Source: Deltaproteobacteria bacterium (GTDB taxonomy: Bacteria; Desulfobacterota; Desulfuromonadia; Geobacterales; Pseudopelobacteraceae). From it: a DNA stretch of 64,000 nt. Positions 1-64,000 of this stretch are shown here, piece after piece (the stretch's first letter is position 1; each line of letters begins with the position of its first letter). A program made the position numbers and the translations under genes. The DNA lies in contig JAJYBH010000002.1 in NCBI GenBank assembly GCA_021779135.1, positions 15,423 through 79,422 on the forward strand, in the 5' to 3' direction. The notes beneath the pieces were generated by a model that was not told where the DNA came from, did no database searches, and saw nothing but the letters and a program-made list of their open reading frames with translations.

Positions 1-250
1 ACAATGGTACCGAGGATGCCACCAGCGTAGCCAGACGACGGGTGAAGAGCGACAGATCGGCGGCGGAGACGCCGCGCTGAAACGAAAAAGAAGTTGCGGC
101 AGTATCTGTCGCACCTTCCTCGTGTGCCTCGCGGGGCAGCAGGCCCTTGCCTTTGAGCTGGGCCAGGGCCTGACGTTCGGAGTCGGCCTCGATGGATCCC
201 GAGACCGTTGCACCGCTGGCGTTGTAGGCCTTATAACGGAACGTCGGCAT
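1..250 (-). CDS. gspF: T2SS inner-membrane platform protein GspF, N-terminal fragment (gene continues past the left edge)
   Basis: Manual reverse translation from ATG at 250 gives MPTFRYKAYNASGATVSGSIEADSERQALAQLKGKGLLPREAH, a typical GspF/PilC N-terminus. It overlaps the gspE stop by 20 nt. Confidence 0.7.
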   Translation of the reverse strand, partial: MPTFRYKAYNASGATVSGSIEADSERQALAQLKGKGLLPREAHEEGATDTAATSFSFQRGVSAADLSLFTRRLATLVASSVPL

Positions 251-1802
251 AGTCGTCCTGGGTCACGCGCAGCACCTCTTCGATGGTGGTGAGGCCGGCC
301 GCCGCCCTGGCCAGGCCATCATCCCGCAGGGTTTTCATGCCGCGTGAAACGGCGTATTCCTTGATCTCCCCGGCATGCGCCCGGCGGATGATCATCGAGC
401 AGAGTTCCTGGTCGATCGGCATGATCTCGTAGATGGCGGTCCGCCCCAGCGTCCCCAGGCCGAAACATGCCTCGCAGCCCCGGCCGCGGTACAAGCGCTC
501 CGGCAGGCTGATGCCGGCGTACTGTTCGACCGGCCTGTACTCTTCGCGGCAGTGCGGGCAGATTACCCGCACCAGACGCTGGGCCAGCACGGCCGACAGC
601 GAGGAGGCGATCATGAAGGGCTCGATGCCCATGTCCACCAGACGCGTCACGGCGGTGGCCGCGTCATTGGTGTGCAGGGTCGAGAGCACCAGATGCCCGG
701 TCAGACTGGCCTGGATGGCGATCTCGGCCGTCTCGGCGTCGCGGATCTCGCCGACCATGATGATGTCCGGGTCCTGGCGCAGGATAGAACGCAGGCCGGC
801 GGCAAAGGTCAGCTCGATCTTGGGGTTGACCTGGATCTGGCCGATGCCCTTGATCTGGTACTCGATCGGGTCCTCGATGGTAATGATGTTCTTTTCGCTG
901 GAATTGACCCGGTTCAATGATGCATACAGCGTGGTGGATTTGCCGCTGCCTGTCGGGCCGGTCACCAGGATGATGCCGCTGGTGCGGGTCAGCATGCGCT
1001 CCATGAGCTGTACGCCCTCTTCACCCAGGCCGATATCTGCCAGGGAGAGAATGCCCTTCTTTTTGTCCAGCAGGCGCAGCACGGCCCGTTCGCCGTAAAA
1101 GGTCGGGATGATCGAGACGCGGATATCCACGTCGCGGCCGGCGACGCGCACGCGGATGCGGCCGTCCTGGGGCAGACGTTTTTCGGCGATGTTCAGGCCG
1201 GCCATGATCTTGACGCGGGAAATCAGGGCTTCCTGGATGATCTTGGGGGGGGAGAGCTTCTCGTAGAGCAGACCGTCGATGCGGAAGCGCACCAGCAGGT
1301 CGCGTTCGTAGGGCTCGATGTGGATGTCGCTGGAGCGCTCCTTGACCGCCTCGGACAGGATCGAGTTGAGCAGGCGGATGACCGGCGCCTCATCACCCAG
1401 GTCCAGCAGGTCCTTGGGGTCGCTGAACTCGGTGGCAATGGTGGAGAGGTCCTCGCCCTCCAGCTCCTGCAGGACTTCGCGGGCCGTTCCGGACATGCCG
1501 GCATAGACGTGGTTGATGGCATCCGTCAGGGCGGCGGCCGGGACGAGCACCGCCTCGACCGGTCTCCCGAAGGTCAGGCGCAGTTCATCCAGGGCCAGCA
1601 GGGCGGCCGGACCGGCGATGGCCACCCGTACGGCGCCGTCATGCTCGACCAGGGGCAGGACCGTATTGGCGCGGGCGAAACTGAGCGGCACCCTGGCCAG
1701 CAGGGTGGCATCCACCTCACCCGTGTTGATGGAGGCTTGACAGGCAATCCCCAATCGGCCGGCAATGGCTTCCAGTTCTTCCGGGAGCGGCATGTCACTC
1801 AT
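231..1802 (-). CDS. gspE: T2SS ATPase GspE
   Basis: 523-aa ORF with Walker A GPTGSGKST, a tetracysteine CPHC...CEAC motif and a T2SSE N-terminal domain. It sits in a gspC-D-E-F run. Confidence 0.9.
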   Translation of the reverse strand: MSDMPLPEELEAIAGRLGIACQASINTGEVDATLLARVPLSFARANTVLPLVEHDGAVRVAIAGPAALLALDELRLTFGRPVEAVLVPAAALTDAINHVYAGMSGTAREVLQELEGEDLSTIATEFSDPKDLLDLGDEAPVIRLLNSILSEAVKERSSDIHIEPYERDLLVRFRIDGLLYEKLSPPKIIQEALISRVKIMAGLNIAEKRLPQDGRIRVRVAGRDVDIRVSIIPTFYGERAVLRLLDKKKGILSLADIGLGEEGVQLMERMLTRTSGIILVTGPTGSGKSTTLYASLNRVNSSEKNIITIEDPIEYQIKGIGQIQVNPKIELTFAAGLRSILRQDPDIIMVGEIRDAETAEIAIQASLTGHLVLSTLHTNDAATAVTRLVDMGIEPFMIASSLSAVLAQRLVRVICPHCREEYRPVEQYAGISLPERLYRGRGCEACFGLGTLGRTAIYEIMPIDQELCSMIIRRAHAGEIKEYAVSRGMKTLRDDGLARAAAGLTTIEEVLRVTQDDYADVPL

Positions 1803-3739
1803 TTCCCCGATATCTCCTTCTGCACATCCATCGGCTTGAGTTCTTTGGAGGACTCGCCGAAGGAGGCCCGCTGCTTATCGGTGATGCTGGCCAAGTCGGA
1901 GTTGTCCTTGATGATATGCGGGATGAGAAGGATCATCAGGTTGGTCTTGGAGCGGGACTTGTTCGTGGTCTTGAAGAGCCATCCCAGGCCGGGGATATCT
2001 CCCAGGAAGGGCACTTTGCTGATCGTCTCGTTCTCCTGATCCTGGATCAGGCCGCCGATCACAACCGTCTCGTTATCCTTGACCACGATGCTGGTCTTGG
2101 CCGAGCGGGTGGTGGTGACCAGGTCGATAGCCTGTCCCTTGCTGGCTTTCACCGCGGATATCTCCTGGTTGATGTCCAGGCGGATGTAGTTTCCCTCGCT
2201 GATCTGGGGCTTGATCTTCAGGTTGATGCCGATATCCTTGCGCTCAACGGCCTGCGTCGTGCCGAAGGTGCTCTGCGTGGTCGATCCCACCAAGGGGACA
2301 TTCTCGCCGACCTTGATCTCGGCCTCCTTGTTGTCGGAGGTCAGGATGTTGGGGGTGGAGAGCACGTTGACCAGACCGTTGGTGTCCAGCGCCTGGAGCA
2401 GCGCCACGGCGGTCACCGGCTTGGGGTTATTGGTCAGTTGATTGCCGATCAGCGACGATATGCCCAATCCGGTGTTGCTCGCGGATGATGATCCGAGAAT
2501 CTGGCCGAAGGCGCCGAAGGGGTCGTACAGGCCGCCACCCTGCAGATACTTGCCGAGTACCCCCGCCGCGACCGCGCCGGTTTGAACACCCAGGTCCCGG
2601 GTCTTATCCAGGGAAACCTCGGCGATCACCACCTGCACAAAGACCTGCTTGCTGCGGCGGTCCAGCTTCTTGATCACCTGGGTCAGATTGTTGTAATCGT
2701 TGAGGGAGGCCATGATCACCAGGGAATTGGAGGCCTTGTCGGGGGTAATGGTGATCTTGCCGCTTTCAAAGGGGGAGGTCTGCGGCGCGGCGGCACCCGG
2801 CTGACCCGTTGCAGTGGCCTGGGCGGAAATGCCCTTGACCACGCCGTCCAGCACCTTGGCCATCTCGGTGGCATCGGTGTTCTCCAGGTAATAGACATTG
2901 ACCTTGCTGCTGGCCTCGGGTGGCTGCACATCCAGTTTTGCGACCAGTTCCCGCACCGACGCCTTGACGTTGTCATTGCCGAAAACCAGCAGGGCGTTCA
3001 GGCGGACGTCCGCCAGCACGGATCCCGTGGTAGCGCTTACGGCGGTCGCCGGCTGGCCGGCCGGCCTGGCGGTTTCGTTGCCGGAGAGCCACTGTTTGAC
3101 GGTTGCGGCGGCGCTTTCGGCCGAGGCGTATTTCAGATAGATGATCTCAAGCCCTTCACGGGAGCGCTCGGTGTCGATGGTCTGCAGGATGGCCTGCAGC
3201 TTACGGATATTGAGGGAGGAGTCCACCATCAGGAGCAGGTTGCCCGGCCCGAAGGCGGAAATGTGGCCATCCTTGGAGATCATCGGCTGCAGAAAGGCCA
3301 GCGCTTCCTGGGCCGAGATGTTTTCCAGCTTGTTGACCTGGGCGATATAGTTCTCGTTGATCGGCGCCTGCTGGCCGGAGGGGAGCAGGGAAAAGCCATC
3401 CTGCTTGGCGCCGGCCGAGGGGACGATCTTGCCCACCTTGCCGGTCTGCACCACCCGGAAACCCTTCAGCTCCAGCACCGAGACGAATACGTTGTAGGCC
3501 TCTTCGTTGGAGAGCTTGGAGGGGGAGAAGACCGAGATCTTCCCCTTGACGCGATCATCCAGGATAAAATTCCTGCCGGTCAGGTCGCTGATGAATTTCA
3601 CCATGGTGGAGATATCCACCTCGTTGAAATTGAGTACGACCCCCTTGCCGGCGGCCAGGGCCGGAGAGGTGAACAGGGCCCCTGTCAGGAGCAGGGTACA
3701 TACTATGCGCAACAGGTATCGTGTCAAGTGTGCCTCCAA
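1799..3739 (-). CDS. gspD: T2SS secretin GspD
   Basis: 646-aa ORF with a signal peptide, N-domains and a C-terminal secretin domain (VPFLGDIPGLGWLFK). Its stop overlaps the gspE start (4 nt, 1799-1802). Confidence 0.85.
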   Translation of the reverse strand: MEAHLTRYLLRIVCTLLLTGALFTSPALAAGKGVVLNFNEVDISTMVKFISDLTGRNFILDDRVKGKISVFSPSKLSNEEAYNVFVSVLELKGFRVVQTGKVGKIVPSAGAKQDGFSLLPSGQQAPINENYIAQVNKLENISAQEALAFLQPMISKDGHISAFGPGNLLLMVDSSLNIRKLQAILQTIDTERSREGLEIIYLKYASAESAAATVKQWLSGNETARPAGQPATAVSATTGSVLADVRLNALLVFGNDNVKASVRELVAKLDVQPPEASSKVNVYYLENTDATEMAKVLDGVVKGISAQATATGQPGAAAPQTSPFESGKITITPDKASNSLVIMASLNDYNNLTQVIKKLDRRSKQVFVQVVIAEVSLDKTRDLGVQTGAVAAGVLGKYLQGGGLYDPFGAFGQILGSSSASNTGLGISSLIGNQLTNNPKPVTAVALLQALDTNGLVNVLSTPNILTSDNKEAEIKVGENVPLVGSTTQSTFGTTQAVERKDIGINLKIKPQISEGNYIRLDINQEISAVKASKGQAIDLVTTTRSAKTSIVVKDNETVVIGGLIQDQENETISKVPFLGDIPGLGWLFKTTNKSRSKTNLMILLIPHIIKDNSDLASITDKQRASFGESSKELKPMDVQKEISGK

Positions 3740-3778
3740 TGTGCCATTCTCCGCTCCCCGAGCGGAGCCGAAAGGATG

Positions 3779-4654
3779 TTACCGTATATCGTAGTTGAAT
3801 GTTACCGGGTGCCCGTCCCGGATCATGTCCAGCTTGAGGCGGTTCTGCCCTTTCAGGGCGATGAACGATTGCAGCGCCTTATCGGGTGAGTCGATCGGAA
3901 AGTCGTTCAGACGCAGCAGCACATCGCCGTTTTTGATGCCGATCATGGCAAAAACGCCGTTGGGCTTGACCTCGGATGCCCGAAAACCCTCCACCTTGCC
4001 GTCCTTCTGGCTGGGGAGCAAGCGGGCATCGGTCATGGCCTGACCGATGTTGTCGAGAGCGGCATTAAGCGCCCGCTGGTCGATGACGTAACTTCCTGCG
4101 CCGGTACTTGTCACGCCCGTCGTTGCCTGCGCCTCGGGCTGCTGCGACGGCGCGCTGCCCGCCGGCGGCGACATGGGGGTCAACAGCTCGACCTTTTTCC
4201 CATTCACCACGATAAAGGCCTTGTCACGGGTCACCTGGACCAGACGACCGGCATCAAAGACCATATCTCCCAGGCGGAAGACCCGTTCCTCCTGCTTGGC
4301 ATTGTTGCGTATCAGGGCAAACGTCTCGCGAAACGACCCGGTGGCGGTTCCCAGCAGCAGCAGCTCGGTCGGCGCCGTGAGCGGAGCGGCCTGAGCCGTT
4401 GCCGGGGTGTTCACAATGGGTGTAAGTTGTCCCTGCGCGGGTTTTCCGAACAATCCGTTGACGAGTATCGGGGAGTAGTAGGCCAGATCCGCCGTTTTCG
4501 GGGGGAGGGGTGGCTGGTTGGCAATGGTCCTGCCTTTTTTGGGAAGCAGGGCCAGGTCAATGTTTCGGGAAAGGCCGTTGGCGACAATATTCGCCAGAAG
4601 TGCTACCGCAACAATCCCCAGGATGATGTTTACAATGCTGATCGATCGTGTCAT
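3779..4654 (-). CDS. gspC: T2SS protein GspC-like (N-terminal TM plus C-terminal PDZ)
   Basis: 291-aa ORF with one N-terminal TM helix and a PDZ-like C-terminus (GFRASEVKPNGVFAMIGIKNGDVLLRLND). It lies directly upstream of gspD. Confidence 0.6.
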   Translation of the reverse strand: MTRSISIVNIILGIVAVALLANIVANGLSRNIDLALLPKKGRTIANQPPLPPKTADLAYYSPILVNGLFGKPAQGQLTPIVNTPATAQAAPLTAPTELLLLGTATGSFRETFALIRNNAKQEERVFRLGDMVFDAGRLVQVTRDKAFIVVNGKKVELLTPMSPPAGSAPSQQPEAQATTGVTSTGAGSYVIDQRALNAALDNIGQAMTDARLLPSQKDGKVEGFRASEVKPNGVFAMIGIKNGDVLLRLNDFPIDSPDKALQSFIALKGQNRLKLDMIRDGHPVTFNYDIR

Positions 4655-4762
4655 GGGACCTTGTGAATTAACGTCGTGAAAAAAACGGATGATTCCCTGC
4701 CGAAGTCCTAAGTTATAACCCGCCCAAAGGTAATTTGCAATCCTGCAGCCGTTTGCGGCCTG

Positions 4763-5293
4763 TCAGCGCTGACGTCCGATGTTTCGCGTGCCGTTTTTCA
4801 GTGCACTACGAAACTCCCAGGGCGGGAGGGGGTTGCTGTCGCGCCACAATCCGGCCCGCCGGGCGCGGGCACGATCCTCGGCCTGCAGGTATTCCGAGGC
4901 GTACGGCCCCTGCAGATACTGGCGATAGGCCCAGGCCATCCCTTCGGCCACCATCTCGCGGTTGATGTCGCGGCCGGCGTAGCGGATGACCGCCACCGCC
5001 CGCTGGTACTGGTCGATATCGACGACCTCGGCGGAGACCCTTTTCCCCATTATCTTGGCCTGGAGCATCCTCCTGGAGGCCTGGCCGAACGGTTGTCCCG
5101 GCTGGTCGGGCTTGGCGGTTTCCGGGGCGTCGATGCCGTACAGACGGGTCTTCAGCCGGCCTGATTCGCGGGTCACCAGCAGGATCGTGTCGCCATCGTA
5201 GACGGCCCGCACGATCCCTTCGATTGTGTGGGCGGCATGACTATCCGCTGCCGCAAGCAGAACCAGGGCGCAGATGGCAAGCAGCAGCCTCAT
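4763..5293 (-). CDS. Secreted thermonuclease (SNase-like) family protein
   Basis: 176-aa ORF with a signal peptide and SNase motifs (VYDGDTI, RLYGIDAPE, REMVAEGMAWAY). Confidence 0.75.
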   Translation of the reverse strand: MRLLLAICALVLLAAADSHAAHTIEGIVRAVYDGDTILLVTRESGRLKTRLYGIDAPETAKPDQPGQPFGQASRRMLQAKIMGKRVSAEVVDIDQYQRAVAVIRYAGRDINREMVAEGMAWAYRQYLQGPYASEYLQAEDRARARRAGLWRDSNPLPPWEFRSALKNGTRNIGRQR

Positions 5294-7668
5294 CAGACCA
5301 GTTCCGTGGCGTAGTTGAACTCCGTTGTGCCGGGAAGCGGCCGCCCGGTCTTGAAGGCCCCGATAATCTCACTCCACGTCTCCCGCGGCGCCTGGCGCAG
5401 GTCGATCAGGAATGACCCGCACCCCTTGCCGCGCAACTCGTTGTGCCGGGCGGTCAGGGAGAGGGGGGTCGCGGCCGTGATGGTCTGCAGGCCGTCCCGG
5501 GTCGTGACACTATACGCCTCTCCCCGGTCCGAGTGAAGAGGAATGTTGCTGTGGACATCCTTGATGCGGATCTTGGTGGTCATGACCGGCAGGGGGGCGT
5601 AGACGATCACCCGCCGTTCGATGTCGATATCCGCGGCCAGCAGTGCCGACAGGTTCGCGGCGTCATCCTCGATGTAGAGCGTGGCGGTTTCGACCCCCAA
5701 CTCCCGCCAGGCGGCCAGGGCCTGCGAGTTCAGTGAAAAGCAGCGATGCCAGGCCGAGATGTGCAGACCGTCCAGTCCGCGCAGCAGGCCAAAATGCGAC
5801 AGATTGGCCGCCTCGAAGTGCCGGAAGCCGGCCCCGTGCAACTGGCGGATCGTATCGCGGTAGAGCGGAATGTCGCGGTCGAAGATCATGAAGGGCAGCT
5901 GCCAGATGATCTGCCTTTCCATGTCGCGCATGCGGGGCACGACGGAAGGGATCTGGTGGATGGCGGCCTTGGAGAGCGGCAGTATGGTGATGTCGGCACC
6001 CTGCTGGAGGGGGAAACGCCAGTCGCGGGGGAGATCCATGACCACGGCCAGGCGCTCTCTGGCGGCGGGGCGGGCGGCGGCGGACTGTATGGACTGCACA
6101 TCGCGGAGCGCACTGCCGCGGGCCGCCGCGGTCCGTTCGCGGGCCACCTTTGTCACGGATTCATCCAGATAACGATAGAACTGGCGGCGCAGCTCCTTGA
6201 AAACAGCCGAAGGAATCATGACAGCGGGGAAATCTGGGGCCTCCAGTGCTTCCAGCCTGAAGGGCGTACCACCGGTCTTGGCAAACTGGCTAGCCAGGAC
6301 ACCCGCCATGTCGCTGCTGCGGGAGGCCTCCAGCTCGCCCAGCGGGTAGCTGAATTCGTGTCGGGAACCGGCCACATCGGCGGTGATCAAGAGTGTGTTG
6401 TTGTCCATCCGTACCTGCAGCCGGCAGGGCTGCTTGCCAGCTCCCTCGATAGACTCCAGTCTGCGCAGGCAGGAGTTCTCGCTGAGGGTGAAGGCCTCCT
6501 TTGACGAGACCTTGTAGATGGAATCGCCCACCTCGAAGCAAAAGGGGGTCTCCACCTCCACCGTGCTGCCGGCCCTGGCCTCCATGGTCTTCCGGCTGTT
6601 GACGTAGATCTCGCGCACCGTCCAGGCCTGGCCGGCCATGTCGGTTTTGGGCTGCGCCCGCAGGCGGTCTCCCACGCAGAGGGGATCGCGGGTGTCGAAG
6701 GTCAGGCGCTTGCCCTTGATGCCCTTGATCTGGCCGACATAGCGTCCGGTGCCCCCCTTCTGCCAGGGGTTGGCGATGTCATCGGGTTGCTGGGAGGCCA
6801 GGAAACCCTTGGTCGGTGTGCGGCCGAAGGAGTATTTCAGGATCTCCTTGGCAGCCGTCAAGGCCTCTTTGCGGCTGCGTTCCGGTGCGTCCAGCACCAG
6901 CCGGTAGGCCTCCACCACGCTGGCCACGTATTCAGCCGACTTCATGCGCCCTTCGATCTTGAGTGATTTCACCCCGGCGCGGACCAGGTCGGGCAGCAGG
7001 TCGATGGCCGAGAGGTCGCTGGTCGAAAAGTAGTGCCCCTGCTTGCCGCGATGGTCGTACAATCGGCGGCAGGGCTGGGCGCAGCGCCCGCGGTTGCCGC
7101 TGTGACCGCCCAGGTAGGAGGAGAAGAAACACTGGCCGGAGATGGAGAAACAGAGCGCCCCATGGACAAAGGTCTCGATCTCCACCGGCGTGGCCGCGGC
7201 GATCGCGGCGATCTCATCAAGGGCCAGCTCGCGTGCCAGAACGGCCCGCTGAAAACCGAGCTCTGCCAGCATCCGGACCCCGGCCGTATTGTGGATCGTC
7301 ATCTGGGTCGAGGCGTGCAGGGGGATGGCGGGGAAGTGGTTGCGGACCAGGCGGGCCACGGCCAGGTCCTGCACGATAACGCCATCTACCCGCATTGCCT
7401 CCAGACTTGCCAGTGTATCCACCAGCTGCGGCAGTTCGTGCTCCTTGACCAGGGTGTTGAGGGTGATATAGATCTTGCGGTCATGGGCGTGGGCATACCC
7501 CAGCATCCGCTCCATCTGGGCCAGGGTGAGGTTTTTGGCGCGGGCCCGGGCGGAGAAATCCCGCAGGCCGGCATAAACCGCGTCGGCCCCTTTTTCCATG
7601 GCGGCAAAGAATGATTCCAGTGAACCGGCCGGGGCCAGGAGTTCGGGTTTGTTCTTTTGTTCGTTCAT
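5293..7668 (-). CDS. Peptidase U32 family protein (long form with C-terminal extension)
   Basis: 791-aa ORF. The N-terminal 300 aa look like the U32 collagenase-like family (ELLAPAGS..., KIEGRMKSAEY). Confidence 0.8.
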   Translation of the reverse strand: MNEQKNKPELLAPAGSLESFFAAMEKGADAVYAGLRDFSARARAKNLTLAQMERMLGYAHAHDRKIYITLNTLVKEHELPQLVDTLASLEAMRVDGVIVQDLAVARLVRNHFPAIPLHASTQMTIHNTAGVRMLAELGFQRAVLARELALDEIAAIAAATPVEIETFVHGALCFSISGQCFFSSYLGGHSGNRGRCAQPCRRLYDHRGKQGHYFSTSDLSAIDLLPDLVRAGVKSLKIEGRMKSAEYVASVVEAYRLVLDAPERSRKEALTAAKEILKYSFGRTPTKGFLASQQPDDIANPWQKGGTGRYVGQIKGIKGKRLTFDTRDPLCVGDRLRAQPKTDMAGQAWTVREIYVNSRKTMEARAGSTVEVETPFCFEVGDSIYKVSSKEAFTLSENSCLRRLESIEGAGKQPCRLQVRMDNNTLLITADVAGSRHEFSYPLGELEASRSSDMAGVLASQFAKTGGTPFRLEALEAPDFPAVMIPSAVFKELRRQFYRYLDESVTKVARERTAAARGSALRDVQSIQSAAARPAARERLAVVMDLPRDWRFPLQQGADITILPLSKAAIHQIPSVVPRMRDMERQIIWQLPFMIFDRDIPLYRDTIRQLHGAGFRHFEAANLSHFGLLRGLDGLHISAWHRCFSLNSQALAAWRELGVETATLYIEDDAANLSALLAADIDIERRVIVYAPLPVMTTKIRIKDVHSNIPLHSDRGEAYSVTTRDGLQTITAATPLSLTARHNELRGKGCGSFLIDLRQAPRETWSEIIGAFKTGRPLPGTTEFNYATELV

Positions 7669-7836
7669 CTCGACTCACATTCCGTTACGACGTACTGATT
7701 AACTCTATCTGCCGGCACAACGAATAGCAAGGGTTTCGCGGCCCATGGGGGCGCTACGAAAATGGCATCCGGGCGCTGTAGTTAACTTGCCGCGGATGCC
7801 AAGGCTTTTTTCGGTATGACAACAGGCTGCGGGGGA

Positions 7837-9402
7837 CTATACGCCCTCGCTTAGCCGCTTCTGCTTGTAGTTGAGGCGGTTGAGGGCGTGGACGTAGGCC
7901 TTGGCCGACGCCTCGATGATGTCGGTGGAAGAGCCCTTGCCGACGACGACGTGGTTACCCTCGGCCACGCGCACGGTCACCTCGCCCATGGCATCGGTAC
8001 CGCCGGTGATCGAGCCGACATTGTACTGCATCAGTTTGGCCTTGGTCTTGGTCAGTTTCTTGATGGCCTTGAGGGTGGCGTCGACCGGACCATCGCCCAG
8101 TTCGGCGGTGCGGACCGGCGTGCCGTCGATCTCCAGCTGCACGGTGGCAGTGGCCACGGCAAACGAACCGCAGGTCACGGTGATGTGTCCCAGTTTGAAC
8201 TTCTCGTCCTCGCGGGATTCATCGGCCACGATCGCATCCAGGTCTTCGTCGAAGACCTCCTTCTTCAGGTCGGCCAGGGTCTTGAAGCGATCGAAGGCCC
8301 GGTTGATCTTTTCGTCATCCAGGTCATAGCCCAGCTCCTCCAGACGTTTCTTGAAGGCGTGCCGGCCGGAGTGCTTGCCCAGCACCAGGGCGCTGGCGGT
8401 CAGTCCCACCGACTCGGGGGTCATGATCTCATAGGTGGATTTGTCCATCAGCATGCCGTGCTGGTGGATACCGGCCTCGTGGGCAAAGGCGTTGGCGCCC
8501 ACCACGGATTTGTTGGGCTGCACCCCGATGCCGGTGATGGTGGAAAGCAGGCGGCTGGAGGGGGTCAGTTGTTCCGTGGCGACGTTGGTGTAGTAGGGCA
8601 GGATGTCGCCGCGGGTCTTGAGGATCATGACGAACTCTTCCAGGGAACAGTTGCCGGCCCGCTCGCCGATGCCGTTGATGGTGCACTCAACCTGGCGCGC
8701 GCCGGCCTGGATGGCGGCGATGGAGTTGGCCACGGACAGCCCCAGGTCGTTGTGGCAGTGCACCGAGATGATGGCCTTGTCGATATTGGGGACGTTGTCC
8801 TTCAGGTACTTGATGATGTTGAAGTACTCGAAGGGGATCGTGTAGCCGACCGTGTCCGGGATATTGACCGTGGTCGCGCCGGCGGCGATGACCGCCTCGA
8901 CCACCTCAGCCAGGAACGGCAGGCGGGTGCGGACGGCATCCTCGCAGGAAAACTCCACATTGGGGGTGTAGGAGGCGGCCCGTTTGACCGCCTTGACCGC
9001 CGAGGCCAGCACCTTGGCCGGTTCCATCTGCAGCTTGTATTTCATATGGATGTCGGAGGTGGCGATAAAGGTGTGGATACGCCCCTTTTCACCGGCGTAT
9101 TTCAGCGCCTCCCAGGCCCGGTCGATGTCCTTTTCGCTGGAGCGGCACAGGCCGGCGATCTGCGGACCCTTGATGGTTTGCGCCACCAGTTTGACCGCCT
9201 CGAAGTCGCCGTCCGAGGCGATCGGAAAGCCGGCCTCGATCACATCCACGTTCAGCTTCTGCAGCTGTTTGGCGATGCGCAGCTTCTCCTCGATGTTCAT
9301 GCTGTTGCCGGGGGCCTGCTCACCATCACGCAGGGTGGTGTCAAAAATCCTGATGATCTGCTTGTCGTCCTGTTTCTGCTTCTTTGCCGGTGTCTTTGCC
9401 AT
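7837..9402 (-). CDS. leuA: 2-isopropylmalate synthase
   Basis: Shows [16 protein letters not shown] and a LeuA C-terminal regulatory domain. I moved the start to ATG 9402 (MAKTPAKK) because 9403-9486 of the track ORF covers leader RNA elements. A Leu-type T-box lies upstream. Confidence 0.85.
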
Positions 9403-9438
9403 GTCCTTTGCACTCCTTTCGTGCTGTGGTCCTGACCC

Positions 9439-9496
9439 TGATAAACAGGATAAGTGCGTTAACGAAGTTATTTTCTGCCGGAACATAACTTCTAAC
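9439..9496 (-). promoter_or_regulatory. Leader stem-loop motif copy A (GUUAGAAG-helix-CUUCGUUAACGCACUUAUCC)
   Basis: 8-bp helix GAAGUUAU/AUAACUUC (9464-9471 / 9485-9492). The 21-nt flank is identical to the copy at 55095-55115. It lies between the T-box terminator and the leuA RBS. Confidence 0.6.
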
Positions 9497-9499
9497 TTG

Positions 9500-9745
9500 C
9501 TAAAAATAAAAATGCCTCCGCCCCAAACAGGGGCGAAGGCATGAAAGCGTTCGCGGTACCACCCTTTTTACCTGACAGCTTCTGTCAGGCCTTATTGCAC
9601 CCTTGACGCGGGAGAACGGCTCCGGCTACTCTGTTCACCGGAACGGCTCCAAGGCGAGTTCATCATCCGTGCTTACCGGTTCGCACCACCCACCGGCTCT
9701 CTGGAAAGCCCGCAACGACTACTACTCCTCTTCACAGCCTTTAAA
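9500..9745 (-). promoter_or_regulatory. T-box leader (Leu specifier candidate CUC) with intrinsic terminator
   Basis: The minus strand reads ...CAGAGAGCCGGUGGGUGGUGCGAACCGG...GAACUCGCC...AAAAAGGGUGGUACCGCGAA, followed by the terminator GCCUUCGCCCCUGUUUGGGGCGGAGGCAUUUUUAUUUUU (plus 9502-9542). Confidence 0.8.
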
Positions 9746-9943
9746 ATTATTGATCAGTGTAGAAAAAACGTTTGGATAAAGTCAAGCTGTTTTATTTTTT
9801 ACTTAAAAAATTTCAGTTGACCAAACACCTGCTCTTGGACCAGACAACAAAAAGAAGGCTTGTTTCGAGGTTTGAAACCATCTATCCTGTTTTCCGCATT
9901 CATATCAACCGGCAACAACCACCGGACAACGAGGTTATTATTC

Positions 9944-10570
9944 ATGAAACAAACCGTTAGATCGATCCTGCATGCCCTGCTGATCTGTTCACTTTCAGCC
10001 TCGGCTTTTGCGGCGGAAGCCGTTTCCGACAAACAAGCCCCAGCGCTAACCCCGCAGCCGGTCGCGTCTCAGCCTGCCCCCACGTCGGCTCAAAAACCGG
10101 CCGAGGCAGCCACTGTAAAGCAAGGCGTGCGTCTGGGACACGTGGATATCGCCCGGGTCGCTGCCGAATCGGAGATGGGAAAAGCCGGCCAGGCGGAAAT
10201 GCTCGACTTGAAGAACAAGCTGCAGGGTCAGATCGAGGCCAAGCGGAAACAACTGGAGAAACAGCAGGCGGCCATCGAGGCCAAGTTTAAAACACTCACC
10301 CCTCCGCAACGGGCAGCCAAGGCCAAGGAGTTTCAGAAGAAGGTCGACGAGTTCCAGAAATTCGGCTTGAAATCCGAAAAGGAACTCCAGGCCAAACAGG
10401 AAGAGTTCGCCGACAAGCTCTTCAAGGCCATCGAGCGGGCCAGTGCCGAACTCGGCAAAGCCAAAGGGCTTGCCATCGTGGTTATCAAGAGGGAGCTGCT
10501 CTATCTGGGCAGCGGTGTTGATGCCCAGGATGTCACCGACGACATCATCAAAATGATGGACAAGAAATAA
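9944..10570 (+). CDS. skp: OmpH/Skp-family periplasmic chaperone
   Basis: Start moved to ATG 9944 (MKQTVRSILHALLICSLSASAFA, signal peptide). The body is coiled-coil rich in K/E/Q, typical of Skp. Confidence 0.7.
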   Translation: MKQTVRSILHALLICSLSASAFAAEAVSDKQAPALTPQPVASQPAPTSAQKPAEAATVKQGVRLGHVDIARVAAESEMGKAGQAEMLDLKNKLQGQIEAKRKQLEKQQAAIEAKFKTLTPPQRAAKAKEFQKKVDEFQKFGLKSEKELQAKQEEFADKLFKAIERASAELGKAKGLAIVVIKRELLYLGSGVDAQDVTDDIIKMMDKK

Positions 10571-10661
10571 GCAATTTCAGTAAGTTCTCGGGGAATACCG
10601 GCAACCTGCCTTGTGCCGCCGTTTTCGACAGGCTTGAGACAGGTTGCCGGACAGACTCCGA

Positions 10662-11681
10662 TCACGTTTCCGTAAAGGTGTAGCGATAGCTGAAGCCCTT
10701 GGGGTCGTAGAAATCGAGTGCCTTCCCGCCGACCTCGGCATAGGGGTATCCGAAGGTGTTCAGCGGCGCCCCTGCCTGTGGCGGATTGAGGCGCAGGTCG
10801 CGGCCCCTGGCCAGCACAACCCGATACGCGTCAATCCCTCCCCAGAAGTAGGCTCGATACTCCCCGGTCTTCGGGTTGTCCAACCCCAGCTTTTCCACCA
10901 GCATCGCCTTGCGCACATCCGCCGGATCGGCGGTCACCCAGCCGTAACCCGGGACAAAGAACTCCGCCCAGCAATGCTGGTAGGTGGTGATATCCTCTTG
11001 CGGCTTCTTGCCGAGCCGGATGCTGAATACCTCGCGGGCCGGCACACCGGCCGCGCGACAGAGCGCAATGAAGACCGACGAGATATCCGTGCATTTCCCG
11101 CCCGGCTTCTTCAGCAGCAGACAGACGTCGCCCCGTCCGCACCCCTTGGTGCCGGGGTCACGATACATGTTCTCCACGCTCCAGTCGTAAATGGCCCGGG
11201 CTTTCTCCAGATTGGTCAATTTTGCCATGGTGATCTTGTCCGCCAAGGCCTTCACATCGCCGTCAAGCGGCCCGAGGCTGGTCGGCCGCAGGTACTCGGC
11301 ATAATCGCCGGGGTTCCAATTCGGCTCTTTGGACGGCAGGTCCCGCTGGGCGATCTCCTTGCGTTTCACCCGGAAAGAGAAGACCAGTTTCCTGCTTGCG
11401 GCCGCCTTGGTCCACTCGGCATACAGCATCGGCGTGCCATGGGTCAGGTCGGTATAGACCCCGGACGCAGCATAGTCACCCGTAACCCTTATGTCACTCA
11501 GCTCCTGGTTGCGATCGCTGACCGGATAGGGTATCCACAGCCTGGCTTCCTTGCCCGCCGCCTGCGCGGTCAGGTCCACTTCCAGGGTAACGATGCCCGC
11601 CCGTTGGCCGGCTCCCCAGGCGCTTCCCGCCACCAGTCCACAGATCACACTTACTGCACACACAATCCTTCTCATATTCAC
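10662..11681 (-). CDS. Transglutaminase-like domain protein (secreted)
   Basis: 339-aa ORF with a signal peptide and a Cys-protease-like core (GKCTDISSVFIALCRAAGVPAR ... HCWAEF ... DP). Confidence 0.7.
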   Translation of the reverse strand: MNMRRIVCAVSVICGLVAGSAWGAGQRAGIVTLEVDLTAQAAGKEARLWIPYPVSDRNQELSDIRVTGDYAASGVYTDLTHGTPMLYAEWTKAAASRKLVFSFRVKRKEIAQRDLPSKEPNWNPGDYAEYLRPTSLGPLDGDVKALADKITMAKLTNLEKARAIYDWSVENMYRDPGTKGCGRGDVCLLLKKPGGKCTDISSVFIALCRAAGVPAREVFSIRLGKKPQEDITTYQHCWAEFFVPGYGWVTADPADVRKAMLVEKLGLDNPKTGEYRAYFWGGIDAYRVVLARGRDLRLNPPQAGAPLNTFGYPYAEVGGKALDFYDPKGFSYRYTFTET

Positions 11682-11949
11682 TCCCTCGTCATGATTTCAC
11701 CGCCTCGCCGCAATGAAACAGCCGCGGATCACAGTCCCCCGGATCTTAGCCCGATTCGTCCGCTGAGACAAACGGGTAGATCCGATGGTCGTGGCCGATG
11801 GTATCGTCAAAACCGATCCGTTCACCTTGCCGCCGGATTTAATTCACTCAAAACCCGTACATTTTGCCAAAACGCTACCACTTGTCATCAATTATGGTAT
11901 ATATCCAACGTTCGGCATCCGAGTCTGGCTTGCAGGGGGAGAACATTCG

Positions 11950-12285
11950 ATGGGCTCTGACAAACGGGAAGATCCGCGCCTGAAAAAACGTCTCACGGTG
12001 CGCTTTGGTATTGAAGAGACGAACAGGGTGGCCTTTACCGAGGATGTTTCCCGCACCGGCATGTTCATCAAGACACCGAATATATGCAATCCCAACACCA
12101 GGATCAAAATCACATTCGAGATAGCAACCGAGAAGGTGGAGCTTGAGGCCCGCGTCATGTGGGCCAAAAAGGTTCCGCAAAACCTTTTTCACCTTGTCAA
12201 AAAGAGCGGCATGGGGGTGCGCTTCCTCCGTTTTCATTCAGGAGAAGACCCCTTTAACAGTTACATTGAGAATCCAACCGGCTAG
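11950..12285 (+). CDS. PilZ domain protein
   Basis: Start moved to ATG 11950, preceded by GGGGGAG. PilZ motifs RLKKRLTVR and DVSRTGMFI are present. Confidence 0.7.
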   Translation: MGSDKREDPRLKKRLTVRFGIEETNRVAFTEDVSRTGMFIKTPNICNPNTRIKITFEIATEKVELEARVMWAKKVPQNLFHLVKKSGMGVRFLRFHSGEDPFNSYIENPTG

Positions 12286-12319
12286 ACGGCATGGTCATAT
12301 AACAGGGATACAAACGGAT

Positions 12320-13411
12320 ATGTGCAAGAAAATCTTCATCGGCGCGACCGGACAAAACTGCGGCAAGACCACAATCAGCCTGTCGCTGATGCATCTGGCC
12401 CGCAAGAGATATGCCCGAGTCGGCTTCATCAAGCCGATCGGACCCAAGTGCATTGTATACCGGGGTCTGACCATGGATATGGACGCGGCCATGATGGCGA
12501 AGGTGTACAACCTCGATGAGGATGCGCATCTCATGTCCCCAATGACCCTTGTCCCCGGCCTGACCCGCCGGTTCCTGGATGGAGAAATCTCCCCTGATTA
12601 TCCGCGCGATGTCATACTCAAGGCAATCGAACAGCTTGAAAAAAAGAATGATTTCCTGATCATCGAGGGCGCCGGCCATGGTGGCGTGGGTTCGGTTGTC
12701 GGAATGAACAATGCCTGTACGGCCTCCCTGACGGGTGCACCGGTACTGATGGTGACCGGCGGCGGTATCGGCAATGTCATTGATGCCGTGGGGCTCAATC
12801 TGGCCTTGTACAAGGAAGCCAATGCCGATGTACGCATGATCATGGTCAACAAGCTGGTGCCTGAAAAGCGGGAACGATCACTGGCGTACATCCGCAAGGG
12901 CTTTGCCGACAGGAAGATCCTCGTAACAAGCGCATTCGATTTTTCGCCAATTCTGGCCGACCCGACCCTGCAGCATGTGGCTGAATTGCTGAAGCTGCCG
13001 CTGATGGGCGACCCGTCCGAACGCAGCCGCATCTGCCATACGATCCAGCTTGGCGCATCGTCCTCGCAGCGCGTTATCGATCACCTGGAAGATTCAACGC
13101 TGCTCATCGTCACCAGTTCCCGGGATGAACTGATCGTGACGGCATCGTCGCTGCACCATATTCCCGACTTCAAAAAGCGCCTGACCGGTCTGATCATCAG
13201 TGGTCACGCCCCGATGTCCAACATCACCAAGCAGATTCTGGAAGACAGCCGGATACCCTACATACGGATAGAGGAAACCTCGTCGGTCGTTTTCTCGCTC
13301 CTGCGTGAACACGTCTCCAAGATCGGACCCGAGGATCAGGAAAAGATCGATCTGATTAACTCCATGGCCGAGCAGTACATCGATTTCGATACCATCGACG
13401 CCATGTTGTAA
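12320..13411 (+). CDS. P-loop (BioD/CobQ-like) plus DRTGG-domain protein, resembling the N-terminal region of phosphotransacetylase
   Basis: Start moved to ATG 12320 (MCKKIFIGATGQNCGKTT P-loop). The C-terminal half looks DRTGG-like (LLIVTSSRDELIV). Confidence 0.55.
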   Translation: MCKKIFIGATGQNCGKTTISLSLMHLARKRYARVGFIKPIGPKCIVYRGLTMDMDAAMMAKVYNLDEDAHLMSPMTLVPGLTRRFLDGEISPDYPRDVILKAIEQLEKKNDFLIIEGAGHGGVGSVVGMNNACTASLTGAPVLMVTGGGIGNVIDAVGLNLALYKEANADVRMIMVNKLVPEKRERSLAYIRKGFADRKILVTSAFDFSPILADPTLQHVAELLKLPLMGDPSERSRICHTIQLGASSSQRVIDHLEDSTLLIVTSSRDELIVTASSLHHIPDFKKRLTGLIISGHAPMSNITKQILEDSRIPYIRIEETSSVVFSLLREHVSKIGPEDQEKIDLINSMAEQYIDFDTIDAML

Positions 13412-13645
13412 TTCCCGCGACAACGCTTCCACCTTGTCTCTAATTAACGCCCTGCAGTACCCGGTAACCCATTCCGCCAACGCCTCGACTCTCCCGGAAT
13501 TCAAGTATGACGTATTATGTCACGACCATGTGCTACCTTTTCTGTAAAGAACAGGGGGTATCACATGGAACCGATTGTGCTGATGGGGTTGATAGTCGTT
13601 GTGTACGGAGGATATGTGGCCTTGGAGGATCTCCGGAAGGATCTG

Positions 13646-14482
13646 TCAGTCTGTATTCCCCGGCGTGACGTCAGGATTGCCGACCGCTGCGTCCAGCGGG
13701 GGCGGAACCTGAAGCCGCCCATCGAGAAGATGGCGGGGATGCACATTTGATAGCGCCTTGAGCAGGCTGTTTTTTACGTGCGGTATATCCTTCTGCAGCT
13801 CGCTGAGCAGGCGTTTCATCCGCTTGCGCTGCAGGTCGGCGCTGCCGCAGACCGGACAACGGCAGCAGACCACCGGCAGGTGCGCTTGTCGTGAAAAATC
13901 GATGATGTCCTGCTCCAGCACATATACCAGCGGCCGGATGACGGTGATGACGCCGTTGTCTGCCAGCATGGAGGGCGACATGGCCTTCAGGGAGCCGACA
14001 AAGAACTGGTTCAGCAGCAGGGTCTCGATAAAGTCGTCCTGATGATGGCCCAGAGCCAGCTTGTTGCATCCCAGTTGCTGGGCGGTCTCATACAGCGCCC
14101 CTCGTTTGAGTCGGGCACAGATGGAACAGTAGGAAGAGCCGGGGCGGCGTTTCTCCTGAATGATGGCGTAATGCTCGGTGGGCACCATGCGGTAGCTGAA
14201 ACCGTTATCCCGCAGAAAGCCCTCGATGACACCGGTCTGATAACCGGGATATCCTGAATCGATGTTGATGGCAACCAGTTCGAATGATACGGGCGCCCGT
14301 CGCCGCAACTCTTCGAGTATCAGCAGCAGGGTGTAGGAGTCTTTGCCTCCCGACACGGCCACGGCGATACGGTCACCGTCAGCGATCATCCCGAAATCGC
14401 CGATGGCCTTGCCGACCCCGTGGCGCAACCGGCGCCATAACGGATCGGATTTCAGGTCATCCAGAACAGGGGACATCGTCAA
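13646..14482 (-). CDS. ttcA: tRNA 2-thiocytidine(32) synthetase TtcA-like PP-loop ATPase
   Basis: PP-loop SGGKDS, plus Cys pairs CSICARL and CCRCPVCG. Confidence 0.8.
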
Positions 14483-15582
14483 TGATGCAACCGGGCCAGA
14501 AAATCCCGTACCAGGGGGGCAAAGGTTTCGTGTTCCAGCAGGAAGGCGTCATGGCCGTAGGCCGATTCGATCAGGTGATACTCGGTGACCTTGCCCAATC
14601 CTTTCAGGCAGGTAACCATCTCTTCGGTCTGGTAGGGGGGGTAGAGCCAATCCGAGCTGAATGCGTAAAACTGAATCGGGGCCGTTACCGGACTGAATGC
14701 CTCCGCCATGGATTCGCAGCCCCAGGCAACGTCATACAGGTCCAGCGCCTTGGCCAGATACAGGAAGGAGTTGGCATCAAAGCGGTCAACGAAGCTGTAA
14801 CCATTGTAGTTCAGGTAGCGCTCCACCTCGAACTGCCCGAAAAAATCGAACAGGCCATCCTTGGCGGAAAATCGCCGGCCGAACTTGGCGTTCATGGACT
14901 CATCGGATAAGAAGGTGATGTGACCGATACCGCGAGCCAGTGCCAGGCCATCCTTGGGATTGTGCTTGTATTCGCCCTTGCGCCAGGTGGGGTCGTTGAA
15001 GATCGCCCAGCGGGCCACGGCGTTCAGGGCAATCGCCTGTGGAGAGGGGGGCGGGGTGGGGGCCAGCACGATTGCCGAGGCAATCGATTCCGGGTGCTGG
15101 GTGGCCCACTCCAGGGCCTGCATGCCGCCCATGCTGCCGCCCATCACGCACAACAGGCGCTTGATACCGAGCGAGTCGATCAGCAGCTTCTGGGCCCGGA
15201 CCATATCCCGCACGGTAACGACCGGGAAGGTCAGGTTATAGCGCTTGCCGGTTTTCGGGTTGATGGAGGCCGGCCCGGTCGAGCCGTAGCAGGAGCCGAT
15301 CACATTGGCGCAGATGACGAAATAGCGGTCTGTGTCGAGGAGTTTGCCCGGACCGACGATGGCATCCCACCAGCCCGGTTTGGGGTCATCAGGGTCCAAT
15401 TTCCCCGCCAGGTGGGCATTCCCGGTCCAGGCGTGTTCTACCAGGATGGCGTTGGATGCGTCCGTGTCGAGAGTCCCGTAGGTTTCATAGACGAGGGTGA
15501 TTGGTGCGAGGATTCGTCCGCTGTCCAGCCGGATACCGGCGTCGAAGGTTTTGGATTGTTCCGTGACAATGCCGACTGACAT
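14479..15582 (-). CDS. metX: Homoserine O-acetyltransferase
   Basis: Alpha/beta hydrolase with [12 protein letters not shown]. Start moved to ATG 15582 (MSVGIVTEQ). A SAM-I riboswitch lies upstream. Confidence 0.85.
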
Positions 15583-15583
15583 C

Positions 15584-15745
15584 AAAAAAGCCCCTTCGCA
15601 CAAACAGAGAAGGGGCTGAAACAACACAGGTCGCAGCGCACCTCTCATCTTTGCCTTTCGGCAGGAATTAGCACCTGACGCCTCATTGGCCGGTTGCTGT
15701 GGTTTCGCAGGGCCTTTCCCTCCACCACTCTCGATAAGCAGGTTT
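15584..15745 (-). promoter_or_regulatory. SAM-I (S-box) riboswitch with terminator
   Basis: The minus strand reads CUUAUCGAGAGUGGUGGAGGGAAAGGCCCUGCGAAACCACAGCAACC...AGGUGCUAAUUCCUGCCGAAAGGCAAAGAUGAGAGG, followed by the terminator AGCCCCUUCUCUGUUUGUGCGAAGGGGCUUUUUU (plus 15584-15617). Confidence 0.9.
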
Positions 15746-15912
15746 TATGCAGCAAGGATACGAAAGAACGTATCTGTTGTCAATCAAATATGCCTCCATA
15801 ATATGCGGCCCAGGCCAGCCCCGCAGCCCGCAAATTGTCTGGAAAACAGGGCCGGCATCTGCTATAAGAAGGAATCAAAAACGGCATTCCATGCCGTCCG
15901 CAAGGGGGCTAC

Positions 15913-16908
15913 ATGAAAAGACTTCTGCTGTGTGTGCTGCTTACCGCCGTAGTCACGGGCTGCTCACAGAACCACTTTAATATTCCCACCGAGAATTTTG
16001 CCGAAAAAGTCCGGGTGCTTGGTATCGCTCCCATCATTGTGGATGCGGACTCAGACTTCAACTACCCGCAGAAAGATCTGCTGGTCGCGCTGCTGGCGGA
16101 AACAAATCGCAAGTACGAGCAGCAGTTTGTCCGCAAGCTCAAGGCAACCGATAATTTCAAATCGGCTCTGCTGCTGGATGGCGATCCCCAGGCCATCTTT
16201 GGCAAGCTCTTTGCCCGACGTGAAAAGCGTAATGACGCTGCGATCTTCTACAACAAATATTTCTGGAAGACAGACGAACTGCGGAATTATATCCAGAAGA
16301 ACAACCTGGACGCCGTCATGTTTATCGTAGTCAGCGGCCTGACCAAGCCGGATACGGTAACGTCCATCGGGCAGATGAAATCGATGACCACGGACTTCAA
16401 CTACCTGATCATGACCGCCCAGATCCTGGATGCCAATGGCTCCATCCTCTGGGAATACCCGAACTTCCGTCAGCGCCTCCTGAGTTACGACCCGCTGATC
16501 AACCTGGAATACCCCGATTTCAACGAAGCAGAAGCCAACCTGGCCACCGGTACACAGGTTAAATTCAAGACCCTTGAGGGGATCAGGCGCATTTTGGAGC
16601 AGAAACGCAAGGATGTACTGCTGCGGGAAACCCAGGAACCGGTGGTGTACGGAAAACAGTTCGATGATATGATTTCACTGTTGAAGTACGATCATGACAA
16701 GGGAAAGAAGCCGACCGTCTCCGTCAGCGAGCCGCCCAAGACGCCGCAACCTGTTGAGCAGTCTCCCGCGTCACCCGCCGTGGCACCGGCACCCGCCAGT
16801 AGCACCCCCCCGGCTGTGAGCGTGCCGGAGGTCACACGGGTTCCCGTGCTGGAACAGCCGCCGGCGCCCACGGATGAAATAGTTCCCGCCCAGGGCAGCA
16901 CCCTCTGA
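15913..16908 (+). CDS. Lipoprotein of unknown function (Pro-rich C-terminus)
   Basis: Lipobox LLTAVVTGC. No recognisable catalytic motif. Confidence 0.6.
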   Translation: MKRLLLCVLLTAVVTGCSQNHFNIPTENFAEKVRVLGIAPIIVDADSDFNYPQKDLLVALLAETNRKYEQQFVRKLKATDNFKSALLLDGDPQAIFGKLFARREKRNDAAIFYNKYFWKTDELRNYIQKNNLDAVMFIVVSGLTKPDTVTSIGQMKSMTTDFNYLIMTAQILDANGSILWEYPNFRQRLLSYDPLINLEYPDFNEAEANLATGTQVKFKTLEGIRRILEQKRKDVLLRETQEPVVYGKQFDDMISLLKYDHDKGKKPTVSVSEPPKTPQPVEQSPASPAVAPAPASSTPPAVSVPEVTRVPVLEQPPAPTDEIVPAQGSTL

Positions 16909-16934
16909 CGATACGTGTTTCCATTGACAAAAGA

Positions 16935-16970
16935 CCAGCGCCCTTCCGGAATTCTCCGGAAGGGCGCTGG
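16935..16970. terminator. Perfect 16-bp palindromic hairpin between convergent genes
   Basis: CCAGCGCCCTTCCGGAATTCTCCGGAAGGGCGCTGG. Confidence 0.6.
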
Positions 16971-17001
16971 CGCGTTTCATGCCGCAATAGTGGGATTGGC
17001 G

Positions 17002-17718
17002 TTACGTGTGGACCTCTGCCCGTTTTATGATCATCAGCGACAGATAGTCCGGTGAATGAGCGGCCATCTCGGCCAGACCGGTCAGCACCTTCTGCCGGGA
17101 AGAGCCGACCCGTTCCACAAACACCGTACTCCCTTGTCTGCCCATCTGCCTGAGCACCTCAAGGATCTCTCCAAAGAGCGGCTTGACCTTCAGCAAAACC
17201 ACCGTATCGTAGCTGGCCAGCGCCTCTATGACCTTCTCCAGGCCGGCCGTGGCAGGGATGATGGCGATCCGCTCGTCCGCCTCGGCCAACGGGACACAGG
17301 CCACGGCAGCAGCAGTATTGATGCTGGAGATACCGGGGATGATCTCCACGGCCATCTGCGGATAGGACTCGCGGAAGATGCGCAGCAGGTAGATGAAGGT
17401 CGAATAGAGCAGCGGGTCACCGATGGTGACAAAGGCGACATCCCTGCCGGCCAGAACCTTCTCGGCGATCAGCGCCGCTGCTTCCTGCCAGGCCGGAAGC
17501 AGCCTCGACCGGTCGGAGGTCATCGGGAACTGGTGGATGATGATCTCCTGGCGCCCTTCATCCAGGAATTCACGAATTGTTTCCAGCGCCACACTGGCTT
17601 CGCCCGGGTTGGATGCCGGAGCCAGGACGACATCCGCCTGGCGCAGCACGCGCTCGGCCTTTCTGGTCAGGAGTTCCGGATCGCCGGGACCGACCCCGAC
17701 CGCATAGAGCGTTGCCAC
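17002..17718 (-). CDS. cbiL: Precorrin-2 / cobalt-factor-II C20-methyltransferase
   Basis: 238-aa tetrapyrrole methylase with LYAVGVGPGDPELLT. Confidence 0.75.
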   Translation of the reverse strand: MATLYAVGVGPGDPELLTRKAERVLRQADVVLAPASNPGEASVALETIREFLDEGRQEIIIHQFPMTSDRSRLLPAWQEAAALIAEKVLAGRDVAFVTIGDPLLYSTFIYLLRIFRESYPQMAVEIIPGISSINTAAAVACVPLAEADERIAIIPATAGLEKVIEALASYDTVVLLKVKPLFGEILEVLRQMGRQGSTVFVERVGSSRQKVLTGLAEMAAHSPDYLSLMIIKRAEVHT

Positions 17719-18935
17719 TACTCGTTCCCTTTCCAGGCGGCAATGATATAGACCGGGTTCTGAGCCTCGAACATCTTGTATTCGGTCAAGCGGCGGGTCT
17801 TGGCAATATTGACGCAGGTTGCCTCCACGGTGTAGCCGTGGTCCTCCAGAAACTCAACCGCCTTGGTGAGGGTGTCCAGCGTCACCGCATTCAGCACGAT
17901 CATCCCGTCGGCCTTGAGGCGCTTGTCCACGGCGTCGATGATCTCTTCCAACTGCCCGCCCGCGCCCCCGATGAAGACCCGGTCAGGATCGGGAAGATCC
18001 TCCAAGCCCTCCGGTGCAAAGGCCTCGATCAGCTTCACATTGCGGGTGCAGAACTTCTTCAGGTTTTCGCGGATAAAACCGACACACTGCGGATTTCTTT
18101 CCACGGCAAAGATGCGGCCGTTGGGCATCAGATTGGAGGCCTCGATCGAGACGGAACAGCTGCCGGCGCCGATATCCCACATGGTCAGATCATCCTGCAA
18201 CTGCAGCTTGGAGAGGGTGACGGCCCGCACTTCCTGCTTGGTAATCAGCTTCTTGGTGGTCTGGAACTCATCGTCGTCAATGCCGATCAAAGGATACTGA
18301 ACCAGATTTGGCTCGTAGGTCCGGATCAGGATCAGGATGTTCAGGTCGGAGGGCGTCAGCTCCAGCAGGCCGCGCAGGTCGCAGCGGGTGAACTTTTCCG
18401 TGGGCAGCCCCAGGTCTTCGCACAACCAGGCCTCGTACCCTTCGGCGCCACGGTCGATAAGCTCACGGGCAATGGCCGCCGGTGTATTGACCTTATCGGT
18501 CAGGACGCAGGCCTTCTCGGCGGCAACAATCTTATCCACCGCCGCATGCATCCCGCGACCATGGACAGATACGAAGATGGCGTCATCCCAGGGTTCCTTG
18601 ATGCGGGAAAAGGCGTATTGCATGCTGGTGACGTTGGTGAATATCTCGATGCGCTCCTTAGGCAGGTTGCGCAGCAGGAAACGGGAAATGCCGAAAAAGG
18701 TAGGATCTCCCGAAGAGAGAATTGCAACGCGCTTGTCTGTCTTCTGGAGAAAATCGAGGAGTTCCGGCAGCGGGCCCAGTTCGGTTTTCTGGCCGCGGAA
18801 GTCGGGAAAGATGGCCAGGTGCCGCTGATGGCCGATCAGCACCTCGGCTTTACCGATGATCTCCAGCGCCTTGGAGCTGAAACCCTCCCAGCCGGCCATG
18901 CCGGCACCTACCAGGTAGATCTTCTGCTGTGCCAT
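17718..18935 (-). CDS. cbiET: Bifunctional cobalt-precorrin-7 C5-methyltransferase / cobalt-precorrin-6B C15-methyltransferase (CbiE-CbiT fusion)
   Basis: 405 aa. An N-terminal tetrapyrrole methylase is joined to a C-terminal SAM-MTase (DIGAGSCSVSIEA). Confidence 0.75.
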   Translation of the reverse strand: MAQQKIYLVGAGMAGWEGFSSKALEIIGKAEVLIGHQRHLAIFPDFRGQKTELGPLPELLDFLQKTDKRVAILSSGDPTFFGISRFLLRNLPKERIEIFTNVTSMQYAFSRIKEPWDDAIFVSVHGRGMHAAVDKIVAAEKACVLTDKVNTPAAIARELIDRGAEGYEAWLCEDLGLPTEKFTRCDLRGLLELTPSDLNILILIRTYEPNLVQYPLIGIDDDEFQTTKKLITKQEVRAVTLSKLQLQDDLTMWDIGAGSCSVSIEASNLMPNGRIFAVERNPQCVGFIRENLKKFCTRNVKLIEAFAPEGLEDLPDPDRVFIGGAGGQLEEIIDAVDKRLKADGMIVLNAVTLDTLTKAVEFLEDHGYTVEATCVNIAKTRRLTEYKMFEAQNPVYIIAAWKGNE

Positions 18936-19239
18936 TTGAAGTACTCCGCTGTGTAATTGTGAACCATTCCGGGCAGAACTATAGCATCCAACCTGCCAAA
19001 AATCACCTGATTACTTCCTCTGCGCCGGCATCGTCCATTTTATGCTGTTCAGGGTCGTGTTGCTCAGCATGATGACGAAACGTACGCGACATCCCCGCAC
19101 CTCGTGACGAATTTTAGTCAAATAACGCACAAAGTTTGCGTCGCTAGATTTACGCAAAAAACAAAAGCACATAATCTTAGCTAGTTACGGGTGGCAATAA
19201 TCAGGCATGAAAAATGCTATTAAAAATGTACCGCTAAAT

Positions 19240-19357
19240 AACGAGACACACGATAATACTAAACCATCCGTGAGGATGGGACGGAAAGCCCAAGGGTCTC
19301 CCCCGAGACAGCCGGGTCGCCGAAATATCTCAACGATATGGTGACCCGTTTTTTTTT
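19240..19357 (+). promoter_or_regulatory. GEMM-I-like cyclic-dinucleotide riboswitch with terminator
   Basis: Core AAACCAUCCGUGAGGAUGGGACGGAAAGCCCAAGGGUCUC...GAGACAGCCGGGUCGCC. The terminator GGGUCGCCGAAAUAUCUCAACGAUAUGGUGACCC plus a U9 run (19313-19357) overlaps the 3' part of the aptamer. Confidence 0.7.
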
Positions 19358-19411
19358 GTCGCCGCTTCGTTGCGCAGTGATGCGCGACGCACCTGAAAAG
19401 GGGGAGAGATT

Positions 19412-19759
19412 ATGAGCGCCCGGCTGCTGAAGAACCTGAAGTACTCTGCTGTATACCCCATAGTCGTTTCCCTGTTCATGGTTGCATCGGCCCCGTCCGT
19501 CCGGGCGGAAGCGCTCTACCTGCCCCGTCCCGCCGAAACGCCGAAACCGGCGGGCAGCCACCACACTAATAAGCAGAAAATACAACTGAAGCTGGATGAA
19601 GGTGGTGATCTGCTGATTCAGTGCGGTTGTGCACGCTTCATTGTTGCGTATAATTCACCGACAGATCAGTTCAAGGCATCGGAACATCCGCAGAATCCCC
19701 AAGCTGAGCGCAATGCAGCCATCAACGGTATCAGTCTGACGGCCAGTCTGTCGTTCTGA
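19412..19759 (+). CDS. Small secreted protein of unknown function
   Basis: 115 aa, RBS GGGGGAGAG, signal peptide ...MVASAPSVRAEA. It lies downstream of the GEMM-I element. Confidence 0.65.
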   Translation: MSARLLKNLKYSAVYPIVVSLFMVASAPSVRAEALYLPRPAETPKPAGSHHTNKQKIQLKLDEGGDLLIQCGCARFIVAYNSPTDQFKASEHPQNPQAERNAAINGISLTASLSF

Positions 19760-19776
19760 GATAATATTTTCCGTAA

Positions 19777-19820
19777 GAACAGAAAGAGCCCCCGGCGTTC
19801 GCCGGGGGCTCTTTCTGTTC
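19777..19820. terminator. 20-bp perfect hairpin, bidirectional terminator
   Basis: GAACAGAAAGAGCCCCCGGC-GTTC-GCCGGGGGCTCTTTCTGTTC, between the convergent small ORF and typA. Confidence 0.75.
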
Positions 19821-19843
19821 TGGTGTCTGTAAGGATCAGGTTG

Positions 19844-21646
19844 TCACTTGGCAGCGCGCTTGCGTCTGGTCGGATCCAGTTCCTTCTTGCGCAGGCGGAT
19901 CGAGAGCGGTGTGACTTCCACCAGTTCGTCGTCATCGATGAACTCCAGGGCCTGTTCCAGGGTCAGGAGGCGTGGCGGAGTCAGCTTGATGGCATCGTCC
20001 GTGCCCGAGGCGCGCACGTTGGTCAGCTTCTTACCCTTGCAGGGATTGACATCCAGATCGTTGTCCTTATTGTGCTGGCCGATGATCATGCCGCCGTAGA
20101 CCTCGACGCCGGCCCCGATGAAGAGGCTGCCGCGCGGCTGGAGGGCATCCAGCGAGTAGGCTGTGGTCTCGCCATGCTCCATGGCCATCAGTACGCCGTT
20201 CTTGCGGCTGGGGATTTCACCCTTGTAGGGGGCGTATTCGTGGAAGGTATGGGTCATGACCGCCGTGCCGCGGGTGTCGGTCAGCACCTCGCCGCGCAGC
20301 CCGATCAGGCCGCGGGCCGGGATGATGAACTCCAGACGGACCATCTCGCCCATGGGTGCCATGGCCACCATTTCGCCCTTGCGGGGACCCATCTTCTCGA
20401 TAATTGCGCCTTGAAACTCGGAGGCGACGTCCACCACCAGATATTCCATCGGCTCGGTCTTGACACCGTCTTTTATACGGATGATGACTTCCGGTTTGGA
20501 AACGGCCAGTTCGAAACCCTCGCGCCGCATGTTCTCGATCAGAATCGAGAGGTGCAGTTCGCCACGCCCCGAGACCTTGAAGGTATCCGGCGAATCGGTA
20601 TCCTCGACCCGCAGGGATACGTTTGTTCGCAGCTCTTTTGTAAGGCGTTCGCGGATGTTGCGCGAGGTGACCCACTTCCCTTCACGTCCGGCAAAGGGAG
20701 AGGTGTTGACGATGAAGTTCATCGAGAGGGTCGGTTCATCGATGGAGACATAGGGAACCGCGATGGGGGTCTCGGCCGATGCCAGGGTCTCGCCGATGCT
20801 GACGTCTTCGAAACCGGCCACGGTGACGATATCGCCGGTACCGGCTTCTTCGATATCGACCTGTTTGAGCCCTTCATAGCCGAGCAGCTTGGTGATGCGG
20901 CTCTTGGTCACCGAGCCGTCGGCCTTGATCATGGCGACGGTTTCACCGGCCCGGACCTTGCCGTTGAAGATACGGCCGGTTGCCATGCGGCCAATATAAT
21001 CGTTGTAATCGATGTTGGCGATCAGCATCTGGAAGGGGGCATTAATATCACCTTTGGGGGGGCGGACGTTGGATTCAATCACCGCAAAGAGTGGTTCCAG
21101 GTTGGTGGATTCAACGGTAATGTCCAGCTTGGCATAGCCCAGCTTAGCGCTGGTGTAGACTACCGGAAAATCCAGCTGGTCGTCGGAGGCATTCAGCTCG
21201 CAGAACAGGTCGAAGACCATGTTGAGGACTTCGTCGGGGCGGCTGCCTGGGCGGTCGATCTTGTTGATGACCACGATCGGCTTGAGACCCAGGTCGAGGG
21301 ACTTCTTCAAAACGAAACGGGTCTGGGGCATGGGACCGTCCAGGGCATCCACCAGCAGCAGGACGGAATCGACCATCTTGAGTACGCGCTCCACCTCGCC
21401 ACCGAAATCGGCATGGCCGGGGGTATCGACGATATTGATCTTGTACTGGCCGTGGTGGATGGAAAGACTCTTGGCCAGAATGGTGATGCCGCGTTCCTTT
21501 TCAAGATCGTTGCTGTCCATCACGCGCTCGGTGATGGCTTCGTTTTCGCGGTAGACACCGGCGTGCTTCAGCATGGCATCGACAAGCGTTGTCTTGCCGT
21601 GGTCGACGTGGGCGATAATGGCGATATTTCTGATACGCTCCTGCAT
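19844..21646 (-). CDS. typA: Translational GTPase TypA/BipA
   Basis: 600 aa, with [17 protein letters not shown] and NKID. Confidence 0.9.
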
Positions 21647-21824
21647 GGGTAAAACTCCTCAATCTGGCAAAATAAAAGGACGGGCTCGCGGCCCGTCCTA
21701 AACTGTCGTGCATAATGACAGGTTTCCGTTGTTCTGGCAAGCATTTACTGACATTCTAAATCATGCTTTGCTAATTTATGAAAAAGCATTATATTAAATC
21801 TTAATAACAAAACGGAGGATCGGC

Positions 21825-22685
21825 ATGAGCATATCGAGTGGGTCTGCGTGGAAATCACTACAGCAGGCCGTATGTTGCGCCATGTTGCTGGCGGCGGTCG
21901 CTATCCCCGCTGAAAATGCGGCCGCGGAATCCATTATTCTCGCCGGCTCAGGCTCCAACCTTCCTGCCGTAAGGATCCTCGTCAGGGCGTTCCAGCGCTC
22001 CCATCCCGCTATCCGCATCGCGGAGCCGACCAATATCGGCTCCGCCGGGGCGATCCGGGCGGTTGCCGACGGAGCGATCTCGATTGGCCTCATCTCCCGT
22101 CCCCTGCTCGGCGACGAACAGCATCTCGGCCTGGCCGTCGTTCCCTACTCCCGTTCGGCGGTCGTAATCGGCGTTCATCCCCTGGTCAAGGATGATGACA
22201 TCACCTTCAAGGAACTGAACAGCATCTACCGGGGAGACAAAATAACTTGGCGGGACGGGCACAAGATCATCGTGCTGAACAGGGAACCGGGGGAGAGCAG
22301 CATCTTTGTCCTGGAGGAAAATGTCCCGGGATTTCGCGAGGTCTACGCGGACAGCATAAAAGCCAATCGCTGGGCGATTATTCTGAAAGACGAGGGGATG
22401 AACCAGAAGATCGAAACTTTGCCCTACTCGATCGGTTTTTCGGATTTGGGCGCCATTATCTCCCAGAATCTGAAGATAAAGGTACTCAAACTGAACGGCC
22501 TGTATCCTTCGGCCAAGAACTTGTCAAGCGGCGCCTATCCCCTCTACAAACAGCTTTCCTTTGTCTACCGGCCGGACAGACTTACCCCGGACATGCAAGC
22601 CTACATGTCCTATGTATGCTCTCAGGACGGGGCGAAAATCCTTAAAAACAACGGTTATATACCGTTCTGCACACAGGCAAAATGA
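21825..22685 (+). CDS. PstS/PBP-like periplasmic substrate-binding protein
   Basis: Signal peptide. The PBP-like motif GSGSNLP...IGSAGAIRAVADGAISIGLISRPL is present. Confidence 0.6.
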   Translation: MSISSGSAWKSLQQAVCCAMLLAAVAIPAENAAAESIILAGSGSNLPAVRILVRAFQRSHPAIRIAEPTNIGSAGAIRAVADGAISIGLISRPLLGDEQHLGLAVVPYSRSAVVIGVHPLVKDDDITFKELNSIYRGDKITWRDGHKIIVLNREPGESSIFVLEENVPGFREVYADSIKANRWAIILKDEGMNQKIETLPYSIGFSDLGAIISQNLKIKVLKLNGLYPSAKNLSSGAYPLYKQLSFVYRPDRLTPDMQAYMSYVCSQDGAKILKNNGYIPFCTQAK

Positions 22686-24847
22686 AAACGGGCAAAGAAA
22701 TACAGATCGATCTGGGGCAGTTCCTCTCCAAGCGCCTGTATCCGCTTTCGCTGGGTATCGGTCTCGTTATCTCCTTCTGTTTCCCCATCACCTATTATGT
22801 TCTGGAATACAAGGGGGGCCAGCGCACCGCCTCGCATTTAGCGGATAAATCCGCCGATAAACTCAAAGATGTCATCATTGCGTCACCAAATCTCTGGAAA
22901 TATCAGATCTACAGTTTTACTGAAATCGAGCGGGAAATGTCCCAGGGTAGCGATGTCCTGTCTCTCCGGATCTTGGATGGAAAAGGCGCGCCAATACCAA
23001 ATTACCAGTATCAACAGCACTCCTGGGAAAAAACTGTCTGGTGGAACAGATGGGCACCCAAAGGCTCCGCAGATATCCTTTTCAATAATGAAAAGGTCGG
23101 CCGGATAGAGGTCGTCATTTCGCAGAGGATCATCCTGCTCAAGACCCTCCTGCTTTTCCTCGTTTCCGCCAGCGCAGGCTTGTTGCTGGCGTTTCTGTCA
23201 TACAATTTTCCCCTCAAGATTGTCCAGAGGCTTGAGGCCGAACTTCAAGAGCAATTCAACAATATACAGCAGGCCTACAAGGAGAGTGACCTTCTTCGGC
23301 ATCTGGCCCAGGAATCCGAGAAACGGTTCCGGGACCTCGTGGATGGACTCGACGCGGTCGTCTGGGAAGCAGATGCGCAGAGCAGGCGGTTTACTTTTAT
23401 CAGCAATCAGGTCGAGAACATGTTCTTGATCCCGATGGAAGAATGGTTGTCGGCTGCTGATTTCTTTAAGGAGCAGATCGAGCGCGGCGACCGGGAAAGG
23501 GTACTCGCGGCCTATCAGAGGTCTGTCGAGGAAGAGGCCGGTTGCCGGCTCGAATACCGTAGAATCAGTAATGATGGCACCGTCGTCTGGGTGCAGGATA
23601 ACATTAGAATCGTAAGTGACGAGGAGGGGAAGAAACAGCTACGAGGCGTCATGGTGGATGTAACGCACAAAAAGAATGCCGAAGAGGCGTTGAACATGCT
23701 TAACCGGGAATTGCAAAACTCGGTTCATCAACTGCAGCAACGCAACCTGGAGGTCTCTACGTTCCACGAACTGAGCGAGATGTTCCAGCTGTGCCGTGAG
23801 CGCGAGGAAGCCTACCGGATCATCGGCGTGGCCGCGCGAAAACTTTTCCCTGAGGATTCAGGCGCCTTCTACATACTGGACTCATCCAGAAACATGCTTG
23901 TTCTCTCGAATACCTGGGGTGAAACCGTACAGCATGAGGCGCAGTTTTCACCCGAAACCTGCTGGGCCCTCCGCCGTGGAAGAAACCCCCGCTTATCGAC
24001 CAACAATCACCTGTTTTGCGAAAACATCGGTAGTGAAATCAATCCCCGATGCTTCTGTATACCGATGTTGTCTCAAGGCGAAACCATAGGTGTCTTCCAC
24101 ATGGTGCCTTCGTGCGCTGCAACAGCGCCAAACGAAGCAGGCCATGACGACAACGAGGAAAAATACCAGCTGGCGGTTTCCATGACCGAGAACGTAGCCA
24201 TGGCGGTCGCGAACCTTTCATTGCGGGAGTCGTTGCGATATCTCTCGATCCGGGACCCGCTTACCGGCCTCTTCAATCGTCGATACATGGAGGAGACGCT
24301 CCAGCGTAAATTAATGTTCGCCGAGCGCATGAAGAGGACGCTCGGTATCATCATGATAGACCTCGATCATTTTAAACGCTTTAATGACACGCACGGACAT
24401 GATGCCGGAGATACCCTGCTTCGCGAATTCGGATCATTTCTTCTCAATAACATCCGCGAATATGATTTTGCCTGCCGTTATGGCGGCGAGGAATTCATCT
24501 GCATCCTGCCGGAAACCACACTTGAAAAAACCCTGGAACGCGCTGAAGAATTGCGCGGTAATTTAAAGTCCTTCAAAGCCGAGCACCTCGGCCGTCCCTT
24601 GGAAAAATTTACCTTTTCAGCGGGGGTTGCGGTCTATCCCGAGCATGGGGCAACTGCCGCGGAAATTGTCAAGGCGGCCGATGAAGCGCTCTATCTGGCA
24701 AAAAGGAAGGGGCGCAACCGAATTGTGGCGGCAGTGGTTAAAGGGCCACCGGTTGAAAAAGAAAAGCTGTTGAAATTAATCACGTCAAGGAACACCGCCG
24801 CACTGCCGGGGAAAAACGATAAGCCATGGAACTATAAGCGGCCATAA
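22682..24847 (+). CDS. Membrane-anchored PAS-GAF-GGDEF diguanylate cyclase
   Basis: 721 aa with two TM segments flanking a periplasmic region, plus PAS, GAF and GGDEF (RYGGEEF). Its ATG overlaps the PBP stop (ATGA). Confidence 0.8.
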   Translation: MKTGKEIQIDLGQFLSKRLYPLSLGIGLVISFCFPITYYVLEYKGGQRTASHLADKSADKLKDVIIASPNLWKYQIYSFTEIEREMSQGSDVLSLRILDGKGAPIPNYQYQQHSWEKTVWWNRWAPKGSADILFNNEKVGRIEVVISQRIILLKTLLLFLVSASAGLLLAFLSYNFPLKIVQRLEAELQEQFNNIQQAYKESDLLRHLAQESEKRFRDLVDGLDAVVWEADAQSRRFTFISNQVENMFLIPMEEWLSAADFFKEQIERGDRERVLAAYQRSVEEEAGCRLEYRRISNDGTVVWVQDNIRIVSDEEGKKQLRGVMVDVTHKKNAEEALNMLNRELQNSVHQLQQRNLEVSTFHELSEMFQLCREREEAYRIIGVAARKLFPEDSGAFYILDSSRNMLVLSNTWGETVQHEAQFSPETCWALRRGRNPRLSTNNHLFCENIGSEINPRCFCIPMLSQGETIGVFHMVPSCAATAPNEAGHDDNEEKYQLAVSMTENVAMAVANLSLRESLRYLSIRDPLTGLFNRRYMEETLQRKLMFAERMKRTLGIIMIDLDHFKRFNDTHGHDAGDTLLREFGSFLLNNIREYDFACRYGGEEFICILPETTLEKTLERAEELRGNLKSFKAEHLGRPLEKFTFSAGVAVYPEHGATAAEIVKAADEALYLAKRKGRNRIVAAVVKGPPVEKEKLLKLITSRNTAALPGKNDKPWNYKRP

Positions 24848-24892
24848 CTGATCGGATACTGCCTGCGCCAGACTCCCTGCCGGCCGCGGCAT

Positions 24893-24925
24893 AAAAAAGG
24901 ACGGGGCAAACCCCGTCCTTTTTTT
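24893..24925. terminator. Bidirectional intrinsic terminator
   Basis: AAAAAAGGACGGGGCAAACCCCGTCCTTTTTTT, between the convergent DGC and proA genes. Confidence 0.8.
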
Positions 24926-24948
24926 GCCATCTCAGCAGATCAAGATTC

Positions 24949-26205
24949 TTATCCCCTGATCTGCCCATCCCCGTACACAATAAACTTGGTAGTGGTCAGA
25001 TCCTCCAGCCCCATGGGGCCGAAGGAATGCAGCTTGGTGGTGGAGATGCCGATCTCGGCGCCCAGGCCGAGCTGGTTGCCGTCGGCGAAGCGCGTGGAGG
25101 CGTTGACCATCACGCAGGATGAGTTGACCTCGCGGATAAAGCGTTGAGCGCGGCTGTAGTCGCTGGTGATGATCGACTCGGTATGCAGCGAGCCGTAGCG
25201 GTTGATGTGGGCGATGGCGGCGTCCATGTCAGCCACCACCCGGCAGGCCAGGATCAGCTCCAGGTATTCGGCGTGCCAGTCCTCCTCTGTGGCCGGGGTG
25301 GCCTGGGGTGCATATGAGCGGAATTCATCGTCGCCGCGCAATTCGACCTGCAGTTCGGATAGTGTCGCGGCAATCCGGGGAACGAAGCCGGCGGCGGCGT
25401 TTTTGTGGATCAGGATGGTCTCCAGGGCATTGCAGACGCCGGGCCGCTGGACCTTGGAATTGACGATGATCCGTTCGGCCATGTCAAAATCGGCGCCCTC
25501 GTCGACAAAGATGTGGCAGACGCCTTTATAATGCTTGATGACCGGGATGCGCGAATTTTCGACCACGAAGCGGATCAGGCTCTCGCCGCCGCGCGGGATG
25601 ATCAGGTCGATGAATTCCTCCTGCTTGAGCATCTCCAGCACCCCCTCCCGTTCGGTGAAGGGGATCAGCGAGAGTGCCGCCACCGGGATGCCCAGCTCTT
25701 TCATCACCCCCTGCAGAACCTCTGCTATGGCCCTGTTGGACCGGATCGCTTCGGATCCACCTCGCAGGATCACGGCATTGCCGGCCTTGAGGCACAGCGC
25801 CGCGGCATCGGCGGTCACGTTGGGGCGCGCCTCGTAGATAATCCCGATGGTCCCCAGCGGGATACGCATCTTGCCCACCATCAGCTCGTTGGGCCGTTTC
25901 CACATCCCGGTCACTTCACCCACCGGATCGGGCAGGGCCGCCACCTCGCGCAGGGCGTCGGCGATGCCGGCAATCCTCTTTTCATCCAGCATCAGACGGT
26001 CCAGCATGGCAGCGGAGAGGCCTTTCTCCCTGCCCGCTTCCAGGTCCGCTGCATTTTCGGCGATCAGGTGTACCGTCTGTTCCTGCAGCGCCGCGGCCAT
26101 GGCCAGCAGCATGTCATTCTTGGCGGTGGTTGAAAGACGCGCCATGGCCAACGACGCCTGGCGGGCATCCGCGGCAATCTGCGCAACCTGTTCGGCTATG
26201 GTCAT
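24949..26205 (-). CDS. proA: Gamma-glutamyl phosphate reductase
   Basis: ALDH-fold ProA. Start moved to ATG 26205 (MTIAEQVAQIA). Confidence 0.85.
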   Translation of the reverse strand: MTIAEQVAQIAADARQASLAMARLSTTAKNDMLLAMAAALQEQTVHLIAENAADLEAGREKGLSAAMLDRLMLDEKRIAGIADALREVAALPDPVGEVTGMWKRPNELMVGKMRIPLGTIGIIYEARPNVTADAAALCLKAGNAVILRGGSEAIRSNRAIAEVLQGVMKELGIPVAALSLIPFTEREGVLEMLKQEEFIDLIIPRGGESLIRFVVENSRIPVIKHYKGVCHIFVDEGADFDMAERIIVNSKVQRPGVCNALETILIHKNAAAGFVPRIAATLSELQVELRGDDEFRSYAPQATPATEEDWHAEYLELILACRVVADMDAAIAHINRYGSLHTESIITSDYSRAQRFIREVNSSCVMVNASTRFADGNQLGLGAEIGISTTKLHSFGPMGLEDLTTTKFIVYGDGQIRG

Positions 26206-26374
26206 AAGAAGGGCTCCCTTGCACAAAAAATCTCACCCATACTTCGGTGAGATTCCAGTTTACGGTAATCATGTAGTTGCTTCAAGCGAATAAAAACTAC
26301 CCCGGATTATCAGGATACGTACATCGACGGAGCCGTTTTCTGCCATACTTGCTTAGAAGATAACGCTTGTCACT

Positions 26375-27169
26375 CTACAGCGTACACATGACCTGGCGCA
26401 CCCGGTATTCCCCGCCAATGACCAGGTATTCACCCTCGCCTTTCATGATGCTGCCGGGGAGCAGATCGTTGTAAAAGAAGATTTTGCCGAGGGGCACGCG
26501 CAGCTCCCAGACCGTTGATCCGAACTCCCAGGCCCGCTCCTCATCCGAGGTACACGACACCAGGTTGTTCAGGCGAACGATCTGCTCGCGTTTAGTGAGC
26601 TGTTCCAGCACATCATGCTCGCTGGCGTCGTAGGTTCCCCGATACAGAAGAATACTCGCGCAGCCGGGATATTTGCGCGGCAGCTCGAACTGGCAATACT
26701 CGTAGAGGATATCCAGCTGGGATTGAATGGCGTTGGTGCGGGAGCTTCCTCGCATGACATCCACGGAGAAATCGAAATAGGCCTGGCTGTGGATGCCTGA
26801 AATACGGGCCCGGTGGTAGGTGGGGGTGATGCCCATGCGGCTTTCTACCCAGCGCTTGAGTACCGCTCCCTCGACAGAATTGGAATCCATCATCCAGCCG
26901 CGCAAAAAGCGCAGGTAGCTGTTCTTGATGCTCTTTCCGGCGGTTTCGGTCTGGTCCTGCCAATGGTGCAGCTGGAACTTTACCGACATGAAATCATTGA
27001 AGATCAAGGCCCTCTCATCCTGGGAGGCGATCGTGGCCAGTTTCTCAAACAGAAAGCGGTTGCCCTCTTTGACCCCCTGAATCTCCAGGGGTTGCGGATT
27101 GTCGTTGAAATGACGCGAGGCGATGACCCAGGGCGGCAGGTTGCAGTTGTTAAAAGAGCCGTTGTGCAT
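26375..27169 (-). CDS. draT: NAD+--dinitrogen-reductase ADP-ribosyltransferase (DraT-like)
   Basis: 264 aa with an R-S-E ADP-ribosyltransferase pattern (LLYRG ... SCTS ... GEGEYLV). It is the last gene of the nifX-fdxB run, and NifH in this window keeps the target Arg (CAGRGVIT). Confidence 0.75.
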   Translation of the reverse strand: MHNGSFNNCNLPPWVIASRHFNDNPQPLEIQGVKEGNRFLFEKLATIASQDERALIFNDFMSVKFQLHHWQDQTETAGKSIKNSYLRFLRGWMMDSNSVEGAVLKRWVESRMGITPTYHRARISGIHSQAYFDFSVDVMRGSSRTNAIQSQLDILYEYCQFELPRKYPGCASILLYRGTYDASEHDVLEQLTKREQIVRLNNLVSCTSDEERAWEFGSTVWELRVPLGKIFFYNDLLPGSIMKGEGEYLVIGGEYRVRQVMCTL

Positions 27170-27197
27170 AGCTGGTCATCACCTCGTTGTGATCTAC

Positions 27198-27249
27198 GTA
27201 GGGACGGCGCTTGCTCCGCCCGACCGGGCGCGGCGAGCAGCGCCCCTAC
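27198..27249. repeat. GTAGGGGC-type palindromic repeat pair (family 1)
   Basis: GTAGGGACGGCGCTTGCTCCGCCC ... GGGCGCGGCGAGCAGCGCCCCTAC. Two hairpin units lie head to head. Confidence 0.7.
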
Positions 27250-27575
27250 AGAATCTTTGCCAACTCTACCAATGTGGGTTTGATCGGACCCGAGATAACA
27301 AACGGTTCGACCCCCAGTTTTTCCAGCTCTCCCTTGGGATGTTCACCCATCTGGGCCGTAACCACGGCCCGGCAGCCGCCCAGCGCCTCGGCGATTACTT
27401 TCAGCACATTCCCGCGCAGGGGATGATCGGGGTCAAAACTACAATAGCGCTCGACCTTCCGTTCATCAATCAGTTTTGCATCGCCGTTTTCGACATCATA
27501 GATCAGAAAGCGCTCGGCATGTCCGAAATGCTGGTTGATCTCCCGCCCGTCTTTTGATGCGACCGCTATGAGCAT
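27246..27575 (-). CDS. NifB/NifX-family FeMo-cofactor-binding domain protein
   Basis: Start moved to ATG 27575 (MLIAVASKDGREINQHFGHAERFLIYD), the typical NifX/NafY core. Confidence 0.75.
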   Translation of the reverse strand: MLIAVASKDGREINQHFGHAERFLIYDVENGDAKLIDERKVERYCSFDPDHPLRGNVLKVIAEALGGCRAVVTAQMGEHPKGELEKLGVEPFVISGPIKPTLVELAKIL

Positions 27576-27641
27576 GCTACACCTCCCCTCGTGGCGTCCC
27601 CTGTGACCGCCCGGCGTCATGGCAATCACAGGGGACGGCCC

Positions 27642-27905
27642 TTACGCTACTACCGGCTCGAACGCAAAGCACTTTTTGGAGCAGGTCCGCTCACAGGCCT
27701 GGCAACCGATGCAGTTGCCGGGGTTTGCTACCCGCATGTACATCTTGGCGGAATCGTCGCCGTCCAGCTCTTCGAAGGCCAGCACATCGTGGGCACAGAC
27801 CTTGTAGCAGCGGCCACAGCCGATGCAGAGTTCTTCGTCAATCGAGGTTATAAACTGCGGGGTCCATTCCTGTTTGTCGCGTGTCAATCCTGTGATGTAA
27901 GCCAT
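27642..27905 (-). CDS. fdxB: nif-type 2x[4Fe-4S] ferredoxin (ferredoxin III-like)
   Basis: Start moved to ATG 27905, preceded by GGGAGGAAG. It has CIGCGRCYKVC and CIGCQACERTC. Confidence 0.7.
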   Translation of the reverse strand: MAYITGLTRDKQEWTPQFITSIDEELCIGCGRCYKVCAHDVLAFEELDGDDSAKMYMRVANPGNCIGCQACERTCSKKCFAFEPVVA

Positions 27906-27944
27906 TGTTGACTTCCTCCCGTAGGTGTAATGTTGAATTTTGAG

Positions 27945-27984
27945 TTTTGAATTATGAATTGAATTCAAAATCTATAATTCAAAA
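27945..27984. repeat. AT-rich nested palindrome in the nifX-fdxB spacer
   Basis: TTTTGAATTAT-N18-ATAATTCAAAA, with an inner TTGAATTCAA. Confidence 0.6.
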
Positions 27985-28000
27985 TTCAGAATTGCCTGTG

Positions 28001-28387
28001 TCAATCTTCCAAAAATGACGTTGACTGTCCCTTGTTCATAGCCTTCCTCAGCCAGGGTGGCGGGTTGCCGCGCAGCACCTCCTGAAAGCGTTCCACCGTT
28101 TCCTTCAAACCGACGGCCGTGTTTGTCTTCATGGGGTGAATCTTCTGGGCCACCAGCTTGGCCGCGGCCGGTCCGCCGATCTGCATCGTGTACACGATGG
28201 CACAGTCGGAAAGAACCTTCGCCCGGGCGGCGATACGGTCCTCCTCATCGCTGCCATGTTCACCCACGCTGACCGCTTCCAGAAAAGAGGCCTCATCCGG
28301 GCCGACTTCCCAGATGTGGAAACTCTGACACTGACCGAAGTGCTGATCTATAATTTCGCCGGTTGATGTGGTGAACGCGATTTTCAT
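28001..28387 (-). CDS. nifX: Nitrogen fixation protein NifX
   Basis: 128 aa: MKIAFTTSTGEIIDQHFGQCQSFHIWEV... Confidence 0.8.
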   Translation of the reverse strand: MKIAFTTSTGEIIDQHFGQCQSFHIWEVGPDEASFLEAVSVGEHGSDEEDRIAARAKVLSDCAIVYTMQIGGPAAAKLVAQKIHPMKTNTAVGLKETVERFQEVLRGNPPPWLRKAMNKGQSTSFLED

Positions 28388-28461
28388 ACCTACCCCCTCT
28401 TCTGACTGATTACTGATGCCGGCACAAATCCGATACTAAGAGTTGTTGCGTCTTACGTACT

Positions 28462-28502
28462 AAAAACGGCGCCATCCCCCAAGGGGAAATGGCGCCGTTG
28501 CC
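28462..28502 (-). terminator. nifX leader intrinsic terminator carrying the conserved GGCAACGGCGCC
   Basis: The minus strand reads GGCAACGGCGCCAUUUCCCCUUGGGGGAUGGCGCCGUUUUU. Confidence 0.7.
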
Positions 28503-28559
28503 AACCTTCGTTTGAGTCCACCTCGGCTTGTTGGAGCACCGCCGGCTTACTGATGGAAT

Positions 28560-28575
28560 AGCACAGGGCGTGCCA
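28560..28575 (-). promoter_or_regulatory. sigma54-type promoter (-24/-12) for the nifX operon
   Basis: The minus strand reads TGGCACGCCCTGTGCT (GG-N10-GC). Confidence 0.7.
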
Positions 28576-28719
28576 ATAGCTATCATCCTGAAATCATTGA
28601 TTACTAGAGGGTCGGGGAGAGTTTTGCCAATCGACGGCAAGGAGTAATTGCCTATTTTTTAACCACCTGGCATGGTTGCTGCCCGCCGAATGTCCAGAAC
28701 GGGTGGTGTACTATTCCAG

Positions 28720-29418
28720 TCACCGCAGGCGATAGCCGACCCCTGGCTCGGTGATAATATGCCGCGGACGGGAAGGGTCCACTTCCAGTTTGCGCCGCAG
28801 ATTGCTGATATTGACCCGCAGTACGTGCGGCTGCTCAAGGTAGGCGATACCCCAGACCTGTTTGAGGATCTGGCCGTGAGTCAGGACCTTGCCGGCATGG
28901 GTGACCAGCAGGCGCAGGATGTCGTACTCGGTCGGCGTCAGAGAGATGTCGGCACCTGCCACCGTCACCCTCCGGCTGCCCAGATCCACCTGCAGGTCGC
29001 TGCTGATGAAGAGCGGTTCGGGGATCTCCTGCAGCGAGCGGCGCAGCGCGGCCCTGATGCGGGCCAGCAGTTCGCCGACCCCGAACGGCTTGGTGAGATA
29101 GTCGTCGGCCCCGGCATCCAGCGCGGCCACCTTGTCATTCTCGCGATCACGTACCGAAAGCACGATGATCGGCACCGGGGACCATTCGCGAATCCGTCTG
29201 ATCACCTCGATGCCATCCAGGTCCGGCAATCCCAGGTCGAGCAGGATGACGTCCGGCCGGAACGCGGCGGCAGCAGCCAGGCCGGCATGACCGTTTTCAG
29301 CCTCATGCAGGGAGAATTCCTCGCTGGACAGGACCGTGTGCAGGAAGCGTCTGATCGCCATTTCGTCGTCGATAAGCAGGATGCGGGGTAAATTGTCAGT
29401 CGTTCGTTCTGCTGTCAT
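28720..29418 (-). CDS. kdpE: OmpR-family response regulator KdpE
   Basis: REC plus a winged-helix domain. It follows kdpD with a 4-nt overlap. Confidence 0.85.
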   Translation of the reverse strand: MTAERTTDNLPRILLIDDEMAIRRFLHTVLSSEEFSLHEAENGHAGLAAAAAFRPDVILLDLGLPDLDGIEVIRRIREWSPVPIIVLSVRDRENDKVAALDAGADDYLTKPFGVGELLARIRAALRRSLQEIPEPLFISSDLQVDLGSRRVTVAGADISLTPTEYDILRLLVTHAGKVLTHGQILKQVWGIAYLEQPHVLRVNISNLRRKLEVDPSRPRHIITEPGVGYRLR

Positions 29419-32087
29419 AAGTGTTGTCCCTCTAATGGCAACCGCATCACGATACTCAGGCCGCCGCCAGTCCGGTTTTCGGCCGTGATCCTTCCGCCGT
29501 GGGCTTCCACGATCCCCTTGCAGATCGACAACCCCAGTCCGGTCCCTCCCGCCCCCTCCGGTACCGGGATGCGGTAGAACTTGTCGAAGACCCGCTTCAG
29601 GTCGTGTTCCGGGACGCCGGGGCCCCGATCGGCCACCTCCAGCACCAGCCAGGGCGCATCAGTGGTCGCGAAAATCTCGACAGGACTGCCCGGCGGCGAG
29701 TATTTCAGGCTGTTATCCAGCAGGTTTACCAGTACCTGAATCATCAGCACCAGATCCATGGGTACCAGCGGCATGACCGGCTGCATCTTGAATGACACCT
29801 TGCGGGTGTCGCTGCGAGTCTCCAGGACAGTCAGGGCACAGCCTACCAGCTCCTGGACATCGCACGGCTCAAGGTTGAGTTTGACGGCACCTGCCTCGAT
29901 ACGGGTCATGTCCAGCAGGTTGCCGACAAAACGGTTCAGGCGTTCCGCCTCGCCGCAGGCCGTCTCCAGGAGTTCCCGGCGCGCCGAGTCACCCAGATGC
30001 TCCCCCTCCTCCTTCAGGCTGGTCAGGACTCCGGTTACCGTAGAGAGGGGGGAGCGCAGGTCGTGGGAGATGGAATTGAGCAGCGCCCTTTCGAGGTTTT
30101 CCCTTGCCTGCAGGATCTGGGTCTGCTCGGCCTGGCGCGAGAACTGGATCCGTTCCATGGCCATGGCGGCCTGGGTGGCGAAGGCATCCAGCAGACGGCG
30201 GTTCTCCTGGGAGTGATAATCAGGCTCATTCACCAGTTTGACCCCCATCACACCCAGGACACTGGCCGGTGTCCGCAGAGGAAGATAGATCATCTCTGCG
30301 GAAACGAGTGTATCGGTGGCACGGCCGGCCGGGTGGCTGTTGCGAAAGGACCAGTCAGCCACGGCCTGTTCCTTGACATCCATCAGCAGCCCCTCGCTGG
30401 CAGCCTGGATGTCGAGCCGTTCCCCTTCAGGCAGCAGGATTACCACCCGGGCATTAAGGGCCTCTTCCACGTTCCGGACCACCGCGCCCAGCACGGCGGT
30501 GATATCGACGGAGGCGGCCAGATCGCGGCTCAGATAGTAGAGGCTGGCGGTCTGCACCTCGCGGGCCCGCATCACATCGGCCCGTTCCCGCGAACGGGCC
30601 ACCAGGGTGCTGATCACAACCCCCACCACGAACAGCCCCAGAAAGGTCATCAGATACTGGGTATCGGCCACGACGAACGTCAGGCGAGGGGGGACAAAGA
30701 AGAAGTCGAAGGCCAGCACACCGAGGAAAGCGGTGGCAATGGCCGGTTTACGTCCGAGGCGTACCGAGGCGACAACCACGGCCAACAGATAGAGCATGAC
30801 CATGTTGGTCGGTTCCAGAAAGGGGCGTAACAGTTCGCACAACAGGGTGGCTGCAACGACAAGCGCCAGGCTGGCCGCGTAGCCGCGCAGTTCAAACGGA
30901 CGACGCTGCTTCGGTGCGGCCGTTTTTGCGGAATTCTCCTGTTCGAAGCTGACGACGACAACATCGACGGCCCCGCTCCTGCGGATGACCTGATCGACGA
31001 CAGGAGGGGTAAGGATTTCGCGCCAGCGGGGTTTATTGGGCTTGCCCATCACGATCTTGGTGATGTTGTGGCGGCCGGTGTACTCCATGACCGCATCGGT
31101 GACATCGCTGGCGGTAATGCTCGCAACCTGGGCTCCCAGGCTTTCAGCCAGACGCATGTCGCGCCAGATGCGTTCCCGGTTTTCCCGGACATGCCGGCCG
31201 CTGCCGGGGGTTTCGATATAGACCGTAGCCCACTGGGCCTTCAGCTCTTCAGCCAGGCGGCAGGTGGCTCGGATCAGCTTTTCGCTGTAGGGGGAGCCGC
31301 TGACGCAGACCAGCAGCCGCTCCGCAGTCGGCCACGGTCCGGCGATGGACTGGGTCTCCATGTAGGCCCGCATCTGGTCGTCCACCCGGGAGGCGGTGCG
31401 GCGCAGCGACAGTTCACGCAGGGCCATCAGGTTGCCGGGACGGAAAAACTTCTCGATGGCTGTGGCGGCCTGATCGGGGATATAGACCTTGCCCTCGTGC
31501 AGTCGCTGGATCAGATCTTCAGGGGGGATGTCGATCAGCTTGATCTCGAAGGCCAGATCCAGCAGGCGGTCCGGGACGGTCTCCCGCACGGTGATGCCGG
31601 TGATCTGGGCCACCACATCGTTCAGACTCTCGAAGTGCTGGATGTTGACCGTGGTATAGACATCGATCCCGGCAGAAAGGATTTCCTCAACATCCTGCCA
31701 GCGCTTCTCGTGCCGCGAGCCGGGGGCGTTGCTGTGGGCCAGTTCATCCACCAGCACGATCTGAGGCCTGCGGGCCAGGATGGCATCCAGGTCCATCTCC
31801 GGAAGTGCGACTCCCGCGTACTGAACCTCCTTGCGCGGCAGGAGTTCCAGCCCCTCCAGCAGGGCGTCGGTCTCGGGGCGGCCATGGGATTCGACATAGC
31901 CGGCCACTACGTCACGGCCGTCCTTCATGCGCAACCGGGCCGCCTCCAGCATGGCGTAGGTCTTGCCCACCCCGGCCGCATAGCCGAGGAAGATCTTCAG
32001 CTTGCCCAGTTCGGCCGTGACCTCCTCGGCCTGGGCCAGCTTGAGCATCGCCTCGGGGGAGGGGCGTATGTCGTCGTTATCGGTCAT
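29415..32087 (-). CDS. kdpD: Sensor histidine kinase KdpD
   Basis: 890 aa with an N-terminal KdpD domain (GYAAGVGKTY), a Usp-like domain, four TM helices, GAF, HisKA and HATPase. Confidence 0.9.
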   Translation of the reverse strand: MTDNDDIRPSPEAMLKLAQAEEVTAELGKLKIFLGYAAGVGKTYAMLEAARLRMKDGRDVVAGYVESHGRPETDALLEGLELLPRKEVQYAGVALPEMDLDAILARRPQIVLVDELAHSNAPGSRHEKRWQDVEEILSAGIDVYTTVNIQHFESLNDVVAQITGITVRETVPDRLLDLAFEIKLIDIPPEDLIQRLHEGKVYIPDQAATAIEKFFRPGNLMALRELSLRRTASRVDDQMRAYMETQSIAGPWPTAERLLVCVSGSPYSEKLIRATCRLAEELKAQWATVYIETPGSGRHVRENRERIWRDMRLAESLGAQVASITASDVTDAVMEYTGRHNITKIVMGKPNKPRWREILTPPVVDQVIRRSGAVDVVVVSFEQENSAKTAAPKQRRPFELRGYAASLALVVAATLLCELLRPFLEPTNMVMLYLLAVVVASVRLGRKPAIATAFLGVLAFDFFFVPPRLTFVVADTQYLMTFLGLFVVGVVISTLVARSRERADVMRAREVQTASLYYLSRDLAASVDITAVLGAVVRNVEEALNARVVILLPEGERLDIQAASEGLLMDVKEQAVADWSFRNSHPAGRATDTLVSAEMIYLPLRTPASVLGVMGVKLVNEPDYHSQENRRLLDAFATQAAMAMERIQFSRQAEQTQILQARENLERALLNSISHDLRSPLSTVTGVLTSLKEEGEHLGDSARRELLETACGEAERLNRFVGNLLDMTRIEAGAVKLNLEPCDVQELVGCALTVLETRSDTRKVSFKMQPVMPLVPMDLVLMIQVLVNLLDNSLKYSPPGSPVEIFATTDAPWLVLEVADRGPGVPEHDLKRVFDKFYRIPVPEGAGGTGLGLSICKGIVEAHGGRITAENRTGGGLSIVMRLPLEGQHL

Positions 32088-32090
32088 GCT

Positions 32091-32654
32091 CTACAGTCTA
32101 TCCAATTCCAGGTTCAACACAAGCACATTCACCCGTGGTTCACCGAGGAGCCCCCACTGGCGGTCTTCGGTAGCCCGTATGACAGCCTTTATCACCGCAT
32201 CTTCGGATATGCCGCGCGCCTTGGCCACCCGCGCCACCTGCAATCCGGCCGACTCGGGCGTGATGTGCGGATCGAGGCCGCTGGCCGAGGCCTGCACCAG
32301 GTCGGCCGGCACGACGCCCTTTACTCCACTTTCGCGAAGGGCCTTGACCCGCCCGGCAACGGTTTTGAGATAGTCCGGATTAGTCGGGCCGGCATTGGAG
32401 CCGCCCGAGGACAGCGGATTGTAGCCGAAGCCCGAGGTGGCGGAAGGGCGCGGCCAGAAGTATCTGGGATCGGAGAAGGGCTGACCGATCAGGGAGGAGC
32501 CGATTGTTTTGCCGTTCCTGTCCACGATAAAACTGCCCTGGGCCTGTTTGGGGAAGACGGCCTGGGCGATACCGATGACCACAGCCGGGTAGACGCCGCC
32601 GCAGATGATGGTGAAGATTATGAAGAGCAGAATGGCCGGCTTTATGTCGTTCAT
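32091..32654 (-). CDS. kdpC: K+-transporting ATPase subunit C
   Basis: Start moved to ATG 32654 (MNDIKPAILLFIIF). The upstream part of the track ORF is a repeat element. Confidence 0.85.
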   Translation of the reverse strand: MNDIKPAILLFIIFTIICGGVYPAVVIGIAQAVFPKQAQGSFIVDRNGKTIGSSLIGQPFSDPRYFWPRPSATSGFGYNPLSSGGSNAGPTNPDYLKTVAGRVKALRESGVKGVVPADLVQASASGLDPHITPESAGLQVARVAKARGISEDAVIKAVIRATEDRQWGLLGEPRVNVLVLNLELDRL

Positions 32655-32680
32655 GGGTTTTTTCTCCTTTGATTTTGCCT

Positions 32681-32766
32681 CCCCCTTTGAAAAAGGGGGA
32701 TTGAGGGGGATTTGCCTTTGAGGTCTGAAATCAAATCCCCCCTGGCCCCCCTTTGTCAAAGGGGGG
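32681..32766. repeat. CCCCCTTTG..CAAAGGGGG triple-hairpin repeat (family 2), copy 1
   Basis: CCCCCTTTGAAAAAGGGGG-ATTGAGGGGGATTTGCCTTTGAGG..AAATCCCCCC-..CCCCCCTTTGTCAAAGGGGGG. It is closely similar to the copy at 48459-48536. Confidence 0.75.
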
Positions 32767-32771
32767 TAGAA

Positions 32772-34838
32772 TCACACCACCATCCCGATCACCAGATCGA
32801 TGACCTTGATCCCCACAAACGGGGCGATGATACCCCCCACCCCGTAGATCAGCAGATTGTGGATCAGCAGTTTCTCTGCCGGCCTGGGCCGGAACCTGGT
32901 GCCCTTCAGGGCCAGCGGCACCAGCATCGGGATGATGATGGCGTTGAAGACCACCGCCGACAGAATGGCGCTGAAGGGGCTGGCCAGATGCATGACGTTG
33001 AGCACCCCCAGCTGGGGATAAATCGAAAGCATCATGGCCGGGATGATGGCAAAGTACTTGGCGATGTCGTTGGAGATGCTGAAGGTGGTCAGGTTACCGC
33101 GGGTCATCAGGATCTGCTTGCCTACCTCGACGATATCCAGCAACTTGGTCGGGTTGCTGTCCAGGTCGATGATGTTGGCCGCTTCTCTAGCTGGCTGGGT
33201 GCCGGTGTTCATGGCCACGGCAACATCGGCCTGGGCCAGGGCTGGGGCGTCGTTGGTGCCGTCGCCGGTCATGGCCACCATGTAGCCCTGCTCCTGATAC
33301 TCCTTGATCAGGCGCAGCTTCTCCTCCGGTTTGGCCTGGGCCAGGAAATCGTCCACCTGTGCCTCGGCGGCGATCGCCGCAGCGGTCAGCGGGTTGTCGC
33401 CGGTGATCATCACAGTCTTGATCCCCATGCTGCGCAGTTGCAGGAAACGCTCCTGGATGCCGGCCTTGACGATGTCCTTGAGGTTGATCACCCCCAGGAT
33501 CTCGCACCCTTTGCTGACCACCAGCGGCGTGGCCCCACCCCGGGCGATCCTGTCAACCACGTCGGCCAGGTCACTGGGGATGGCTGCGCAACCAAGCTTC
33601 TTGACAAAGGCGATGATCGAGTCCGAGGCCCCCTTGCGGTACTGGTTACCAGACAGATTGATGCCGGAGAGGCGCGTGTCGGCGCTGAACTCCACCACTT
33701 CTGCCTCCTTCGGCATCTCTCTGGTCAAGCCGTATTTCTCTTTCGCCAATACCACCACGCTGCGCCCCTCCGGGGTTTCGTCCGCAATGGAGGACATCAG
33801 GGCCGCGTCGGCCAGTTCCTGTTCGCTATGGCCACCGACCGGGACAAAGGCCACCGCCTGGCGATTGCCATGGGTGATGGTGCCGGTCTTGTCCAAGAGC
33901 AGTACGTTGACATCACCGGCGGCCTCGATGGCCCGGCCGGAGAGGGCGATGACGTTCTTCTGGAACAGGCGGTCCATGCCGGCGATGCCGATGGCCGGTA
34001 GAAGCGCGGCGATGGTGGTCGGTGCCAGGCAGACGAAGAGCGCCACCAGGATGGTCAGCGAAACCGGTGTGCCGTGACCGGCCACCTTGACACTGTAGAT
34101 CGAGAGCGGGCTGATGTTGGCGCAGACCAGCAGGAACACCAGGGTCAGTGCGATCAGCAGCACCTCCAGGGCGATTTCGTTGGGGGTCTTGCGGCGCTTG
34201 GCGCCCTCGATCAGGCCGATCATCTTGTCCAGAAAGGTTTCGCCCGGATTGGCGGTGATTTTTACAATGATGCTGCTGGAGATGACCGTGGTGCCGCCGG
34301 TGACCGCACTGCGATCTCCGCCCGATTCTCGGATCACCGGGGCCGACTCGCCGGTCACGGCCGATTCATTGACCAGGGCCGCGCCGGCCACGACGTCGCC
34401 GTCACCGGCGATCATCTCGTTAGCCTCGACCAGGATCAGGTCTCCCTTGTGCAACTGGCTGGCGCCGACAGTGGTGAAAGCGCTATTGAACTCGGGCTTG
34501 GCGAGCAGTTTGGCGGTCACGTCGGTGCGCGACTTGCGCAGGCTGGCGGCACGGGCCTTGCCCCGTCCCTCGGCTAATGCGGAGGCCATGGTGGAGAAGA
34601 TCACCGTCAGCCAGAGCCAGAACGAGACGGTGCCGGTAAACCAGGCCGGTTCCGTGTTGGCGCCGGTCAGTGACATGATAAAGGTCACCAGGGTGATGCC
34701 GCTGGCGATCTCGACGCACAGCATGACCGGGTTGCGCCAGAGGGTACGAGGGTCGAGCTTCTTGAGGGAGTCGAGCAGGGCGCCCTTCATGAGTTCTGCA
34801 TCGAAAGCCGATTGTGGCGGTTGGATATGTTTGGACAT
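32772..34838 (-). CDS. kdpB: K+-transporting P-type ATPase subunit B
   Basis: 688 aa with DKTGTIT, TGDN and [10 protein letters not shown]. Confidence 0.9.
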
Positions 34839-34860
34839 TTTAAGTTCTCCGTAGGGGCGG

Positions 34861-34940
34861 CCCCGTGTGGCCGCCCGCCTTTGACTTTGTTTGTGATTCT
34901 ATACGGGCAACCACATGGGGTTGCCCCTACGACGCCATCT
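34861..34940. repeat. Family 1 palindromic repeat pair
   Basis: GTAGGGGCGGCCCCGTGTGGCCGCCC ... GGGCAACCACATGGGGTTGCCCCTAC. The right unit supplies the kdpA stop codon. Confidence 0.7.
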
Positions 34941-36705
34941 GCAGATGCTCCGCGATCGGCCCCAGGGCCAGAGCCGGGAAAAAGGTCAGCGCCCCGACGA
35001 TCAGGATGACCAGTGTCAGCCAGAGGGCAAAGGGTGCCTTGTCGGCCGGCAGGGTGCCCAGGCTCGGGGGTATGTACTTCTTCTCTGCCAGGTTGCCGGC
35101 CATGGCCAACGACGCCACTATGGGGGCAAAGCGGCCGATGAACATGCAGACCGCACCGGCGATGTTGTAGAAGACCGTGTTACCGTTCAGGCCGGCAAAG
35201 GCGCTGCCGTTGTTGTTGGACATGGAGGCAAAGGCATAAAGCACCTCGGACAGGCCGTGTGCGCCCGGATTGTTCATGGAGGCCACCGCCGACGGCACAA
35301 GCATGGCCACTGCCGAGAAGATCAGGATCAGGATGCCGGAGGTGAGCACTGTTACGATCGACATCCACATTTCGGTGACTTCGATTTTTTTGCCCAGGAA
35401 TTCAGGTGTCCGCCCGATCATCAGACCTGCCACGAAGACCGCGATCACCACGAAGGCCAGCATGGTATACAGCCCCGTGCCGACCCCGCCGAAGATTACC
35501 TCGGAGAGTAAAATCAATGAGAGCGGCATCATCCCGCCGATGGGGGTCAGTGAGTCGTGCATGGTATTGACCGCGCCGCAGGAGGTGCCGGTGGTGGAGA
35601 CAGCGAAGAGGCTGCTTCCCGCAAGGCCGAAGCGTACCTCTTTCCCTTCCATGTTGATGCTCTGCACCCCCAGCCTGGTCACCAGCGGGTTGCCGCTCGA
35701 CTCGGCCCAGTAAAGTATACCCATCGCAAGGACGAGAATGGCCAGCATGACCGCCAACAGCGCCCACCCCTGGCGGGTATTGCCCGCCATCAGGCCGAAG
35801 GTATGGGTGAGACTGCCACTGATCAGGAGTATCAGGAAGATCTCCGCCATGTTGGAGAGCGGGGTCGGGTTTTCGTAGGGATGGGCCGAGTTGGCGTTGA
35901 AGAAACCCCCGCCGTTGGTGCCCAGCTCCTTGATCGCTTCCTGGGAGGCGACCGGCCCCATTGGTATCTGGACCTCTTTCACCTGGATGTTCTCGGTGAC
36001 CGGGTTGCCCTTGGAATCCTTCAATGTATTTCCCCTGTCGTCAAGCCTGGGTTTGTCGTAGCTGGTCCCCTGCACCAGCGGAACGGTCCTGTAGGGGTTC
36101 AGGTTCTGGATCACTCCCTGGGAGACGAGGAATACGGCAAAAACCAGCGACACCGGCAACAGGATGTAGAGGGTGCTTCGGGTCAGGTCAACCCAGAAAT
36201 TGCCGATAGTGGATCCCCGGCGCCGCACAAAACCGCGGATCAGGGCGATGGCTACAACAATCCCCGTGGCTGCCGAGGCGAAGTTGTGCACCGCAAAGCC
36301 GAACATCTGCGTGAAGTAGCTGGCCGTCGATTCACCACCGTAGTTCTGCCAGTTGGTGTTGGTCATGAAGCTGACCGCGGTGTTGAGCGCCAGGTGCCAG
36401 GAAAACGCCGGATAATTTTGTGGGTTGAGCGGCAGTACACCCTGTAAGAGCAGGATTGCGAAGAGCGCCACCCCGCACACCAGGTTGAAAAGGAGCAGGG
36501 CCCAGGCGTAGCGTTCCCAGCCCATCTCCTCGTCCTTGTTCACTCCGCTGATGCGGTAGATCAGCCTTTCGCAGGTGTCCAGGACGGGCGACAGAAGGGT
36601 GCGCTCTCCCTGGAAGACACGGGCCATGTAGTCGCCCAGCGGTTTGACCAGGGTTAGCAGCACAAAGAACAACAGGATTGTCTGCAGCCATTCATAGGTA
36701 TTCAT
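34927..36705 (-). CDS. kdpA: K+-transporting ATPase subunit A
   Basis: 592-aa polytopic protein with a typical KdpA N-terminus (...[16 protein letters not shown]). Confidence 0.9.
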
Positions 36706-36935
36706 GTTGTTTTCTCCGTGGGGCCTGGCGTGACAACGTTGAGCAACTGACGAGCCATGGAGACCGGAATTACCGTCCAGGTGTTTTTCTGACGGTCGAA
36801 CAGCGGTACCTGGCCATGCTCATAATCCGGAGGCGGAACAGGCGTTATGCCGTCTTCATACTGAAGCATATCAGGTTCTTCAAATGTTTCACCTTCATAG
36901 AGACCGCTTTCGGCATTGAAGAGATAGGCTTTCAT
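36702..36935 (-). CDS. Acidic soluble 77-aa protein of unknown function at the position usually held by kdpF
   Basis: Its stop overlaps the kdpA start (ATGA). It has no TM segment. The motif [28 protein letters not shown] is weakly reminiscent of phage tail-fibre-assembly proteins. Confidence 0.5.
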
Positions 36936-37004
36936 GGAGGAGCTCCCCGTACTTCGATATAACCGCTATGATTTCAGCGTAGCAGTGGGAAGATAAATTA
37001 GGTG

Positions 37005-37042
37005 TCAAAATCGGGGACTGAAAGGTCAAGAGGATATCAAGA
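37005..37042 (-). promoter_or_regulatory. Triple direct repeat TCTTGA-N5-TCTTGA-N15-TTTTGA (candidate KdpE box) upstream of the kdp operon
   Basis: Plus-strand hexamers start at 37005, 37026 and 37037 (spacing 21 and 11). The same architecture occurs at 39137-39174. Confidence 0.55.
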
Positions 37043-37044
37043 CG

Positions 37045-37069
37045 AAAAAAGGGGCCGATCCGGCCCCTC
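37045..37069 (-). terminator. Intrinsic terminator after the KimA-like gene
   Basis: The minus strand reads GAGGGGCCGGAUCGGCCCCUUUUUU. Confidence 0.75.
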
Positions 37070-37088
37070 GTTCTGACAGGAGTATTGG

Positions 37089-39071
37089 CTACGTCCTGAC
37101 CCGGATCGGCATGATCACCGTGGTCAGGCCGTCCCATTGCAGGCGGCGCTGGATGGCGAAGGCGGTCTCGTTGTGCAGCAGGCGGTGGTAGAACTTCTCC
37201 AGGCGGAAGGTGAGCTGGCCGGTGAAGACCGTGGAACGGGGGAATTCCCCGGCCACCTGCTTGCACAGATCCACGGCGCTTTCCACCACGTCGGTAGACA
37301 GCTCGGTGCGGTACTCGGCAGCTAAGCCCAGCTTATGCGCCATATTCACATATTTCTCCAGGCCCGCCTTTACCGATGCCTCCAGCGCCTCCATTTCCTC
37401 GGATCCCTTGAAGGAACCCGAGTCGATCATGGCCACCGAGACGAAGATCACGTTTTTGTACGTATTGGGAAAGGTGGAGAGGATCGAGAAGAGGGTGTGT
37501 ACGCCGAAGCCGCTGTAGCCTGAGACCAGCTGGATGGCAGTAGGCGCGTTGTGATCGATGGCCGGCGGTTCCCCGTGAGGCGCTACCGGTACATCCAGCA
37601 GTGTCTCGTCCAGATCCCGCATCCCCTGCCTGACCCTCAGGTAATGCCCCTTGATCAGGTAACAGAGGCCGATCACCACCGCAGTGATCAGCAGGGTCAT
37701 CCAGCCGCCTTCGGCAAATTTCTCAAAGGTGGTAACGACCAGAATGGTAACACACAGGACCAGGCCCACCAGATGTACCGACAGATGACGAAACCACTGC
37801 GGGTCTTCCTTCCTGCGCTGGATGAAGAATTTGGACATCCCCAGCTGCGAAAGCGAAAAGGTGATGAAGACGTTGATCGAGTACATGACCACAAGCGTGC
37901 CGACCGATCCTCCGGTGTAGAACAGCAGTGCAATGGCGGCGAGCCCCATCAGCAGGATGCCGTTACGCATGGTCAGCCTCACCGACAGGGCCGCGAAGCG
38001 GTGCGGGAACCAGGAGTCGATGGCCATGTTGGACATGACCCGCGGGCCGTCCACGAAGCCGGCCTGGGCCGCCACCAGCAGCAGGGCCCCCTCGGAGAAG
38101 ATGGTGATAAAGGCAATCCAATGCCCCATGGGCCAGTTAGTAAAGAGGTTATTGGCCAGGACAGCGTTGAGAGTCATCCCTTCCACCGGTTTCAAAGCCA
38201 GGAACAGGTAGCAAAGCAGAATGAGCGAGGCGGTGAAGGCCAGGGAAGTGGCCATGTAGAGCATGGTGCGTTTGCCGGTCTGCACCCGCGGTTCGCGCAT
38301 GATCTGCAGCCCGTTGGAAACCGCCTCGATACCGGTGTAGGTGCCGCCTCCCAGGGAATAGGCCCGCATGAACAGCATCAGGATGCCGATCACCCCGATG
38401 GTGGAGACGTCGTGGCGGATGCCGCTGCCAAGGTCGCTCACCACCGGAGCGAAGCGGTCCGAGTGAATGGAGATCCCATAGATGAGCATGACGATGTGGG
38501 TCGCCACGAAGACCATGAAGATCGGCGCCAGAACCGTAACCGACTCCTTGACCCCCCGCACGTTGAGAATGATGAGGAACAGGATCAGGAAGCAGGCGAA
38601 AGGGACCTTGAAGTGGTGATATTGAACCGGCAGATAGCTGAAGACCGCATCCACGCCGGAGGCGATCGAGATGGTGATGGTCATCACGTAGTCCACCAGC
38701 AGGGCGCTGCCGGAGACGACACCGGCCTTTTCTCCGAGCAGGTGGGTGGCCACGATGTATCCGCCGCCGCCGTGAGGAAAGTGCTCGATGATGCGCGAGT
38801 AGGAGTAGGAGATGACGAAGACCGTCAGCGCCATCACCACGGCCAGGAGTAACGCCAGATAGGTGTGGGAACCGAGGGCCTTGAAAGCCTCTTCCGGGCC
38901 GTAGGCCGAGGATGACAGGCCATCGGCCCCCAGACCGACCCAGGCCAGCACCGGGATCAGGGACATCTTGTGGAAGAGGTGGGAGTCTTTCAGATGCCTT
39001 GGGGCACCGAAGATGGCGCGGGTTATCTTCTGCAGCAGCGATATCGTCTCGTTTGACGATGCGTTTTCCAT
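37089..39071 (-). CDS. APC-superfamily permease with a cytoplasmic C-terminal domain; KimA-like putative K+ importer
   Basis: 660 aa. The N-terminal motifs (GADGLSSSAYGPEE, FPHGGGGYIVA, LLVDYVMTITISIASG) match my recollection of the KimA/YdaO subfamily. It is adjacent to kdp and shares the upstream repeat module. Confidence 0.6.
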   Translation of the reverse strand: MENASSNETISLLQKITRAIFGAPRHLKDSHLFHKMSLIPVLAWVGLGADGLSSSAYGPEEAFKALGSHTYLALLLAVVMALTVFVISYSYSRIIEHFPHGGGGYIVATHLLGEKAGVVSGSALLVDYVMTITISIASGVDAVFSYLPVQYHHFKVPFACFLILFLIILNVRGVKESVTVLAPIFMVFVATHIVMLIYGISIHSDRFAPVVSDLGSGIRHDVSTIGVIGILMLFMRAYSLGGGTYTGIEAVSNGLQIMREPRVQTGKRTMLYMATSLAFTASLILLCYLFLALKPVEGMTLNAVLANNLFTNWPMGHWIAFITIFSEGALLLVAAQAGFVDGPRVMSNMAIDSWFPHRFAALSVRLTMRNGILLMGLAAIALLFYTGGSVGTLVVMYSINVFITFSLSQLGMSKFFIQRRKEDPQWFRHLSVHLVGLVLCVTILVVTTFEKFAEGGWMTLLITAVVIGLCYLIKGHYLRVRQGMRDLDETLLDVPVAPHGEPPAIDHNAPTAIQLVSGYSGFGVHTLFSILSTFPNTYKNVIFVSVAMIDSGSFKGSEEMEALEASVKAGLEKYVNMAHKLGLAAEYRTELSTDVVESAVDLCKQVAGEFPRSTVFTGQLTFRLEKFYHRLLHNETAFAIQRRLQWDGLTTVIMPIRVRT

Positions 39072-39136
39072 ATTGCTCCCCTTCGGTGAATATTTCTACC
39101 GATTACAACGGTAGACGATTTCACCTCAAAGGGGTG

Positions 39137-39174
39137 TCAAGATGGGAGAGGATGATATCAAGAAAGCATCAAGA
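39137..39174 (-). promoter_or_regulatory. Triple direct repeat TCTTGA x3 (spacing 11 and 21) upstream of the KimA-like gene
   Basis: Plus-strand TCAAGA hexamers start at 39137, 39158 and 39169. The flanks GGTGTCAA and ATCAAGACGAA are shared with the kdp copy. Confidence 0.55.
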
Positions 39175-39214
39175 CGAATATACTTGACACCATTTAACCT
39201 TGAAAAATCATTTG

Positions 39215-39343
39215 GCCACAGAGAACACAGAGTTCTCAGAGAAAAACAAACAGATACTGGATTATTCTCTTTCACCATACAGGTGAAACGAAACAAACGA
39301 ATTTCTGAAGTATATCCTCTGTGTTCTCTGTGACCTCTGTGGC
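39215..39343. repeat. CCACAGAG-type inverted-repeat element (family 3, MITE/REP-like), copy 1
   Basis: The left arm GCCACAGAGAACACAGAGTTCTCAGAG and right arm CTCTGTGTTCTCTGTGACCTCTGTGGC flank about 75 nt of A-rich sequence. Confidence 0.7.
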
Positions 39344-39408
39344 TAATTGTTGTCCTTTCAAGACTGTCGAGGGTCTGCGCAGACAGGGCGAAAAAGCGGC
39401 GCTCCCCC

Positions 39409-42183
39409 TTAGTTGTGGGCCAGCTTCTGAGCTTCCTTGGCATTGGCCTGGAATAAATTGGCTGTCTCGAACACCAGGTTCAGTGTGCCGCGATAGCCGA
39501 CCCAGACCTTCTGATGGGCGCCCAGACGGTCGAAGACCGGCAGGCCGGCCCGCAGGTGGGCGCCGATCTTGAGCTTATTGGCCGCCTGGCGGCCGTTGGA
39601 GTTGGCCACGATCAGATCGGCGCCTCTGGCTGCCTCCTCCAGGTCCTCCAGATCCCCGACAAAGACGTTTGCGCAGGGCAGGCCATCCAGCCCCCTGGTG
39701 CGGGTGGCGGCAAGCGCCGCCTGGATCTCGCACCCCATCCCGGCCAGAAAACCGGTCAGGGTCTTGAGGTTGTCGGATTCCAGGGCAATGGCCACCTTCT
39801 TGGTGCCGAACTGGTAATGGCTGTCCACCATGGCGTCCATCAGGCGGCTCCGCCAGCGGCGGTGCTTGTCCGGGATCGGCCGGCCGCTGATGGCGGCCAG
39901 GACCTCCATGAAACGGTCGGTCTCGGCCAGGCCGGTCAGGGAGGTGAAGCCATAGGCCGGAATGCCAAACTTCTCCTTCAGCTTGAGGGCCGCCTTGGCC
40001 AGCGAATCACCGCAATATAGCGTGGCAACGCTGCGCCCGGCCTTGCGGATGTCTGCGACCGTGATGCCGCCGGTCGAGAGCGGTGACACCACCTCGTCGA
40101 TGTGGCCATCCATGGCGTTGGAGATGTCCGGTATGGTCAGCACCGATAGTCCAAATGACTCGACCAGCTCCTTCAGCTCCTCCACATCGGCCGGTGTCAG
40201 ATGTGCTCCTGGCAGCAGGTTGACCTGATCCTTGACGGTCTCGCCACCCTCCGCCAGGCTGGAGACGATCGACTCCACCGCGGCGGCGTAGCCTTCCTGC
40301 AGCGAGCCGCAGTAATCCGGCGTCGAAGCCCAGATGATCGGCACGCCATCCTGTTCCGGATGTTCCTCGCGGAACTGCTTGATGGCGCTGCTGACATCAT
40401 CGCCCATGGTCTCGGTCAGGCCGGAGGTCATGACACCCACCACCTCGGGATGGAACTTCTCGATCACCCGCCCGATCCCCTTTTTCAGGTTCTCCCAGCC
40501 GCCGAAGATGGCGGTATCCTCGCTCATGGCGGTGGCGTTGAGGGCGATGGATTCCTTGTAGTGCCGGGAGAGCTGCAGCCGGATAAAGGTCGAGCAGCCC
40601 TGGGCGCCGTGCAGCAGGCCGAGCATGTTGTCGATCCCCAGGTAGGCCATGGTGGCCCCCAGGGCGGGCGAGTTCTTCTGCGGGTTGACCGTGGCACATT
40701 TCGATGAGACCTTGACCCGCGAGGCAGAGATATCCTCGGCCAGAAAGGTTTCTGCGTGGTTCAACGCAGTCTCCACATAATCTTCCGTAGGGGCGACCGG
40801 CCGGTCGCCCCTGCATTTTTCCCAGGGGGCCGGGGCGTTCAGGGTCGGCCAGATCGGGTTGTTGACGGTCATGTCCAGCTGCCGGGAAAAGGTTACCATG
40901 CCCTCATAGCCGGCATAGGGGTGCGAGCGGCCATGGTTGATATCCATAAAGGGGGTCTTGGTCTTCAGCGCCAGGAACTTGGTCTTGCCGCCGGCCACGA
41001 TCAGGTCGGGCATCTTTTCACGCATGACCGCCAGCAGGCCGGCCGTGGAGGTATCCTCGATGATCTGGGCGTCCTTGTGCATCAGCCCCTTCATGCGGTA
41101 GAAATCCTCCAGGGTCGAGTTCTGCGTGCCGGCCGCCAGCACCTCCACCCCCAGCTCACGCAGCGAGTTGACCATCGACCAGGTCTTGACTCCGCCGGTA
41201 AAGAGCACGGCGGTCTTGTTCTCCAGCCGGGCGCGGTAGGGAGCGATAGCAGCACGACACTTGGCCTCTTCCTCCGCGATCAGGCGCTCGACCCGATCCT
41301 GCATGACCCGCTTCTCCAGGCCATTGACGATATTGTCCAGTTCGCGGGCGATGTCGCGCAGCGCCTTGGCCGTGTCGGTCATACCGTAGAAGGACTCCTC
41401 CAGGTAGGGCATGCCGTAGGTCTTCTGCATCTTCTTGGCCAGGTTGGTCAGGGACTTGGAGCAGATGATGATATTGAGCTTGGCCCGGTGGGCATAGCGC
41501 AGCTCCTCGAACTTGGCATCGCCGCTGAAGCAGGAGAGTACCTGGATCCCCAGCCGGTCGAAGAGCGGCAGCATGCCCCACAGGTCGCCGGCGATGTTGT
41601 ACTCGCCGATCAGGTTGATCGGGTATTCGCCCAGCAGCGGCGGTTCGCTGGTGCCGATGACATACTTGAAGAGGATCTCCCCGGCCAGGCGGTTGCCGAT
41701 GTTCTTGTCGCCGATGAAACCGGGCGTGTTGACCGGTATGATCGGGATGGCGACCTTTTCGGAGGCGGCCGTGCAGACCGCTTCCACGTCGTCGCCGGTC
41801 ATGGCGGTCACGCAGGTGGCATAGACGAAGATGGCCCGGGCCTGATCCCTGTAGCGTCCGGCCAGGTCGAGGATGGCCTTGTAGAGCTTCTTCTCGCCGC
41901 CGAAGATGACGTCGTTTTCCAGCATCTCGGTGGTAAAGCCGCGCCGGTAGAGCTGCGAGTCCGAGGAGCGGGCGCCGCGGTTATCCCAGGAGTTGCCGGC
42001 GCAGGCGATCGGGCCATGCACCAGGTGAATGGCATCGGTGATCGGCATCAGCACGACCCGGGCGCCGTCATAGGCGCAGGAGCGTTCGGTCCCCTCTCCC
42101 GGCTCGGATTTCTTGCAGAACTTGGGCGCGCCCTTGTCGTTGGTTTCGCAATCGGTTACATCGTAATAATCGGGTTTTGCCAT
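39409..42183 (-). CDS. nifEN: Fused nitrogenase FeMo-cofactor scaffold NifE-NifN
   Basis: Start moved to ATG 42183 (MAKPDYYDV). The NifE half ends near ...APAPWEK. The NifN half begins near ...KCATVNPQKNSPALGATMAYLG...HGAQGCSTF. Confidence 0.9.
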   Translation of the reverse strand: MAKPDYYDVTDCETNDKGAPKFCKKSEPGEGTERSCAYDGARVVLMPITDAIHLVHGPIACAGNSWDNRGARSSDSQLYRRGFTTEMLENDVIFGGEKKLYKAILDLAGRYRDQARAIFVYATCVTAMTGDDVEAVCTAASEKVAIPIIPVNTPGFIGDKNIGNRLAGEILFKYVIGTSEPPLLGEYPINLIGEYNIAGDLWGMLPLFDRLGIQVLSCFSGDAKFEELRYAHRAKLNIIICSKSLTNLAKKMQKTYGMPYLEESFYGMTDTAKALRDIARELDNIVNGLEKRVMQDRVERLIAEEEAKCRAAIAPYRARLENKTAVLFTGGVKTWSMVNSLRELGVEVLAAGTQNSTLEDFYRMKGLMHKDAQIIEDTSTAGLLAVMREKMPDLIVAGGKTKFLALKTKTPFMDINHGRSHPYAGYEGMVTFSRQLDMTVNNPIWPTLNAPAPWEKCRGDRPVAPTEDYVETALNHAETFLAEDISASRVKVSSKCATVNPQKNSPALGATMAYLGIDNMLGLLHGAQGCSTFIRLQLSRHYKESIALNATAMSEDTAIFGGWENLKKGIGRVIEKFHPEVVGVMTSGLTETMGDDVSSAIKQFREEHPEQDGVPIIWASTPDYCGSLQEGYAAAVESIVSSLAEGGETVKDQVNLLPGAHLTPADVEELKELVESFGLSVLTIPDISNAMDGHIDEVVSPLSTGGITVADIRKAGRSVATLYCGDSLAKAALKLKEKFGIPAYGFTSLTGLAETDRFMEVLAAISGRPIPDKHRRWRSRLMDAMVDSHYQFGTKKVAIALESDNLKTLTGFLAGMGCEIQAALAATRTRGLDGLPCANVFVGDLEDLEEAARGADLIVANSNGRQAANKLKIGAHLRAGLPVFDRLGAHQKVWVGYRGTLNLVFETANLFQANAKEAQKLAHN
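40787..40814. repeat. Single family 1 palindromic unit inside the nifEN coding sequence
   Basis: GTAGGGGCGACCGGCCGGTCGCCCCTGC, translated as CRGDRPVAPT at the NifE/NifN junction. Confidence 0.7.
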
Positions 42184-42222
42184 GATGTCTCCAATCCTTG
42201 CTAGCGTAGTCACCAAATACAA

Positions 42223-42238
42223 AGCATGGGACATGCCA
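42223..42238 (-). promoter_or_regulatory. sigma54-type promoter for nifEN
   Basis: The minus strand reads TGGCATGTCCCATGCT (GG-N10-GC), about 40 nt upstream of ATG 42183. Confidence 0.65.
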
Positions 42239-42423
42239 AGAACGATAGTTGTCATAACCTGCTGACTTATAAGGAACAAATAAACCAGCTCCGGGAGCGG
42301 TCCTTAGCTGGTGCTTAAATTATAGGCAATAAAATCTCTGCCCGGGCACGAATCACACTTCTGGCAAGCTAAGCGATTTTGTGGAATACTGCCGTGTAAA
42401 CCACTTCGAGAGGTAGGCAAGCT

Positions 42424-43671
42424 ATGACAGGTGAAGAGACGACTCATCGCAGCACTTGGAAACAGGTCCTCGGTCTGCCGGTAATCGTGGCGGCGCTGGG
42501 CTATTTTGTCGATATTTATGATCTGGTCCTGTTCAGCATTGTCCGTATCCCCAGTCTGAAGGGTATCGGGCTGGCGGGACAGGAACTGATCGACAAAGGG
42601 GTATTCCTGCTCAACATGCAGATGGCCGGTATGCTGATCGGCGGGGTCATCTGGGGCGTGCTGGGTGACCGCAAGGGGCGTCTCAAGATCATGTTCGGCT
42701 CGATATTTCTCTACTCACTGGCAAATCTGGCCAACGGCATGGTCCATTCGATCGAGGCCTATGCCGCACTGCGGTTCCTGGCCGGGGTCGGTCTGGCCGG
42801 TGAACTGGGGGCAGGGATCACCCTGGTAGCCGAGGTCCTGCACAAGAGCATTCGTGGCTATGGCACGATGATCGTGGCCACGGTCGGCGTATCAGGGGCC
42901 ATCCTGGCCAACATCGTGGCAAAATCATTCGACTGGCGTAGCGCCTTTGTTATCGGCGGTGTCCTGGGCTTGTTGCTGCTGATCCTGCGGCTCAGTGTCG
43001 CCGAGTCCGGCATGTTCAAGGGGATGGAAGTAAGTAGCGTCGCGCGCGGCAATTTCCTGTCGCTATTTACCTCCCGCGACCGCTTCGGACGCTTTCTGCA
43101 TTCGATCCTGATCGGGCTGCCGTCCTGGTTCGTGGTCGGCGTACTGATCACCTTTTCACCGGAATTCGCCAAGGTACTGAATGTCCAGGGGCAGATCAGC
43201 GCCGGCAACGCCGTTATGTACTGTTATCTGGGGCTGGTTGGCGGTGATCTGGCCAGCGGCGTTTTGAGCCAGCTGCTCAAGAGCCGCAAGAAGGTCATCC
43301 TGCTGTTCCTTCTGTTGACCGTAGCTGCCGTGGCTGCCTACTTCTCGGCTAGCGGCGTTTCTGCCGCCACCTTCTACCTGATCTGCGGCCTGTTGGGCTT
43401 CAGCATCGGCTACTGGGCGATCTTCGTCACCGTGGCTGCCGAGCAGTTCGGCACCAATCTGCGCGCTACCGTGGCCACGGCTGTCCCCAACTTCGTGCGC
43501 GGCATGACCGTCCCCATCACCCTGCTTTTTCAGATCGCCCGCAAATCCCTGGGCATTGAGACAGGCGCCCTGGCCGTGGGACTCGTCTGCCTGGTCATAG
43601 CACTGTTCTCGCTTTCGCGGCTGCAGGAAACCTTCCACAAAGATCTGGATTACTTCGAGGAGTTTATCTAG
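42424..43671 (+). CDS. MFS transporter
   Basis: 415 aa, about 12 TM helices, with the MFS motif GDRKGRLK. Confidence 0.8.
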   Translation: MTGEETTHRSTWKQVLGLPVIVAALGYFVDIYDLVLFSIVRIPSLKGIGLAGQELIDKGVFLLNMQMAGMLIGGVIWGVLGDRKGRLKIMFGSIFLYSLANLANGMVHSIEAYAALRFLAGVGLAGELGAGITLVAEVLHKSIRGYGTMIVATVGVSGAILANIVAKSFDWRSAFVIGGVLGLLLLILRLSVAESGMFKGMEVSSVARGNFLSLFTSRDRFGRFLHSILIGLPSWFVVGVLITFSPEFAKVLNVQGQISAGNAVMYCYLGLVGGDLASGVLSQLLKSRKKVILLFLLLTVAAVAAYFSASGVSAATFYLICGLLGFSIGYWAIFVTVAAEQFGTNLRATVATAVPNFVRGMTVPITLLFQIARKSLGIETGALAVGLVCLVIALFSLSRLQETFHKDLDYFEEFI

Positions 43672-43901
43672 CTTCACGATACCAGATCGTTTCCGTCCTG
43701 AACGATGTTTGGCGTCGATCTTCAGGCGGCGTAGCGATGTTCTCCTCTGTGTGCCCCGCCAGGACGAAATACACCTCCTTCCCGTATCGGAAACCGTTTA
43801 GCGCCATCGCCTTATTAGCGGATGTGGTAAAATATGAATACAATAAATGGGTCCTGAAACTTCCGCCCCTGAGCAGACAGGGGAGTAAAGGACGGATTGT
43901 C

Positions 43902-45212
43902 ATGTCCAGAAAAGCATCAAATATGATTGGTGATGCGGAAACGGCCGGCACGCCCGCCTCGCAGCCCGGGCGTCAGATAGCCCTTCTGCAGTCCATTATT
44001 ACGATCTTCCGCGAGACGCCGGACTGTGAAAGCGAGGAGGATGTGGCGCGCATCTGCCTGAAGGAGGCCGAGGAACTGACCGGCAGTGCCTACAGTTTCA
44101 TAGGCGAGCTTAATGCCGAGGGACTGTTCGACACGACCACCATCAGTGAAGCGGGCTGGAAGGCCTGCCGGATACCTGTGGAGGAGGCCGTGCACCTGAT
44201 CAGGAATATGCCCTCGCGGGGCATCAACCGCATCGGCCTCAGGGAAGGGCGCTCCTGGATCATCAACGACCCGGCCTCCCACCCCGATGCCGTCGAAAAA
44301 CCGCCGGGGCATCCGACCATCAACTCCTTCATGGGTGTTCCGCTGCGCTACGTGGGCGGCATCACCGGCATGATCGCCCTGGCCGGCAAGCAGACCGGCT
44401 ATACCTCTGCTGACCTGGAGGACATCGAGGCGCTCTCGACGGCCTTTATGGAATCCTTGAACCGCCGCCGGGCCGAAAAACGGATCAATGAACTGAACAG
44501 GGATCTGAACCGGCACGTCCGGCAGATCGAGGACGCCAACAAGGAGTTGGAGGCCTTCAGCTATTCGGTTTCCCACGACCTGCGCGCGCCCTTGCGCCAC
44601 ATCACCGGATTTGTGGAACTGCTTAACAAGCGCGGACAGGAAATGAAGGACGACAAGAGTCAACATTACCTGCAAGTGATCTCGGAGGCCTCACGGAAGA
44701 TGGGCGACCTGATCGACGACCTGCTGGCCTTTTCCCGCATGAGCCGCGCCGAGATGCAAAAAAGCAGGATCGACTTCAATTCCCTGGTCAGGGGGGTCAT
44801 CGACGAGTTGCAGGAGGATGAACAGGGGCGCTTGATCGAGTGGGAGGTTGACGATCTGCCGGTGCTGGAGGGGGACGCCGCCATGCTGCGCCAGGTGTTT
44901 GCCAACCTGCTCTCCAATGCACTCAAATTCACCCGTTCGCGCCCCAGGGCTCGCATCGGGATCGGCGTTGTCACGGACAGCCCGGAGGAAACCCTTTTTT
45001 TTGTCAGGGACAACGGTGTCGGCTTCGACATGCGCTACGTGGACAAGCTGTTCGGCCTGTTCCAGCGTCTGCACGGCAGCGAAGAGTTCGAGGGGACCGG
45101 CATCGGCCTGGCCAACTGCCAGCGCATCATTCACCGCCACGGCGGCCGGATCTGGGCCGAAAGTGCGCCGGAGAGCGGCGCGACCTTCTGGTTCGCGCTG
45201 CCGAAGCAATAG
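43902..45212 (+). CDS. Cytoplasmic GAF-HisKA-HATPase sensor histidine kinase
   Basis: Start moved to ATG 43902. It has an H-box (FSYSVSHDLRAPL), an N-box and a G-box (GTGIGLA). Confidence 0.8.
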   Translation: MSRKASNMIGDAETAGTPASQPGRQIALLQSIITIFRETPDCESEEDVARICLKEAEELTGSAYSFIGELNAEGLFDTTTISEAGWKACRIPVEEAVHLIRNMPSRGINRIGLREGRSWIINDPASHPDAVEKPPGHPTINSFMGVPLRYVGGITGMIALAGKQTGYTSADLEDIEALSTAFMESLNRRRAEKRINELNRDLNRHVRQIEDANKELEAFSYSVSHDLRAPLRHITGFVELLNKRGQEMKDDKSQHYLQVISEASRKMGDLIDDLLAFSRMSRAEMQKSRIDFNSLVRGVIDELQEDEQGRLIEWEVDDLPVLEGDAAMLRQVFANLLSNALKFTRSRPRARIGIGVVTDSPEETLFFVRDNGVGFDMRYVDKLFGLFQRLHGSEEFEGTGIGLANCQRIIHRHGGRIWAESAPESGATFWFALPKQ

Positions 45213-45224
45213 GAGGAATAAATC

Positions 45225-45680
45225 ATGATCCCGCTGAAAAGGATCCTGCTGGTGGAGGACAATCCCAATGACGCCGAATTGACCCTGGAGGCGCTGGCCG
45301 GGCACAATCTTGCCAATGAGGTCACCTGGGTGCATGACGGGGCCGAGGCCCTGGATTATCTCTACTGCCGCGGTAGGTTTGCGGTTTGCCCCTGCAACGA
45401 ACTGGCGCTCATCCTGCTCGACCTCAAACTGCCCAAGGTGGACGGTTTGGAGGTGTTGCGCACCATCAAGTCAGATGAGCGCCTTAAAATGATCCCGGTG
45501 GTGATTCTAACCTCATCCCGCGAGGAACGGGACCTGGTGGACAGCTATCGTCTGGGTGTCAACGCCTATGTGGTCAAGCCGGTGGATTTCAAGGAATTCA
45601 TGACAGCGGTCGAGGAGTTGGGGGTGTTCTGGGCGCTGATCAACGAGCCCCCCCCCTCGGGCGGCAGAAAGACGGGTTGA
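45225..45680 (+). CDS. Stand-alone receiver-domain response regulator
   Basis: 151 aa; [10 protein letters not shown] ... [11 protein letters not shown]. Confidence 0.85.
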
Positions 45681-45681
45681 G

Positions 45682-46830
45682 ATGAAGACAAACCTGCACA
45701 TACTGCATCTGGAAGATGATCTGCTCGACGCTGAACTGGTGCGGGCCACCCTGGCCGGGGAGGGGATCGATTGCGAAATAGCGCTGGTGGATTCCCGGGA
45801 GGGATTTGTTGAAGAGCTGGAAACAGGTGCGTTTGACTTGGTGTTGTCCGATTTTGCCCTGCCCGACTTCGACGGCATGGGGGCACTCAGCATTGTTCGC
45901 AAACACTATCCCCTGTTGCCCTTTGTCTTCGTCTCCGGAAGACTGGGCGAGGAGGCAGCCATTGAATCCCTGAAGAGCGGAGCGACGGATTATGTCCTGA
46001 AGGGCAGACTTTCGCGTCTGGCCCCGGCAGTTCGGCGGGCACTGGGCGAGGCCGAGGAACGGGCAGAACTCAAGCGGGCCGAAGAGGCCCTGCGTGAAAG
46101 CGAGCTCCGCAACTACCAGCTGGAAGTGGAGTTGCGCTATGCTGCCGAGATCCAGGCCAAGTTGCTGCCCCACGGCTATCCCGCCATCCCCGGTTTTGAT
46201 ATTGCGGCAAGTTGTCTGCCCGCCAGGCAGGTGGGGGGTGATTTCTTCGACTGGCTGGAGGTCTGTCCGGGGGTGTGGGCTCTGGCCCTTGGTGATGTGA
46301 TGGGCAAGGGCATGGCCGCGGCCATGCTGATGGCGACGGTCAGGGCCTCTATACGCGCCTTGGGGCATAACCGGCCGTCGGTGGCAATCAAACTGGCCGA
46401 GGCGGCCTTGCAGTCCGACCTGGATATTTCAGAAAGCTTCGTGACCCTCTTCCTGGGGCAGCTCAACACCGGGAACCGGTGTTTGACCTACGTGGACTGC
46501 GGCCACGGCTATGCCTTTGTGCGCCGCGCCTCAGGAGCGGTCAAGGGGCTTACTCCCCGCGGACTGCCGCTGGGGATCCCCGGCCGCAAGAGCTACCGGG
46601 AAGGAAAGATCACCATGGAAGCGGGGGATACCCTGGTGCTTTACAGTGACGGGGTGGTCGACGCCCGGCCGGAGTTGCGGCTGGACAACCGGCTGCTGTC
46701 CCGGCAATTGGCTGGGGCGGCAAATGCGCGTGAGATGGTGGAGCGGCTGGTCGGCTTGACGGAGCAGCAGGGGCCTCGGCCGGACGATGTGACCGTGCTG
46801 GTAGCGCACTGCAGCGGTGGCAAGCAGTAA
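45682..46830 (+). CDS. Response regulator with PP2C/SpoIIE phosphatase output
   Basis: 382 aa. REC (DLVLSDFALPDFDG) is joined to PP2C-like motifs (GGDFFDW, GDVMGKG, LYSDGV). Confidence 0.8.
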   Translation: MKTNLHILHLEDDLLDAELVRATLAGEGIDCEIALVDSREGFVEELETGAFDLVLSDFALPDFDGMGALSIVRKHYPLLPFVFVSGRLGEEAAIESLKSGATDYVLKGRLSRLAPAVRRALGEAEERAELKRAEEALRESELRNYQLEVELRYAAEIQAKLLPHGYPAIPGFDIAASCLPARQVGGDFFDWLEVCPGVWALALGDVMGKGMAAAMLMATVRASIRALGHNRPSVAIKLAEAALQSDLDISESFVTLFLGQLNTGNRCLTYVDCGHGYAFVRRASGAVKGLTPRGLPLGIPGRKSYREGKITMEAGDTLVLYSDGVVDARPELRLDNRLLSRQLAGAANAREMVERLVGLTEQQGPRPDDVTVLVAHCSGGKQ

Positions 46831-46867
46831 GAAAGGGCGCAGCCGATGTGGCTGCGCCCTTTCTTTT
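46831..46867. terminator. Hairpin terminator between the convergent RR-PP2C gene and nifK
   Basis: GAAAGGGCGCAGCCGATGTGGCTGCGCCCTTTCTTTT. Confidence 0.75.
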
Positions 46868-46922
46868 CAAATGCTCACAGCTCGTGAGATTATTGACAGG
46901 TCCGGAAACCCGAGGGGCCATA

Positions 46923-48392
46923 TCAGCGCATCAATTCAAACTGCTGATCCTCGCAGGTCTCATCCTTGATATCGATGAACTTGTTGCAGATCTCGGTCAC
47001 CATGTTGATGACCCCCTGGTAGCCGACCAACGGGTAGCGGTGCTTGTTGACCCGGTCGAATACCGGGAAGCCGAAGCGGAACAGGGGTACCTTGGCGTCG
47101 CGGGCGGCAAATTTGCCGTGGCTGTCGCCGATGACGGCATCGACCGGATCGGTCACCAGCAGACTCCTCAAATGCCAGAGGTCCTTGTTCATGTAAATCT
47201 TGCAGCCATTGCCGTACATGGAGCCATCCAGCAGCGCCTGCAATTCTTTCTCGACCTTCTTGGTGCCGCGGCTGCAGAGGATGTGGTGCGGTACAGCGCC
47301 CATCTCCAGCAGGAAGGAGACATAACCCATCAGGTAATCCGGATCACCGTAGACGGCGAACCGCTTGCCGTGCATGTACTGGTGCGAATCGGTGATGGCG
47401 TCCACGGCACGGCCGCGCTCATTCTTGATCGAAGCGGGAATCTCCTTGCCGAACAACTCGGCCACTTTCATCAGGAAGTCATCGGTCTTCGCGATACCGA
47501 TCGGCATTGGCATGGAGACATGCTTGCCGGAATAGTTGTCCTTGACCCAGGCAAAGGTCTTGGGTGTAGCGTAGGGTCCCAGGGAGATGGTGGCCTTGCC
47601 GTTGATCGAATCGGCAGCGTCTTCCAGCTTGGTCCCGCCGGCGTAGATATGATACGAGCCGTCACAGGGGGAATCGAAGGTGTCGGAGATATCGGCCAGG
47701 ATCGTAGAGGGGATGCCGAATTCCTTCAGCAGGCGCTTGTATTCACGGTAGTCGCCGGTATTGAAGTCGCAGCCGGGAATCAGGTTGAGCTTGCCGGTGC
47801 AGCGCCCTTCGATCTGTTTCCCCTCGGTCAGGGTCTGCAGGATCGAGACCAGCATGGAGTCATAGCCGTGAATGTGGGTGCCGTTGAAGCTGGGGGTGTT
47901 GGCGAAGGGTACCGGCAGATCCTTGGGCACACAGGCCTTCTGTTTGGCGTTCTTGATGAAGGCGGTCAGGTCGTCGCCGATAACCTCGGGCATGCAGGAG
48001 GTGAACACCGCGATCATCTTCGGTTTGTAGATGGCATTGGCGTTTTCCAGACCCTCATGCAGGTTGTTCTGCCCGCCGAACACGGCGCCATCCTCGGTCA
48101 TCGAGTCGGATACGGCCGGGGCCGGCTCGCGGAAGTGACGGTTGAGGGTCGAGCGGTAGTAGGAGGCGCAGCCCTGCGACCCATGCACAAACGGCAGGGT
48201 GCCTTCAAAACCGTGGGCGGCCAACTGGGCGCCCAGCGGCTGGCAGGCGTGGGCCGGGTTGATCACCAGCGCCTGGCGGGCAAAGTTCTTCTCTTTGTAT
48301 TCCTCGGTGTTGATCCAGTTCTTGACCCGCTCGATCTCTTCCGGCGGGGTCTCGACTATCTTTTTGACTTCAAGGTTCAGTAGGTTTGACAT
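46923..48392 (-). CDS. nifK: Nitrogenase MoFe protein beta chain
   Basis: 489 aa with ACQPLGA, HGSQGC and TSCMPEVIGDD. Confidence 0.9.
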   Translation of the reverse strand: MSNLLNLEVKKIVETPPEEIERVKNWINTEEYKEKNFARQALVINPAHACQPLGAQLAAHGFEGTLPFVHGSQGCASYYRSTLNRHFREPAPAVSDSMTEDGAVFGGQNNLHEGLENANAIYKPKMIAVFTSCMPEVIGDDLTAFIKNAKQKACVPKDLPVPFANTPSFNGTHIHGYDSMLVSILQTLTEGKQIEGRCTGKLNLIPGCDFNTGDYREYKRLLKEFGIPSTILADISDTFDSPCDGSYHIYAGGTKLEDAADSINGKATISLGPYATPKTFAWVKDNYSGKHVSMPMPIGIAKTDDFLMKVAELFGKEIPASIKNERGRAVDAITDSHQYMHGKRFAVYGDPDYLMGYVSFLLEMGAVPHHILCSRGTKKVEKELQALLDGSMYGNGCKIYMNKDLWHLRSLLVTDPVDAVIGDSHGKFAARDAKVPLFRFGFPVFDRVNKHRYPLVGYQGVINMVTEICNKFIDIKDETCEDQQFELMR

Positions 48393-48458
48393 GGTGTACT
48401 CCTTTTGGGCTGGAAACTCATCCGTTACACAGCCTCGAATATTTGTATCGTTCGAAGT

Positions 48459-48536
48459 CCCCCTTAGACAAAGGGGGATTTAGGGGGATTTGCCTTTGGG
48501 TTGAAATCCCCCCCACCCCCCCTTTGCAAAGGGGGG
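48459..48536. repeat. Family 2 triple-hairpin repeat, copy 2 (nifD-nifK spacer)
   Basis: CCCCCTTAGACAAAGGGGG-ATTTAGGGGGATTTGCCTTTGGG..AAATCCCCCCC-..CCCCCCCTTTGCAAAGGGGGG. Confidence 0.75.
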
Positions 48537-48546
48537 AGCTAGCAGC

Positions 48547-49992
48547 CTAATACGGTGCCTTGACCAGGTTCCAGGTCGGGCTGTTGATCGCCATGTCTAT
48601 ATCCCGGGCAAAGACCTCGAAACCCTTGTAACCGTGGTAAGGACCGGAATAATCCCAGCTGTGCATCTGGCGGAACGGGATGCCCATCTTCTGGAAGACG
48701 TATTTTTCCTTGATACCGGAGCCGATCAGGTCCGGTTTGAGTGTGTCGGCAAACTTCTCGAACTCGTACTCGGAGGGGTCGTCATAGACGACGGTGGCAT
48801 CGGGCATTTCCGGCGCGGTACGGTCATAGTCGTCGGTGTGGGCAAACTCGTAACCGGAGCCGACGCAGTCCATACCGAGATCCTCATAGGCGCCGATGGT
48901 GTGGCGCGGGCGGAGACCACCCACCAGCAGCATGACCTTCTTTCCGTCCAGGCGCGGCTTGTATTCGTCGATGACCGCCTGCATGATCGGGTCGTACTTG
49001 GCGATAACCGCCTCGACCTTCTCCTTGATGGTGTCGTCGAACAGTTCGGCCAGCGCCCGCAGGCTCTGCCTGATCTTGGTGGGGCCGAAGAAGTTCAGTT
49101 CGATCCAGGGGATACCGAATTTCTCTTCCATAACCTTGCACATGTAGTTCATGGAGCGGTAGCAGTGGATGACGTTGAGCTTGACCGTATGGGTGGCGGC
49201 AATCTTCTCCAGTTCGCCGTCGCCGGTCCAGACCGCCTTGACGTTGAGGCCGCACTCTTCGAGGAGCGGCTTGGTCGACCAGGCATCGCCGCCGATGTTG
49301 TACTCGCCGATCAGGGCGATGTCATAGGGGCTTGCCGGTTCGGCGAACTCACGGGTGCCGATGATGTAGTCGCGGATGGTGTCGTTGGAGATGTGGTGAC
49401 CCAGCGACTGGGAAACACCGCGGAAACCCTCGCAGTTGCAGGGGATGATCGGGATGTCCAGATCCTTGGAGGAGGCCTTGGCCACGGAGTTGATGTCGTC
49501 GCCGATCAGGCCGACCGGGCATTCGGACAGGACCGAGATACCCTTGGCCAGCGGGAAGAGATCATGGGCCTCTTCCAGCAGGGTCTTCAGCTTCTTGTCG
49601 CCGCCGTAGACGATGTCCTTTTCCTGGAAATCGGAGGTGAACTGCATGGCGAAGTTGGTAACACCGGTGATGCCGCTCATCATGTTGCGGCGCGTGCCCC
49701 AGGAGTACCAGCCGCAGCCGACCGGACCGTGGGATACGTGGACCATGTCGCGGATCGGTCCCCAGACAACCCCTTTGGCGCCGGCATAGGCGCAGCCGCG
49801 GGCGCTCATGACACCGGGAACGGTCTTCTTGTTGGACTTGACGGAAGCACAACCGGATGCCGCATCATTGGGCGCCAGGTGCGGAGCGCGTTTCTTCCTG
49901 GCCTTCTCGGGATACACCGACAGGGCTTCATCAATCATAGCCTGGGTGGATTCCTTGGTAATGCCTTCAACTGTTCGTATTTTATCTGACAT
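48547..49992 (-). CDS. nifD: Nitrogenase MoFe protein alpha chain
   Basis: 481 aa with [16 protein letters not shown] (the FeMoco Cys) and [12 protein letters not shown] (the FeMoco His). Confidence 0.9.
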
Positions 49993-50024
49993 AATATGTC
50001 TCCTTGTAAATATATAAGGACATC

Positions 50025-50098
50025 GTAGGGGCGAATCTTGTATTCGCCCGATGTTGCAATTTGCCGCGTTGTCGGGCGATCACAAGGATCGCCCCTAC
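50025..50098. repeat. Family 1 palindromic repeat pair (nifH-nifD spacer)
   Basis: GTAGGGGCGAATCTTGTATTCGCCC ... GGGCGATCACAAGGATCGCCCCTAC. Confidence 0.7.
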
Positions 50099-50110
50099 AT
50101 GATCAATTCC

Positions 50111-51046
<936 letters not shown>

Positions 51047-51104
51047 TCAGCGGTCGTTGCGGAAACAATTTTCGTGAACAAACTTTTTTGTTTTTGTTCG
51101 GGGC

Positions 51105-51146
51105 AAAAAATAAAGGCGCCCCTTGTGTAATGGAGGCGCCTTTGCC
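51105..51146 (-). terminator. nifH leader intrinsic terminator carrying the conserved GGCAAAGGCGCC
   Basis: The minus strand reads GGCAAAGGCGCCUCCAUUACACAAGGGGCGCCUUUAUUUUUU. Confidence 0.7.
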
Positions 51147-51203
51147 TGGATCTTCCTATGGGTTCTGCCCGGTTTGTCTGCAGCAGATGGTTGTCGATGG
51201 TAA

Positions 51204-51219
51204 AGCATTTGCCGTGCCA
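51204..51219 (-). promoter_or_regulatory. sigma54-type promoter for nifHDK
   Basis: The minus strand reads TGGCACGGCAAATGCT (GG-N10-GC), about 225 nt upstream of the nifH ATG. Confidence 0.75.
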
Positions 51220-51506
51220 ATTTATAAAAGGTAGCATAAACGGGCAATTACGATAGTCTGCCAGAAAAACAGCCTGGAAATCCGATGCGACAGCCCAGAC
51301 TTTTATCGAGCCCGGCAGTATGTTGCCTAATTTATAGTCACATCTGTTGGTGCGCAGGTACAACAGTGCCATGCGTGTATCCGCCGCACGGCCAGCCGTG
51401 CCCCGCTGCCGGCGCTTTTATGCCGGTTTTGCATGCCTGCCGACGGACAGAAGCAGAAACGGCAGCGATGTTGCATTGCTGGGGGAATGAACCTTGGAGG
51501 CACTCT

Positions 51507-51830
51507 ATGACTATACCGATAGCGACAGTTGACCGGGATACTGCCAGGAATCTCTTCGATCACTACCGCAGGCAGCGCGACGGTATCAGGAACAGGCCGG
51601 AGATGGCTTCGATCTGTCTGATCTGCGGCTCGATACACATCATTCCCAAGGACGGGGATGCCCATAAATTAGTCTGCCGCAGTTGCGGGTTTGCCTTCCA
51701 GCGCTATACCTGCGACTCCTGCGGCAAAACCGTCGATAGTCGCGATCCCAAAAACCACGCCTGCCGCGTATGTGGCTTGCGGGTCTGCAGCTGCGGCGCC
51801 TGCGGGTGCGCCACGGGAAGCTGTGAATAA
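51507..51830 (+). CDS. Cys-rich multi-zinc-ribbon protein with a Cys/Gly C-terminal tail
   Basis: Start placed at ATG 51507 (RBS GGAGG). It has CLICG, CRSCG, CDSCG and CRVCG pairs and the tail VCSCGACGCATGSCE. Confidence 0.55.
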   Translation: MTIPIATVDRDTARNLFDHYRRQRDGIRNRPEMASICLICGSIHIIPKDGDAHKLVCRSCGFAFQRYTCDSCGKTVDSRDPKNHACRVCGLRVCSCGACGCATGSCE

Positions 51831-51843
51831 GGAGGAGTCTTGT

Positions 51844-52284
51844 ATGCCAGAGGCAAAGGTCGGCAGCACCGTCACCATCAGATATATCGGCACGCTGGAT
51901 AACGGCAGGATCTTCCACAGTACCGACGAGCATGGCCCGCAGTCCGTCACCATCGGTTCCGGCCAGGTATTCCCGGCGCTGGAACAGGCCATCATCGGCA
52001 TGCGCGCCGGAGACGTGAAGAACATCGTGCTTACGCCTGAAGAGGCCTATGGCCCCCGGCTTCAGGAAAACATCATCCGCGTCGCCCGACAGGCCTTTCC
52101 GGCCGGGAAGGAGATCGTTGTCGGGCAAAAACTGAGCATTGAATTCACCGGCGGTGCATCCCGGGTGATGGTGGTTATTGCCGTGGGGGAGGAGGATGTG
52201 ACCCTGGACGGCAACCACCCCCTGGCGGGGTTGGAGCTGACCTTCGCACTCAGTGTGGACCGGATCGAGTCTGAATCCTGCTAA
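51844..52284 (+). CDS. FKBP-type peptidyl-prolyl isomerase (SlyD-like)
   Basis: Start moved to ATG 51844 (RBS AAGGAGG). It has VTIRYIGTLDNGRIFHST and an IF-type insert. Confidence 0.75.
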   Translation: MPEAKVGSTVTIRYIGTLDNGRIFHSTDEHGPQSVTIGSGQVFPALEQAIIGMRAGDVKNIVLTPEEAYGPRLQENIIRVARQAFPAGKEIVVGQKLSIEFTGGASRVMVVIAVGEEDVTLDGNHPLAGLELTFALSVDRIESESC

Positions 52285-52295
52285 GCCGTTTTTAC

Positions 52296-52736
52296 TTACC
52301 CTGGCTGGTGTATAACCGCGAAGCGCTCGTCAAAACAGGGCTCCAGAACAGGCCGTACATCCTCCCAGGCCAGCCCCCCGCCGCCGCAGCCGGGACGGGG
52401 AACGACTATCCTTTGCCACCCCGAACAGTCCGCCAGCAGGCGCAGTTCTTCGGCCGACCGGGCGATGAGACGCAGGTCGGGGAGCGACCAGGCGGTCTCC
52501 TCCACGGGAAAACTGACGATACCGCAACCGAGATCAAAGACGTGGTTGCCCTCTTCGGTCAGTCTCCTGCCCAGAATAGCGGCAATCGCGGGAAAGCGCA
52601 GCACCGCCTGCCGGGCCACCCCCCGGCCAAAGACCGCCCGGCTGTCGCGGGTCAGCGAGCCGTTGGTGGTTATGGCGATCATCCCTCCACCACCGGCGTG
52701 TTCCCAGATGTCTCCAACGATCTCAAGCACCGGCAT
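52296..52736 (-). CDS. Macro-domain-like protein (putative ADP-ribose binding/hydrolase fold)
   Basis: 146 aa. VGDIWEH..MIAITTNGS...AVFGRGVARQAVLRFP resembles the GDI / N..N / G.G(I/V)A motifs of macro domains. The assignment rests on motif resemblance only. Confidence 0.45.
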   Translation of the reverse strand: MPVLEIVGDIWEHAGGGGMIAITTNGSLTRDSRAVFGRGVARQAVLRFPAIAAILGRRLTEEGNHVFDLGCGIVSFPVEETAWSLPDLRLIARSAEELRLLADCSGWQRIVVPRPGCGGGGLAWEDVRPVLEPCFDERFAVIHQPG

Positions 52737-52784
52737 TCTCCATGTTCTGGTGGCCTTGCCGTCTGGACTGGCCCAGTTGAGGCA

Positions 52785-54563
52785 TCACTTCCGCGGCTGA
52801 TTGAAGAGCGAACTTAACATCCGCCCGAGTTCAGCCATGGTATACGGCTTGGACACGGCGCCGCTGAAACCGTACCTGCGGTAGTCGGACATGATCGGAT
52901 CGTTCGAATAGCCGCTCGATACGATCAGGCAGGCCTGCGGGTCGATGGCAAGAATCTGCTCCGCGGCCTCCTTGCCCCCCATGCCCCCCGGGATAGTCAG
53001 ATCCATGATCACGGTGGAATAGGGCGATCCTGATGTCCGGGCGGCCTCATACAGCGCCACGGCCTCCGAACCGCTGCCGCAGGTCGTTACCCGGTAACCC
53101 AGGTATTCGAGCATTTCCGCGGCAACGGTACGGATAATCTCCTCGTCATCCATGACCAGGATGGAACCACCCGCATGCTGGCCGACGGACTGATTGGCGG
53201 TATCATCTTGAGGATGCGGGTCGCTTTCGCCGGTCGAGGGGAGGTACACGCTGACGGTCGTGCCATTGCCGACGGCGGAACTGACTTCTGTCGCCCCGCC
53301 ATGCCGGTTTACGATCGAATAGACCGAAGCAAGACCGAGCCCGGTCCCTGTTGGTTTGGTCGTGAAATAGGGGTCAAAGATCTTTTTCAGGTCAGCGTCA
53401 GAAATGCCGCACCCTTGATCGATAAAGGATATCTTCACGTATGCCCCCGGCTGGAGCATCAACGCATTGGTGGAGCTGAACCGCACATTGTGCGCCACGA
53501 CGGTCAGCACCCCGCCTTGCGGCATTGCCTGTATGGCATTGAGAACGATGTTGTGAAAAACCTGCGAGATCTGCCCTTCATCGGCTTCGATGGCGTGAAC
53601 GGCATCGGCCATGTCAACGACCCCTTTCACGTTTGACCCGCGCAGGACCAGGGAAACCGATTCCTGCACCAGTTGCCGGACGGAAACCAGCTTCTTGACC
53701 GGTTCGCCGCCTTTGGCAAAGGTCAGGAGCTGTAGGGAAAGGTTGCGCGCCCGTACCGATGCAATCTCGGCCTCCACCAGCGGTTTTGCCGCCTTGTGTC
53801 CGGCATCGATAAACATCTGCGCATACGAGATGTTCCCCATAATCCCGGCAAGGATATTGTTGAAATCATGGGCAATGCCTCCGGCGAGGACACCCAGTGA
53901 TTCCAGTTTATCGATTTTCAGTTTCGCATTTTCCTGCTCTTTGAGTCCGGTAATGTCCCGGGCAATACCGAAAAGGCCGACAACCTCACCATCCTCGGCG
54001 CGCATCGCCCCCTTGGTCGACAAAAAATAGCGCTCTCCCTCCGAAGTCGAGAGGTGCTCTTCATAGGTCCGCGGTCCGGTCTGAGCCATTACCCACTGAT
54101 CCTTGGCCATAATGGAGCGTGCATCATCAGGGGGGAAGAGGTGCAGGTCATCCTGGCCAAGAATCTCATTCACAGGCTTCCCGACGAACCGCGCCACCGA
54201 CGAATTGGCCAGCAGGTAGCGACCCTCGGCGTCTTTGACATAGACGGCATCGGTCGTCCCTTCGATGATGATATCCAGCAGGGCCTTCTGTTGGGCCAGA
54301 TTCCGCAGCGCTTGATCGCGCTCGCTCAGGTGGATGCCGATCCGTCTGATATAACGGGCGATAAGGACATAGAGAAGCGTCGCGGTGAGGGCGATGAACA
54401 GGAGCCCTTTGAACAGGGAAATACGGGTAATGATGGCCGGGTCCCGTACCAGCAGGACCAGGATGGTGTCGGACAGGTATATCCAGAGGCCGCCAAACAG
54501 GGAGTATATCGCGACGATGCGTACGATTTCCGTGCGTGACGATTCCTGAATCTGGTTCTTCAT
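52785..54563 (-). CDS. Hybrid sensor kinase (2 TM, PAS, HisKA, HATPase, REC)
   Basis: Start probably ATG 54563 (RBS GGAGA). It has an H-box (AGGIAHDFNN), a G-box (GTGLGLA) and a C-terminal REC (ILVMDDEE...VIMDLTIPGG). Confidence 0.8.
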   Translation of the reverse strand: MKNQIQESSRTEIVRIVAIYSLFGGLWIYLSDTILVLLVRDPAIITRISLFKGLLFIALTATLLYVLIARYIRRIGIHLSERDQALRNLAQQKALLDIIIEGTTDAVYVKDAEGRYLLANSSVARFVGKPVNEILGQDDLHLFPPDDARSIMAKDQWVMAQTGPRTYEEHLSTSEGERYFLSTKGAMRAEDGEVVGLFGIARDITGLKEQENAKLKIDKLESLGVLAGGIAHDFNNILAGIMGNISYAQMFIDAGHKAAKPLVEAEIASVRARNLSLQLLTFAKGGEPVKKLVSVRQLVQESVSLVLRGSNVKGVVDMADAVHAIEADEGQISQVFHNIVLNAIQAMPQGGVLTVVAHNVRFSSTNALMLQPGAYVKISFIDQGCGISDADLKKIFDPYFTTKPTGTGLGLASVYSIVNRHGGATEVSSAVGNGTTVSVYLPSTGESDPHPQDDTANQSVGQHAGGSILVMDDEEIIRTVAAEMLEYLGYRVTTCGSGSEAVALYEAARTSGSPYSTVIMDLTIPGGMGGKEAAEQILAIDPQACLIVSSGYSNDPIMSDYRRYGFSGAVSKPYTMAELGRMLSSLFNQPRK

Positions 54564-54773
54564 GGGTGTCTCCAGCGTGTGCGGAATCGGCAATTACATG
54601 CTTAGTGTTGTTTCAGCTATTCTCTTTTATCACATAATTGCGTCCGTACAGCTAGATTTTCCAGCGCAAAAGCCACTCAGAAAGAGCGGCTTTCGCGCTG
54701 CCGGGTGGGGGGACAAGATTGGCGGGCGGTTTCTTCTCCTTACGCGCGGGCGTGAATTACAAACCTTGCCGGC

Positions 54774-55064
54774 TTACCGCCCCAGGCATTCCCGCGCCGA
54801 GCCGAGCAGGTAATCGTACACGTCAGCGCGGGTCGTGATGAAGCCCGGCATGTCGTTGAGGATGTCTTCCAGCAGGTTCAGCTCCCGGCCGTCCTCACTC
54901 CCCAGCTCGTTCATAACCGCTTCCATCATCGGCAGGATCTCGTACAGGTCATGGCGGTTGAAGGTTGCCGGGTCGGGCAGGCCGGTGAACTTGGGCTCTT
55001 CGCGCCTGGCGATGTCGCGGGGATAGCGGAATTTTAAATCGGATACTTTGATGATGATGGACAA
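54774..55064 (-). CDS. 96-aa protein of unknown function, last gene of the nifV run
   Basis: TTG start with a strong RBS (AAGGAGG-N6-TTG). It is acidic and has no motif I recognise. Leader motif copy B precedes it. Confidence 0.5.
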   Translation of the reverse strand: MSIIIKVSDLKFRYPRDIARREEPKFTGLPDPATFNRHDLYEILPMMEAVMNELGSEDGRELNLLEDILNDMPGFITTRADVYDYLLGSARECLGR

Positions 55065-55085
55065 AAGGCACCTCCTTGTCAGCCC

Positions 55086-55149
55086 GGATAAACTGGATAA
55101 GTGCGTTAACGAAGTATTTCCTGCAAAAAACGCAGAAAATACTTCTAAC
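55086..55149 (-). promoter_or_regulatory. Leader stem-loop motif copy B
   Basis: The minus strand reads GUUAGAAGUAUUUUCUGC-GUUUUUU-GCAGGAAAUACUUCGUUAACGCACUUAUCCAGUUUAUCC. The helix is 14 bp with one G-U pair. Confidence 0.6.
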
Positions 55150-55152
55150 GTA

Positions 55153-55386
55153 CTAATGTCCGCCGCAGCCGCTGCCGCAACCGCCGCCGCAGCCGGGCTT
55201 GACGATATCGGCGGCCTTGGGCTTGTCGCACAGTTTCAGGGAGGATCGGTCGATGTACCAGGCCTCGTCCACCTGTTTTCCTTCCAGCTCTTTTTTCTTG
55301 AGCATCATCAGCACGCGCATCTCGGTGGTTTCCAGCAGATGGGCCGCCTCGGCAATCGGCAGAAAAGAAGTTCCGGCCTCACACAT
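55153..55386 (-). CDS. 77-aa excisionase/MerR-type HTH protein with a Cys/Gly tail (CGGGCGSGCGGH)
   Basis: RBS GGAGGA overlaps the nifV stop. The HTH-like segment is IAEAAHLLETTEMRVLMMLKKKELEGKQVDEAWYI. The tail resembles the FmdB-family Cys/Gly tail. Confidence 0.6.
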   Translation of the reverse strand: MCEAGTSFLPIAEAAHLLETTEMRVLMMLKKKELEGKQVDEAWYIDRSSLKLCDKPKAADIVKPGCGGGCGSGCGGH

Positions 55387-55397
55387 GGTCTTCCTCC

Positions 55398-56543
55398 TCA
55401 GGCTGCCTTCGGCAGCGATTCATTTTCAAGATAGATGCCCATCAGTTCGCAGTTGGAAAGGTCACGCTTGCGCTTGCAGGACAGGGCCCGCGTCCGTTCA
55501 AGCATCGGTTCCGCCCGCTTACGGTCGATGGAAATTCCCATGCTGCGGTAGCGTTCAATCAGTCCGCTGGTCCCGGAGTGCTTGCCGACCACGATGCTGC
55601 GGGTCAGCCCCACTTCTGCCGGGTCAAAGCCCTCGTAGTTGTTGGGGTCCTTGATGACGCCATCGGCGTGCAGGCCGGATTCGTGGGCAAAGACCCGTGA
55701 GCCGACCACCGGTTTGGAGACGGATAGCGGGCGGTGGGAGGCCTTGGCCACGAAGAGCGACATCTCGCGGAAGCGGTGGGTGTCGATGCCGGTTTCGATG
55801 CCGCAGGCATGCTTGAGCCCCATGATGACCTCTTCCAAGGCGGCATTGCCGGCCCGCTCACCCAGTCCGTTGATCGTGGTGTTGACAAACCTGGCCCCGG
55901 CCCGGATACCGGCAATGGCATTGGCGGTGGCCATCCCCAGGTCATTGTGGGTATGCACTTCGATCTCGACCTCGGGCACCGCCGTGCGCAGGAAAGAGAC
56001 CTTGTCGTACATCCCGAAGGGGTCCATGATTCCCAGCGTATCACAGAAGCGGAAGCGGTCGCCCCCCATGGCGCGGGTGATCTCCATCAGTTCCACCAGA
56101 AAGCCCATGTCCGCCCGGCTGGCGTCCTCGCCCCCCACCGAGACGTACAGGCCGTGCTGCTTGGCAAAGCCGAGCGCCACTTTCAACTGCTCTTTGACGG
56201 CCTCGCGGTCCTTGCGCAATTTATGGGCAATCATCTGATCGGAAACCGAAAGCGAGATATCCACCGCCTGCACGCCGCAGGCGATGCTGGCCTTAATCTC
56301 CGGCACCAGGGCCCGGTTCCAGGTAATCAGGCGGGCATTCAGCCCGAGATCGACCAAGGCCCTGATGCTGGCCCGCTCCTCTTCGCCCATGGCCGGAATG
56401 CCGCACTCGATCTCCTGTACGCCGATGCTGTCCAGCATGCGGGCGATGGCCGTTTTCTCCCGTTTGGAAAAGACCACCCCGGCTGTCTGTTCGCCGTCCC
56501 TGAGGGTTGTGTCGTCGATAATAATGTCGGTAATTGCTGTCAT
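55398..56543 (-). CDS. nifV: Homocitrate synthase
   Basis: Start moved to ATG 56543 ([19 protein letters not shown]; RBS GGAAAGGAG). It has HTHNDLGMATAN. It is a LeuA-family enzyme without the LeuA regulatory domain, and it sits in a nif context. Confidence 0.8.
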   Translation of the reverse strand: MTAITDIIIDDTTLRDGEQTAGVVFSKREKTAIARMLDSIGVQEIECGIPAMGEEERASIRALVDLGLNARLITWNRALVPEIKASIACGVQAVDISLSVSDQMIAHKLRKDREAVKEQLKVALGFAKQHGLYVSVGGEDASRADMGFLVELMEITRAMGGDRFRFCDTLGIMDPFGMYDKVSFLRTAVPEVEIEVHTHNDLGMATANAIAGIRAGARFVNTTINGLGERAGNAALEEVIMGLKHACGIETGIDTHRFREMSLFVAKASHRPLSVSKPVVGSRVFAHESGLHADGVIKDPNNYEGFDPAEVGLTRSIVVGKHSGTSGLIERYRSMGISIDRKRAEPMLERTRALSCKRKRDLSNCELMGIYLENESLPKAA

Positions 56544-56656
56544 GCTTGGCTCCTTTCCCTTATTCCAATTCCAGATCAAGGATGATATCAAGGCGGTGAG
56601 GATTGAGGCTGCGAGGCGTACATGACGTACGTTGAGCAGCCTGCCCTGACGAGTCA

Positions 56657-56690
56657 GAATAGTTCGTTCACGAATGTTTCACATTCTAAC
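56657..56690 (-). promoter_or_regulatory. Leader stem-loop motif copy D (diverged)
   Basis: The minus strand reads GUUAGAAUGU-GAA-ACAUUCGUGAACGAACUAUUC. Confidence 0.45.
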
Positions 56691-56737
56691 TCACTAAGAC
56701 GAGCCAACGAAGATAGGGCCTTGATATGGAATTGGTA

Positions 56738-57562
56738 TTACCCGCAACTTCCCATGGTGGCCAGTCCGTAGATGTATTCCGGGCGATAGGCCGGTTTGAC
56801 ACCGGAGTACATCAACACATTGCTGCCGGAGATATGCATCCGCCGCCGGTTGAAGAGCCGCAGGGCCGACCGGTTTGACGCCGGGGCATCCAGGAAAACC
56901 CTTGTTCCCAGAGAAATCGTGTGCAAGGCGTCCTTCAACAGGATATCCGCCGTGGCGTCGTCCGGCGCCGCGAACGGCCCGATCTGCCGTGCGTCTCCGC
57001 AGGGCTGAACCACGATGAAACCTGCATCCCGGCTTATCAATTCCCCGCGGCTGGCGGTTGCCGACAGCAGCGCGGCACGCCGGTCGCCCCAGGCCCGGCC
57101 ATCGATATCGTCCAGCACGGGGACCGGGTTGTCGCCCGGCGCTCCGGCTCCATGTTCGGCATGCCGCTGGCGGCCGGTGCCCTTCCAGCGGATTATCGTA
57201 TCAATACGGTTAAATCCGAATTTCTCGTACAGCGGCTGACCTGCCTTGGAGGCGGTCAGCCAGACCGTTTCCACCCCGGCTGCGCGCAGCGCATCACGGG
57301 CATTGGCAAACAGCTTTTCACCGATTCCCTGCCCCCGATGCTCTGGCGACACGATCAGATTGCCGATCCAGCCACTGCGCCCATGGCGCAGCGAGGTCAC
57401 GAATCCGGCCGTTCTTCCGTCAGCTGTGCGGGCAGCAAAGCACCCCTCGGAAAACTCGGCCAGCAGAAACTCCAGTTCCCAGGACTCCGCCACCCAGTTT
57501 TCCGCCTCAGCCAGCCTCAGGAAAGGGCCTATATCCTGCTTGCGGAAGGGATGGATCATCAT
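56738..57562 (-). CDS. Two-domain GNAT-family acetyltransferase
   Basis: Start moved to ATG 57562, which overlaps the nifB stop (ATGA). It has the GNAT motif HRGQGIGEKLF. Confidence 0.7.
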   Translation of the reverse strand: MMIHPFRKQDIGPFLRLAEAENWVAESWELEFLLAEFSEGCFAARTADGRTAGFVTSLRHGRSGWIGNLIVSPEHRGQGIGEKLFANARDALRAAGVETVWLTASKAGQPLYEKFGFNRIDTIIRWKGTGRQRHAEHGAGAPGDNPVPVLDDIDGRAWGDRRAALLSATASRGELISRDAGFIVVQPCGDARQIGPFAAPDDATADILLKDALHTISLGTRVFLDAPASNRSALRLFNRRRMHISGSNVLMYSGVKPAYRPEYIYGLATMGSCG

Positions 57563-58434
57563 GGCGTGGGACAGGCCGCTTCGGCAATGGTCATATTCAG
57601 GTCCTGCCCGATCAGGCCGATCGCATCGGCCCGGCACTGCTTGCAGTGGGCGAATTGGCCGATGATGCCTTCGTTGGCCTTGCGGAGTTCCGTCATGCGC
57701 TCCTCGCTGGGCGGCTCTATATTGGCGAAATCGGCCTGCGGGATGATCGGCATGATGTTCATGACAAAGGCCCCCAGCTCCTTGACCCGCTTGGCGATAC
57801 GCGGCAGCTGGTCGTCGTTGACGCCCGGCACCAGCACCGAATTGACCTTGATGGTCAACCCCAGCTCACCGGCGCGCTTCAACCCCTCGAACTGGTTGTC
57901 TATGAGTATCCTGGCACCCTCTGCCCCGGTGTAGTGTTTGCCGTGATAGATGACGTGGCGGTAGATCTGCGCCCCCACCTCGGGATCGATGGCATTGACG
58001 GTAACCGTCAGGCTGTGCAGGCCCAGTTCGTACAGGCGGTCGATCGATTCCGGCAGCAGCAGGCCGTTGGTGCTCAGGCAGAGCATCAGATGCGGGAATT
58101 CCTTCTTGACCATCTCGAAGGTCTGGAAGGTTTCCTCGTTGGCCAGCGGGTCTCCCGGTCCGGCGATGCCGATGACCTTGATGATCGGGCCGACCACCGG
58201 ACTGGCCATGACCTCGCGCACCTTTTCAATGGCCTCCTGCGGGGTCAGCAGGCGACTGGTCACGCCGGGGCGGGACTCATTGGCGCAGTCATGTTTGCGG
58301 GTGCAGTAGCCGCACTTGATGTTGCACCTGGGCGCTACCGCAAGGTGCATGCGACCGTTCTTCTTGTGGTTCCCGCCGAAGCAGGGATGCCCCTGGATCT
58401 TGTTCTTCATCTCGCAGGCAGTTGCCATATACAT
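57559..58434 (-). CDS. nifB: Radical-SAM FeMo-cofactor biosynthesis protein NifB (short form, no NifX-like domain)
   Basis: 291 aa with HLAVAPRCNIKCGYC (CxxxCxxC). Confidence 0.85.
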   Translation of the reverse strand: MYMATACEMKNKIQGHPCFGGNHKKNGRMHLAVAPRCNIKCGYCTRKHDCANESRPGVTSRLLTPQEAIEKVREVMASPVVGPIIKVIGIAGPGDPLANEETFQTFEMVKKEFPHLMLCLSTNGLLLPESIDRLYELGLHSLTVTVNAIDPEVGAQIYRHVIYHGKHYTGAEGARILIDNQFEGLKRAGELGLTIKVNSVLVPGVNDDQLPRIAKRVKELGAFVMNIMPIIPQADFANIEPPSEERMTELRKANEGIIGQFAHCKQCRADAIGLIGQDLNMTIAEAACPTP

Positions 58435-58459
58435 TCTCCTTCCGTAAGACCGTTGATGC

Positions 58460-58511
58460 GGGTAGGTGCGCTAACGAAGCCATTAGTGCCGAACAGTGTG
58501 GAATCTCTAAC
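58460..58511 (-). promoter_or_regulatory. Leader stem-loop motif copy C
   Basis: The minus strand reads GUUAGAGAUUCCAC...AUGGCUUCGUUAGCGCACCUACCC. The 3' flank matches copies A/B at 17 of 21 positions. Confidence 0.5.
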
Positions 58512-58518
58512 GGAAACT

Positions 58519-58557
58519 AAAAAGCCCGCTGGAAAATGATCCGCGGGCGCCGTTGCC
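58519..58557 (-). terminator. nifB leader terminator preceded by GGCAACGGCGCC
   Basis: The minus strand reads GGCAACGGCGCCCGCGGAUCAUUUUCCAGCGGGCUUUUU. Confidence 0.6.
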
Positions 58558-58571
58558 TACAGCAGGGTATA

Positions 58572-58587
58572 GGCATAATGTGTGCCA
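58572..58587 (-). promoter_or_regulatory. sigma54-type promoter for nifB
   Basis: The minus strand reads TGGCACACATTATGCC (GG-N10-GC). Confidence 0.65.
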
Positions 58588-58816
58588 GTTTGAATGAACA
58601 GCCCGCAAACCCCTTCAAACACAGGGCAGCCGGCCAACAATGAGAATCAGCATACCAGCGATTTCAAGAACATCCTGCTACTAAAAACGGATCATGGGCA
58701 GTTCGCTTTCGCGGATATGCACATTTTATCGGCATATATCCGGTCGGATTATTCCTTGCATGCGATCAACCCGCGTAGTTCCGTTGACCCGTACAATTCC
58801 AGGATCGGATGTGACC

Positions 58817-59725
58817 ATGTTCAACAGCTACAACCTCGATGAAATCCGTGATCGCGGCCGGGCGGCCTTTGTCGGCATGGCCATCGGCGATGCCCTGGGC
58901 GCCACGGTCGAGTTCATGACCGCCCCCGAGATTGCCGCAAAATACGGCATATTCCGGGATATCATCGGTGGCGGCTGGCTGAGGTTGAAGCCCGGCCAGG
59001 TGACTGACGATACCGAAATGGCGCTCTGCATCGCCCGGGCTATCGTCAAGAGCCAGGCCTGGTCGCTGGAAGCCATTGCCGCCAACTTCGCCGCCTGGCT
59101 CAAATCCCGCCCGGTGGATTGCGGCGATACCTGCCGCAAGGGTATCCGCTCCTACATGCTGCACGGCACCCTGGAAACCCCGCTAAATGAATGGGATGCC
59201 GGCAACGGCGCGGCCATGCGGATCCTCCCGGCCGTCCTTTTTTCATTGCCTGACGAACAGTTGCTTAAAAAATACGCAATTGAGCAGGCGCATATCACCC
59301 ACAACAACCCGGTCTCCGATGCCGCCTGCGTCTGCCTGGGACAGATGCTGCATCTGGCGATCTGCGGAGCCGAAAAGAGCCGGCTGCGACGGCAGGCCGA
59401 CGGATTGGTGGCCCGCTTTCCGACCTTCGCCTTCGAGCCGTATCGGGGGCTGGCCACCGGCTATGTGGTCGATACGATGCAGACCGTCTTCCACTGGTTT
59501 TTTCGGGGGAAAAGCTTCGAGGAGTGCCTGACCGGGACGGTCAATCAGGGGGCCGACGCCGACACGACCGGCGCGATCTGCGGGATGCTGGCCGGGGCCT
59601 ACTATGGTATGGATGGTATCCCGCGGCGCTGGATCAAGAAGATGGACAAAGCGGTTATTGCCGAAATTGAGCAGTTGGCAGACAAGCTGCTGGAGGCGTG
59701 CCCGCTAGGTGGGAACTACAGGTAG
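58817..59725 (+). CDS. draG: ADP-ribosyl-[dinitrogen reductase] glycohydrolase (DraG-like ARH family)
   Basis: Start moved to ATG 58817 (MFNSYNLDEIRDRGRAAFVGMAIGDALGATVEF). It also has DDTEMALC and GADADTTGAICG. Confidence 0.75.
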   Translation: MFNSYNLDEIRDRGRAAFVGMAIGDALGATVEFMTAPEIAAKYGIFRDIIGGGWLRLKPGQVTDDTEMALCIARAIVKSQAWSLEAIAANFAAWLKSRPVDCGDTCRKGIRSYMLHGTLETPLNEWDAGNGAAMRILPAVLFSLPDEQLLKKYAIEQAHITHNNPVSDAACVCLGQMLHLAICGAEKSRLRRQADGLVARFPTFAFEPYRGLATGYVVDTMQTVFHWFFRGKSFEECLTGTVNQGADADTTGAICGMLAGAYYGMDGIPRRWIKKMDKAVIAEIEQLADKLLEACPLGGNYR

Positions 59726-59843
59726 ATGGTTGAGCAGGAACTTTATTTTTTCTCGACGTGTTATGAGGCTGACCCGCCATCGGCGGGTCTTGCCGATGGG
59801 TATTCCGTTCTTTTTAGTGGATTTTTGGGTTGCAGGAGAGATC

Positions 59844-60197
59844 CTAAGCGGCACGCAACTTTTTTGTATGTGCTGTTGTGCGTGTTGTTTTGCCTTCCGC
59901 TTTTCTTGAGGACATTTCATTGACTAGTCGCAATTCCAAACGACAGCCGAGAGCATGAGCGTATTTTTCTAATGTCGCAATTGAAGGAGAATGTTTCCCG
60001 CGACCTGATTCAAGGCGGGCGACAGCAGACTGGGTAGTGCCGATGCGCTCTGCTACTTCAGCTTGTGTGACACCTGCGGCAGCGCGAGCTTTGAGGAATT
60101 CATCAAGAAATCGGAACTCTTCATCCAGTCCATCATATTCGGTTTTCACGTCTTCGCACTCAAGTGCACGCGCTTTAAGTTCTTTGTGAGTTAGCAT
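59844..60197 (-). CDS. XRE-family HTH antitoxin (HigA-like)
   Basis: AGVTQAEVAERIGTTQSAVARLE. It overlaps the upstream toxin gene by 23 nt. Confidence 0.7.
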   Translation of the reverse strand: MLTHKELKARALECEDVKTEYDGLDEEFRFLDEFLKARAAAGVTQAEVAERIGTTQSAVARLESGRGKHSPSIATLEKYAHALGCRLELRLVNEMSSRKAEGKTTRTTAHTKKLRAA

Positions 60198-60516
60198 TTT
60201 TGAACTCCTTCATTCTCCGCCGTGCTGTTTCAAGTTCTCTTGGCGGGGTTTTGTCTGACTTCTTGATAAACAGGTGCAGCACCACGATCTTCCGACCAAC
60301 TATTGTACAGCAGAAAACTCGTGCGATCCCCTCTGCAGATTTTAGACGCAATTCAAAAAGTCCGTCTCCCATAGCGCGTGTATGTGGCATGCCTAAGTCT
60401 GGACCATATATCTCAAACCTGTCGGAATACCGGAGGTAGCGGCCAAGAAAACCAGCGGGCATGGCAAGGATTTCTTCTTGAACTGATTTGTTGTAGTAGG
60501 TGATTGTCCAAGTCAT
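60175..60516 (-). CDS. RelE/HigB/Gp49-family toxin
   Basis: 113 aa; ...MGDGLFELRLKSAEGIARVFCCTIVGRKIVVLHLFIKKSDKTP. Confidence 0.7.
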   Translation of the reverse strand: MTWTITYYNKSVQEEILAMPAGFLGRYLRYSDRFEIYGPDLGMPHTRAMGDGLFELRLKSAEGIARVFCCTIVGRKIVVLHLFIKKSDKTPPRELETARRRMKEFKNANSQRT

Positions 60517-60786
60517 GGTGTCAGTATAGCGTATTTGCTATAATCAATCTATGGTTATTTTTCAGCCAATAGTTTGCAATGAAGACATTATCAGCCGCTG
60601 CCGGAGTCGATCATTGATGAACTGCGGATGCAGATCAAACGGGTAACCGCATCTGGTTTGACGTGATTACCATGACAATACTTTATGCGGAGGTTGGAGT
60701 GACAATCACATGCTGCTTCAAGCGGGGATTGTGGCAATGGGGGAAAATGTACCGGTCACTCCTAAACCTTACCCTCAACCTGGTTT

Positions 60787-61350
60787 CTAATTGCCTTTCA
60801 GGATCCCGTCCGCCACCTGGCGCAGGTTTTTGCGCATGTCCATGGCCATCTTCTGCATGGTGCGGTATGCCTCGGCTTCGGTGGTACGCTTCTTTTCCAT
60901 CAGAAGTCCCTTGGCCTTTTCAATGATCTTGCGGTTCTCGATGGTTTCACGCAGGTCTTCGATCTTTTCTTTCAGATCCTCTACCTGTTCAACATGGTGC
61001 AGGGCGAGCTCGATTGCCGGCAACAGATCCTGCTTGCGGAGCGGTTTGGTTAAAAAAGCGGCAATATCGCTTTCGGCTGCCCGTTTGGCAGTCGCGGGGT
61101 CATGTGCATTGGTCAGGAGCAAAACAGGGACCTTCAGTTTTTTCCTGATCTCGTTGGCAGCCGTTATGCCATCCATCTCCGGCATGGAGACATCCAGGAA
61201 TACCAGGTCGGGGTAACTGGCCAGGGCCATTTCCACGGCGCTTTTGCCATCACCGCACTCCAGAACATTTTCGAATCCGATCTCGGACAACATGGCTTTC
61301 AGGTTCATCCTGATAACCGGCTCATCGTCGCAGATCAATATACTTTTCAT
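60787..61350 (-). CDS. REC-ANTAR response regulator (GnfR-like antiterminator candidate)
   Basis: 187 aa with REC (ILICDDEP...FLDVSMPEMDG) and ANTAR (IEKAKGLLMEKKRTTEAEAYRTMQKMAMDMRKNL). Confidence 0.85.
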   Translation of the reverse strand: MKSILICDDEPVIRMNLKAMLSEIGFENVLECGDGKSAVEMALASYPDLVFLDVSMPEMDGITAANEIRKKLKVPVLLLTNAHDPATAKRAAESDIAAFLTKPLRKQDLLPAIELALHHVEQVEDLKEKIEDLRETIENRKIIEKAKGLLMEKKRTTEAEAYRTMQKMAMDMRKNLRQVADGILKGN

Positions 61351-61388
61351 CTTCCATTACCTCCGGCGGCTAGCGATTGCTGAAGTCT

Positions 61389-61404
61389 TGCATCGAACAT
61401 ACCA
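61389..61404 (-). promoter_or_regulatory. sigma54-type promoter for the ANTAR regulator gene
   Basis: The minus strand reads TGGTATGTTCGATGCA (GG-N10-GC), about 40 nt upstream of ATG 61350. Confidence 0.55.
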
Positions 61405-61413
61405 GTTGCAAGC

Positions 61414-61441
61414 AAAAGACCCCGGTTTGCATGCCGGGGCC
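61414..61441 (-). terminator. Intrinsic terminator after the FeS oxidoreductase gene
   Basis: The minus strand reads GGCCCCGGCAUGCAAACCGGGGUCUUUU. Confidence 0.7.
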
Positions 61442-61479
61442 TTCAAAATCTGAAAAAATTCCAATTCCGGGCTGTGCGG

Positions 61480-63444
61480 CTAGCGCAACACGGCCTCGGC
61501 CATGACCTCGGCCACATCGCGGACCCTGACCCCCTCCGCGTTCACATCCTTGAGCCCATCCTCGAACATGGTCAGGCAGTAGGGGCAGGCCACGCAGATG
61601 GTGTCCGGCTTCTCCTGAAGGGCCTCGTTGACGCGGGTCAGGTTGATGCGCTCGCCGGTATGCTCCTCCATCCACATCCGGCCGCCTCCGGCGCCGCAGC
61701 AGAAGGCGTTGTTGCGGGTGCGTCCCATCTCGGCCGGTGCCGCTCCGGTAGCCATTTCGATCACCTGGCGCGGGGCGTCGTAGACGTCGTTGTGCCGCCC
61801 CAGATAGCACGAATCGTGGAAGACGGTGGCCCCCAGCGCGCCCGTCGTCGTGTCGAGCTTCAGCCGGCCGGCCCGCACCAGGTCGCGCAGCAGCTCGCTG
61901 TGGTGGATAACCTCCAGCTCGATGCCGTACTGGCGGTAATCATTTTTGAGGGTCGAGAAGCAGTGCGGGCACTGGGTGATGACCTTCTTGACGCCTCTCT
62001 CGGTAAAGAGGGCCACATTCTCCCTGGCCATCCGGTCGAAGACATATTCGTTGCCCAGCCGCCGCAGGCTGTCGCCGCAGCACTTCTCCTCCTTGCCGAG
62101 GATGCCCCACGACACGCCGGCCTTGTCCAGCAGCTGGGCCAGGGCCAGGCTGACATGCTTGCTGCGCGAATCGAAGGAGCCGGCGCAACCGACGTAGAAC
62201 AGGTACTCGGTCTGATCCCGCTCGAAGGGCTTCACCTCCAGCTGGCTGCACCACTTGGTGCGTTCCGAGGGGGCGATCCCCCAGGGGTTGCTGCGCCCCT
62301 CCATGTTCTCGAACAGGTTCAAGAGCTCCTCGGGGAAGTTGGCATCCGTCTCCACCAGGTGCCGGCGCAGCATGACGATCTTGGGCATCTGCTCGATAAA
62401 GACCGGGCAGGCCTCCATGCAGGCCCCGCAGGTGGTGCAGCCCCAGATCGACTCCTCGGAGACGCTCCCTTCGCCCTGAGCGCCGATCAGCGGGACCTCC
62501 GGCTGCTGGCCCTGTTTCAGGCGGCTGCCGTTTGCCAGCAGGTTGACCTTGATGTCGTGGACCACGGCGCGCGGATTGAGCGGCTTGCCGGTGATGCTGG
62601 CCGGGCAGACCTGCTGGCAGCGGCCGCACTCGGTGCAGGAAAAAGAGTCCAGCAGGTCTTTCCAGCTGTAGCGGTCAACCTGCGCGACACCAAAGGTATT
62701 GCCTGCCTTGAATTCCTCGCGCGGGACGGTATTCGGTCTTTCCAGCCGCTGGAAGAAACAGTTGGGGATGGCGGTCAGGATGTGCATGTGCTTGCTGTAG
62801 GGCAGGTAATTCATGAACGACAGGAGCGCCACTGCATGCAGCCACCAGCAGATCGCATAGACCGGCTGGGCCTGGGAGGGGGGGACAAACTGCGCCAGCC
62901 ATCCCGATACCGGCAGCCACCCCACGGCCCCCGCCATCTCCCCGCCGGCCATGCGGGAGGCGTTGATCCCGAAGAAGGCCAGCATCAGGAGGGCGATCAG
63001 CGAGAGGATGAAGAAGGCCTCGGTGGTGCGCGCCTCGGGAAAGGGGGGTGAGATGGTCCGGCGGACAGCGGCGATGATGACCGCCACCAATGCCAGCAGC
63101 GAGACGATATCCAGCACCAGCAGCAGCGGATGATAGATCCCCTCGGGGAGCCTTTCCAGGCTGATCGAAGGGAATACGCCGTGCAGCATGAATTCCCCGT
63201 TGGCGATCAGCAGCACCAGGAACGACCAGAAGATCACCGAATGGTTGATGCCGAACGGTTTCGCCAGCACCCGCTTCTGGCCGAAGGCGTACAGCAGCAT
63301 CTCGCCGATACGGGTGGGGATCCTGTCGAAGCGGTCTTCGGGCCGCCCCAGGGCGATCAGCCCGAGTCTCTTCCAGCACCCCCAGGCGAATACGGCCAGA
63401 GAGGCGATCAGGAGCGGGGTAAACATAAGCGGGTTGGGTGTCAT
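61480..63444 (-). CDS. Membrane-bound (Fe-S) oxidoreductase: N-terminal polytopic domain, 2x[4Fe-4S] and HdrD-like CCG domains
   Basis: 654 aa, about 6 TM helices. It has CTECGRCQQVC and CTTCGACMEAC, and two CCG-type Cys motifs (GCAGSFD.., FCCGAGGG). It lies directly downstream of etfA. Confidence 0.8.
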   Translation of the reverse strand: MTPNPLMFTPLLIASLAVFAWGCWKRLGLIALGRPEDRFDRIPTRIGEMLLYAFGQKRVLAKPFGINHSVIFWSFLVLLIANGEFMLHGVFPSISLERLPEGIYHPLLLVLDIVSLLALVAVIIAAVRRTISPPFPEARTTEAFFILSLIALLMLAFFGINASRMAGGEMAGAVGWLPVSGWLAQFVPPSQAQPVYAICWWLHAVALLSFMNYLPYSKHMHILTAIPNCFFQRLERPNTVPREEFKAGNTFGVAQVDRYSWKDLLDSFSCTECGRCQQVCPASITGKPLNPRAVVHDIKVNLLANGSRLKQGQQPEVPLIGAQGEGSVSEESIWGCTTCGACMEACPVFIEQMPKIVMLRRHLVETDANFPEELLNLFENMEGRSNPWGIAPSERTKWCSQLEVKPFERDQTEYLFYVGCAGSFDSRSKHVSLALAQLLDKAGVSWGILGKEEKCCGDSLRRLGNEYVFDRMARENVALFTERGVKKVITQCPHCFSTLKNDYRQYGIELEVIHHSELLRDLVRAGRLKLDTTTGALGATVFHDSCYLGRHNDVYDAPRQVIEMATGAAPAEMGRTRNNAFCCGAGGGRMWMEEHTGERINLTRVNEALQEKPDTICVACPYCLTMFEDGLKDVNAEGVRVRDVAEVMAEAVLR

Positions 63445-63460
63445 TTCAAAACCTCAATTA

Positions 63461-63606
63461 GCCACAGAGGACACAGAGTTCACAGAGTAAGTTTGAAGTA
63501 TAAAAAAACAAACGACGTAAAAATGTACGGAAGCACCTGTTTTTGTACGTTCATCCCTTTCGATCTTTTGTAGGCTTTTCTCTGTGTACTCTGTGCCCTC
63601 TGTGGC
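63461..63606. repeat. Family 3 CCACAGAG-type inverted-repeat element, copy 2
   Basis: GCCACAGAGGACACAGAGTTCACAGAG ... CTCTGTGTACTCTGTGCCCTCTGTGGC. It shares interior blocks AAAAACAAACGA and TTGAAGTATA with copy 1. Confidence 0.7.
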
Positions 63607-63621
63607 AGATGATTTATTGTT

Positions 63622-64000
63622 TTATTGTTTCTGCTGTTTAAGTTCCCGGATGCGCCGGGTGATGGCCGGTACCACCTGGAACAGGTCGCCGACGATGCCG
63701 TAGGTGGCCACCTCGAAGATCGGGGCGTTCTTGTCGCGGTTGATGGCGATGACCATGTCCGAGTCCTGCATCCCCACCAGGTGCTGGATGGCGCCGGAGA
63801 TGCCGCAGGCGATGTAGATCTTGGGGCGGACCGTCTTGCCGGTCTGGCCGACCTGGCGGTCGCCCGGCATCCAGCCCGCATCCACGGCGCTCCTAGAGGC
63901 GCCCACCACCCCTCCCAGCTCATCGGCCAGCTCCTGCAGCATGGCGAAGTTGTCCGGTCCCATCATGCCGCGGCCGCCGGAGATGATGAAGTCGGCGCCG
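63622..64000 (-). CDS. etfA: Electron transfer flavoprotein alpha subunit, C-terminal part (gene continues past the right edge)
   Basis: The frame stays open to position 64000 (...[18 protein letters not shown]...). It has the FAD-binding C-terminal motif [17 protein letters not shown]. Confidence 0.8.

Follow-up and report, generated by a model that had tools for sequence, protein, structure and literature searches.

A stem-loop between two small genes next to nifV is probably a resident copy of a short, dispersed palindromic repeat

The stretch of DNA analysed in this work (the window, 64,000 nucleotides) carries on its minus strand, in this order, nifV (homocitrate synthase; TIGR02660, 530 bits), a 77-aa gene, a stem-loop, a 96-aa gene and a gene for a hybrid histidine kinase. 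In a preliminary description the stem-loop, together with a similar one upstream of leuA, was called a leader motif, and a role as a processing, stability or translational-control element of the operon was proposed for it. This raises the question whether the stem-loop is dedicated to the control of the genes next to it or is a sequence of a different kind that came to lie between them. Our preferred answer, to which we assign a probability of roughly 0.7, is that it is a resident copy of a short, non-coding palindromic repeat of REP/MITE-like type, mobile now or until recently, which the operon tolerates and co-transcribes. The stem-loop is referred to below as copy 2, and the one upstream of leuA as copy 1. 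The features of the junction are the following:

55153..55386, minus strand: 77-aa gene, with a Cys/Gly-rich C-terminus and belonging to no Pfam family
55153..55155, minus strand: TAG stop codon of the 77-aa gene, formed by the first three bases of copy 2
55082..55155, minus strand: repeat copy 2, the full inserted unit of 74 nt, from TAGTACGTTAG to TTTATCCGGGC
55105..55149, minus strand: helix 1 of copy 2, consisting of basal GTTA/TAAC pairs, a 2-nt bulge, a 14-bp stem and the loop GTTTTTT
55084..55096, minus strand: helix 2 of copy 2, CCAG-TTTAT-CCGG, in which the covarying third pair is an A-C mismatch (covariance-model alignment)
55079..55081, minus strand: displaced native TGA stop codon, immediately 3' of the end of copy 2
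55071-55077, minus strand: native Shine-Dalgarno site AAGGAGG, after the displaced TGA
54774..55064, minus strand: 96-aa conserved hypothetical gene, starting with TTG here and with ATG in relatives

The structure reported for copy 2 was reproduced. The minus-strand letters quoted for 55086-55149 were identical on re-reading, and GAAGUAUUUUCUGC (55145-55132) pairs with GCAGGAAAUACUUC (55124-55111) to form the 14-bp helix, made up of 13 Watson-Crick pairs and one U-G pair and capped by a GUUUUUU loop. This helix is also predicted by RNAfold, which extends it, past the 2-nt bulge, by four basal pairs (GUUA/UAAC). The 101-nt region around copy 2 has a folding energy of -33.7 kcal/mol (z = -4.6), and none of 200 shuffled sequences was equally stable. 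The element had also been said to fill the whole spacer, which it does to the point of supplying, with its first three bases, the stop codon of the 77-aa ORF (55155-55153). Because it lies in sense orientation between two co-directional genes, it is almost certainly contained in the operon mRNA. In the minimum-free-energy fold the linker segment GCACUU pairs with AGGUGC at the Shine-Dalgarno site; this predicted pairing appears to be peculiar to the copy 2 site and not a property of the family described below.

One structural claim had to be given up. The fold had been regarded as strand-specific on account of its single G-U pair, whereas the antisense strand of copy 2 folds at least as well as the sense strand, both as RNA (-29.2 vs -28.2 kcal/mol) and with DNA parameters (-15.2 vs -15.0). 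The lone G-U pair of this copy is therefore uninformative about the strand.

The presence of a second copy with matching flanks upstream of leuA was borne out: a 26-mer from the 3' flank of copy 2 matches there with two mismatches, where no such match is expected by chance. The helix of copy 2 is, as described, 6 bp longer than that of copy 1, whose contiguous helix has 8 bp; in copy 1 the top of helix 1 is deleted. Two features of the leuA region are relevant here:

9435..9502, minus strand: repeat copy 1 (78.4 bits), between the terminator of a T-box leader and the Shine-Dalgarno/ATG of leuA
9526-9744: T-box leader (Rfam RF00230, 129 bits; full match, model positions 1-219)

Copy 1 was considered as a possible part of the T-box and rejected as such, the T-box match covering 9526-9744 and copy 1 lying downstream of it at 9435-9502.

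A strong hairpin (about -28 kcal/mol) between two genes could act in intrinsic termination or attenuation and so shield the 96-aa gene in part from transcription of nifV and the 77-aa gene. The AU-rich stem of copy 2, however, leads into CGUUAACGCAC and not into a U-run, and a terminator scan found nothing at 55080-55155 on either strand. Moreover, at copy 1 a bona fide T-box terminator already precedes the element and leuA follows directly, and a second constitutive terminator there would be lethal to leuA expression. We consider termination or attenuation an extremely unlikely function. No promoter signal stands out at copy 2.

Evidence on the origin of the stem-loop came from relatives. Homologues of the 96-aa protein were fetched with their contigs, and the spacers between the 77-aa and the 96-aa genes were compared:

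96-aa identity 100% and 98% (L121-L126, L134): identical element present
96-aa identity 89%, 87%, 76% and 72% (L127, L136, L133 and L132, respectively): spacer empty, distance from stop to start 14-16 nt
Empty site in L127: GGGCAT TGA CAGGGAGGTAAGTT ATG (after CAT TGA: CAGGGAGG)
Empty site in L136: GGCCAT TGA AAGCGGGG...ATG
Filled site in the window: GGACAT[TAGTACGTTAG...TTTATCCGGGC]TGACAAGGAGGTGCCTT TTG, that is, CAT[TAG...GGGC]TGACAAGGAGG

In the four empty loci a covariance-model search with filters off detected no copy. The boundaries of copy 2 were set by alignment of the empty with the filled sites, which places the insertion precisely between the two T residues of CAT^TGA in the 77-aa gene. 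The TAG of the element now terminates this gene, and the native TGA and Shine-Dalgarno site are intact at the 3' edge. These observations show that the insertion into this operon is recent, lineage-specific, precise and duplication-free. Since the orthologous site is empty in close relatives, the 77-aa/96-aa operon works without the element. Two further relatives (L128 and L131) have different, unrelated repeats in the same spacer.

The insertion preference seen at copy 2 recurs in other copies of the repeat. The base at position -1 is T in 57 of 58 copies, positions -2 to -4 being only T-rich, and the 3' flank of these copies reads T (36), A (42), G (41), G (34) (n=58), which on the opposite strand would correspond to a YYTA target 5' of the element. 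No target-site duplication was found: the 5' TAG is invariant and the 3' triplet varies (TAG, TAA, TGA, CAG). A TAG that stays constant beside such changing triplets belongs to the element and is not a duplication. Duplications of 'TAG', 'TA' or 'T' were each considered and rejected, for the 5' TAG never follows the 3' triplet, and nested insertions occur in a loop without TA. Terminal inverted repeats were likewise absent, no similarity being seen when TAGTAAGTTAGAAG, the 5' end, was compared with rCCCyGATAAAC, the 3' end in reverse complement.

The extent of the family was determined by searching a genome collection with the exact 18-mer TCGTTAACGCACTTATCC. The repeat was found at a minimum of 120 loci (at least 122 copies) in at least 69 assemblies, assemblies being counted by accession prefix; among the matches listed, the largest number of loci in one assembly was at least 8. 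Almost all matches listed come from assemblies labelled either Geobacter, Geobacteraceae, Geobacterales, Desulfuromonadaceae or Pelobacter, or Smithella, Syntrophaceae or Syntrophales. A few bins among the matches listed carry the labels Pedobacter, Dongiaceae, Gallionella or Micrarchaeota, probably through mis-binning. Complete genomes with the repeat include OW818642.1, OW818669.1 and that of Pelotalea chapellei DSM 13688.

An alignment of 73 copies (MAFFT) yielded a consensus and a covariance model (R1), which recognises copy 2 with 82.1 bits (E = 8e-17). The consensus is given below, first in short form and then with the loop; slashes mark the ends of the element:

T/TAGTAAGTTAGAAGTTATTTTCTGC-loop-GCAGAAAATAAyTTCGTTAACGCACTTATCCyGTTTATCrGGGy/TAGG
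tT/TAGTAAGTTAGAAGTTATTTTCTGCGnTTTTnnGGCAGAAAATAAyTTCGTTAACGCACTTATCCyGTTTATCrGGGy/TAGG

The unit is about 75-80 nt long (range 68-80) and consists of an invariant TAG (in TAGTAAGTTAG), helix 1, a linker, helix 2 and the end GGGy. Helix 1 is a long imperfect hairpin; it is followed by the conserved unpaired linker CGTTAACGCACTTAT and by helix 2, a 4-bp hairpin of the form CCyG/CrGG. At the 5' end the family is delimited by TAGTAAGTTAG...CGTTAACGCAC, at the 3' end by CTTATCCyGTTTATCrGGGy. Invariance of the 18-mer in this sample is a product of the exact 18-mer search.

RNAalifold returned no structure for the MAFFT alignment, and the family structure was written by hand, with 19 pairs in helix 1 and 4 pairs in helix 2. 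In this structure 92.7% of the cells pair; slid controls all remained at or below 54%. Changes on both sides were found at 12 pairs, 11 of them among the 19 of helix 1, and the number of double-change cells was 95, compared with 25 +/- 7 in column shuffles, none of 500 shuffles reaching 95. Covariation is clearest at the fourth pair of the GAAG/CTTC segment (G-C 33, A-U 27, U-A 4) and at the third pair of helix 2 (U-A 55, C-G 38, A-U 11; n=124 copies). The counts are inflated by subfamilies, GAAG/CTTC with CCTG/CAGG being mostly of Geobacter type and GAAA/TTTC with CCCG/CGGG mostly of Smithella type; because many of the changes separate these two subfamilies, independent covariation events are fewer than the cell counts. 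The basal GTTA/TAAC helix has no covariation support of its own: its pairs show no variation in the main family and do not form in the CGTGAACGTAC subfamily. A family made up of conserved unpaired segments and covarying stems accounts for the identical flanks and different helices that had been noticed in copies 1 and 2.

Although the single G-U pair of copy 2 says nothing about the strand, the family as a whole does. Across the family G-U cells outnumber A-C cells 63 to 33 (p = 0.003), and it follows that one strand is the folded one. This strand bias is real but modest, and the folded molecule is either RNA or single-stranded DNA.

The placement of the copies was examined with crude ORF calls among the matches listed. 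Between co-directional gene pairs 52 copies were in sense and 29 in antisense orientation; 14 other copies were located between divergent and 4 between convergent genes. The functions of the neighbouring genes are diverse and unrelated. In 26 of 37 cases an upstream same-strand ORF (at least 80 codons, reading into the copy) ends exactly at the first TAG of the element, for which the chance expectation is one third, and in 15 of 21 such copies the 3' flank starts with TAG, TAA or TGA. A sense start codon is present within 40 nt in 47 of 85 copies, with a peak 11-15 nt past GGGy. The home of the family is thus mainly the gap between stop codon and Shine-Dalgarno site in operons. Several copies, among them copy 1 and the pair L021/L051, lie directly behind the terminator of a riboswitch or T-box, with the regulated gene following.

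With regard to arrangement, head-to-tail tandems were found at four loci (L017, L049, L058 and L079), and at four others (L005, L084, L107 and L116) a copy with identical TAG...GGGGC ends is nested in the helix-1 loop of another copy. Modules are doubled in L031, L037 and L072, and helix 1 is missing in L066, L088 and L099; internally deleted variants and the CGTGAACGTAC subfamily were also present among the fetched loci. A covariance-model search of 60 loci revealed no inverted partners beyond opposite-strand self-matches. L021 and L051 are orthologous filled sites with identical upstream flanks and very different stems, a contrast that points to re-insertion or exchange rather than to conservation in place.

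These data bear on the possibility that the element is a host-selected, cis-acting RNA cassette, which would provide a stop codon, a hairpin for stabilisation or processing and a linker for protein binding near the Shine-Dalgarno site, and would tune the expression of the 77-aa and 96-aa genes. Such a function would agree with the predominance of sense copies, with the frequent position 11-15 nt before a start codon, with the excess of G-U over A-C on the given strand, with the compensatory changes that preserve both helices, with the location of several copies between a riboswitch or T-box terminator and the regulated gene and with the high conservation of the unpaired linker across two bacterial classes. 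An RNA role at host level would explain the sense bias, and likewise the position relative to start codons, no less well than strand-biased insertion does. Copies from Desulfuromonadia and Syntrophia differ very little in their unpaired segments, which is unusual for MITEs; the similarity could reflect functional constraint rather than horizontal spread, and part of it is ascertainment by the exact 18-mer scan. Nevertheless, about one third of the copies between co-directional genes are antisense, their neighbours are functionally unrelated, the orthologous site is empty in close relatives, the strands of copy 2 fold equally well, the stems of L021 and L051 differ strongly despite identical upstream flanks, the element has no Rfam match, and its tandem, nested and decaying copies are what selfish repeats typically show. 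Taken together, we consider an RNA cassette of this kind unlikely.

The leader interpretation in its original form can be judged from the same observations. The structure stood; a dedicated control function shared by leuA and this operon did not. With at least 120 unrelated loci, about one third of the copies antisense, tandem and nested copies and empty orthologous spacers, the element is not an operon-specific control element but a dispersed repeat. A dedicated leader RNA was rejected also in view of the 52 sense and 29 antisense copies, the diverse neighbours and the lack of a match to a curated covariance model: with Rfam 15 no family matched the element in a search of the whole window at gathering score, and the matches obtained for 54950-55250 at E <= 10 were all spurious hairpins of microRNA type. 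Two other candidates were dismissed by reading the sequence. Integron attC sites begin with RYYYAAC and end with GTTRRRY; the element has the order GTTA...TAAC on either strand, and its core words do not fit. The conserved segments were also inspected for a sigma-54 promoter or an IHF site, and the -12 element and the WATCAA core are missing.

The element contains a TTATCC-n-GTTTATC half-repeat in addition to its palindrome, and many multicopy putative regulator sites have been described in Geobacter intergenic regions (PMC2700814), both of which would suit a duplex-DNA operator, or a nucleoid-protein site, of a global regulator with a regulon including leuA and nif genes. Against a duplex site, the stems vary yet stay paired, which is the signature of a folded single strand, and many copies are inside operons, a few nucleotides from stop or start codons and not at promoters. 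Insertion polymorphism, nesting and tandems are further points against it, and the exact sequences were not found in the genome-paper supplement text searched. We regard a duplex binding site as very unlikely.

If the stem-loop is a resident copy of a mobile palindromic repeat, as we favour, the question arises to which known kind of repeat it is most similar. REP/BIME sequences, which in gamma-proteobacteria, including the SMAG elements of Stenotrophomonas, are associated with RAYT proteins (TnpA-REP, HUH Y1), are likewise short, multicopy, imperfect palindromes. They too are intergenic, occur within operons and are co-transcribed, have neither inverted terminal repeats nor target duplications, and keep their hairpins by compensatory changes (general background on REP-type elements in PMC3184786). 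The present element is, like them, a multicopy extragenic palindrome with a compensated stem. It differs from REP sequences in being AT-rich in a GC-rich genome and in consisting of two different hairpins and a conserved 15-nt linker. It may differ in its start as well: REP sequences have a GTAG tag beside the stem, whereas the element starts with TAG, its conserved 5' segment TAGTAAGTTAG having no GTAG and a GTTAG abutting the stem. It also occurs in head-to-tail tandems and nested copies, whereas REPIN/BIME are inverted doublets. Some words (GGATAAG, GCGTTnAC and the terminal TAG/TAC) are, we assume, common to the element and the E. coli REP consensus.

A second group for comparison is formed by the ends of IS200/IS605 elements and their miniature derivatives (palindrome-associated transposable elements), a comparison based on the biology of IS608 and ISDra2. 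These also have no terminal inverted repeats and make no target duplication, and they have a sub-terminal hairpin near each end, corresponding to helix 1 at the 5' and helix 2 at the 3' end of the element. Folding that is strand-specific and tolerant of G-T, and new copies placed right after the end of an old one, giving head-to-tail arrays, are further similarities, and insertion next to a short preferred sequence may be another. In contrast to the 5' preference of IS200/IS605, the target preference of the element seems to span both sides (T^TAGG).

Classical MITEs such as Correia (Neisseria), ERIC (enterobacteria) and Chunjie (Geobacter uraniireducens) are likewise non-autonomous, AT-rich and multicopy (PMC10969869, PMC3184786). 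Filled and empty sites exist between relatives, operons survive the insertion, and the RNA folds when transcribed (PMC10969869, PMC3184786); the element, too, is short, non-coding and multicopy and has both filled and empty orthologous sites. MITEs, however, have terminal inverted repeats and target duplications (Correia duplicates TA), neither of which is present in the ~75-80-nt element. Chunjie, the named MITE of Geobacter, is 178-235 bp long and has 21-bp inverted repeats and 9-bp direct repeats (PMC3184786, PMC10969869); the element, 68-80 nt long and without either type of repeat, is a different one.

Papers on Geobacter and Pelobacter genomes report many 'multicopy nucleotide sequences' in intergenic regions, some of them palindromic (PMC2700814, PMC2996986, PMC3543383), and in G. 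bemidjiensis short repeats are present in about 12% of intergenic regions (PMC2996986). The multicopy sequences of Aklujkar et al. represent the same phenomenon in the same clade. Diagnostic words of the element (GTTAACGCAC, AAGTTAGAA, CGTTAACG and others) were absent from the supplement text searched (possibly incomplete) of the G. metallireducens, G. bemidjiensis and P. carbinolicus genome papers, and were not found in the literature searched, which included one supplement of the 50-genome ncRNA paper. In the papers searched we found no description of this family. The element is a small dispersed palindromic repeat that differs from a classical MITE, from a REP doublet and from a dedicated leader RNA; it comes nearest to REP-type repeats and to miniature elements derived from IS200/IS605.

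A scenario for copy 2 can be outlined on this basis. In the lineage of the window one copy inserted after CAT, the last sense codon, and ahead of the native TGA; the operon would tolerate the insertion owing to the new TAG stop, the intact native stop and Shine-Dalgarno site and the absence of a terminator-like U-run on either strand. The mobile form may have been a folded single strand moved in trans by a hairpin-specific enzyme, for example an HUH/Y1 transposase of IS200/IS605 or RAYT type. The lack of inverted repeats and target duplications, the sub-terminal hairpins and the position of new copies directly after old ends point to such single-strand mobilisation by an enzyme of the IS200/IS605 or RAYT kind, although we consider this step, taken by itself, less likely than not. 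Stem covariation and the bias of G-T over A-C would then reflect the needs of an enzyme substrate rather than of an mRNA, and strand-biased insertion, together with genes and replication running in the same direction, could account for the 64% sense orientation. The fetched loci, a small sample of about 1 Mb, yielded neither an autonomous element nor a transposase and contained no long element bounded by both ends; single-end matches in the same small sample, inspected for a full-length, tnpA-bearing relative, were variant or shortened copies only.

The insertion may have had consequences for the operon. With it, stop and start moved apart, from about 15 nt to 88 nt, and tight translational coupling should be loosened as a result. 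REP elements stabilise upstream mRNA and, near a stop codon, disturb termination. By analogy, a hairpin of about -28 kcal/mol that starts 3-8 nt past the stop could shield the upstream mRNA from 3' exonucleases or impede terminating ribosomes. The preliminary description had mentioned processing, stability and translation; effects on mRNA processing, stability or translational coupling are possible, and they would be secondary and passive. A more elaborate version, in which an operon-compatible mobile element of a type not recognised before, common to Desulfuromonadia and Syntrophia, homes in before stop codons (T^TAR), contributes an in-frame TAG, lacks a terminator on both strands, spares the Shine-Dalgarno site of the following gene and is moved in trans by a hairpin-specific enzyme (HUH-like or other), with hosts partly co-opting it as an uncoupling or stabilising intercistronic RNA module, seems to us doubtful in its entirety.

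For the annotation of these genomes the distinction has practical importance. The shared stem-loop is no evidence of shared regulation of leuA and the nif-associated small genes, being a recent insertion that relatives lack. The kind of element is ordinary; the family is widespread, unannotated and unusually tidy in its insertion before stop codons. Abundant in Geobacter-like and Smithella-like genomes and absent from Rfam, it will go on turning up as a 'conserved structured RNA' when such genomes are screened comparatively, and a covariance model of the family would let annotators mask its copies. Duplication-free insertion before stop codons also makes it a convenient case for studying the enzyme that mobilises hairpin repeats and the tolerance of operons.

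The window contains more than the two copies originally reported. Both of these were confirmed, and their number had to be raised: a scan of the window with the covariance model, filters off, added two decayed copies and one probable one:

51026..51109, plus strand: decayed copy (35.8 bits, E = 4e-6), upstream of nifH (50111-50980, minus strand) and antisense to it
56638..56698, minus strand: decayed copy (25.5 bits, E = 9e-4), in sense orientation in the spacer upstream of nifV
58442..58521, minus strand: probable, strongly decayed copy (13.7 bits, E = 0.5), directly upstream of a radical-SAM (nifB-like) gene

The weak match at 58442-58521 (minus strand) contains GCTTCGTTAGCGCAC and, at the expected distance, the 5' motif TTTAGT...GTTAGAG, and is probably a third decayed copy. 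In the relative L131 the spacer corresponding to the one with the decayed copy upstream of nifV measures only 28 nt.

The two genes on either side of repeat copy 2, and the gene that follows them, are arranged on the minus strand of the window as follows.

55153-55386 (-), 77-aa gene, no Pfam family
54774-55064 (-), 96-aa gene, no Pfam family
52785-54593 (-), PAS/HATPase/receiver hybrid kinase, immediately 3' of the 96-aa gene

The 77-aa protein, whose C-terminal tail is CGGGCGSGCGGH, gave a weak excisionase-like helix-turn-helix match (E = 0.0085), and 279 homologues of the 96-aa protein were found. Both genes are kept in the nifV neighbourhood across Geobacter/Desulfuromonadaceae, and the genes that usually come next in relatives are an overlapping one of 141-144 aa, a GATase and CowN. 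The start codon of the 96-aa gene (55062-55064 (-)) is TTG in the window lineage; the same codon is ATG in every relative looked at.

The 77-aa/96-aa junction is a landing site that has been used recurrently. In two related contigs, L128 and L131, the spacer is filled by other repeats, unrelated to that of the window: an inverted repeat made of CACGGAGAAACGGAG words (L128:2309-2500) and a palindromic, G/C-rich insert (L131:2372-2500).

In the majority of the relatives examined (L127, L129, L130, L132, L133 and L136), the place of the kinase is taken by a 141-144-aa gene overlapping the end of the 96-aa gene. L131 has the 96-aa gene, a gap and then a 141-aa gene, and in L121, which encodes an identical 96-aa protein, a 144-aa gene was called 3' of the kinase. 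The kinase arrangement is a second rearrangement of the cluster, specific to the window lineage.

Decayed copies of the repeat lie upstream of three genes of the nif region.

51026-51109 (+), decayed copy upstream of nifH, antisense to nifH
56638-56698 (-), decayed copy upstream of nifV, sense
58442-58521 (-), decayed copy, a weak call, upstream of the radical-SAM nifB-like gene, sense

These three copies show that the nif region of the window has been a repeated target of the element. Rare riboswitch candidates located 5' of nifV and nifB in Geobacter, the 'nifV motif' and the 'nifB motif', were described in a 2024 survey with four representatives apiece (PMC11109978). The nifV and nifB-like upstream spacers of the window (56592-56737 and 58435-58560, respectively) both contain decayed repeat copies. 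A DraG-like gene and the radical-SAM/acetyltransferase/nifV cluster are divergently transcribed.

58694-59725 (+), ADP-ribosylglycohydrolase, DraG-like, 218 bits

In two species the repeat is present at the same orthologous site (L021:786-870 and L051:2632-2717), where a T-run terminator is followed by the repeat and then by a small gene. The two loci have exactly the same upstream flank but differ strongly in helix 1, whose sequence is compensated internally in each copy. This suggests re-insertion or inter-copy exchange and not slow divergence in place.

Repeat copy 1 is situated 3' of the terminator of the leuA T-box leader and 5' of the leuA Shine-Dalgarno site. An Rfam scan also detected two riboswitches in the window.

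9526-9744 (-), complete T-box leader with its own terminator, upstream of leuA (RF00230, 129 bits)
15642-15740 (-), SAM-I riboswitch (76.7 bits)
19248-19324 (+), c-di-GMP-I riboswitch (45.9 bits)

Some repeat-bearing contigs (L001, L005-L007, L010, L016, L018, L090, L093, L104 and L112) come from MAGs labelled Pedobacter, Dongiaceae, Micrarchaeota and Gallionella. Most likely these are mis-binned Desulfobacterota contigs, and if so, the repeat could act as a lineage marker.
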